DNA of 64,000 nucleotides. Source: Gracilinanus agilis (Eukaryota). Location of the stretch: NCBI RefSeq assembly GCF_016433145.1, contig NC_058132.1, positions 203,993,543 to 204,057,542 of the forward strand, given 5' to 3'. The notes under the pieces are model-generated. The model was given only the letters and a program-made list of their open reading frames with translations, ran no database searches and was not told where the DNA came from. A program made the translations under genes and the position numbers. Shown piece after piece: positions 1 through 64,000 of the stretch (positions are counted from its first letter, which is position 1; every line of letters starts with the position of its first letter).

Positions 1-39
<39 letters not shown>

Positions 40-80
40 GAAGAAAGAAAGAAAGGAAGGAAGCAAGCAAGCAAGCAAGC
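1..80. repeat. (GAAA)n microsatellite grading into (GGAA)n and (AAGC)n
   Basis: Directly visible tandem units at the window start. Confidence 0.95.
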
Positions 81-83
81 TTT

Positions 84-287
84 GGGGCAGCTAGATGGCT
101 CAGGGGATAGAGAGTCAGGCCTGGAGAGACAGGGAGGTCTTGAGTTCAAATCTAGTATCAGATACTTCCCAGCTGTGTGATCCTGGTCAAATCACTTAAC
201 CCCAATGGCCTTGTCCTCATTCTTCTTCTGTCTTGGAACCAATTCTTAGTACTGATTCTAAGACAGAAGGTTAGTTTAAAAAAAAAA
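84..287 (+). mobile_element. tRNA-derived CORE-SINE (opossum SINE1 type)
   Basis: GGGGCAGCT head, GGTTCAAATC-type B box, CTGTGTGACCCTGGGCAAGTCAC-type core and A tail. Many further copies occur in the window. Confidence 0.85.
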
Positions 288-1060
288 GAATGTGAGCTTC
301 TAAAGAGCAGCCTTCTATTTACAGCCTCCAGAATAGGCTTAACACAGAGTAAATACTAAATTGATATTCATTTATTCACCTGTCTACCAGGAAATAAAGG
401 AAGATCTCATGTCTGGGGAATGGTAGCAAAATTAACTTTTAGTGTACAAGAAAGATGGTGTCAATTGCCAAATGGCTATACAAGTTATAGTGTATTAACT
501 TAATGGAATATTATTGTGCTCTGCTGTATGAAATAATGACTGGTGAATGAAGAGAAACTTGGGAAGACATTTGTTGTCAGTCAGGTGGCATAACTTGGGA
601 CTTAAGACCTAAGTTCAAAGCCTTCCTCAAAAATTTGCTGGGGGTCCAGGGAAAGGCAGCAAGGTGGCTCAGTGGGATTGAGATCCAGGCCAAGAGACAG
701 ACGGGAAGCCCTGGGTTCTGTGTAAAGGGAATTTCATCCCCTCCCTCTCCTGGATTGTCGAACCAGTTCATCCCATTTTTGCGTTCTGGCGCTGCATCCA
801 TGCACAAGGACAAAGAATAAAAGCGTGTGGGCATGACTCAAGGGCTCTCTATTCCCTGGAAAGATAGTGGGAGAGACTGGCTAATAGCCATGTGGGTAGA
901 GCAATCATGTGATCAGACTTGGGTTAAAAAATAGACTTTAAACTTCTATTTGCTTTCTTTAATTCAAGTGATTATTAATAAACTCTCTGGAGAATAAGGA
1001 CCTGGAGTTACTCATTTAAATCTAACAGTTCAAATCTGATCTTAGACACTTCCTAGCTGA

Positions 1061-1310
1061 TGTATAAATGGAGATTTTGAACCTTGGACTGCATCCCCCA
1101 TAAGTCACTTAGTATTTCCCAAAATTCCCTTTAATCTCTCGCACTTCCATATTTGCATGGTCATATTATTATTTTGTAGTTAGCTGTAACTCCTCCCTCT
1201 TCCTTTTTTGCTCGGCGGAGAGGGCTGAATAGCTAAGTCTCTTTAGTTATTATTAATGAAACTTTATAAAATATAATATTTAGTTCTATATATTAATTTT
1301 AATCTCCACA
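1061..1310 (+). mobile_element. short solo LTR inserted in a SINE
   Basis: TG...CA ends splitting the SINE core (cctagctga | ctgtgtgacc). A related element lies at 56478-56700. Confidence 0.6.
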
Positions 1311-2039
1311 CTGTGTGACCCCAGGCAAGTAAGTCACTTGACACAACCCCCCTTGCCTGGTCCATACCACTCTTCTGCCTTGGACCCAATACATAGTATT
1401 GATTTTAAGATGTCAGTTAAGGGTTTGGGGGGAAAAAAAAAGAAAGAAACTTACTAGGACCCTGAACAAGTCACTTAATCTTTCCCAGCCTCAGTTTCTC
1501 CATCTGTAAAATGGGGATAATAATATCTGTCTCCAGGTTTTAGTGACAATCAAATGAGATATAGCATAATATAAAGCAATTATGATAATAATAATTATTA
1601 TATATGGAAATAGGTTTTGAACAATGATACATGTAAAACCCAGGGAACTGCTCGGGGCTCCAGGAGGTGGGGAGGAAGAAGGGGAAGGAAAAAACATGAT
1701 TCATGTAACCATAGAAAAATATTCTAAATTAATTAGTTAAATAAAGAACGAAAAAATTATTATAAATAAGATACGCAAAGTGAAATATGCGGAATAACAA
1801 TATCTAATAATGAAGCTAGCATTTCTATAGCTTCTTTTAAAGTTTCCACAGCACGTACATAAATTGTCTCATTGGATCCTCACACTTCAGGAAGGTAGGT
1901 TTTATGATTATCTTTATTTTACAGAGGAGGAAACTGAGACAACCTAAGTTAAGTGACTTGCTGGGGGTCCCATTGCGGCTAAGTGTCCAAGGCTGGATTT
2001 CATTGGCAGTCTTCGTGACCCCCGACCCCAGGTCCAGTA

Positions 2040-2540
2040 TTTTATGTGGTGGGTTGCTTTTTTCTCATCGCCAGCGCTAGGCACAGAGCAGGTTGGCTGT
2101 TATTATTCTTCCGGGAGGCAGAAGACCACGTGACATCTCTCGGTGACGTCTTCTGACTCCTATCTAAATTGGATTGAAGTGAGTCAAAGTTGCCCAAAGT
2201 CTTCCGCCTCTCTCTCGCTTTAAGAGTCATCCAAGTCCAGCGGCAACACCAAAGTCAGGACGGCCGAGGCTGGCCCGCGATGCGGCCGAAGACCTCGGCT
2301 TTTTCCGTTCCTCACCGAGCTCCACAGAGCCCAGCCATTGGGACAAACTGGCCTCGGCCGCCCGGGTCTTCAAATACGCCACCTAGCGACCAGAGAAGCA
2401 ATAGCCACAACGACCCACAAGAAGGGAAAAGAACGAGGCAAAGGAAACTGAACTGAAAAATTGTGTAATGACCACGCTTGACCTCGAAGAAATATAAGGA
2501 CTCACCTCCCCCCATCGCCCCAGTTCTTTGCAGTGGAACG
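2040..2540. promoter_or_regulatory. orphan CpG-rich element with E-box, CRE, AP-1, ETS and CCAAT motifs
   Basis: About 30 CpGs in about 500 bp. CTTCCGG 2108, CCACGTGAC 2126, TGACGTC 2144, TGAGTCA 2180. Confidence 0.5.
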
Positions 2541-2992
2541 CTGTCAGCCCTGCGCTATGTCAGTCAGCTTTGCTCATCTATTTTCCTCTTCTTTTTTATT
2601 TTGTTATACTAGTGAGGGGAGGGAGGAGAGAGTAGAGGAAGGAGGGGAACATCAATCAAAATAGTGGGTTGTGTAAAAGGCAAGGTAGCAATCTTTTTTT
2701 TTTTTTTAAGAGCTAGGAGATGGCATTTCTTTACCCTTCTGCAACTGTTTTTCTGAATCAATCAACAACATTGATACATATCAGGCACTCTGCTAGGTAC
2801 AATACTTACAGTGCTTTGGGGATTTAAAAAAAAAAAAAGGAAAAAAGAAAGGGCAACAACATTCCTGCCCTCAAGCTTAAAATCTAATGGGAAGCCAGGC
2901 TTAGCCATGGGTGATTCTGGGTTCAGATATGACCTAAGACATGTCCTAGCTGTGTGACCCTGGGCAAGTCACTAAACCCGAATTGCTTAGCC

Positions 2993-3274
2993 CAGTGATG
3001 GTGAACCTATGGCACGAGTGCCAAAGGTGGCATTGGGTCACCCTCCCTCCCCACCCCACCCCTCCTTTCACTACTAGAAAGGCAGAGGTTCTCAGGAGGG
3101 GCTGTTCCCCTCCCCCTCTCCACAGGACGATGACATTTTTCACATCCCCCAGCCCTCTGCACAGCAGCCCAATGGGAGAGCTTTCTCCCACCTCTGTCTG
3201 AGGTAAGGGGGTATGGGATGTACCTGACACTTGTGGGGGGCTGCATTCCATCTCTAAAAGGTTCTCCATCGCTT
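2993..3274 (+). mobile_element. hAT MITE (family A) inserted in a SINE
   Basis: TIRs CAGTGATGGTGAACCT ... AGGTTCTCCATCGCT. The host SINE resumes on both sides. Confidence 0.8.
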
Positions 3275-3869
3275 CCCTTACTGCCTTTCTACCTTAGAAC
3301 CAATACACGGCATTGACTTCAAGATGGGTAAGGGTTTTTTAAAAAATCTAATGGGGGAGACATGCTAACAAATACATATGTATACAGATGCATATAGGTT
3401 TATATAAAGCAAGTTACATACAGGACAAATAGGAACTAACAGAAAGAAGGGACTGGAATGCTGGCTTCCATGGGATTTTAGTTGGGACTTAAAGGAAACC
3501 AGGGCAGTCAGTAAGGAGAATTCAGGGGGAGCATTCCATTGATCCATCTGCTAACGCTCTCTTCCAGTTTCTTACACTTTCCATCCTTCCCTTGTTGGTT
3601 CTAATCTCTTTCTCTAGAGAGGACGCCCCATCAGTTACTGCATGACCCTGGGTAAGTCTTGTAACACCTATGTAGAATCTCTGTAGAATAAAGAGATAGA
3701 CTCAGAGTTCTCCACACTCCCTTCCAGCTCTAACTTCAAGAATCCAAGAATCCATCTCTCTCCCTAAACCTGCCCAGCACCAGAAAATCCTAAACAGAGC
3801 AACAAAGAGTAGGATGATACTGAAAGGACAGAACAAGTAGGAATTGGTTTGAAAGTGCCCCACCCCTCC

Positions 3870-4175
3870 CACCTCGCGGACGCAAAAGGCGTGTCCGCGC
3901 AGCCGCATTAGGAGGGAAGCCGGGAGGGGCCAGTGCCCGGGCGGAAAGGGCGGGGTCTCTCCCCGGGTTGGAGGTCGCGGGGTAGAGTGGCCTCGGAGCC
4001 GGCGAAGCTGGGTGAGGTTGTGAGGCTTCGGGTGGACCCGGTCCCGGAGTGCCATGGCTCCGGCCCTGCGCTGTCCTCTGTGCCGCCAGAGCTTCTTTTC
4101 GGGCCGCGGACACGTCTACAGCCGGAAACACCAGCGACAGCTGAAGACGGCCCTGGAGCGACTGCTGCCCCAGGT
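3870..4175 (+). promoter_or_regulatory. CENATAC CpG-island promoter and 5'UTR
   Basis: CpG-dense, with GC boxes (GGGCGG about 3939 and 3949) upstream of a Kozak GCCATGG at 4051-4057. Confidence 0.75.
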
Positions 4176-7100
4176 CAGGCCCTGGATAGGGATGGCAAGC
4201 AAAGGGGCAGAGGAATAAGAGGAAAGGCCTGAGCATGGGGGTGTCAGGAAGGGGAGGAGCCTGGGTATGGGGGTGTTTGCGGGGGTGGGGCCTGGCCTTG
4301 AGCTCAGCGATATCTGGAGAAGGAGGGGAAGATGAAGAATCTAGGAAATGACGATTAAGAACCTGGGTATTGGGGTACTGGGGGGATTTTTGGAGATGAG
4401 TGTGAACACTTAGGGGCAAAGAAAGGTGAGGAACTTTGGTGATTGGTCGCTGAAGAGTGTTAGGGGAGAAACCACGGTACCGAGAGGTGAGGCAGTTGGG
4501 GAAGGCTGGGACTAATTAAGGAATTGCCTTTTTTAAATTACTTTGGGGAAAAGAAGGGATAATACTTCTCCTTGGTTCGAATGACCGTAGGTGATGAAGA
4601 CAAAACTTCAGACCTTCTCACTTCCCATTTTACTTGTTTTCTCTGCTTTTACTAGAAAAGACAGAACAAAAATGGCTCATAGGTTTTTGATAATCAAATT
4701 AAGTTAGAAAACAACCAGCTGAAATCATTGGGGCCATATGAACATTCTCAGGTGCTGAAAGAACTATTATAATTGTAAAGTCATTGCAGTGACTAGGATT
4801 TTCAATTATCATGTAGATAAGAAGAGAGGCATTTCGCGATTGAAAAACTAATACCTTTTTTATCCTTTAAGGGATGTGAAGAGTGCAAATTCTAGGCCAG
4901 TGGGTGATATTAACATTAATTCCTGCCAAAATCCTAGAATGGACTATGAAATAATGAATGCTTGCTAAATTGATGAAAGGAATGATTAGTACATATGTAG
5001 ATAGGAAGTGATGATCCCGAAGGTGGGGCTAGTATGACTTCTTTAAAAATAACTGTCACTAAAAATCTTAAATTTAAACATACTATATGTTATGCAATAT
5101 ACCTACCAATATATAAAGAAGAGGGGGAGAAATCACTATATCAGTATCAGTCTAGCACACTTACATGCTAGGCATTTTATACAATTAATAGACTGGTCAA
5201 TAAAGAATCATCTATGAGATGACAGGAAATAAAGAGAAAATAAACCATCCTATAAAAGATAATCAATATTGACAAAATATTAATAAAAATATTTTCTGTC
5301 ACAACAGGTCATACCAAAATAATCTAACTTCCATTTTTGACAGTTATTAATCTAGTAGATTGGGAAATAATATAAATTACCTAGCTCTTAGCACAAGTTT
5401 CATGCTATTCTCATGGACAAAGAGAAGTGTGGTCTGGGTGACTATAAATGGATGAGAGGTGTGGGTAGATTCAGAACCAGTGGACTCATAAGGCCAAAGG
5501 TGTAGTCATTAAATAGTCAAGGACCTCTAAGAAAACCTCTAGTATTGTACCTCATGACTGTGCTATTTAATTTTTTTCCTTAGAGACTCAAATAAAGATT
5601 GCTGGTATGCTTACCAATTTTGCTGTCTCCAAGCTGAAAGAGAAAGAGAGCTGTCTTGTTAGATGACAGAGTAAGGATCCAAAAAGATTTGGACAGATGA
5701 GAACATTGGGCTGAATCTAGAGTGTGGCAGAATTTAATTGGGATAAAGAAATTTTAACACATGGGTTCAAGAAATCAACTTCTAATCCAGAGGGTTAGAT
5801 GGACTACAAGCTCAATATGAATCAAAATATGATTTTGTTGTTTATTTGTTTTCAGTCAAATCTGACTCTTTATGATCAACCCCACATAGAGTTTTCTTGG
5901 CAAAGATACAAGTGGTTTGCCATTTCCAAAAACTGAGGCAAATACAGTTAAGTGACTTGCTAGTAAGTGTCTGAGGCCAGATCTGAACTCTGGATGAGTC
6001 TTTCTGACTCCATGGCCAGCGCACTCTATCCAATTTACCATCTAGCTACCCTCAAAATATGATATGGCAACCAAAAAAAGCTAATTCAGTCATACAATGA
6101 ATTAAGAGAAATATAGTGTTCAGGAATAAGGTTAGAAGTACCATATTGTACTATTTCCCAGTCAGATGACATCTGGATTGTCCAGATGTATGGAGAGCAC
6201 ATTTCAAGAACAATATTGATTAACTAGAGAATGTCCAGAAGAGGGCAGCTAGGATAGGAAAGGCCTCAAAGTGACACCATATGACAGTGATGGTGAAACT
6301 TTTAGAGACTGTGCTGTGGACACCCTCCCCCCCCCCCCATGCTGGGTACACCCCACCTACCCATCCCTTACCCAACGCAGGGGAGGGAAGAAGTGCTCCC
6401 GTTGGGCTGCTGGTGGAGGGGTGGGTGAAGCAAGGAATGTCCAGTTGGGGGGGGGGTGACCTAGAGCACTCTGCTCCTCTCTAGCTCTGCTGCCTATGAG
6501 CAGCCCACCTTACCTTGGCGCTGGAGGGCAGAGGGGCAGGTGATGTGAAAAAAATGTCCTCAGGCAGGGTTGGGGAGGAGCAGGGAAGCAGCTCTGGTTG
6601 AATTCCTCTGCCTTTCTAGTATTGAACTCTGGAGGTGGCTGTGTGTCCACAGAGAGCATTCTTTGTGCCATAGTTTCACCATCACTGCCATATGAGGATT
6701 GTTTGAATGAACTAGTCGTATTTAATATGGGAAACTAGAAGAGTTGGAGGCAGCTGGATGATTCAGTGGATTGAGAGCCAGACCTAGAGATGGGAAGTCC
6801 TGGGTTCAAATCTGACTTCAGATTCTTATTACCTGTGTGACTCTGGGCAAGTCACTTAACCCCCATTGCCTATCCCTTACCCCTCTTCTGCCTTAGAACC
6901 AATACCTAGTATTGATTCTGAGACAGAAGGTAACAGTTTAAAAAAAGAAAGATCTGATCGATGACCTCAAGCATTTAAAGGGATGTCCTACAGAAGGACT
7001 AGGTTTATACTGAGTCTGAGAACTAGGAATGAGTGGCCATTAAAGAATGAAGCAGATTTGGATTAATATAAAGAAAAAATACAGTTAGATATGTTTAAAA

Positions 7101-10100
7101 AATGGAATGGTTTTGTCCAAATATAGCAAGATCTTCAGCAGAGCTCTTCAAGGAAAATCTTGATTTTCAGGGATTCAAAATAGTCATAGTCTAAGGTTGA
7201 ACTAGATGGTCTCTAATATCCCTTCCAAATGAAGGTAAAGAATTTGAAGTAGTTGAAAGGAATGGTATGGGGCTAGTAGAGAATAAATTGAATTGAGATA
7301 TGAAAAGACTGGCTTTGAACTCTGTCCGATTTCATTCTTTTGTCTCGATAGGCGGAAGCTGCTCGAAAAGCAATTCGGGCTGCCCAAGTGGAGCGCTATT
7401 CTCCTGAGCATGACCAGTGCTGCTGGTGTCTGTGCTGTGGTTGTGAGGTTCAGAAACATCTAAGCCATGGAAACATGACTGTGCTACATGGAGGTCTGCT
7501 AGAACATCTGGCCAGGTACATACAGGTAGCCAAGAACCTTTCCTTAATATGGCCCAAAAAGTACCTTGGCCATATCAACCCATCAAACACTAGCCAACAA
7601 CCAATTAAGTGGTTCCTTCTTTAAACAAGGAGTTTTTGAGTGCTAGCTATGATCCAGGCACTGAAGTTACAAAGACAAAAGGAAAATAATCCCTGCCCTC
7701 AGGGAGCTTCCATTTTGACAGGCTAGACATTGTGTGTGTGTGTGTGTGTGTAAGTATGTAAGTATAGGCACAATATAGGCACACAAAACAGACAAATACA
7801 AGATAATCTTTGGCAGGAGGCAACAATAACTTGGGGAAGAGGGCTTAATCAGCAGAGGTCTCTTGAAGGTGGTAATGGAACAGAATATGAAAGGGGTAAC
7901 CAAGGATTCGAAGAGGCAGATGAGGAAGAAATAATTGTATTGCATACAGACATTGCAAAAGTACATAAATGGGAATTAGAGTGTTATATGAGGATATTCC
8001 ATTACCTTTTGCTTAGTGTTAGTGAGCATTGTTCTTTCTATACCAGAGAGGTAAAATAGCCCAAAGTCCCTACAATCCTTGATCGTGCAGTATGATCTAT
8101 ATGAGTGATTTACCATGGAATGACTTGCAAAGGCTTCTCCGTCCTTTCCTTTAGGAAGAAAAGCCTGGCAATAAAGTTCAGATCAAATTCATAGGACTAT
8201 ATTAATACCCTATCATCAGAAGTAAAGTATACATCTTTCTTTTTTGCTAAAAATCAATAAAGTTGAGAATGATGTGCATTATCAGTTGCAATCTATCAGT
8301 TGGGCAGCTTTGCTCAACTGTTTTCTGGAAATGTATATTTTGTTGGAACATTGTTTGGAAGAATCTGTCTTGTAAAATGTATTATGAAAAAAAAAGGAAG
8401 AAAGTATTTTGAATCATTGTATACCATTTTCTTCATCCGCAGTCCAGACCACAGGAAAGCAACCAATAAATTTTGGTGGGAGAACAAGGCAGATGTTTTG
8501 CTAAAAGAAAAGTTCCTAGTCTCACAGCATGATTATACCCGGTGAGTCATTGGATAAATGGGGAGAAAAAAACGTGAACAGAGGTAACCTTGTTAGAAAG
8601 AACATTGCCCCAATATAGACTCAAAAGATATGAATGAACAGGTTTTTTTATTATTTAATTTTTCCCCCAAATTACATGGGGAAAGTTTCCAACATTTTTC
8701 AAATAATATTCTCAAGTTCTCTCTCCCTCCCACTAACCTTCCAACCCCCTTCAGATAAGCAATCTCATAGATTTTACATGCGTGATCATGTAAAATATTT
8801 TTTCCATATTAATCCTTTTGTGGAAGGAAACTTTTAAAAAATGAAAAATGAAGTTTTTAAAAGAAAAAATTTCAGGTTATCAACAACCATATAAAGATCA
8901 CTCCAGGTCACTAATTAAAAGGGAAATGCACATTAAAACTGCTCAGGTATTTTCCATCATCTAGCAAATTAGAAAATATGGCAAAAGTCATAAAATCATC
9001 AATATTGGAAGAACTATAGGAGGACTATAATATGCTTATTGGTCGAGCTGTGGCTTGGTCCCACTTGTGTCTGGGAAACAGTTTAGAATTATGCTAGAAA
9101 GTGATTAGACTATTCATACCCTTTGAACCACAGATTCTACTGCTTGGGTAGATTTCCCAAGGATGCTCAGAAAAGGCACCAAATATTCCAAAACATTCAT
9201 AGGAGAACTTATGCTAAGCAAAAACTGGAAACAAAGTAGGTACATACTGATTAGGATATAGCTGAATAGCTGAACAAATTGTGACATACAAATGTCATGG
9301 AATACTATTACACTGTAAGAAAAAAAGAACATAAGAAATTTAGAGAAATATGGGAAGACCTGTAGGAACTAATGCAAAATGAAGTAAGAAGAAACATAGT
9401 AATAATAATCAACATTTATAAAATTACAGATGACATATTTATATAATGCTTTAAGGTTTATAAAGCTTTACATATATTCCTCACTTAAATCCTATGAAGG
9501 AAGTGCTAATTCTCCTCTGTTTATAGAGTATGAAACTGAAGCCACATGAGGTTAAGTGATTTGCCCATGGTCTTATTCCTGGGTTAGGATTTAAACTTTG
9601 GTCTTTCTGGCTCCCAGACATTGAGAGCTATACCCATCACTGCTAAAATAATGCCAAATATTAAGTAATCCTGATGGTGAGGAAATTTTCTTCATTTGGG
9701 GGTGAAGGGTGACCTCCTAGGTGAGTAGTGTTATATATGCTGTCAGATTCAGTCATTGTGTTCATTATGCTTGACTCTCTTACTTTCCGGAAATGACTGT
9801 GCTTTGAAAACAAAATTCATCACTAAAACTTATTTAAAAACACTAGGCTAAGTAGGAATCAAGAGATTTGAGTTCTTATCCTGATTGACACCAACTAGCT
9901 ATTGTAAGTAAGGCACATCACTTTGTAGAATGAAAGGATTGAACTTGATAATCTCAGACATCCTTTCTAGTTCTAAGATTCCATAATTCTGTGGGGGGGA
10001 TTAATAGCCAGTGCCTTGTTTTGTCCTAGAGATGACTCTAGGTTCTCAAAACCTATGCCAAGGAAGCAAAAGCCTTAATGAGTTCTACCAGAATGTCCAT

Positions 10101-13100
10101 CCTTCAAAGGCAAACCTAGCTAGAGGGTTGACCATCAGAGAATGACAAATTTTTTTGATCACAATAATTTGAAAATCATCAACTAAGGCATGGAAGGGTT
10201 GTTCAGTGCTCAATAGTAGTGTACCCACATCAGGGAAATTCGAAGTGATGAATTATGGCTTTTCCTGAGGCCACTCAGTAGTGGAATGACTATTCTTAAT
10301 TCAACTTAACCAAGATATTTGCCAAGCCACTGATAATGCAGAGCATTCTGCTATTTCATATATAGCATTTAACTGTAGGTCAAAGAATATCTGATATATT
10401 CCCAAAGTAGTGAGAAAACATAAAATACAATATAATGATGCAAATTTGTAAAAAATTAATTTTCACAAAGATCTGCCTTCTTTCTCTCCTATCCCTCATT
10501 GAGAAAATAAGAAAAACAAAACCTGTTATAAACATGATCAAGCAAAACAAATTTCTACATTGGCCATGTCCAAAAAAGGCATTTCAATCCACATTTCGGA
10601 TCTGTCACCTCTCAGGAGGCAGGTAGCATATTGCATACAGCACTAAATGGAATAAAATTGGGTCCTAATATTCATAATACAAACTGTACTGTGATCTCTC
10701 CTTCAGAAGTGGGAGAGGCTATTCACAGTAAGGAGAGAATAGATCTATTATCATATTCTCACTAAGTGGAATTTGAGAGCCCCTTAGATAGTGCCCACCT
10801 AGAAAGTGAAGCCAAAAGAGGCTGGCCTTAAGAGGAAATATTAGGTGATTATTAGTATGATGCCTTAGCTGTCTCAGGCAGCTGAGGTGAAAACTTTTCT
10901 CAAGGCTACTCTTCAAATGAACTATCAGTTGGGGTTGATCTATGCATTCCACAGAAATGATTGGTGGGAAATGGAAAACTGAAGACCAGATTTCTCCCTC
11001 CTATCCTACTGTGAAGTGGCATGAATTTGGGTTATTCTTTCTGCAAGGGGCACAACTAATCAAGGATGCCAAGGTCGTGGTTACAGTCAAAAACTCCAGA
11101 TTTGGCCTGGGAATCAGATTGAGAGAAGAGAGGATAGCTAAAAAGCACAGGTTTGGGGATGGGACCAAGTAGGGATCTAAGAAGACATGTAGGTTAATTA
11201 GGAAGAGGGGAGTTCCTTTTACTTCTGACTGGGGTGTCTGAATGGCTTGGAGAACAGTTCACTTGGTAGAGGCTATCACCCAGACCAAGCTGACCTGGTT
11301 TCCCCATGCCTATCATTTTTCTTTCTAGATTCAAGAAATCCATGGTAAAGGCCCTGGACTCCTATGAGGAAAAAGAGGATGAAATGATTAAAAAGGTAAG
11401 TTAAGATGAAGTTATTGAAACTTGAGCTCCTTATGCCCTGAATATACCACTGACACATTCTACAATGTTCCCACAGATGGCAGCCCAGATTCGAGAGGTG
11501 GAACGCAGCCGGCAGGAGGTGGTACAGTCCGTCTTAGAGGTTGGTTTCCAACTGAAGCTCCAGAGCAGTATCCACCATGGCTGGTCTCCGAGTTGCTTTG
11601 AGCTCCCCAGCATCTCACCTACTGGCACTTCTTGAGAACACATGGACTTCTGTTCTGCTTGTCCTACAACTGAAGATGCCTTGGCTTTCCAGGGCGTCAG
11701 ACTGGCCAGGATAGTGGTGATTGGCAGAGGGGGCTCAACATAGGTAGCTTTGATCCTTGATCAGGGAGGGGTATCACCCTTGCCAGCTTCCTAAGCCTTG
11801 TTGGAAGTTACTGGGGCAGGGAGGGGATCCTACACATTGGGCAGCACAGTTCAGATCTCATTTCATCCTTTGGGCACTGGGGTCTGAGGGGTGGGGAGGG
11901 CATCACAGGCAGGCATGGAATTCTAGACACATTTATTTTTCCTGAATCAAACTCAGCCTCAGACGGTGCCAGACCCAGAAGAGGGCTGTTCGGCGCCTTC
12001 TGTCTGGAAAGAAACAAGCAGGTAAGAGTACCAAAAATGGAATCCTGGAACCTTTGAATTAAAGGGTCTTATATTCTCAAGAGGTGTTTAGGCTGGGAAT
12101 GATAGAATAGTGGTATCATTCCTACCTAAATACAAGGGATATTTGTGCATCTTAATCTGTGAGATGAAACCAAGTCCCATTTTTTGGTGTTCGTGGCAGT
12201 ATCTATTAATCTGTTCCTGGCAAAGGACCTCAACCTCCAGGCTGTGTCCGATTTTCTTTTGCAGGATAACCTCTAGCTCACAACAGCTCTCCTTGGACCC
12301 TCAAACTACTCCAGAACTCAACTGGATGGAGCCCACACAGTCTCTGACTTTCATTGGACATCAGGTAGTATGGAGAGGGTCGAGTAATAGAGGGATGGGA
12401 TAAGATACCCCAGATTCAGGGCATTAGTTTTCCTTGCAAACTAAACAATTATAATTACTTCACTTTTTGTTACAAAGTAGAACTTCCTTTCCTAAACAGT
12501 TCTCTCATTTCTCATAGGATACACCTGGAGTTGGCAATGTTCATTCAGGTAAGGCCCAAGTGTTAACTGACTCCAGGGTTCTATTCCTGATAAGCCATCA
12601 GGACATATGGCCCTCCCAACAACTTTGGGTGTGAGGTAGGTGCTCCCCCATTTCAATACAGTATGACACCAAGTAAGATTTATAACTATACAACCTTTTC
12701 AGGACTTTGCTTTATTGGAGTTAGACCCTTGAAACCCCTAAGAGTTAAACTCTCCAACAGGTACCCCCAGGGTTCACAAGAATAAACTATTATCTTGTTC
12801 TCATTCCTTTAGGGGCTACCCCTCCCTGGCTGCTGCAGGATGATGAAGACTGCAATAGCTCAGCACACCAGATTGGGCCTTCCTATGAAGATTTCCTCAA
12901 AGAACGTAAGTTAGCAGGGGGAATGGGGGTGGGGATTGACTTTCCATAGCACACTTCATGCTCCAACCTTAATCATCCTCTTGCAGAAGAGAAACAGAAA
13001 TTGAGAAAGCTGCCCCCAGACCGGGTAGGGGCCAATTTTGACCACTGCTCTAGTACAGGTGCAGGCTGGCTGCCTTCCTTTGGCAGAGTTTGGAACAATG

Positions 13101-13239
13101 GGCGCCGATGGCAATCTCGGTAAGTGGAAACAGCCTATACTAGTTTCAGCTTTTTTTTTTTTTAACCCTGATCTCTTCCAGTCATATCTTGGACTTCTTT
13201 CCTTCCAGGCATCAATTTAAAGCAGAAGCAAAGCAGTAG
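4054..13239 (+). CDS. CENATAC: Centrosomal AT-AC splicing factor (CCDC84), 11 coding exons, 321 aa
   Basis: Exons 4054-4173, 7352-7515, 8443-8541, 11329-11395, 11477-11539, 11957-12021, 12265-12364, 12518-12548, 12813-12905, 12987-13119, 13209-13239 (966 nt, all GT-AG). Translation [27 protein letters not shown]...[11 protein letters not shown]...GANFDH...[21 protein letters not shown] matches mammalian CENATAC as I recall it. Confidence 0.96.
5835..6051 (-). mobile_element. MAR1-type CORE-SINE
   Basis: ttcttggcaaagatac..gtggtttgccatttcc RTE-like tail plus the CORE sequence in reverse. Confidence 0.7.
6285..6687 (-). mobile_element. hAT MITE (family A) with perfect 8-bp TSD
   Basis: TIRs CAGTGATGGTGAAAC / GTTTCACCATCACTG. 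TSD CCATATGA at 6277-6284 and 6688-6695. Confidence 0.9.
6746..6946 (+). mobile_element. SINE1-type SINE
   Basis: Full head, core and A tail. Confidence 0.85.
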
Positions 13240-13299
13240 CTGACCATCAAGTAAACATGTGGAGTGTGTAAACTTCCCCAGCGATTTAGCAATGTTGTA

Positions 13300-13305
13300 A
13301 ATAAA
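13300..13305 (+). terminator. CENATAC polyadenylation signal AATAAA
   Basis: 60 nt after the stop codon, followed by a U/GU-rich tract. Confidence 0.75.
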
Positions 13306-13364
13306 ATTTGTGCTTTTTCTAACATTTCCTAACTTCAGTTGTTGCCCCAAGAAACACAGTACCA

Positions 13365-13415
13365 CATCTTATTGGAATAAGTTTATTTTTGAAAATGTAC
13401 ACAAAACTGTTGAAC
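13365..13415 (-). other. RPS25: RPS25 non-coding last exon with AATAAA (13382-13387)
   Basis: Acceptor ttttctccttggcag, then GTTCAACAG...AAAAATAAAC. The 3' end position is approximate. Confidence 0.8.
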
Positions 13416-13500
13416 CTGCCAAGGAGAAAAAAAAAGTCAGAATTAGAACACATTCACATTATCATCCCCTTTCCACACACCTAGTTTTCCCCTTACCATT

Positions 13501-18545
<5,045 letters not shown>

Positions 18546-18598
18546 GATGGGACTTCAGGAACTCTAGCTGCTACCGCCTCCAAGGTAAGATGTCGGAC

Positions 18599-18608
18599 AG
18601 AAAGGAAG
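18599..18608 (-). promoter_or_regulatory. RPS25 TCT start / 5'TOP motif CTTCCTTTCT
   Basis: The reverse strand reads CTTCCTTTCTGTCCGACATC, a typical ribosomal-protein polypyrimidine initiator. Exon 1 spans 18543-18608. Confidence 0.85.
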
Positions 18609-19105
18609 TGGGTGGAGAGGGTGGCCGCTGAAACTCCGTCGGTCTCTAAGTGCTTCCGGGGTTAAACCCTAGGAATGAAAATGGAGCGAACTATAATTCC
18701 CAGCATACACCTCGAATACGATAGGGCTCAGGCAGATAAAGTTCAGGAGGCGTGAACTACAATCCCCGTGATGCATCATACCCAATGCAAACGCAGAGTA
18801 GACCACTACTAAGATAACACTAGGGGGAATCCGACGCAATTGCGTTTATATCGCTACACTCTCTTGTAGGAACTCGAAGCAAAGAAATGATACAAAACTA
18901 TTCCTGAACTTAATAAACCCTTACGGAGATTTTAAAATACAGATAGGAAAAGGATCAATAAACATTCATCGCATACTTTCCCCCCCCCCGCGACGGAAGG
19001 ATGGGCTGGTCGAGAATCACATGTTCCGAGTTTCCTGGGTGGAGCAACCGGGGAGGGAGGAGAGTTTTTAGAACTACTGTAGGACGGGAAACCGGAAGTA
19101 GCAGT
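18609..19105. promoter_or_regulatory. RPS25-TRAPPC4 bidirectional promoter
   Basis: Head-to-head genes about 500 bp apart. ZNF143-like sites AACTATAATTCCCAGCAT (18689) and AACTACAATCCCCGTGATGCA (18755); ETS sites CTTCCGG (about 18653) and CCGGAAGT (19092). Confidence 0.85.
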
Positions 19106-19115
19106 GAATGGGGTA

Positions 19116-21407
19116 ATGGCGATCTTCAGTGTGTATGTGGTGAACAAGGCCGGCGGCCTTATCTACCAACTGGACAACTACGCGCCTCGAGCCGAGGCTG
19201 AGAAAACCTTCAGCTATCCGCTCGACCTGTTACTTAAGCTACACGACGAGCGCGTTCTCGTTGCCTTTGGCCAACGGGACGGCATCCGGGGTAGGCGGGG
19301 TCTTGGGCGTGGTCCTAGGTGCGTGGCGGTGGGGCTAGGGAGTTGTTTTTACAGGAGAGGGCAGGGCTTAAGGCTCCTAGAATCTGATTTGTTCTCGTCC
19401 AGGAGGCGGAGACTTCAACCTGGGGAAGTGAGTCCTGGAATGGGATTTGTTCCGGCCCAGAGGGGCGGGGTTTAGGACTCTGTTCTATTGCTCTCAGATT
19501 CACTTTGATGCTGGGGTTCGAGGTAACCCAGCTGATCCGACCCTTACTTCTGCAGTGGGCCATGCAGTTCTCTCCATCAATGGCGTGGACGTGAATGGCA
19601 AGTACACTGCAGAAGGGAGGGAGGTGCTGGAATACCTTGGCAACCCGGCCAACTACCCCGTGTCCATCCGCTTCGGACGACCCCGCCTCACGTCCAACGA
19701 AAAGCTGATGCTGGCTTCTATGTTCCACTCGTAAGTTATGCTCTCGCGTGGGGGGAGGCACGATCATTGTCTCAAGGGCTCCCCTTCCCTCCTTACCCCG
19801 CCCTCCATTGCTCCTTGCTTGGGAACTCTCTCCCCTCTCCCCACCACCCTTTGCCTTGTATTCCAAACCAAAGCTGGACACGAGGGCATCTTGACTTGTT
19901 TGCACGCAGGCTTTTTGCCATAGGCTCCCAGCTGTCTCCAGAGCAAGGGAGTTCTGGCATCGAGATGCTCGAGACAGACACCTTCAAACTCCACTGCTTC
20001 CAGACACTGACAGGTGCAGACTCCAGAGTGGAAAGGGTTGGGGGAGGCAGTGGCTGGGATTGGGGCAGTGATTTGGTAAACAGGATGGGGGTTGTCATTT
20101 CCGTTTGATTGTACATTACACAAATAGAACTTTTAGTCCAAAGTTGACTTTAACATGTAGCTTGAATTTCCTCCCTCTTCCTTTCACAACAGGGAAAATT
20201 CAGACAACATAACTTAGTCCCTGAAAATGCATTAGATGTCAAATAAAGGCTTTTGCAGTGTGTACTTAGTTGTTACATACCATTGTCTTCACCCATTAAC
20301 TAGAGTGACTACTAATTTGACACTTGTTTCCCCTAAAAAGGTGGGGCTTCTCAGTGTCCCCTATTGTCTACTGGGAAGAGTGGAGCCTGTACTATATTTG
20401 TTCTTTGCTCTGTCTCTAAGAATGTGATCTTAAAGAAGTCACAAAAGTCTCAAAAGTCTTTTTACTATTCTATTAAATGTATATCCTGGGGGCCGCGGGT
20501 GGGTCAGTGAATTGAGAGCCAGGCCTAGAGGCTGGTCCTAGATGGGAGGTCCTAGGTTCAAGTCTGGCCTCAGATACTTCCTAGCTGTGTGACTCTGCTC
20601 AAGTCACTTAACCCCCATTGCCTTGCCCTTTCCACTCTTCTGCCTTGGAACCAATAAACGGGATTGATTCTAAGACAAAAAGTAAGGGTTTAAAAAAAAT
20701 TAACAAATGCAAGGTGACAGTATTATAAATGTGATTATTTCCTATTCTGTAGATTTTTCCTAGTTTATGACAGCTGGAAAAACCTTAGGTCTTCTAAATC
20801 AGCAATCTCATTTTAGAGAGGGAAACTGGAGCCAGAGGAAATTGCCAAAAGTCACATAGCTAGTTTGTGACAAAATGAAAGACTAAAAACTAGGTTCTCC
20901 TCTTGGGGTTTTTTCTGCTTTATACCATGTACTGTGTGACTATTCCTACAATCCACAGGTATCAAATTTGTAGTACTGGCAGATCCTCGACAGGGGGGGA
21001 TTGATTCTCTTTTGCGGAAGATTTATGAGATTTACTCAGACTTTGCCCTCAAGAACCCATTCTACTCTTTGGAGATGCCCATCAGGTACGTTGTCCTTCC
21101 TCAGCCCAATTTATATAGCCAGGTGTATCAAAAGGACATCACCTAATTTTGTAGCAGGCAGACATAAACATCTTAAAATATGATATATATATAAAACCAA
21201 ATGAGTGGTTTCTTGAAGGAAAGTACCAAAGATCTCCCTAAGGATTCTTCTGCCTTTAGTAATTATGTACCACTTTAGGTGTCCCCCTAATCCTTCACCC
21301 CTTATTTGTTGTTTCTGGCCCAACCCAGGTGTGAACTATTTGACCAGAACCTGAAGCTAGCCCTGGAAGTGGCTGAGAAAGCTGGGACCTTTGGGCCAGG
21401 ATCTTAG
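19116..21407 (+). CDS. TRAPPC4: Trafficking protein particle complex subunit 4 (synbindin/TRS23), 219 aa
   Basis: Exons 19116-19290, 19556-19730, 19910-20013, 20959-21085, 21329-21407 (660 nt). [37 protein letters not shown]...[15 protein letters not shown]. Confidence 0.98.
20488..20699 (+). mobile_element. SINE1-type SINE in TRAPPC4 intron 3
   Basis: Head, core and A tail. Confidence 0.85.
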
Positions 21408-21649
21408 TCTCTCCAGCAAAGACCAAAGCTTCTGACCAACCCAGCCATTTTACTAGGGTAAAGATCCAAATATCTATGTTAGAGCACATCAAGAAGAGTG
21501 AACTCTGAACAAGAGAAGGTGGTGCAGTACTTTTGGGAACCAACTTTTCAGAGTACCATCTCCCCTCTTTCCTGTATATAATGGTCCTACCTCTCCAAGG
21601 TTGTACAGATCTATTTATGGAAGGAAGGAGACCTGATTGAAGATGCTGT

Positions 21650-21655
21650 AATAAA
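21650..21655 (+). terminator. TRAPPC4 polyadenylation signal AATAAA
   Basis: First AATAAA after the stop codon, about 240 nt downstream. Confidence 0.65.
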
Positions 21656-22166
21656 CATTCCTGTGAACCCTGGGATAACTGGTTTCCTCTGCTGGGGCTG
21701 CTAAAAATCATTAGCTGGCAACAAGGCAGGCTGAGGAGAATATTAGAAAGAAATAAGAGGGGGGGAGAAGACAAGAGAGAAGCAACATGGGCCAATTGAG
21801 TGACCCAAGACCTAGTATCTAATCCTGATTTTGGGACTAACCAGCTACATAAATTAGGTGAGAGCCTCAACTTCTGGTGAACTCATTAACCCCCTAGACT
21901 CTAGCATTGGAAGGGGGCTAAGAAATCCGATCCAACATTCATTTCTACAGCATTGAAACAGAGGACCTGTTGCCTATGGGATGGACCAGAGGGTCAAGGA
22001 AGTCCTTTCCAAATCACATTCTATATGACTTGTAATATTCCTAGCCTTCTCAAAGACCTCCCTGGAGGAGGAATTTTCTACTTTGCTATGGTCACTCTTG
22101 GCCAGCTCTAAATATCATTCCTTGTGTAGAACAGGAACAATCCATCCATAGAAAGTATAAAAGCTG

Positions 22167-22364
22167 AGGCAGCTGGGTAGCTCAGTGGATTGAGAGCCAG
22201 GCCTAGAGACAGGAGGTCCTAGGTTCAAATCTGGCCTCAGACACTTCCTAGCTGTGTGACCCTGGGCAAGTCACTTGACCCCCATTACCTACCCGTACCA
22301 CTCTTCTGCCTTAGAGCCAAGATGGAAGGTAAGGGTTTTTAAAAAAATAAAATAAAATAAAAAA
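22167..22364 (+). mobile_element. young SINE1 with TSD
   Basis: Near-consensus copy flanked by gaaagtataaaagctg / gaaagtgaaaagctg. Confidence 0.85.
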
Positions 22365-22967
22365 GAAAGTGAAAAGCTGTTTTTCATATGGATACCAATG
22401 TTCCTTATATGTGACACCTGAACGTTTTCTTTCTTTCACCCTAAAAACCCTGTTTCTGGAGATTCTTTGGTGAATCTCTTCCCTGTTATAAATCTCCTTC
22501 CCTGAAATGTACTGCACCCAATTAGGCAATTGTTCTTCTAGATATGATCTGACCAGGGAAAAATCAGTGGCACAATCACCTTCATTTTCAACACTTTATA
22601 AATCATTTGAGTAAACAAAGTGGGCACAGTTTGTTTTAAAAAATAGCCCAACATAACTAAATAGAACAAGTTTCTGAACAGAATTACCTTCCCTACTACA
22701 TAAGAAGGTTGGGATGCTACTTGTCCTGGAGGTTGTAGAGATTATGAACATCAGATGGGATAACAAATACTAAGGTATCTAGGAAAGTTAGAAACACTTT
22801 AGTAGCTCTTACACAGAGAAGAACAAGCTGAACGTCAAGGTGTGTGGAGCTGTCAGACAATAGCTTCCATGCTCTTGGTGCCAAAACCCTCTACCAGTTT
22901 TGGCAAGAGTAGCTCATGAACTGGCTTAAGTTTCTCCCACCTCTTTTGAAATAAATTGCCAACAATA

Positions 22968-22973
22968 TTTATT
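22968..22973 (-). terminator. candidate SLC37A4 polyadenylation signal AATAAA
   Basis: TTTATT on the + strand about 550 nt past the stop codon. An ATTAAA alternative lies near 23092. Confidence 0.5.
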
Positions 22974-23522
22974 ATCAAATCTAGTTAGGTTTTTTTTCTT
23001 TTCCATTACAATGCTTAAATTCACTCCCTATTCCAATTCTGTACAGAGTATAAAAGGTAAAAGTGCCCCATCCTCTATTGAGTCCTCAGGTTTTAATTAG
23101 TCCTCAATGTTGGTGTCTGGGGGCGTCCTCTATACAGTGGGAATGAGGTCAGTAGAATGTCATCATGGCTTCTTGACTGACCAAACTGCTCAACCTGGTC
23201 AAGGCATTTCCTAGATACCAAAAGGAGTGGAAGTGGGGTAGTGGGAGGCAATTAGGCACAGGGGACCTAACCCTGACGCAGGCTCAATTGTGTAACTATT
23301 TGTTTTGGGCACAGGATGGAGAGCTGCCATAGCTTGGGAACAAAGGTTATAATTTAAATAAATTGACAGGCAAAGGGTGTTGGGAACTGGAGCCCTATTC
23401 TACAATGATAACCTCAATGCTTATGTGGGTCAAAAGAGGCAGAAAAGGGAAGCCTGAGGCTGTGTGCCAGGTAAAGACCTGGGGAGCACACACAGGCACC
23501 AAAGAATCCCCTGTGCCTGCCT

Positions 23523-29346
<5,824 letters not shown>

Positions 29347-30279
29347 TCAAGCATGGTGGCTTGCAGTCTAGGGTGCTGGAGGATGGAGCTACCCCTCAAC
29401 TCACACTCCTTCGGGCTTGGGCTTTGCCTTTGCCTTTCATTCCCTCTAGCTTGTAAATCCAGCTGTGATTAAAAGCACAGCCTAATTACTCTTATCTGCC
29501 AAGGGCCCAGGGGAGGCTGGGAGTCCCAGGAAAGCAAGGGATCAGGGGTGTCAGCCCCCCCTTCTCTGACTCTACTCACACACCTTTTCTTGACTCATTC
29601 CTCCCTACCACCAGCTCTGACTACACAGAAACACAGCCTGCCTTCATGCCTCTGAATCCCTCCTTACTTTCAAAACTGCCCCTCTTCTTCCAGATTCTTT
29701 TAAGTCCTATTTCCTAATCCACTGTGCCTCACTGGACATGCAAATCAGTGGCCACATGAGACTTGGGTTCAACTAACTGGATCACTGAAGACCCTTTCAG
29801 GTCTAACATTGTTGATTCTGCAAGTCCTGCAAGACTTCCCAAAGTTATTTCCTCTTTGCTTAATGAGGATAATACACACATTAGCCATCTACCTAAGAAG
29901 CAACTAGATGATACAATGGCTAGAACTCAGGCCTTGAGTCCTGGGTTCAAATTTGGATTCAGACACTTACTAGCTGGGTGACCCTGGGCAAGTCACTTCA
30001 CCCTGTTTGCCTCAGTTTCCTCCTCAGCAAAATGAGCCAGAAAGTGCTTTGTAAATGTCAAAGCACTATATCAAGGTGGGTTATTCCTTTATTTCCCATT
30101 CCCCTACTCAGCTCTCTAGTCAAAGTATATATAACCTACCTTCCTGCTGCTCACGGCCCCCCACCACTGGAGGGGGCGCCCCGGGGAGAATCTTTCTCTC
30201 TCCAGTGTGTGTGTGCAGGAAGAGAGGGTCATAAGGGGTGACAGAGCTGCCTCGATGTGGCCACGTGGCCATACACAAC

Positions 30280-31150
30280 AGTAGAACAGTGATGTCCCGT
30301 GCTCCAGGCCCCGATAGGGGGGCTTCCCCGGGCCCAGGCCTCCATCGCCTCTGCGGGGAGTAACTGGAGCGAAAAGCAAAGGCGAGGAGGCGGCGGCGGC
30401 CGCTGCCAGCTTTGTCCCTGGCTCAGCCGGCTATCGCCCGTCACCATGGACGCTGGGTCCAGCCGGGAGGAGGGGAAAATGGTGAGGGAAGGGGCGGGGG
30501 CAGGAAGCAGGGCGGGTGCTCTGGGCACTAAGCCCAGTGCCGGTGTCCTCACGCCGCCCCGGGTTCAGGAGCCCGGGGAATCCGGGCGCTAGAGACAGAA
30601 GGTGCATGCAGCAGGCATGGGTGAGTAGAGAGATGGGGAGGTGGGGGGAAGGGGGTATACATCTCCCGCTGCTAGGTGGGGAAGTGAAGGCGGTGCGATC
30701 CCGGGGGACGCGGTGAAGGTGCAGTCCCCACTCTGCCGCGATCCTTTCCTGCCTCGCACCTCCAGGAAGAAGGGACGGTTGTGGAGTGAACTCAAGCTAA
30801 GAGCGAGGGTGAGAGCCGCGGGATGCAGAGCAGCGGCATAGTCCAGCCCGCCGGCCTGCACACTTGCGGCCCGCCTCCCTCTCCCCGCCAGCCTATCTCC
30901 CTCCCCCTCAGCTCAGCGTGCCTAGCTGCACGCCTCCTACCTGAAAGCTGCCTCTCGGGAACCGCAAGTAAACGGGTAGCGGCCAAGCCCGCAGAGGTCT
31001 GAAAGCGCAGGCGAGGGAGGCGGGGCCTAGGCTCGGGCTCCAACCCTGTGTTCTAACTCCGCCCCCGCGCTGACAAGCTCCACCCACTAGTCCTGAGTCC
31101 CGCCCTTGGCTCAGTCCCTCCCTACCGGAGTGGGACCTGCCCGGGATTGT
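30280..31150 (-). promoter_or_regulatory. SLC37A4 distal CpG-island promoter with putative untranslated exons
   Basis: CpG-dense with GC boxes. Minus-strand donors CAG|GTAGGA (exon end 30941) and AAG|GTAGGT (exon end 30140); acceptor into the first coding exon at 29267/29266. Confidence 0.55.
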
Positions 31151-31916
31151 TAATTTCCAATCGAATATTTCCTAAAGCCCATTTACCCTTGGGGGTGGGG
31201 ATAGGTCGTCACACCTCGTACAGTACAAAGAGCAAGAGACAGACTGTCCCCGAGTCTATTTGAGGAGACCCAGTAAAAACCACTTGGTCTCTTATTCTTT
31301 CCAACTCAATTTTGTGGGAAATAAGACTTTTTTAAAAAGTTATAAATATATAACCATCAAGAAAATGTATAACAATCAAATAAATGTGTGCGGAGCTTGG
31401 AGTCAGGAAAACCTAGATTCAAATGGCCCTCCTACCAATTAACTGTGTGACCTTGAGCAAGCAACTCTGGGCACCTTCAGGGTTTAGCTACTAAATCCTA
31501 ACATTGTTTCGGTCTCCATTAGTGGAGGTTCACTAGGCTTTGGTTGTTACAAATAAAGTAGCTTTTTTTTTTTTTCAGAGGTCCTTTTGTAAAAAATGAA
31601 GTTCTAACAAGGGAATTGCTAGGTCAAAATGTACAATAGGTTTGGAGATTCATAGTTTGGACAGAGGCAGTAAGGATAGTACTGGGTTTAAAGCTACGAC
31701 CACCTGGTCAAACTTTCATTTAACCTTTCAGGACCTCAGGAAACTTCCTAACATCCTCCTCTGAGGCACCATATACTTTTGCAGATCTGGTTACCCCAAA
31801 CTGACAAAACCACAGATCTTAGTACTTCTTATCTCTTTCTGTAGTCCTACTAACTACTCTGCTCAGCACTGCAATTTCTTTCTTGGTGTATCTTGGTGTT
31901 AGGTTTATCATATTCT

Positions 31917-32545
31917 GATGTTGTTGTTCAGTCCTCTGTGTGTGTATGTGACTCTTTTGTGACCCAGTTTGGGGTTTTCTTGGCAAAAATACTGGACTGG
32001 TTTGCCATTTCCTTCTCCAACTCATTTTTCAGATGAGGAAACTGAAACAAATAGGTTTAAGTGACTTGCCCAGGGTCAAATAAGTGTCTGAGACTGGATT
32101 TGAACTCAGAAAGAGAAGCCTGCCTTCCTGATTCTAGGCAAAATGTTCCTTCCACTGTGCCACCTACCTGCCCTTCATATTCTGATTTATTATTAAAATA
32201 GCCCACTGTTATTTTTAGTTTTTCCTTCTTGTAAGAGTAGGAGACTTTCCTTTATAAATATTACTGCAGAATTATTAAATGTATATGTATATATATATAT
32301 ATATATTACATGTTGAGTATATACTTAAACATATGCATATGTCAGGAAGACTTGAGTTCAAATCTGGTCTCAGATTCGTCCTAGCTGTGGGACCCTGAGC
32401 AAGTCACTAAACCCTATTTGCCTCAATTTCCTCATCTGGAAAATAAACTGAAGAAGGAAATGGCAAACCAGTCCATTATCTTTGCCAAGAAAACCCCAAA
32501 TGGGGTCATGAAAAGTCAGACACAACTGAACATCAGGAGCATATA
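31917..32545. mobile_element. two MAR1-type SINEs (31917-32172 minus, 32340-32545 plus)
   Basis: CORE plus RTE-like tail (gaaggaaatggcaaac..gccaagaaaacccc). Confidence 0.7.
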
Positions 32546-32968
32546 TTTAAACTTTCATGCCGCACTTAACATAATGTCCTTTTTATCTCTTTTAATGTGT
32601 ACTTTCTAGCATGACAGCCTAGTCCTAAAAAAATATGGAAAAAATATGGTTCTCCTTTCTGTAAACTCCAAGCAATTAGGAATTATCTGTTACATTTGTA
32701 TGTGTGCCCAGCATTGTGTCTTTAGTTATGTTGAACTGCTTTGGTTGTTTTCTTTTTTACTCTGTGTTATAAAGGCAGACTCTGAGGAGGGAAAGAGAAA
32801 AGAGAATATTTGGAAATGAAGATGATGTAAAAGAATCAAGAAAAAAATTTAAAGAGAAAGATAAATAGAATAATACTAAGAGTAGTTTCTGGTTTGACTT
32901 CATCTTTGTCTAATATCACTAGGGCTCTTCTGACCCTGGGCAAGTCACTTAACCTCCATTGCCTAAGA

Positions 32969-33252
32969 CGGTGATGGCAAACCTATGACGCCCGTGTCAT
33001 TTTTAATGACACACAGCCTCATGCCGAGGATGAAACATTTGCTCTGGTGTAGTGTAGACACTTTGTGCACTATAGATGACAATTCTACCTAAATTAATTT
33101 ACCTATTTTGATTTATTAAATACAGTTATCTATTACAATTATACATTTTTGGTATTTAAACTATAAATATTGTGAAATTATGTGTTGTTTTGTTTTTTTT
33201 TTCTGGAAGTGACACACCACCAGAGTTATGCTCTGTTTTTTGGCCATCACTG
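32969..33252 (+). mobile_element. hAT1-like MITE (family B) inserted in a SINE
   Basis: CGGTGATGGCAAACCTATGAC ... GCCATCACTG. TSD GCCTAAGA / ACCTAAGC. Confidence 0.8.
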
Positions 33253-33485
33253 ACCTAAGCCTTTACTTCTTTTCTCCCTTGGAACCAATACACAGTATTG
33301 ATTCTAAGACAAAAGGTAAGGGTAATAAATAAACAATTCTATTTTATCTTAGGAGACAAAGAGTAAGGAATAGCACTTGGATTGCTTTGATCTAGGGAGC
33401 TGTTGTTACATTGCATGTCATCCTTTGAGGCAGCTAGGTGGCAGAGTAGATTGGGTCAGAAGTTAGAAAGAATTGAGTTCAAATT

Positions 33486-34091
33486 TGTCAACATGGAATC
33501 TAGAAGTCCCTAAAATTGTAACCTAATAAGAGTTAATGACCTCCAGTTTACTTAGCTTGAAAGTGAAAGCCCCAGGTTTGACCTTGTCACATAAGAGTGT
33601 GACTTTCCTGAGGGAAAGTCCAAACTTTAGGAGTCTCAGACTAACAATAGACCTTAAAGTAGCTTAAGTGGGGATGGCTAACCCCATCAGGTGTTAAGTA
33701 TCTCTTTTGTCCCACTGATTCTTTTTCTCTCTTTTGGAGAAAGTTCTTTACCTAGGTGGCCCAGCCTTTGGCTGGGTCTTTCCCTTTTGTGTCCATTGTA
33801 AAGCATCAGCCCTTCACTGTTATTCCTGTCTAGAACTCCTCATTTTTCTTTGTGACCATTGTAAAGCCAATCAACTATCTCTCTCATCCAATCAGTCCCC
33901 ATGTTCCCCTAGAAAGGTATTTAAGCTTCCCTACTTTAATGGCTCCTTGGAATTGTCCCAGGTGTCTGCAACCAGAGCAAACAGAGTTCAAATCCTCAAT
34001 GTGGGAGGTGGTGCAAAGCTTTTCCGTGGAGGTCTAATTTAGCATTGTACCCCTTTCCTTAATTAAAGAGTGTTTTTTTTCCCAGTTGACA
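33486..34091 (+). mobile_element. ERV solo LTR with 4-bp TSD (AATT)
   Basis: TGTCAAC...GTTGACA termini. TSD at 33482-33485 and 34092-34095. Confidence 0.8.
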
Positions 34092-34115
34092 AATTCAACC
34101 TCAAATACTTAGTAG

Positions 34116-34838
34116 TGTAAAGGTTAAATTTAGTGGTTGGACTTAAATTATATGAAATAACACAGTCGCCAGCCGGAGTTATTATATCTCAAGTCAGAAG
34201 TTTATATACAAAATAGAGTGGAAACAGTAAAGTAGAGAAATATGAGAGAGGTTAGAGAAAATACCTATACTAGTCCTCAGCCAGGAGAGCCAGTAATGAA
34301 TAACTACAAGGCCTCCTCCAAGATGGAAGCTAGACTCTTAGGAAAATAGGAAAGGAGGCAGCCCTTTTCACTCAACCAACAAAGTAGTCCAGTAGTCAAA
34401 ATCTAAATTGATGCCACAATCCAAGCCAAACTGCAGTCTCCAGTGATGTTCCCTAGAAGACTATATCCAGGAGACACACTCCAGGAGACTGCCTCAGGCC
34501 CAGGATTTTGTGGCTTTTATGGTGGTTTCCTGTTCCTGCCCCTCTTCACAGAGGCCAATCGAAGTTTCCAAATTCTAGCCCTGCCCAGGGGCAGTGTCTG
34601 TGGGATTGACTTCTCACCTGTAAAGGTATTAATTCTCCTCCTAGGAGTCACATGTTTCTGAGTTGTCATCCAGTTTGGATTCACACGTTACTGAGTTAGC
34701 ACGTGGGTTGCAGTCTTCCTTCTGGAGGTGCAAACTCCTGTAGTAAGAGTTTCCCTTACTTTATGGTTAAGTATGGGTGTATTTGCTTTTGTTGATTAAT
34801 TCAAAAGTAGACAAAGGAGAGTTAATCCTGTCCTCACA
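34116..34838 (-). mobile_element. probable ERV solo LTR
   Basis: TG...CA ends and LTR-like composition. TSD not clear. Confidence 0.5.
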
Positions 34839-36036
34839 ATCTAATGAGGTATTAAGTAGGGGTATTTAAGTTATTGTTTCAGAATAGACAAAGAGAACCA
34901 AGAATTTCTTTTCACTGTAGCTATGTGACTCTATTTCTTTTTCTTTTTTTAAAACCATTACATTTGGTCTTAATATTAATTTTAAGACAGTAGAGCAGTA
35001 GGAAGTAGACAATTGTAGGGGTAAGTGATTTGTCAAATCCATGTCAAGGGTCACACAGCTAGGAAATGTTAGAAGTTTTATTTGAACTTAGGGCCTCTCA
35101 TTGCTTGGCCTGGCTCAATCCACTGAGTCACTTAACAGACCCTACCAATTGTTTTAAATAAACTGAAAGGACTGGTTATAGTTCAAAGTCTTCAAGGCTT
35201 TATATGTCTAGCTGAAAACTTTTCAAAGCCTGAGTGCTTCTCAGATACCCAGCTGGAGCAGGCTGAGTTCTCCTGGGTAAATAATTTTATATCCACACAT
35301 GCTTTTAAGGTTCATAGATTTTCTATTACAATTTCTCTAATCTTTTCTTGCCCTTACAGAGTCTACTATGATCCTAATTATTGTTTCCTGGCAAGTGATT
35401 TCTGTTTTTCTTTTGAGAATTATTTGAAGAATTTTTTTCTTATTATCTGAATATTTGAGTTTAGTTTAACTTTTTCCCCCCTTAAACCTTTACTTTCTAT
35501 TTTAGCATCAATTCTAAGATGAGCACGAAAGGTTAAATAATTGAGGTTGTGACTTGCCCAGGGTCACATAGCTAGAAAGTATCTGAGGTCACATTTGAAC
35601 TCATATCCTCCCCACTCCAGCCCTGGAGCTCTATCTATTGTGCTACCTACCTGCCTTTCTTTGGATTTTTAAAATAATTGTGTGTTGTTTGTCTTAAGTC
35701 TAGGAAAATTTCCTTAAATATTTCCTGAAAAATAGTGTTTGGAGTTTCTTTTTTCTCCAAGTTTTTGATGATGTTAATGATGCCAAGATTTATTATTCCA
35801 TCTTGACAGATCCTTTTAAGTCTGGCCCTTAAGCCAGCAGGTTCCCCATTTCTTTGGGTAATTCTTTGACTTTCAAGATATAATTTCCAAATGCTCTCAG
35901 CCTTATTTTTACACTTTAGTGTCTATTCCACTGTCTATTATTGTTTCTTCATTTATTAGAGCAGTTGGGTGACATGGAGTATAGAGTATGAGAACTGGCA
36001 TCAGAAAGACCTGAGTTCAAATTCTGGGTTAGATAC

Positions 36037-36650
36037 TGTGTTTACGGAATCCCCAAATTTGCCCCTGTCCCTCGGGAACTTGCCTTAAGGGAATTCCCAG
36101 ACTGAACTTGTCTTAGACTGAATAATAAAACCTTCAAGTATACAATGATCTCGCCTTAGATAGAATTAGATATAATATATAAATAATGTTTTATTTGTAT
36201 ATTAAAATATATATTATATGTAAAATTTACATATTGTATATATAAATTTATATTTTATTTATATGTTATATTTAATTTATATTAATTATATGTGAATAAA
36301 AATTATATAAATCTACTTTATGTTAAAATAAAATATATTAATAAATTATATAGAAATAGAATAGATATGATCAAATCTTAAGGACCCTTTTGTCTTACAA
36401 GTTCTCCCAGGAATCATCCTTTCCTTGTATCCATTGTAAAGCATCAGCCTGTCCCACATAAGTCCAGCCCCTAGCTGAACTTCTCCTTCTCTTGTGTCCA
36501 TTGTAAAAGCTATCAGTTGAACCTTCCTGTCCTATATTCCTCAAAAGCTTATCTAAGACCCCAAGTTCTTCAGCTCATTGTAGAAATCTCCTTTGGAGAT
36601 TTCTTTTTCCTGGAGACATTGTTCCCAGAGTCTCAGAGCTTTGGCTCGGT
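36037..36650 (+). mobile_element. LTR-like element with an AT-rich low-complexity insert (36170-36365)
   Basis: Shares ccccaaattt..gtccct..ggaact motifs with the LTR pieces at 37343-37528 and 48392-48898. Confidence 0.5.
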
Positions 36651-38251
36651 GTAGTGATGGATCTGAATATTGTCTTCCTTGTCCTGATTAAAGACTTGTT
36701 CTTTCTAACTAGTTTGGTGGTTCTGTGTTTTTCAAGGTTGACAATACTTACTGGCTTTTTTTTTTTTAAGAAGATAGTACATTCTTTAATAAGTAGTTTT
36801 TATGTTTTTCTATCACAACAAGCAACTAATGAGTAATTTATTATTAATGTTGAGAATTACAAGTAATCATAAAAATGAATAACATTTTCTTCAAAACCTA
36901 CCCTCAGGGAAAATATAGGATGCTTGAGTTATATAAATATGTCAATATTATTGAGGAAAAAGAAGTTACATTAAAATATGACAGGGCTATTTTTTCAGGG
37001 CAGAAACAGTTGCTTTCCTAGAAATACTAGCAATTAGAAATGATGTATTTGGAATGCAGCAAATCTAATTTCTACCAAGAAAACATAATATAAATTTTAG
37101 TAGAAATATTGGATGTTTATGGCATGTTTGCTAACCCATTCTTTGCTATGTAAACAAATGACTTGCATTCAATTTTAACCCATCATTAAGTTTAGATACC
37201 CTGGGATTCATGACCAGAAAAGACTATCCATCACCAGAGAAGGTATTGATGAAAGTCTGAATGCAGACTGAAGCATACTGGTCTTCAACTTTATTTCCTC
37301 CATGAATTTTTGTCTAGTATAAGTGATATGTATCTTATTTCATGACAACCTTGTTTTATGAAACCCCCAAATTTACATTTGTCCCTTTGGAATTTGTCTT
37401 CAAGGAACTCCAAAGGGATTCTTGTCCTAGATGAACAATAAGCCATCAAAGGCCCATTAAGCATCCTGAATAAGAGTGAGAGATACTCAAGTCTTAAAGT
37501 ACCCTTTTGTCTTAGAAGTTTCTCCCAAACCAAATTAACAGTATCAAAGATGAAAAGGGAGACCTCACCTCTAATGAAGAGGAAATTAAAGCAATCATTA
37601 AAAACTATTTTGCCCAATTATATAGCAATAAATATAGCAGTCTAGGTAATATGGATGAATATTTACAAAAATATAAATTGCCTAGATTAATAGCAGAAGA
37701 AATAGAATACTCAAATAATCCCATATCAGAAAAAGAAATTGAACAAGCCATCAAAGAACTTCCCAAGAAAAAATCGCCAGGGCCTGATGGATTCACAAGT
37801 GAATTCTATCAAACATTCGAAGAACAACTAATCCCAATACTACACAAACTATTTGATATAATATAATACTGATTCCAAAGCCAGGTAGATCAAAAACAGA
37901 AAAAGAAAACTACAGACCAATTTCCCTAATGAACATTGATGCAAAAATCTTAAATAGAATACTAGCAAAAAGACTCCAGCAAGTGATCAAGAGGGTTATC
38001 CATCATGATCAAGTGGGATTTATAACAGGAATGAAAGAATGGTTCAACATTAGGAAAACCATCCACATAATTGACCATATCAATAAGCTAACAAACAAAA
38101 ATCACATGATTATCTCAATGGATGCTGAAAAAGCCTTTGACAAAATACAACACCCATTCCTATTGAAAACACTGTAAAGTATAGGAATAGAAGGAACTTT
38201 CCTTAAAATAATAAACAGTATAAATCTAAAACCATCAGCAAGCATCATCTG

Positions 38252-39217
38252 TGTAGTATACAGAATTAGGGGGATATAGTTTTTTCTAGCTTTGGCTGAG
38301 TTCCAAAATCAGTTGGGCTCTTAGAATCTTGAGGAGAGAGGCAGTTGACTGGATCTTCCGTAGAGGGAGGAAGTCAATGAGCGAGCTCTTAGATTATCTA
38401 GCTTCAATATTGAAATTTAGCCTAGCATTGATATATTTACTTAAGAAATTATTATTTTAGATAGACCCTTTATATCTTCCTTTCCTAATACCACCCTGCC
38501 TTCCCTCCCTTACCTTAGTGGCTGTGGAGTTTATAAGGAGAGAAATTAGAGAGGAGTTAAATCTGTGAAGAGTTATCTAACTGGCAGCATTATCTATAAT
38601 TTAATCAAATCATCATTTATTCCCTTTAGATAGCTTTTTGTAAAACTGAGTAAGGCAGGTCCTTATTCAGATTCATCTTCACTTCCCTTCCCCCACCTGA
38701 GGTTCCTGAGATAACTAATAGGGCTTTCCTTTAATCCACCTTCCTAACAACATCCTTCAAATAAATAAACCCTTTGTGTTTCAATAGTCCTATTTAGTGT
38801 AATTTGTCTATTAGTTAACAAGAGGGAAGAAGAGGGAAAGAGACAACATACTCTGAGCTGAGAGGGAAGCTGGGCATCCATCTTGAAGGAAGGTGTTACT
38901 TCAAAATAGGTCCCTTCCTGTGAAATTAACTAAAGCCTGTTTGTTAATTTCAGTCTAGTCTATTTCCTTCACCTTGTGTTTGAGTCTAAGTCCCAGTCTG
39001 TAAGCCTGCTGTGTTAGTCTGTTTAGTTTAACTTCTTTCTCCCAAGAAGATCTCTGTTTCCCTTCTGTGTTATACTCCTGACTTCAGTCCTATTATACCC
39101 TGAATCTCCTTTAATCCCAGCCTATCCGTAGCCTAATTTATCCATTTACCAAGTCTCCAACATCCTCCTTTCAATTCCCTTATCCCAAACACCTTTCCTC
39201 AAATTACCCTCATAACA
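38252..39217 (+). mobile_element. ERV1-type solo LTR in L1, 4-bp TSD TCTG
   Basis: TGTAGTATAC...CATAACA. TSD at 38248-38251 and 39218-39221. Confidence 0.85.
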
Positions 39218-39234
39218 TCTGTAAAGGGGATAAG

Positions 39235-39728
39235 TGTGGTAAGCCAATAAGAGAACAGATAAAAATCTGAGACTCCTCTTTTGACCCCTTTTGTGATCCT
39301 TGTGATTTCATGTTGAAAAGTATTGTGACCTTATTGAAAAGCTTTAAGTTCCTATCAAACCTGAATTTAAAGGGTTAACACTGTTAACACAGCAAGGAAT
39401 GCTGCTGCCTGTTATAGCCAAGGCCAAGATACTCCCCAACTTGGCGTTCTGATAAGAACCTAGTCAAAATTTAACCTTGGCCTTGGTCAATTCTAAAGCC
39501 AATGTTTTGTGTTTTGATGTGACATAATTTGTAACTTCTGTGCATCTGCAAAGTTCAGGGGGGTTCTTTTGTGTGAAATGAGTCGTGAAATATATATAAT
39601 AAACTCCATGCTCCTGGAGCCAGAGCTAGAAGCATGAGGTAAAAGACAACTCCCTTATTCTGTCCTTATTTCCTTATCAACTAAACTGTCCTTATCAGAT
39701 TATCAGAGATGATAAAGAGATCTCCACA
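39235..39728 (+). mobile_element. ERV2-type solo LTR in L1, 6-bp TSD GATAAG
   Basis: TGTGGTAAG...CTCCACA. TSD at 39229-39234 and 39729-39734. AATAAA near 39598. Confidence 0.85.
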
Positions 39729-40625
39729 GATAAGTTAGAAGCATTTCCAATAAGATCAGGAGTGAAACAAGGATGCCCATTATCATCTCTATTACTTAAC
39801 ATTGTACTAGAAACAATAGTGGTAGCAATTAGAGAAGAAAAATAAATTGAAGGTATTAAAATAGGCAATGAGGAGACTAAGCTATCACTCTTTGCAGATG
39901 ATATGATGGTCTACTTAAAAAATCCTAGAGAATCAACTAAAAAGCTAGTAGAAATAATCAACAACTTTAGCAAAGTTGCAGGATACAAAATAAATGCACA
40001 TAAATCATCAGCATTTCTATATATTTCCAACACATCACAGCAGCAAAAGGTTGAAAGAGAAACACCATTTAAAATCACCCTAGACAATATAAAATACTTA
40101 GGAATCTATCTACCAAAACAAACACAGGAATTATATGAACACAACTTCAAAACATTTTCCACACAATTAAAACTATATCTAAACAATTGGAAAAACATTG
40201 ATTGCTCATGGGTAGGACGAACTAACATAATAAAAATGACCATTCTACTCAAATTATTTAGTGCCATACCTATCAAACTATCAAAAAACTTTTTTACTAA
40301 ATTAGAAAAAAACATTGTACTAGAAACAAAGTTCATTTGGAAGAAAAAAAGATCAAGAATATCAAGGGAAATAATGAAAAAAAAAGTGAAGGAGGGTGGC
40401 CTAGCAGTACCAGATATTAAGATATACCATAAAGCAGCAGTCATTAAAACAATATGGTACTGGCTAAGAGACAGAAGGGATGATCAGTGGAATAGACTTG
40501 GGGTAAGTGACATCAGCAAGACAGTGACTAAACCCAAAGAGCCCAACTTTTGGGATAAAAATCCACTATTTGACAAAAACTGCTGGGAAAATTGGAAAAC
40601 AATATGGGAGAGATTAGGTTTAAAT

Positions 40626-40817
40626 CAGTGATTCCCAAAGTGGGCACTACTGCCCCCGGTGGGTGCTGCAGCAATCCAGGGAGGTGGTGATGGCCACACT
40701 TTTTTTGTATTACATTCTATTCTGAGTTCAATAAATAGTTTCATAATTTCTAGGGGGCACTAAGTAATATTTTTTCTAGAAAGAGGGCCATAAGCCAAAA
40801 AAGTTTGGGAACCACTG
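40626..40817 (+). mobile_element. Charlie-type hAT MITE (family C) in L1 ORF2
   Basis: TIRs CAGTGATTCCCAAAG / AGTTTGGGAACCACTG. TSD GTTTAAAT / GTTTAGAT. Confidence 0.9.
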
Positions 40818-42559
40818 GTTTAGATCAACATCTTACACCCTACACCAAGATAAACTCAGAATGGGTGAATGACTTGAATATAAAGAAGGAAACTGTAAGT
40901 AAATTAAGTGAACACAGAATAGTATACTTGTCAGATCTCTGGGAAAGGAAAGATTTTAAAACCAAGCAAAAGTTAGAAAAAATTACAAAATGTAAAATAA
41001 ATAATTTTGATTATATTAAAAAGTTTTTGTACAAACAAAATCAGAAGAGAAACAACAAACTGGGAAAAAATCTTTATAACAAAAAATTCTGACAGAGGTC
41101 TAATTACTCAAATATACAAGGAACTAAATCAATTGTATAAAAAATCAAGCCATTCCCCAATTGATAAATGGGCAAGGGACATGAATAGGCAATTTTCAAA
41201 TAAAGAAATCAAAACTATCAATAAGCACATGAGAAAGTGTTCTAAATCTCTAATAATTAGAGAAATGCAAAGCAAAACAATTCTGAGGTATCTACCTCAC
41301 ACCTAGCAGTTTGGCTAAAATGATAACAGGGGAGAGTAATGAATGTTGGAGGGGATGTGGCAAAATTGGGATATTAATGCATTGCTGGTGGAGTTGTGAA
41401 CTGATCCAACCATTCTGGATGGCAATTTGGAATTATGCTCAAAGGGCTATAAAAGATTGCCTGCCCTTTGATCCAGCCACAGCATACCATTGCTGGGTTT
41501 GTACCCCAAAGAGATCATAGATAAGACTTGTACAAAGATATTTATAGCTGTGCTTTTTGTGGTAGCAAAAAACTGGAAAATGAGAAGATGCCCTTCAATT
41601 GGGGAATGGCTGAGTAAATTGTGGTATATGCTGGTGATGGAATACTATTGTGCTGAAAGGAATAATAAATTGGAGGAATTCCATATGAACTGGAATGATC
41701 TCCAGGAATTGATGCAGAATGAAAGGAGCAGAGCCAGAAGAACATTATACACAGAGACTGATACACTGTGGTAAAATAGAATGTAATGGACTTCTGTACT
41801 AGCAGCAATGCAATGACCCAGGACAATTCTGAGGGATTTATGGAAAAGAATGCTACCCACATTCAGAGGAAGAACTGCAGAAGTGGAAACACAGAAGAAA
41901 AACAACTGCTTGAACACATGGGTTGATGCGGACATGATTGGGGATGTAGACTGGAAAGGACCACACCAATGCAACTATCAATAATATGGAAATAGGTCTT
42001 GATAGATGACACATGTTAAAACCAGTGGAAATGCAAGTTGGCTATGGGGGGAGGTGTTTGAGGGGGTGAAGGGGAAAGTAAAAACATGAATCATGTAACC
42101 ATGGAAATTTTTTCTAAAAAAAATAAGCACATAAAAAAATTTTTTTAAACTCTTCTTTTAATTGGTCTTGTAATTAGCATTGTTAATTCTTGTTTAACTT
42201 CTTTTAAGTGTGTCATTGGTCTCTTTGAAGAAATCTTTATTTTATGTCCTTTTTCTTCTTTCTGGTGGCTTGCTTCTAGGATTTTAGCTATTTCAAAATA
42301 CTTTTTAATTGCACAGGTCCCTTTTCTCATTTTCTATTTTGTGTGCTTTTTTTCTTTTCTTAGGGATTTTGTAAAAAGCTCTTTTTCTTCTGTTGATGTC
42401 TTTTTCTTTTTTTCTTTTTTTTTAACATTTAATAATATTTATTTTTTTAGAAAAGTTAACATGGCTACATGATTCATGCTCTTATTTTCCCCTTCTGTTG
42501 ATGTCTTTTTCCTCTCTTCTGTGTTTGAGTCTGAGCTCCCTTTTCTCACCTCTTCTAGA

Positions 42560-44210
42560 AGTACAGAGGCCACTCAGAGGTCACCCCTCCTGCTGCATTG
42601 AAGTTTTCACCTCTTCCTAGGCCAGTCCCTCCTGTCAACCTGGAAAAACACTGAAACACTGAACCACTGAGGCAGTTACAAAGAATAAGCCTTTAATCAG
42701 GACAAGGGAGGTAGAGTTCAAACACAGAGCCAAACTCTGGGACTCTGGGATAATGTCTCCTGGAAAATGCCACAGGAATGGGAATAGCCACTGAAGGAGT
42801 TTAGACTTAGGAATGATAAATAAGTATTCAAAAGCTGATTCCAATAAGCAAGGAGTTCTTGGGTCAGTCTTATGTTTGTATTTTTAATAATTCGCATGAT
42901 TGGTTTATACTGAATCCTTCTCTAAGAGCAATGGGCTTGGGGTTGAAATGACCTGGTTACGCAGTTGAACTTCTTTAGCCTTTGAGAGATGGCACATAGC
43001 TTTGGACTTCATGCAGTGAAAAGGGACAGGCCCACTGAAAAGTTCCTGGAGATCACAAAAACTTAACTCTGTTATCTGAGTAAGTAGACCAGAAGCCCTG
43101 AGAGTCAGGATATCTGATAAAGATCCCAGTCAGATTCTGGAGGAAGAAGGTTTAACAAAGGCTGCTGTGTTTTCAGTCATCTTTGGAACTTGTAAACCCA
43201 TGTTAGAAACATTTGTTGTACTCTTTTGTTTTGTGGATGGACTGGGCTCTCTTTGGTTCATTTACATTTAAATAAATCCTTCAGGTCACTGGGTTCTTTG
43301 AATCATTTTGCCCTTTGACTGATTGCAAACTCTTTCTGTGTGTGTGTGTTTCTGTTCTCTGTGCACCCATCTTAAAGCTTTTCCCCATTGTTTTCCAGTC
43401 CCCAGCTTCCTTTCTAGGTCAGTACAATCCACGATTGTCTTGCTGAGGCTGAACCCCAATAGGCACCATGGGAATTTCCAAGGAATTGAAGAACTTGGGG
43501 TCTTAATGTATCTTTTAAGGAAAATAGGAAAGGAAGGGTGACTGACTGGCTTATCTGGAGGCCAGGGAAGCAGGATTCCAGCCAGGGGCTAAACTACCTG
43601 GGAGAGACCTAGAGACAATGGAAGAAACTTCTAAGAAAAAGGGGTACTTTAAGACTTAAGGGAGTGGGGCACAGCTGGATAGCTCAGTGGATGGAGAGCC
43701 AGGCCCTCGGTTCAAATGTGGCCTCAGATACTTCCTAGCTGTGTGACCCTGGGTAAGTCACTTAACCTCCATTGCCTAGCCCATGACAGCCCTTACCACT
43801 CTTCTGTTGTTGGAAGTTGGTTCTAAGAAGGAAAAGGTTAAAAAACAAACAACAAAAAAAAACTTAATGGATGCTTTAAGTGCTTGATGGCTTATTATTC
43901 AGATTGGGACAAGGGTCAATTTGGGAGTTCCTTGAAAACAAGCTCCCAAGGGACAAAGGTAAATTTGGGGGTTTCATAAAACAAGGTTGTTGCTTCCTAG
44001 CCAGTCTGTTTCCTCCCAACGCCCAAATCAGTGCTTTGGTCACCCAATCGATCTGAGTCTTGATAGGGGGGTAGGTCCCTTGGACACCTCAAATCCCTGG
44101 AGGAATCCCAGGTCAAAGAATACATGAGGAATTTCCCAATCTTGCACCCCTGCAGTGCTGGCTGAAGAAAGCTGGCCACAGTGTAACCTAAGTGATGGCT
44201 AAAAAACAAA
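42560..44210. mobile_element. probable ERV/LTR-derived sequence, with a SINE at 43666-43860
   Basis: LTR-like composition with AATAAA and a leader-like pyrimidine tract. Family not resolved. Confidence 0.35.
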
Positions 44211-44216
44211 GGATTC

Positions 44217-44770
44217 TTCTTGAGATCTCTTTATCATCTCTGATAATCTGATAAGGACAGCTTAGTTGATAAGGAAATAAAGGACACTGAACATCTTTTA
44301 GCTCATGCTTCCAGCTCTGTCTCCAGGAGCATGGAGTTTATTATATATATTTCAAGACTCATTTCACACAAAAGGACCCCCCCCCTCCCCTCCACCCCCG
44401 AGGAAACTTTGCAGATGCGCAGAAGTCACAAATTATGTCATATGAAAACACAAAAGGTCTCATTGGCTTCAGAATAGAACAAGGCCAAGGCTGAATTTTG
44501 ACTGGGTCCTTATCAGAAAGCCAAGTTGGGGAATATTTTTCTCAGAGTTGAATTGTCCCCGCTAAGGTTTTGGCCTTGGCTGTACCAGCTGCATTCCTGG
44601 CCAAAGGGGGAGAATGTTAACCTTTTAAATGTTGGCCCGCTAGGAACCTAAAGCTCTTCAATAAGGCCACAATACTTTTCAACAAGAAATCACAAGGATC
44701 ACAAAAGGGGTCAAAAGAGGAGTCTCGGGGTTTTTTTTTTTTATCTATTTTTTCTATTTATTGTCTATTT
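44217..44770 (-). mobile_element. second, reversed copy of the 39235-39728 LTR family
   Basis: tgagatctctttatcatctctgataatctgataaggacag is the reverse complement of the 3' end of that LTR. Confidence 0.85.
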
Positions 44771-45106
44771 AAGATAATATTATCTATTTATCTATTTAAG
44801 ACTGTTTCTCCTACTGGCTTCCCACAGATTCTCCATCTCTTCTTTTAGATGCATTTACACTAATTGTAGGATAGGGTTCTTAGCACAGAGGGATACCTTC
44901 TGTTGGTACCTCAAACATCACCAGGTTCCTCAAGACAGGCAACCCCCCCCCAACCTTCATGATCAGGATGTTGATGTCATAAATGATGTATCCCCTATTT
45001 CTGCCCCAGACTCTAAGGCACCTCATCATATCCCCCTTGTTTGTCTCTCTCCCCACCTTTCTTTTTAAGTCATGCAGACCCTATTCCTTTAGGATATAAA
45101 AATCCT

Positions 45107-45290
45107 GGGGGCAACTGGGTGGCTCAGTGGATGGAGAACCAGGCCAAGAGATAAAAGGTCCTGGGTTCAAATCTGGCCTCAGACACTTCCCAGCTTTGTG
45201 GCCCTGGGAAAGTCACTTTACCCTCATTGCCTAGCCCTTATCAATACCCAGTATTGATTCTAAGACTGAAGGTAAGGGTTAAAAAAAAAA
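45107..45290 (+). mobile_element. SINE1-type SINE
   Basis: Head, core and A tail. Confidence 0.85.
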
Positions 45291-45506
45291 TCCTGAACTC
45301 CACTTTATTAAGACAGCTTGGTCCTACACCTGCCTCCCTGCCATTCAACTCAATTCACATTCAATCTAATAAATTTCTCTATTTTTTATTTATGTGTTTA
45401 TTTTTAATTTTTTTTAACAGTTAACTTCCACCTTAGAATCAATACTATGTTTTGGTGCCAAGGCAGAAGAGTGGTAAAGGCTAGGCAATAGGGGTTAAGT
45501 GACTTG

Positions 45507-46228
45507 TGTGATAATTAGATTAAGTCTACACTGCCCATCTTTAGATTTAATCACCAAAGGCGAGAGCACCTCCAATTCTGGGAGGTCTATAACCCACATG
45601 TGCTAGAGTGAGTGACAATCAGAATCAACTGACTGTCCCCTAGGCAGTACTATGAGAAGTATCTATTGTGAGTGGACACGCAAATTAGGGAGGAGACACA
45701 GGAAGTGATGCATAAGTGACCCCTTTAAAAGGAGAAGGTCTTCTGCTGGAGATGGTCTTCAGGTGAAGAGGGCAGCTGGTGAAGGAGCTCTTCAGAGTCT
45801 TCTAGTTTTCCTGGTTCGTGGAGGAGTCCTGACTGGAACTCCAAGACCTTGGTGAGACTGCTTTCAATATCTTCTTTAGAAGTCCACATGTGAGTTTAAA
45901 GACTGAATCTTTATTAACTTCTCTTAAGGAACTTCCCTTTAATAGACTCTGTGAATGAAGCTTTGTTTCATTCACCTCTGGGCCTCTGGCCCTCTGACTT
46001 TTGGCTGAGGGTTAATTAGATCTACCTGGATTAATTAGAGTATTGTAGTAATTCACCTACTTTGTTAGATTCTTATTTCTTTATTTCCTTTCTCTCTTCT
46101 CAATTGTAAATAAACTTCCATAAAAGTCAATTTTGACTTGAGATTATTCTTAATTGAGGATAATTGTTCAATCCTCTGGCCACCACCAATATATTCAACC
46201 AAAAAAACCCCATTTTCCCCCCCTTACA
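45507..46228 (+). mobile_element. ERV solo LTR inserted in a reversed SINE (about 45400-46333)
   Basis: TGTGATAA...CCTTACA. TSD CTTG / TTTG. AATAAA near 46109. Confidence 0.8.
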
Positions 46229-46699
46229 TTTGTCCAGGGTCACATAGCTAGAAAGTGTCTAAGGTCAGATTTGAACCTGGGACCTCCTGTCTCTAGGCCT
46301 GGCTCTCAATTCACTGAGCTACCCAGTTGCCCCTCAAATTTCTCTATTTTTAAAAATAATCATCAGAATGTGTCATTCTTGAGGGAGCATCCTTTCCAGC
46401 TGGCCCGGGGTTAATCTCAAACTCTCCCACAACAGTCTGGTACCACTCAGAACTCTGGAACTCAAGCAGTCCAGTACACCAGCCTCAGCCTCCTTATTAT
46501 CAGGGATTACATTCCTGGGCCCATCCTTTGGGGTTTTTTTCTTTTTCTTTTTTTTTTTTTTTTAAATCCTTACCTTTTGTCTTAGAATAGATACTATGTA
46601 TTGGTTCCAAGGCAGAACAGAGTAGTAAGAGCTAGGCAATTGGGGTTAAGTGACTTTCCCAAGGTCACTCAGCCAGGTAGTGTCTAAGGCCACATTTGA

Positions 46700-47580
46700 T
46701 TTTGCTTTATTAATTCTTGCTGTCTTATGAGTTCTTTAGCTTCTATTTGCCCAATTCTAGTCTTTAAAGACTGATTTTCAGCTATGATCTTATGATTTTC
46801 CTTTTCAGTTTGGTCTATTCTGCTTTTCATGGCTTCCAGCAGGTCAATTCTGGTCTCCAATTTGCTTATTACTTCATTTGATTTCTGTGCCTCTTTTTCC
46901 ATATGGGCAATTTTGTCTTTTAAAACTGTTATTTTCTTTTTGTATTACTTTCATTTCTTTTTCCCCATTTTTCTTCTGTCTTTCTTACTTGGTTCTTGAA
47001 CTCCTTTTTGAGTTCTTTGAGAGCTTGTGTACAATTTCCATTTTTTAAAGAAAGTTTGGATGTGTTTACTTGTTTGTCACTCTCTGCTATTGTCTCTATT
47101 TTGCTCTTTTTCTCCATAGAAATTATCCAGGGTCATGAATTAGTTTTTGTTGTTGTTGTTGTTTTTCCCCTGCTTATTTCTTTTGCCATAAGTGGATTGG
47201 GGTTCCTGCATGTTGATTGCTTTCTTAGCTTCTGTCTTGCGGGGCTTTGCTTTGGTAATATCTTCCCTTTCCAGTCAGAAGCCCCAGTGAGGGTAGGCAA
47301 TGTGCTGTTCTTTGTGTAGCATGCTTTAAAACGTTTTGCCCTGAGACTATCTTTCCAGCCCCTGCTGCCTTGGCTGTGGCCAGCCTTGTTTCTGCCCAAA
47401 TTCTGCACTCTTCAGCCTCAGCCTCAGGTCTCAAATCTTGCTGCCAAGGCCTTGCACTGCCCTCTGAGGCCAAATTTGAACCCATCTTTAACCCTGGCTC
47501 TCTGCCCACTGAGCCACTTAACTGTTCCTTTTTGGGGTATTTTCCAAGGAATACTACTTCAGGAGCTTGAATTTCCTACT
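46700..47580 (-). mobile_element. L1 5'UTR and ORF1 N-terminal coiled-coil fragment
   Basis: ORF 46684-46902 (MEKEAQKSNEVISKLETRIDLLEAMKSRIDQTEKEN) resembles marsupial L1 ORF1p. Confidence 0.75.
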
Positions 47581-47889
47581 CCCTCATCTTGACTGGAAAA
47601 CTAAGAACTCTTTTGTTGCAATAAAATTTCAATGGAAATTGAAGACAACAGATAAGAGATGGCAAGGCCATTCAATAGTACTTGCCAAAAATGTGGGAAT
47701 TTGTTTTGCTTAACTATATCTGTTAGTAACCTGTTTAGTAACTGTGGTTTTGTTTTAATGAGAGGAGAGGAGGTTGAAAAGAGAGAAAGCAGCACTTCAT
47801 TTGAAAATAAAATTATTTAATTTTCACAAAAAAAATTGCTTTTTTTTTAATTCCAAAATTTAAGAAAAAGTAATTGCTAAATGAGTAAC

Positions 47890-48130
47890 AATTCCTCATC
47901 TACAAAATGAAGGGGCAACTATGTTATTCAGGTGTCTTTGTTCAATCATTTCATTTGTGTCGAATTCTTCATGACCCCATTTGGGGTTTAGCAAAGACAT
48001 TGGAGTAGTTTGCCATTTCCTTCTCCAGATTATTTTCCAGATAAGGAAACTAAGGCCAACAGGGTTAAGTGACTTGCCTAGGGTCACACAGCTAGTAAAT
48101 GTCTGAGGCTAGATTTGAACTCAGGAAGAT
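47890..48130 (-). mobile_element. MAR1-type SINE
   Basis: RTE-like tail plus CORE. Confidence 0.7.
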
Positions 48131-48391
48131 GCATCTTGTTTATTTTTTATATTTTTATTTATTTTTTAAATTTTTATTTATATTTTTAGAATATTTTTCC
48201 ATGTTTCCATGATTCATTTTCTCTCCCTCCTTTCTTCTCTCCCCATCCCAGAGTTGACAAGCAATTCCACTGGGATGTACAAATGTTGTCACTTGATATC
48301 TATTTCTATATTATTCATTCATTTTTGCTATAGAGCGATTTTTTAAAAGCCCAGTCCCCAAATCACACACCCATATAGACACGTGATAAAC

Positions 48392-48898
48392 TGTGAGACC
48401 TTTGACAAGTCATTGACAACCTTGTTTTATGGAACTCCCAAATTTACCTTTGTTCCTTAGGAACTTGTTTTCCAGGAACTCCCAGGCTGACCCCTGGTTT
48501 TAGACTGAACAATAATAGTAGTAGATACAATCAAACCTTAAGTACCCTTTTGTCTTGGAAATTTCTCCCATTGTATCCAGGCCTCTCCCAGGGAGCCCAG
48601 CCCTTAGCTAGCATCCTCCTTCTCTGGCCTCTGGGTAAGCCAGTCAGTCATCCTTCTTTTCCTATTTCCCCTAAAAGGTATATTAAGACCCCAAAATCTC
48701 TCAGCTCCCATTCCCCAAAGGAGTATCCTTCCATTCCCCTATTTCCAGGCAGAGCCCTAAAAGGCTGGGCTGTCTTGAGCTCGATGCTCCAGGGGTCACT
48801 CTGTCCCCTTTGGGGAGTTCTCTGCAGCCCTTTATCCAGTACTTGCTGACCCTGGCCCTTACCTTACCTAGCCAGGCTCCCCTCAGAGAATCCACTAT
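48392..48898 (+). mobile_element. ERV solo LTR
   Basis: TG start, TATA-like ggtatattaag, and similarity to 37343-37528. Confidence 0.6.
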
Positions 48899-48913
48899 AG
48901 AAGTCCCATTCTA

Positions 48914-51345
48914 TTTTTTTTTTTTTAAACCCTTACCTTCCGTCCTGGAGTCAATACTGTGAATTGGCTCCAAGGCAGAAGAGTGGTAAGGGTAGGCAAT
49001 GGGGGTCAAGTGACTTGCCCAGGGTCACACAGCTGGGAAGTGTCTGAGGCTGGATTTGAACCTAGGACCTCCCGTCTCTAGGCCTGGCTCTCAATCCACT
49101 GAGCTACCCAGCTGCCCCTCCCATTCTTATAGTACTCGAATGACAAAGCATGTTCCTTGCAACCACCTTGTGAGGTAAGGAGTGCCAGCATCCTTACCAT
49201 TTTACAGATGAGGAAACTGAGGATTAGAAAGTCAATCACTATCCTATGATCATACAGTGGGGACCTTGCTGAACTGGAATTCAGATTTAGGTCTTGATGA
49301 CAAGTCTAGCATCCTAGAGATTGCATTTTCCTTTAAAAGAAGATGATAGGGGGCAGCTGGGTAGCTCAGTGGATTGAGAGTCAGGCCTAGAGACCGGAGG
49401 TCCTAGGTTCAAATCCAGCCTCAGACACTTCCCAGCTGTGTGACCCTGGGCAAGTCACTTGACCCCCATTGCCTACCCTTACCACTCTTCCACCTATAAG
49501 TCAATACACAGAAGTTAAGGGTTTAAAATTAAAAAAAAAAAGATGATAGGAGGCTGCTCAGTGGTTTGAAAGCCAAGCCCAGAGATGGGAGGACCTAGTC
49601 TCAGACACTTCCTAGCTGTGTGACCCTGGGTAAGTCACTTAACCCCACTGCCTAGCATAACCCCAATTGCCTTGGAACCAATACACAGTATGGATTCTAA
49701 GACAGAAGGTAAGGGCTTAAAAAAGAAAGAAAATGATAAATACTTAAAAGGGACAGGCATTCAGAAAAGAAAGATCTTTGTGGGTTAGAGTCAACAGGGA
49801 AAGTTTCAAAGAGGAAAGGGGACCTGGACTGAGTCTGGAAGTATGTATGGGTTGGATTTGATAAAAGAGGAGAGATTGGAAGAAACTTCAGGCAAACCAG
49901 AGATTAGCATATAGGGAGTGGTGATAAGCAAAAGTATTGAGGTGGGAAATAAGGTATATTAGAGAAACAATAGATCTGTTTGGCAAGAAAAGGTGGATTA
50001 AGAGCCAGGTCCAAAGATAGGATATCCTGGGTTCAAATCTGACCTCAGACACTTCCTAGCTGTGTGACCCTGGGCAAGTCACTTAACCCCCACTGCCTAG
50101 CCCTTACCACTCTTCTGCCTTAGAACTGATACACAGTATTGATTCTGAGACGGAAGGTAAGGGTTTAAAAAAAAAGGTTCAAGAACACAGCCAAGACTAG
50201 CAGTAGGCAAGGTAGATGACAACACAGGATATACCATTAAGGGAGTGACACAATGACAAATACTCTTCTTTTTAAACGCATGCCTTTTTTCTTGGAATCT
50301 AGACTAAGCATTAGTTCCAAGGCAGAAGAATTATAAGAGCTATGCAATTGGAGTTAAGTGACTCACCCAGGGTCACATAGCTAAGAAGTGTCTGAGGCCA
50401 GATTTGAACCCAGAACCTTTCTTCTCCTGGCCTGGCTCTTTGCCCAGTGAGCCACCCAGCTGCCCCTTAGATTATATTTTTCTTAAATAATATTGTTTTG
50501 GTCACTTCTTTTGTGTGCAAGTCAATCAACAAACCAATTAACAAACAGATCAACTAAACAAATGAAGCATCTACAGCAACCCAGGATAGAGTATGAAGGA
50601 GGGAATGAAGGGAAGGACACAATACTTTTTAAAATTTTATTTATTTATTTATTTATTTTATTTTAAACCCTTAACTTCTGTGTATTGACTTATAGGTGAA
50701 AGAGTGGTAAGGCAATGGGGGTCAAGTGACTTGCCCAGGGTCACACAGCTGGGAAGTGTCTGAGGCCGGATTTGAACCTAAGACCTCCCATCCCTAGGCC
50801 TGGCTCTCAATCCACTGAGCTACCCAGCTGCCCCCCACAATACTTTTTAATTTAACAGATACTTCAGAGAATTTCTGATCTCATCAATGTGTGATGAGAG
50901 ATAAAAAAAATGAACTCTCTGAACTCTCTGAACTTATATTGTACTGGGGAGATAGGTGTTCCCAGACAAGTAAATACAGGCAGAGTCCTAATCTCAGAGG
51001 GCTGAGTGATCTGAAAATAGCCTTCACACTGTGTTTGTGTAGGGAGATAGGAATCCTGATTGGCTGAGAAAATACTGGGAGAGAAAAGCAGAGAAGGGAG
51101 AGAGGGGGCCTGAAGAGAAGGGGAGCACTCCTGGAGCCCCAGAGGCATGTTGGGAAAAGCTAGCATCCCCACAGGCCCCTTGATTTCCAGCATCAGGACC
51201 CACCACCCCAAGATTTTTTTTAATCTTTTTTTTTTTTTAAACCATTATCTTCTGCCTTGTAGTCAATACTGTGTATTGGGTCCAAGGCAAAAGAGTGGTA
51301 AAGGCTAGGCAATGGGTCTCAATCCACTGAGCTACCCAGCTGCCC
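48914..51345. mobile_element. dense SINE1 cluster (about 7 copies, both orientations)
   Basis: Minus: 48914-49118, 50290-50466, 50632-50836, 51225-51345. Plus: 49349-49541, 49550-49730, 49995-50175. Several have TSDs. Confidence 0.9.
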
Positions 51346-52299
51346 CACCCCCACCCCAAGATTGCCAGGAAAGGTGACAGGTTTGATCATTCCTTCCCCA
51401 CTTGAGCTGAGATTTCCTCTCATTCCTGGGTGTTGGGCCCTCCAACTCTTGTCTATCGATGGCCTTAACTCATCTATATGACCTCCTTGATTATTGCTTC
51501 TTTTGTATAATAAGCTTATGGCAAGGGGTAGGAAGAGAAAGCTGCTGCCCTCCACATCTGGGGCCCACAACACCTCCTGAGCCAACCAGGATCAATCACT
51601 CTTATCCTGACCCTTGGGAAAAAGCATACTTCAAAAAATCTGATTATGATAGATAGATATAATTATAAGCCCAAACTTCTGGGTCATATGAGCAAAAGAT
51701 GATTGATTAGGCATTTTCTCCGATCTCCATGACTTCTCAAACTTCCTCAAAACAGAAATTATGTGCCAAACACAATAGAAGGTTAAAAAAACCCCAAACC
51801 AACCAAGAATTGATGCTCAGTGACCCTGAGCTGGCTCAGCAAGCCTCCCCCACCTTGCATGCTACCAGCAATGAAACTGCACTAACAGGCTTATATCCAA
51901 ACCCATCCCTACCTGCTAAGTCCCCCTCCTCTTTCCAGTGCCATACAGACCCCTGATCCAAGCTATGGAAGTTTCCTTGGTTCTCAACACTCAGGTTGAT
52001 CATAGTCCTCTACAGCCCAGAAGTTGGGGAAAGCAGGCTCCAGACTGCTGGTACTGGACCAGAAAACTAAGGAACAGGGAGAGGACAGACCACCAGCACA
52101 GGCCACTGGGCTGTAGGGAGCTGTGCAGAACTCCACCAAGTCTGAAGGGACCAGCATAGTATCCAGCTGGGGCCAATTTTGACCACCACCAAGTCAGTTG
52201 GGGCACAGCGCCCCCCCCCCCCCCCAGCTGATGAACCATGAGTTGACCAATGTGGCAGGAGCTTGAGATACTTTTAGGATCTATCCCACAAGAAACCCA

Positions 52300-53400
52300 C
52301 AATCAGAGAGGAGGGAATTAGGAAGCAAGAGATAAGGAAAATAAAAAGGGAGGGAAATTGAAAGTACCAAAGATTACAGGAGGAAGAAATCTCAAAGACC
52401 TTGAATATAAACAGATACATCAACATAGAAAAAACAGGAACAAAAGAAAATATGGCATCCAAATCTCATAACTGAGATCGAGGCATCTAGGAATAAATAC
52501 TACAAAACACAAGGAAATGTTCCAAAACCTGATGAGACAAGGGATCCTTTGGGATTTGAGAAAAACATGGAACTCTGACACACTGTTCCTAAGTGGTTTA
52601 AAAGAGAATGAGAATTTTGAGAGCAGAATTTATGTCCTTCACTAAAATAATGAGCAGAATAGAACTTGAATCTATAATGGCAAGCCTCATCAAAGAAACA
52701 AGAGAGGACAATGGCCTGGGAATGCAAAAACCCAGAAGTGAAAGACAATCTAGAAGAAGAGAAGCAAAAAACAAAACAAAACAAAACAAAAAACCCAGTA
52801 AGAATATAAAAAGAAAATAAGTTTATTATGTAAGCAAACCATACGGATCTCTAAGACAATGCATAAAGACAAGCTAAGGATCTTAGGTTTCCCAGAAGAA
52901 GATGACAGACAAAAAGCCTGATGAAGGAAATAGAAGAGAATTCCCCAGAAGTTCTAAACCCAGAAAATAAAATCCCAATTTTAAAAATTCACAGGATCTC
53001 CTCCAGAAGAAAAAAACAACAACAAAAAAAAACTGGGCTGTTAAGTCGAAGACATATAGTGATTAAACCTAATAATTCAATCAAAATAAAAACAAGTTGT
53101 GCAAGCCATCAAGAGAAAAACTTTCAAATACAAAGGTAAGGACACTCTAATAATGTGAGACTATTCTGAACCCTCTAGAAAAGGGAGGAGGGAATGAAAT
53201 GATGTGTTCTAGACAATGATGGAGCTCTGGTGACCTACCCTGCAAGTCTGAGAATAACCATACCGGAATAAAAAAAGGTGGACATTCAATAATAAAGAAG
53301 AGTTTGAAACATAAATTAAAAAAAGCAAAAAATACACTTCAAACACACCAGACAACAGAAATACAGGAGTGAATAAATGCAAAATAGCAATAGTGATAAC
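52300..53400 (+). mobile_element. old L1/HAL1 ORF1-like remnant
   Basis: Degenerate ORF1-like peptides at 52608 and 52921 (KEIEENSPEVLNPENKIPILKIHR..RHIVIK). Confidence 0.5.
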
Positions 53401-53475
53401 AGAAAGACTTCTTTCTAAATGTACCCTAGAAGACAGGAATGAAGGCAGATATTTGGAAGAGGGAAACGTGGACAG

Positions 53476-54455
53476 TGTTATGTGGGTAATTTGAGGAAAG
53501 GTGTTTGGGATAAGGAAAATTGAAAGGAGGATGTTGGAGACTTGCTAAGTGGGTAATCTCGGTTTCAGGTAGGCTGGGATTAAAGGAGATTCAGGGTATA
53601 ATAGGACTGAAGTCAGGAGTATAACACAGAAGGGAAACAGAGATCTTTTAGGAAGAAGAGAAGTTAAACTAAACAGACAAACACAGCAGGCTTACAGACT
53701 GGGACTTAGACTCAAACACAAGCTGAGGGAAATAGACTAGACTGAAATTAACAAACAGGCTTTAGTTAATTTCACAGGAAGGGACCTATTTTGAAGTAAC
53801 ACCTTCCTCCAAGATGGATGCCCCAGCTTCCCTCTAAGCCCAGAGTATGTTGTCTCTTTCCCTCTTCTTCCCTCTTGATAACTAACAGACAAATTACACT
53901 AATAGGGCTATTGAAACACAAAAGGGTTTATTTTGTTTGAAGGATGTTTGTTAGGAAGGTGGATCAAAGGAAAGCCCTATCAGTTGTCTCAGGAACCTCA
54001 GGTGGGGGAAGGGAAGTAAAGATGGAGTCTGAGTAAAGACCTGCCTTTAAACTCAGCTTTACAAAATGCTATTTCTATCTAAAGGGAATAAATGATGACT
54101 GTCTAACTATAACTAATGCTGTCAATTAGATAACTCTTCACAGATTTAACTCCTCTCTAATTACTCTCCTTATTAACTCCACAGACACTAAGGTAAGGGA
54201 GGGAAGGCAGGGGTGGTGTTAGGAAAGGAAGATATAAAGGGTTTATCTAAAATAATAATTTCTTAAGTAGATATATCAAAGTTAGGCTAAATTTCAATAT
54301 TAAGTTAGATAATCAAAGCAGCTAGCTCATTGACCACCTCCCTCTATGGAAGATCCAGTCAACTGCCTCTTTCCCTCAAGATTCCAAAACCTAACAGCTT
54401 TTGGAACTCAGCCAAAGCTAGAAGAAACTATATGACCCTAATTCTGTATACTACA
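53476..54455 (-). mobile_element. reversed copy of the 38252-39217 solo LTR family, TSD ACAG
   Basis: Both termini are reverse complements of that LTR. TSD at 53472-53475 and 54456-54459. Confidence 0.9.
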
Positions 54456-54501
54456 ACAGGTGCTATTATAGACAGGATCTGGAGGCACCCAACCTATAGA
54501 C

Positions 54502-54696
54502 CAGTGGTTCCCAAAGTTTTTTGGCCTACCACTCCTTTTCCAGAAAAAAAATATTACTTAGTGCCCCTGGAAATTAATTTTTTAAAAATTTAATAGCAAT
54601 TAATAGGAAAGATAAATGCACCTGTGGCCATCACCACCTCCCTCGATCACTGCAGCACCCACCAGGGGGCGGTATCGCTCACTTTGGGAATTACTG
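54502..54696 (-). mobile_element. Charlie-type hAT MITE (family C, second internal variant)
   Basis: TIRs CAGTGGTTCCCAAAG / CTTTGGGAATTACTG. TSD CTATAGAC / CTATAGAT. Confidence 0.9.
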
Positions 54697-56284
54697 CTAT
54701 AGATGAATGCTTCTTTTGTGGAACTACATTAAAACATGGGAGGGTACATGATGGGGGAAGAGTAAAGGAAGGGGATAGAGAAGAGTGACTGATGCACAGG
54801 GGTCAAATCAAAGGAAGCAATGAGGGGAAGGTGATCTCTGGTCTCAGAAAGAAAAGAGCCTTCCTTCAGAAGTGGGAGGGATGAAAATTGGCAGTGGGCA
54901 GTGAGAGGCAGTAATTGAAACAAGACACTTGTGCTCTGAAATCTTGTATTTCTTACCAGTTAGCCCTAGTTAAACATCAACTGTAAAATCTGTAGCTTCA
55001 GCAAGTCAAACATGAATTGCGGAATCTGTATTGTTGATCAGTTACTCATTCTGAACCATCAACCACCTACACTGCATCTATAATGTTCTTATATAGAACA
55101 TCAGCTTTGTGATGCTGTTTATTAATTACTCATATTTTTCTTTTATTTACCTTAGTTCTGAACTGCAAGGATCTTGCTGGATTTCCTTCTCCCACCATCT
55201 TCCCATTCCAGAAGGGTATTGAGAACTCTCCCACATTGACAAAGGGGTGGGTGGGTGGGGACAGGACATGGGACATGGGACCTGCTAAGGATTCTGGTAT
55301 TCCATAAGGGTCCCCCAAACCCACACGTGCTTCTTATTTCCTATGACTTATGTGTCAAACACAATTATTTATTAATCAGTGAAGACATCCTGACCCGGTC
55401 AGTTGACTCTGCACAACACAGCAAGGTGAGAGAAGGCAAAAGGGGGGGGGCAAGAGAGCAAATTCCTCTTGAGGGGCCAACATATACTCCTTGTGACTGC
55501 ACCACTTAGTCCTATCCTTGAATATCCAAGACATCCACCTTTGGTAAATAGCCCCCGAGGAGGTAGAGTTAGAGGCCTCAACTCCTCATTCATTACTTTA
55601 TCACAGAAAGAGGCAGATCTTTGTTCATATTAGGGAAGGACATCAACACATCCTTTCCTCCTCAACAAGTGTCTGAGTCACTGTATCCAACAGTGGCTAG
55701 GGCTTGTCAACCTCTCTTACCTAAGAGATTTCTTATTTACAAATAAGGAGCATGTCTCTACTTTGCCTCTTAACAAAATCCAGCCCAGTGAGATGCCTTG
55801 ATGCCTGGAAGTAAATTACTTTAGCTTAGAACCTGGCTGACCTTCAAAACCTGAGGTTTCAGAAGATTTTATAGAAAAATTATTACAATATTAATTTTCC
55901 ACAGGGAATAGAAATCTATAAACAGATAAAAGCAGAGAAGAGCTAATAAACAAAACCCTAAAGGCAAGGGAGTAGCAATTGAAAAGAAGGGATGAGTGAG
56001 GGAAAAAGAGGCAGTGGGTACAAGAACACTTTAAAAAAAAGATTTAAGTATTTTATAGCATGAGGAGGAAAGGAAAAGAGGGAAAAAATAACTAAAAAGA
56101 AAACAATTTAAGAGAAAGATGGAGTAAAATATAAACCTCATAACTTTTTTATTCCAAATTTTACAAAACCAAATAAAACAGGCATTTTCACAAAGGAAAA
56201 GATTATACATAAGCAAAAACCACAAATCTCTTGTAGGTTTATTTTTCTTCCTATCTATATAAATTTCATCCATTTTATCAATTT

Positions 56285-56460
56285 ATAACTTTAAAGGTGA
56301 ATGGATTAAATAAGCCAATAAAATGAAAAACAACAGATTGGATAAGAAAGCAAAACCCTATAACTTGTTGCTTGTAGGAAACAAAATTTTACAATAACAA
56401 TGCATAAAAAAAAGCAAGGAGTTGGAAACAAATTTACTATAAAGTGAATCCAAAAAAAAA
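56285..56460 (+). mobile_element. degenerate L1 ORF2 endonuclease start
   Basis: gtgaatggattaaataagccaataaaa...gttgcttgtaggaaaca resembles the NGLNSPIK..CCLQET segment. Confidence 0.55.
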
Positions 56461-56477
56461 ATTGTCATCATTCTATC

Positions 56478-56700
56478 TGTATAAGTGGACATTTTCCACC
56501 TTTAGAACTACCTACCCCAGAATTCCTTTTAATCTCTCCACCACATAGTGTGGTCATGTTTTGTATATAGTTTGCTTTAAGCACTTCCTCTTTTTCCCCC
56601 CACATTCGGGGCTAAGGAAGGTGGCTTTTTTTAATGTTAGTTATTAATAAATCTTCTTAAATATAATACTTAGAATATTGGATACTAATTTTAAAACTCA
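56478..56700 (+). mobile_element. short solo LTR (same family as 1061-1310)
   Basis: TGTATAAGTGGA...AACTCA, with shared internal motifs. Confidence 0.55.
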
Positions 56701-56724
56701 TATAAAAGAAAAAAAAAAATTTGA

Positions 56725-56912
56725 GGGGGCAGCTAGGTAGCTCAGTAAATATCAAGCCAGGCCTGGAAATTGGAGGTATTGGGTTCAGACACTTCCTAGC
56801 TGTGTGACCCTGGGCAAGTCACTTGAGCCCCACTGCTTTGCCCTTACCACTCTTCTTACCTGGAACCAACATTTAATATTGATTCTAAGAGAAAAGATAA
56901 GGGTTTTTAAAA
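56725..56912 (+). mobile_element. SINE1-type SINE
   Basis: Head, core and tail. Confidence 0.8.
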
Positions 56913-57469
56913 ACCCAAAACATTTGATCTTAAAAATCACATTTACTTCCACATCAGGTTATGATTTAAAAATGATAATTCCAATGTCACAAAAAATTTT
57001 TAATTGTTATGGAAATGCTGATGGGTCTCTTTCAGTTTCTGAGTTTCTATTTGTTGTACTCTTGGTTTCATCTATAAATGCTCTTGGGATAATCCAGAAC
57101 CAAATGTCCTATAAGGCACCTTAAACTTAATACATCCAAACAGAGTTCCCTAAACCCTCTCTTCTTCCAAACTTTTTTTTTTTTACTGTCCTGGATACCA
57201 TTTCCTGAAGCTCTCCAACATTTGTCATTTTCCTACAACAAATGGGCTCTGTACATTCTTAAATTATAGATCCAATGTTGGGGGGGAATGGGAGAGCCCA
57301 GGAAATAATTCCCCAATCTCCCAGCCATAAAAGCCTTTATGGCTCTTGCTGGATTCCCATCCTCCCTTCTATAGGGCTCATTCTTCTCTCTTACCAATTT
57401 TTTTGTGCCTGGGGTAGGTATAAAGAAAGAAAATGGACACCTAGAGACAGGTTGTAGAAAAGCGAATAT

Positions 57470-57475
57470 TTTATT
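57470..57475 (-). terminator. HYOU1 polyadenylation signal AATAAA
   Basis: TTTATT on the + strand, about 1.5 kb past the stop codon and just before repeat-derived sequence begins. Confidence 0.7.
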
Positions 57476-58844
57476 GAAACCATTTCTCAATTAACGTCTC
57501 AAAGTACAATTTGACTCAAAACTGTCCAACCAGCCTCAACTCCTAGTCAAAGAACCCAAAATGCACAGGAGGGGAGGGAAGGCAAGACCACTAGAGGTCC
57601 CTGTTTCTGCCAATGTGGCAAAAAAGAAAAAAAAAGGAAAAGAAAAAAATAAAGACACAGACACAACATAGCTCCCCTCCAGGTGGAGCAATATTCCCCA
57701 GCCCTGATGCAGAACCCTGGAGCTAGGCTCCAGCAGGGAAAGCTTCCCCATAGGGAAGAGATCCCATTCCTGGATCTACAGCAGAAGCTAAAACCTTCAC
57801 CTCTTCTCTCCTCAAGGAACCGACTTATTACCCACCACCCCTACTTCCACCTCCTGGCTCCTCGGACGTTCTGGAGGAACCAAAGGCATTTGGCATTCCT
57901 GCCCCGATCTCCTTGCCCTCTCCCCCCACCACCCAGGGAGCCAGGGCTCACAGTAGAAAGCACATTTTGTTCTGCCCAGGGGTAGGCTGTGCCTGGGAGA
58001 CGGCGGCAGAAGGGGTGATTGGATCATCCGAGGCATAAGAGGGACAGAGCAAGATATGGACGGTACCTGCTGGTAGCTGTCACTCCACACCTACCACCCC
58101 CCAGTTATCTTCCTTATCTCCCCAGCCACAACCCAAACAGCTTTGCTGTCTCTGCTCCCCCGGGAGTGAGCTCAGGCCCTGTTCAGATCAGAACTTCTGG
58201 ATTTGTAACCTCCCTCATCCTGCCTCCCTGCCTTCACTACAAGGGATGTCCTAGGTGCAGATGAGTCCATCCATGCTCCACCTCCTAACTCCAATAGGAA
58301 GTGAGGCCACAGGTAAGAGAACAGAGCCCTGGTTTAGACTGAGTAACCCCCAGGAGCAAATGCAACAGGGTTGATTTTTTTTAGGGGAAAGAACATGGGG
58401 GTGGGAGGGAGGGGGTGGCTGAGGAAGTAGAGAATAGGGTCCAGGTAGGCAGGCAGCCAGACATCCAACTCAGTGACCAAGAGGACACTGGCTCCTTTAG
58501 TCTCCCTTGCCTCCCCCCAAATAAGTGCACACAGGACAGCGTTTTGTTTAGTGGCCATGGAGATTTGGAGAGAAGGTGGATGATCCAGAGGGGAAGATCA
58601 GACACCCCTCTCCTCAACTCTCCTCACCCCTTTCCAGGCAGACCTTGATCTCCAAGGGTACACACAGAAGTCCCTGTCTTTCCTGATGTATCCTCGAACC
58701 CTGCCTATCTCTGTGGCCTATTTGCCTGCTAGTCCCTACCTACCTCTAGGCAGAGCAAGAAAAGGTCGGGTGATTTTGAAACATTCAAGGTGTTGTGTTG
58801 CCAGAGCCTGGGAAAGAGGTCACAGTGCCAATTTAACCCCTCAA

Positions 58845-58913
58845 AGCCTCCCCCCCACCAAGAAGAAAAAAGGGAACGGGGGGCTGCTCCTTCATTCTCC
58901 TCCTCAGGGACCC
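58845..58913. repeat. 69-bp inverted repeat arm A (HYOU1 3'UTR)
   Basis: Reverse complement of 62180-62248 at 66 of 69 positions. Confidence 0.95.
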
Positions 58914-58999
58914 TTGGGGGGAAGACCCATCCCCTTCCCCCCAAAAGACAATAAATAGGGGTGTTTGGGAGGAAGGGGATGACTAGGGAGGGGGCACAG

Positions 59000-61269
59000 C
59001 TAGAGTTCGTCATTTGACCGGGTTTCCCGTGGCCTTGGCGGTGGCTGCTCCTGCTCTGAATCTGTGGAAGGAAGGAAGGAATGCATGCATGAGGCAAGGG
59101 ACCAGGGCATCTCCTCTCCGCACAGACATGGGCCTGGCTGATGCTCCCATCCCTCCACCCACCGAGACACATCCTTAGCTCGAGGCTCACCTGACCCTGG
59201 ACCACTCAGCTCCAAAGGCTCGGCATCTCCTAGATCAAGCCCTACAGTAGGGAGAGACAGGATCTGACACCAGCTCAGAGGAGAGAGAAGCCAAGCTCTA
59301 GACCCAGTTCCCCTGACCCAGCTCACCTAAGTCAGGAATCTTGGCCTTCTCCCCAGCAGCAGGTGGCTCCGGAATGGGCTCAGAATCGTCCTCTAGGGGG
59401 TAACAGGGAAGAGCAAGAAATGAGTGGGAAGGGCTAGGTAATGGGGGGGGGGGTGTTAAATGACTTCTCCAGGGTCATACAGCTAGGAAGGAGACAAACC
59501 CCCCCCAACACATACACACATACAAAGGACCATGGGGGATGGCCAAGCATCTCTCACCCAATGGTGGAATGACTTTCTCCTCCTGGGCACCAGCACTACG
59601 ATTTTGTGCAGAGTCAGTCTGGTTCTTGTTCTGGTCACGGGGACGAGGCCGGGGTTTGGCAAACTTCGCCTTATTGAGCAGGTACTGAACCTCCCGGTCC
59701 AAAGCCAACATCTTAGCCTCAATGTCCTTTGAAAGCAGAATTGGTTTCTCCGTAGCAGAGAGTTTGGCTTGTTCTGCCAGGGTGGCATTCTTCCAAGCCT
59801 GGGGATTGGGGATAGGGCTCTGTGAGCACACAGCCTGGTGCCAAACCTACCTATCCACTCACCTCACACAGGGTGGCTGCCTCTCTGATTTCACTGTTAC
59901 CAAGGGGGCTGACAGGCTAAGTAGCCCTGGGCAAAGGTTACCGAATAACATGCATCAAAGAAGAGTTTGGAGGGCAGCTGGTGGCTCAGTGGATAGAGAG
60001 TCAGGTCTAGAGAGGGAAGTCCTAGGTTCAAATCCGGCCTCAGACACTTCCTAGCTGTGTGACACTGGGCAAGTCACTTAACCTCCATTGCAGTGATGGG
60101 CAACCATCTTGATATGTCAAAATTTGCCAAAAAACTGAGCATAACTCAGGTGGTGTTTCACTTTGAAAAAAAAAAACATAATTTCACAATATTTATTGTT
60201 TAAGGGTTTGTGGGAAGACAAGTCTGGAACCAAGGTCTTCTAGATTCTGAAATTAGCACTCCCTCTACTAAACCATGCTGCCTTTTTCTCAACTTTAACT
60301 AGGTTTGTTTTTTATTAACTTTTTTTTCATCCTGGAGAATAGAAACTTTCTGATTTTATATTTGTACCCCTAGCGCCTAGCTCAATAACCAGCACAGAGG
60401 AGATACTTAATATATGCTTAGTGGACTAAAGTGAACTTTCATTGTATCATCTCCCTGAACAAATCTTTAAGAAGTTCCTGCTGATTAGTGGACTCTCTTC
60501 CCCTCTGCAGCTGTCCCCAACCCCAACAAAAAGGGGAAAAAAAAAAAAAAAAAAGAAAAAAAAACCTTCCAAACACCTGCTTTCCTTAACCCTTTCATCT
60601 CCTTCCCCTACTTCACCAAATTATTGAGTTGATTCTCCATGGCTGGTCCTCAGGCCCATCCCTATCTAGGAGGAGGGGGAGAGAAAGAGGGAGGAGAGAA
60701 GAGAAGGGGGGGAGGGAGACAGAGAGAGAAAAAGAGAGACAGAGAGAGGGGGAGAGGGAAAGAGAAGAGGAGGAGGAAGAGGGAGAAAGAGAACACCTCC
60801 CACATCCAACTGCATTTTTTGCCCTCCTTTGACCTTGTAGCTCATGCTATCCATTTAATCACTCTTCTAGAAAAGCTTCTCCTAAGTATGATAAATGTCA
60901 ACATGAAATTTCATAATAACTTTTAAACTTCTGCATTTGGATTTGAAGGGTCTGATGTACAAACATGGGGTAGATAGGACTGTCGAAGTTGAGTGACTAT
61001 AAATTCCATTTGATTTAATGGCCAAATAGCTCATGGTATCTTTTTTTTAAACCCTTAACTTCTGTCTTACAACTGCTACTAAGTATTGGTTCCAAGGCAG
61101 AAGATGGGTAAGGGCTAACTAGGCAAGAGGGGTTAGGTGACTTGCCCTGGGTCATACAGCTGGGAGTCAGGGGAGCTGGGTCTGAATTTAGGCTCTGTTC
61201 TTTACTACTTTACTTCTTTACACCACCTTTATGTAGGCAAAGGCTTTTCTAGGCATTCATCTCCTCAGC

Positions 61270-61319
<50 letters not shown>

Positions 61320-63141
61320 CTTCCTACTGAAAGGTGCCTTCTAAAAGAGCCCCAATTTCTGTAACCCTACAAAATACAGGATATGAAGTTTGAGCTCCCC
61401 CTCTGCATCTTACTAGTTTGTGTGACCTTTGACAAATCACATAACTTTCACTGTAAAATGGAAAAGAAAATGACTGTCAACTTCTGAATCACTGAGTTGA
61501 TTCTCCATGGCTGGTCCCTGATCTCTCTGGAAGCAGCCACCCTAGTCCTCGACCATGGTCAGTGATGAGTCCACCTGGGTTAATTACCCAGGTCTCATTG
61601 ATGACTTTTTCCAGTGTGCTCAGTTCCACCTCTGTGAAAATCTGGTCCATCTCTGGGATAAGTCGAGCACCCCTGGAAGGGAAATAGCAGCTCATCAGCC
61701 CAGAAGGGAGAAGACAGGAATACAGTGCAAAGACAACAGGGAGAGACTCTCGGAATCCTGCCCCTCCTCTCTCCTCCTCTACAAAATGATCTCTCACCCC
61801 CTTAGGGAATGCTGGGGTCTGGGAGGTGAGGGTTGGAGGAAGGCAGGAGAGGATGGGTCAGAGCCAGGAACACAAAACCCTTTGTCTCTTACTTGAGGAA
61901 GATGTTTGAATGGTTGAGGAGGCTGTCCAGGGCAGCCAACCGCTCAGGCCACTTCTTCCGCTCTTCCACACGGAAAAAAAGTCCCCGGCACAGCTTCTTC
62001 AGCTCAGCCAACTTCTCCTTTAGCTCCTGATGGATGGGGCAGAGAGGAACAATGACCTTGGGAGTCGCCGCCCCATGCTTCTGAGAATTCCCCTCTACAA
62101 TCCTCCAAACCACCACTGTGCTGCTTTATGGGGAGGGCTGGGGGGTGGAAGGGATCCAAACCAGCTACTTCCCCGCCATGGGTCCCTGAGGAAGAGAATG
62201 AAAGAGCAGCCCCCCATTCCCTTTTTTCTTCTTGGTGGGGGGGAGGCTACCCTACCTTGGTGCTGGCACCAAAGCCTTCATCCTCTAACCAGTTAGAGGC
62301 TGCACTAAGCTTCACAGAGATCTCCTCTCGCTCCTCCTCTGTGGAGACCTCCTGATACTCTGGCTGGTAGAGCTTGTCCTGGGGACACAGAAGACACCTG
62401 GGCTAAGGACTGAGCTGAGCCGACCACCCATTCTGGCCAATGGGACAGCAGACAAGAAAGGGCATTCTGCACATCCACACTACTGACCTGGGTTTCAAAA
62501 ATAAAGGCCTCCAGACTGTTGGCTGCCTTCTCCCTTTCCTGCTTTTCTAAGTCCCGAAGTGTCAGCTCCTGAAGCCTGGGGTAGGGGTGGGGATGGAAAA
62601 GGCCTGTGTCAGCTGTGGAAGGACCTAGGGTCAGATGCCCCCCACCCCCAGCCCCAGCCCAGACTCTCACTTGTGCAGAGATCGTGCCAGCTCCTCCTCT
62701 GGGAGGTCTGGAAGGTCAAGCACAGAAAGTTCAACTCCAATTTCCTCCACCATCTTCTGCTTCCGGGCCACCTTTGGCTTCTTTTCCTCCTCAGGGGCCT
62801 GCGCTCTGCCCTCCTGCCCTTGCTCCCTTTGGTCACTGGTTTCCTGGGAATTGGAAGGTGACATTAAAAACCCTGGCCCATACCCAAGCAGCCAGAATGG
62901 ATCCACCCTAGATTCCAGACCCCCGGGGGACCTTAATTCTACCCTTCAAGCTCACCTGGGCCTCAGCCTTTTCCGCATCTCCCTTCTCTGATGCAGCCTC
63001 TCCCTCAGGGGCTGTGCCATCGACCGGCTCAGGGCTTGGGGGCTGAGAATCCCCTTCACCAGGAACCTTGCCTTCCTCTTTGGGCTCTGCCTGCTCTCCA
63101 GGTTCCTCCTTGCTCCCCTCAGCTGGGGTCTCCTCTTCTTC
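59000..63141 (-). CDS. HYOU1: Hypoxia up-regulated protein 1 (GRP170/ORP150), last 10 coding exons; 5' part lies outside the window
   Basis: Exons 62956-63141, 62671-62843, 62488-62575, 62256-62378, 61893-62026, 61588-61672, 59558-59798, 59327-59392, 59191-59241, 59000-59061 (1209 nt, in frame). Includes EKAANSLEAFIFETQ, DREVQYLLNKAK and the C-terminal NDEL ER-retention signal. Confidence 0.97.
59968..60200 (+). mobile_element. SINE1 with a truncated, reversed hAT1-like MITE (from 60091)
   Basis: SINE up to aacctccattg, then CAGTGATGGGCAACC...gagcataactc, the reverse complement of the family B 3' end. Confidence 0.75.
60668..60795. repeat. GA-rich low-complexity tract
   Basis: Directly visible. 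Confidence 0.85.
61040..61190 (-). mobile_element. SINE1-type SINE in a HYOU1 intron
   Basis: Reversed tail and core. Confidence 0.75.
61273..61315. repeat. A43 homopolymer
   Basis: Directly visible. Confidence 0.95.
62180..62248. repeat. 69-bp inverted repeat arm B (HYOU1 intron, starting at donor +8)
   Basis: Reverse complement of 58845-58913. Confidence 0.95.
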
Positions 63142-64000
63142 CTAAAAGAAGAGGGAAGAGAAATCACACAATCACAGAGACTATCAGCTGGGACTAGTTG
63201 TTAGCTCCTACCAGACTCAGGACATCAGACAGGAGAGATCCAGAAATACAAAAGGAGCCAACCAGACCTCAAGAATGCCTGGGGCTACTGATGCTGGCTC
63301 TAAGGAGGAAGCTTTGGTGGGCTTAGCTCCAGTCTTATGGCCTGTTTCTCCATTTCTTCCCCTCGGTTCAGGATTTGATCTCTCCACTAATTTACTCCCT
63401 GATGGACAGGTAGTCCTTATTATCTACACCCATCACACCAACCACACTTGATAGGGTTAGGATTCTGTCATTAGTTGTATCACAGAACATCACTTTCAGA
63501 ACCCTGAAATGGGAAATTCCACTTCAATAACCTAGTCTCTGTTTCCTATTCCCTCACCCACCCCAAATCTACGCTTCACTCCTATATGAATCTTTCAAGA
63601 AAACTTGGATAAAATAAGATTAAAAATAAAAGAGAAGATGGATTAAAGTATCAGAATGGCAGGTTCCTTCCTGGCCAGGTATGAAGGATGTCCAATAAGG
63701 GTTCATAAAAATCTATTTGCCTATAATCTTGGTAAAACCAAAACCAAAACTCTAAAATTCATCTTAACATCTTCTGTTGATGCTACACAACATTACAACA
63801 TGGAAAACCATGAAGAATAAAAACTGCTCACCATCCAATGGGGAATGGCATAATGGGACTAAAGAGGTTGCCAAATGTTAAGAACACATCAAGTATGAGA
63901 AGTAACTCAAAAATATCCAAGGGAGATAGATAACTGGGGAAGGGGGCTACTAGGGAGCAGTGGATAGAGGACTTGGGTTCAAGTCAGGCCTCAAATACAT

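What the first reader, a model, noticed from the sequence alone, without database searches (positions are those of the whole stretch)
58845..62248. 69-bp long-range inverted repeat pairing a HYOU1 intron with the HYOU1 3'UTR
Seen: 62180-62248 is the reverse complement of 58845-58913 at 66 of 69 bases, and neither arm resembles the transposons in this window. One arm begins at +8 of the 229-nt intron after exon 62256-62378; the other lies 86 nt past the stop codon. All three differences (58877, 58890, 58900) become G-U wobbles in the sense pre-mRNA, so the duplex is uninterrupted; with three transitions this has about a 1-in-8 chance. The loop would hold five internal exons plus the NDEL exon. 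Inference: a long-range RNA duplex that could control intron retention, exon skipping, ADAR editing or nuclear retention of an ER-stress chaperone mRNA, or else a recent templated inverted duplication.
Basis: partly seen in the sequence, partly recalled or inferred. Interest (0 to 1): 0.8.

Follow-up and report, generated by a model that had tools for sequence, protein, structure and literature searches.

The report
Opossum HYOU1 intron–3'UTR inverted duplication
An 80-base piece of the HYOU1 chaperone gene of a small opossum is present twice in opposite orientations, once at the start of an intron and once just after the stop codon; it could form a very stable RNA duplex, but nothing found here suggests it is more than a young, lineage-specific DNA duplication.

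Summary
The arms 58845-58921 and 62172-62248 are reverse complements at 72/77 bases ungapped, 66/69 in the core, and 80/81 nt with one indel. There is no third copy in the 64-kb window and no similarity to its transposons.

The three core differences do become G-U pairs in the sense RNA, giving a 69-bp unbroken helix (about -163 kcal/mol).

The exons match Gracilinanus agilis HYOU1 at every residue that differs from Monodelphis.

I found no evidence of function or conservation:
- Two bats and a turtle show no intron-3'UTR complementarity above shuffled controls (z -1.0, +0.35, -0.27, against -7.5 in the window).
- No run of related organisms holds any sampled 31-mer of the intron arm.
- The small, probably RNA, runs of the same organism do not hold it either.
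- The G-U argument is weak (1 in 8 at best). One site is a CpG, and the known transcription-linked mutation bias favours exactly these changes.

Best reading: a lineage-restricted inverted micro-duplication, roughly 9-26 Myr old if neutral, whose RNA duplex is possible but unproven. Didelphid orthologous DNA and read-level RNA data could not be obtained.

The parts
62168..62248 (-). Upstream (5') arm in the sense pre-mRNA. It covers intron positions +8 to +88 of the 229-nt intron 62027-62255. It also contains a strong 3' splice-site-like tract (pyrimidine run followed by CAG|G) about 73 nt from the donor.
58845..58924 (-). Downstream (3') arm, 75-154 nt after the stop codon, in the presumed 3'UTR. 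It is the reverse complement of the intron arm (80/81 nt with one indel; 69-nt core 66/69).
62256..62378 (-). HYOU1 coding exon (DKLYQ...GASTK) whose donor, AAG|GTAGGGT, lies 7 nt upstream of the intron arm.
62027..62255 (-). The 229-nt intron that carries the upstream arm. If retained, the reading frame hits a stop at the third intron codon (GTA GGG TAG).
59000..59063 (-). Coding part of the last exon (…RETRSNDEL) with stop codon TAG at 59000-59002.
59192..62026 (-). Loop content: five internal exons (61892-62026, 61588-61672, 59556-59798, 59325-59394, about 59192-59238) and their introns.
57470..57475 (-). First canonical AATAAA on the sense strand after the stop codon (1.53 kb downstream). 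This is the likely poly(A) signal and places the downstream arm inside the 3'UTR (inferred).

Best explanation
An ~80-bp segment of HYOU1 was copied in reverse-complement orientation 3.25 kb away within the same gene, in the lineage leading to this didelphid opossum (Gracilinanus agilis or a near-identical species). The likely cause is a replication or repair error such as template switching or a templated insertion at a break. Since then the two copies have drifted apart by three transitions, one transversion and one 1-nt indel.

One copy sits at +8 of a short intron and the other in the 3'UTR. A 69-bp duplex can therefore exist only in transcripts that still carry that intron once the 3'UTR has been transcribed; the spliced mRNA has one arm only.

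Shown: the repeat, its single-pair status in the window, its anatomy, its stability, and its absence from two eutherians and a turtle.

Inferred: the DNA mechanism, neutrality, the age, and which copy is the original.
For: 1. There are exactly two copies in 64 kb and no similarity to the window's transposons. The arm is absent from viral and JGI metagenome contig collections.
2. Divergence looks like ordinary decay: 3 transitions, 1 transversion and 1 indel in 80/81 nt. The last two break pairing at one edge. K2P is about 0.052 (my calculation from those counts), or 9-26 Myr at 1-3e-9 per site per year.
3. One of the three G-U sites is CpG in the UTR copy and TpG in the intron copy. Sense-strand A>G excess is documented for mammalian transcribed regions (PMC2927911). 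Sense-strand A>G or C>T in a stem always yields G-U.
4. Intron-3'UTR duplex energy against 200 dinucleotide shuffles: window z=-7.5 (0/200), Saccopteryx z=-1.0, Glossophaga z=+0.35, Emys z=-0.27. The repeat finder finds no intron-UTR pair in the bat locus.
5. Only run X1 of the window's own organism holds the 5 sampled 31-mers of the intron arm. Relatives B, C and D, which hold 8-10% of the words of the 3.7-kb stretch, hold none. Organism E, from the same study as X1, also holds none.
6. Runs X2-X4 of the same organism are small contig sets that hold 29-42% of the 3.7-kb stretch, so they are probably RNA. They hold none of the intron-arm words.
7. The 5% divergence between the arms, and full k-mer support in X1, argue against an assembly artefact.
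8. Template switching is a documented source of new inverted repeats and RNA hairpins (PMC5453318; PMC8794818).
Against: No orthologous DNA from another didelphid could be read. Lineage restriction within marsupials, and the ancestral state, are therefore untested.

Genome-wide copy number was not measured.

All three core differences are pairing-compatible on the sense strand, and the 69-bp helix is uninterrupted. Selection for pairing would produce exactly this. The intron lies only about 3 kb from the gene's end, so some transcripts may well still carry it when the 3'UTR emerges.

Described short template switches act over tens to hundreds of bases, not 3 kb.
Confidence: 0.6

Rival explanations
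1. A functional long-range pre-mRNA duplex. Pairing of intron +8..+88 with the 3'UTR delays or blocks removal of this intron. The transcript then has a premature stop three codons into the intron, becomes an ADAR substrate, or is kept in the nucleus. This would tune output of an ER-stress chaperone in this lineage.
For: The helix has 69 uninterrupted pairs at -162.8 kcal/mol, against -23.7 and -32.0 for each arm folded alone. All three core differences are G-U on the sense strand only. The helix starts 2 nt beyond the U1/U6 contact region of the donor. The intron is near the 3' end of the gene, where splicing often finishes after transcription (established knowledge). Long-range complementary pairs are known to affect splicing, editing and 3'-end processing (PMC8052449).
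Against: There is no intron-3'UTR complementarity in two bats or a turtle. No 31-mer of the arm is found in related organisms. The intron arm is absent from the probable RNA runs of the same organism. The edge transversion and indel are not compensated. The G-U pattern has p of about 1/8 or weaker and a mutational explanation. Each arm folds locally into its own hairpin, and local folds are unremarkable (z -0.3 and -1.1). The downstream arm is in the terminal exon, so looping cannot promote exon skipping or circularisation.
Confidence: 0.17
2. Two independent insertions, or remnants, of an unrecognised low-copy repeat family specific to this lineage that happen to lie in opposite orientation in the same gene.
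For: The window is full of inverted pairs made by dispersed repeats: 165 pairs of at least 45 nt. Genome-wide copy number could not be measured with the tools available.
Against: No third copy, even diverged, exists in 64 kb. The sequence has no terminal repeats, poly(A) tail or target-site duplication. Related organisms, including organism E from the same study, hold none of its sampled words. Two copies 3 kb apart in one gene is what a local duplication predicts.
Confidence: 0.12
3. An assembly artefact, in which a chimeric or fold-back read was incorporated into the assembly.
For: Fold-back artefacts do occur in long-read assemblies. X1 may be the same sample the assembly came from, so it is not independent support.
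Against: The copies differ at five positions, whereas an artefact would be identical. X1 contigs hold all 5 sampled words across 62165-62262, including the exon junction, and 91% of the 3.7-kb stretch. Both arms sit in otherwise ordinary, collinear gene sequence.
Confidence: 0.03

Closest known systems
Pairs of conserved complementary regions (PCCRs) and other functional long-range pre-mRNA structures (Kalmykova et al. 2021, PMC8052449; ATE1, BRD2/3, Dscam1 examples)
   Same: Two complementary segments kilobases apart in one pre-mRNA, one next to a splice site. The predicted energy is far beyond the -30 kcal/mol class in which ADAR editing is strongly enriched.
   Different: PCCRs are defined by conservation and compensatory change. 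Here complementarity is absent in the outgroups tested and no covariation is available. PCCRs are typically 10-30 bp and intronic on both sides. HYOU1 is not mentioned in that paper's main text.
Inverted Alu/SINE pairs in 3'UTRs (IRAlus) that cause ADAR editing and paraspeckle-linked nuclear retention (PMC4378195)
   Same: A long, near-perfect intramolecular dsRNA involving the 3'UTR.
   Different: In IRAlus both arms are in the mature 3'UTR and derive from transposons. Here one arm is intronic and is lost on splicing, and neither arm is transposon-like.
Template-switch mutations that create inverted repeats and hairpins (Löytynoja & Goldman 2017, PMC5453318; Mönttinen & Löytynoja 2022, PMC8794818)
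   Same: A reverse-complement copy of nearby sequence appears de novo and creates a potential RNA stem without any selection.
   Different: Described events copy 10-100 nt over tens to hundreds of bases within one replication fork. Here the copy lies 3.25 kb away, closer to FoSTeS/MMBIR-type or templated-insertion events. The ancestral state could not be examined.
Flanking intronic inverted repeats that drive back-splicing (circRNA biogenesis)
   Same: Inverted repeats bracketing a block of exons.
   Different: The downstream arm is in the terminal exon, with no donor site beyond it, so back-splicing of the looped exons is not possible.

Membership tests
Conserved long-range pre-mRNA structure (PCCR-type) | Two complementary regions within the same pre-mRNA that form a stable duplex | tested here: met
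   69 uninterrupted pairs at -162.8 kcal/mol. Duplex energy z=-7.5 against 200 shuffles.
Conserved long-range pre-mRNA structure (PCCR-type) | Both regions and their complementarity conserved across species, ideally with compensatory substitutions | tested here: not met
   Two bats and a turtle show no complementarity above shuffles. The arms have no significant homology to bat or turtle intron or UTR. No arm 31-mers are found in related organisms. Close didelphid relatives could not be aligned.
Conserved long-range pre-mRNA structure (PCCR-type) | A measurable effect on splicing, editing or 3'-end processing | not testable with these tools
The only indirect hint is that the intron arm is absent from the probable RNA runs.
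IRAlu-type 3'UTR inverted repeats | Both arms lie in the mature mRNA 3'UTR | tested here: not met
   The upstream arm is intronic, +8 to +88 of intron 62027-62255.
IRAlu-type 3'UTR inverted repeats | Arms are copies of a dispersed SINE | tested here: not met
   No other copy in 64 kb, and no match to the window's repeat families.
circRNA-promoting intronic inverted repeats | Arms lie in the introns on both sides of the circularised exons | tested here: not met
   The downstream arm lies after the stop codon in the last exon.
Template-switch / templated inverted duplication | A reverse-complement copy of a nearby sequence with sharp ends | tested here: met
   80/81-nt homology that ends abruptly on both sides.
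Template-switch / templated inverted duplication | An outgroup or ancestor has only one of the two copies | tested here: inconclusive
   Bats and turtle have neither recognisable copy, being too distant. Didelphid DNA was unobtainable. Relatives' runs lack the arm's sampled words, which is compatible with absence or with divergence.
Template-switch / templated inverted duplication | Source and copy lie close together (same fork), with microhomology at the junctions | tested here: inconclusive
   The distance is 3250 nt, larger than for described short events. There is only a 2-nt AG ambiguity at the junctions.
Transposon / MITE | Multiple dispersed copies, terminal repeats, target-site duplication | tested here: not met
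   Two copies only in the window and no TSD or TIR. The genome-wide count was not available.

The most novel reading that the evidence does not exclude
In this opossum lineage a newly arisen 69-bp intron-3'UTR helix acts as a splicing timer for HYOU1. Transcripts in which the 3'UTR is made before the intron is removed become locked as dsRNA. They are then hyper-edited, retained, or degraded through the premature stop three codons into the intron. Chaperone output would then depend on the race between splicing and elongation, for example under ER stress or hypoxia. This would be a lineage-specific regulatory element born in a single mutational step.
Probability: 0.1. Interest if true: 0.6.

Novelty: new member of a known kind. 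Interest (0 to 1): 0.3.

Why it matters
If it is neutral, this is a clean natural example of one DNA copying error creating a very long potential dsRNA inside an essential, highly expressed gene. It also shows that such a helix can be tolerated when one arm is intronic. As a caution, it shows that 'all differences are G-U' is weak evidence for selection inside transcribed genes, because the known strand-biased mutation spectrum produces the same pattern. If it were functional, it would be a rare case of a species-specific long-range splicing or editing element with a datable origin. Nothing found here supports that.

Tried and rejected
There are therefore no read-level data on retention, editing or relatives.

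2. Retrieving marsupial orthologues.
- The exon-ORF search found only eutherian and bird ORFs.
- The full-length owl query listed only sauropsids.
- I then simulated MAFFT/HMMER locally. This produced an alignment (A5: a long annelid HYOU1 as first row, plus window exons) whose profile ranks marsupials first.
- That search returned Gracilinanus agilis HYOU1, whose cluster also holds Monodelphis.

3. Exact look-ups of ORFs that span each arm, and of shorter isoforms, found nothing on record.

4. By eye the bat intron and 3'UTR seemed to resemble both arms. Shuffle tests showed this is within chance (p 0.1-0.9), so I dropped any claim about which arm is ancestral.

5. My first '84 nt, 79/84' extension was wrong. 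The ungapped extension fails, and the correct figure is 80/81 with one indel.

6. Rfam found nothing at the arms. There are only weak sub-threshold miRNA-like hits nearby.

7. Earlier scan notes hold nothing on this locus.

8. Papers that mention both HYOU1 and intron retention gave nothing relevant.
Full report
**Observation**

The repeat finder reports arms 58845-58921 and 62172-62248: 77 nt, 94% complementary, 3250 nt apart. The three differences are at 58877/62216, 58890/62203 and 58900/62193, and there are two further mismatches at 58914 and 58918. Gapped blastn extends the homology to 58845-58924 versus 62168-62248 (80/81 nt, 93.8%, one 1-nt indel). An ungapped 84-nt extension that I first assumed is wrong.

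Each half of the arm occurs only twice in the window at up to three mismatches, with none expected in 100 shuffles. A word-7 blastn of each arm plus 60-nt flanks finds no diverged third copy. The window holds 165 other inverted pairs of at least 45 nt, made by dispersed repeats. This pair belongs to none of those families.

**Gene anatomy**

HYOU1 runs on the minus strand.
- Exon 62256-62378 ends AAG|GTAGGGT.
- The 229-nt intron 62027-62255 follows, and the arm starts at +8.
- The stop codon is at 59000-59002 after ...NDEL.

Alignment to full-length opossum proteins revealed a small exon I had missed, at about 59192-59238. No AATAAA or ATTAAA occurs on the sense strand until 57475-57470, 1.53 kb after the stop. 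The downstream arm is thus very probably 3'UTR, but this is inferred.

Retention of the intron would give a stop at its third codon.

**RNA duplex**

In the sense RNA the three core differences are U-G wobbles, so 69 pairs are uninterrupted. They are followed by a mismatch, three pairs, a one-base bulge and seven pairs. The cofold energy for the 77-nt arms is -162.8 kcal/mol, against -153.8 for the antisense strand. Each arm folded alone gives -23.7 and -32.0 kcal/mol. Local folding of the intron and of the 3'UTR start is unremarkable (z -0.29 and -1.07). It places each arm in a hairpin of its own.

**Source organism**

Through a profile built from a long annelid HYOU1 plus the window's exon translations, the protein search returned HYOU1 of Gracilinanus agilis as top hit. 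Its 90% cluster also holds Monodelphis domestica. The window's exons agree with G. agilis at every residue where it differs from Monodelphis. The window therefore comes from this didelphid or a near-identical one (taxonomy).

**Conservation**

Orthologous DNA of Monodelphis and Gracilinanus could not be read because the files are too large. Two kinds of evidence remained.

The first is k-mers. In the 3.7-kb stretch, the window's own organism holds 91% of sampled words in run X1 and 29-42% in three small runs. Organisms B, C and D hold 8-10%, about the same in their DNA and RNA runs, so these words are essentially exonic. For 62165-62262 (five sampled words), only X1 holds any. Organisms B, C and D hold none, organism E from the same study holds none, and the small runs of the same organism hold none. 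Exon-like conservation of the intron arm in those relatives is therefore unlikely. The intron arm is also not assembled in what are probably RNA runs. Five words is a small sample, and Logan contigs drop rare variants.

The second is outgroup loci. I fetched HYOU1 from two bats (L002 Saccopteryx leptura, L003 Glossophaga mutica) and a turtle (L001 Emys orbicularis). The orthologous intron is 158, 170 and 436 nt long. Best intron-3'UTR duplex energy against 200 dinucleotide shuffles gives z=-7.5 for the window (0 of 200 as good), but -1.0, +0.35 and -0.27 for the three outgroups. The repeat finder shows no intron-UTR pair in the bat.

By eye both arms seemed to resemble bat sequence at the orthologous places. 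Local alignment scores are within the shuffle distribution in every combination (p 0.1-0.9). No statement can be made about which arm is ancestral. The repeat is therefore not an old feature of HYOU1. How far it extends within marsupials is unknown.

**The G-U argument**

Three transitions all falling on the pairing-compatible side has probability 1/8 under symmetry, or 1/4 for either strand. The true null is weaker still, for three reasons.
- In mammalian transcribed regions A>G exceeds T>C on the non-template strand, giving G+T excess (PMC2927911). Any sense-strand A>G or C>T in a stem produces G-U rather than a mismatch.
- Site 58877 is CpG in the UTR copy and TpG in the intron copy, which is the commonest mammalian substitution.
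- The transversion at 58914 and the indel are not compensated.

Three transitions, one transversion and one indel in 80 nt is what neutral decay looks like. K2P is about 0.052 (my calculation), or roughly 9-26 Myr at 1-3e-9 per site per year if there has been no gene conversion.

**Mechanism**

The best-supported account is a DNA-level inverted micro-duplication within the gene. Template switching is a documented way to create new inverted repeats and RNA stems without selection (PMC5453318; PMC8794818). The 3.25-kb distance exceeds that of the described short events, however, and the junctions show only a 2-nt ambiguity.

The RNA duplex can form only in molecules that keep the intron until the 3'UTR is transcribed. 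The downstream arm lies in the terminal exon, so looping cannot promote exon skipping or back-splicing. The only plausible RNA-level effects are delayed intron removal, ADAR editing, or retention of unspliced molecules. These resemble what is described for long-range complementary pairs (PMC8052449) and for 3'UTR inverted Alus (PMC4378195). The element fails the defining features of both families: it shows no conservation, and both arms are neither in the mature UTR nor SINE-derived.

An assembly artefact is unlikely, because the copies differ at five positions and X1 holds all sampled words. A lineage-specific repeat family cannot be excluded without a whole-genome search.

**Verdict**

This is a real, striking-looking but probably neutral, lineage-restricted inverted duplication. 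I put about 0.6 on that reading, 0.17 on a functional duplex, 0.12 on an unrecognised repeat family and 0.03 on an artefact. The decisive data are didelphid orthologues, genome-wide copy number and RNA reads from this species.

Noticed in passing
window 62575-62669 (minus strand): The 95-nt HYOU1 intron between exons 62670-62843 and 62488-62574 folds end to end into a G-rich/C-rich hairpin (-50.8 kcal/mol, z -1.8). It gives weak, far sub-threshold Rfam hits to the mirtron families mir-1224 and mir-1227 (27 bits against gathering scores of 105 and 70). Mirtron-like, unproven.
   Followed up: partly
window 58949-58958 (minus strand sense CTATTTATTG); L002 about 18343-18352; L003 and L001 at the same place after the stop: An AU-rich motif about 45-55 nt after the HYOU1 stop codon is identical or nearly so in the opossum, two bats and a turtle. 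It is a conserved 3'UTR element, ARE-like. On the plus strand it reads AATAAA.
   Followed up: partly
window 58928-58981: A local imperfect palindrome (54 nt, 74% self-complementary) lies directly upstream of the 3'UTR arm in the sense RNA. It gives weak miRNA-like Rfam hits on both strands (about 23 bits against gathering scores of 77-79).
   Followed up: no
window 62183-62205 (minus strand): The intron arm contains a strong 3' splice-site look-alike (a pyrimidine tract ending CAG|G) about 73 nt from the donor. The same motif lies antisense in the 3'UTR copy. Using it would extend the next exon and hit a stop within seven codons.
   Followed up: no
P0387 (UniRef A0A5F8G1T5, Monodelphis) vs window 59478-59556: A Monodelphis HYOU1 isoform reads through the donor after the exon corresponding to 59556-59798 into intron-encoded residues. 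An annotated retained-intron form therefore exists for a different intron of the loop, not the one carrying the arm.
   Followed up: no
window 39903-40631 (plus strand): A 242-aa ATG ORF that looks like a LINE reverse-transcriptase fragment lies in the ~28-kb gap between SLC37A4 (first coding exon near 28.8-29.3 kb, minus strand) and HYOU1.
   Followed up: no
window 60619-60649 and 61487-61517: A 31-nt direct repeat (94%) lies inside the 1.8-kb HYOU1 intron, next to poly(A) runs and MIR-like SINE pieces. These are probably two copies of a SINE.
   Followed up: no
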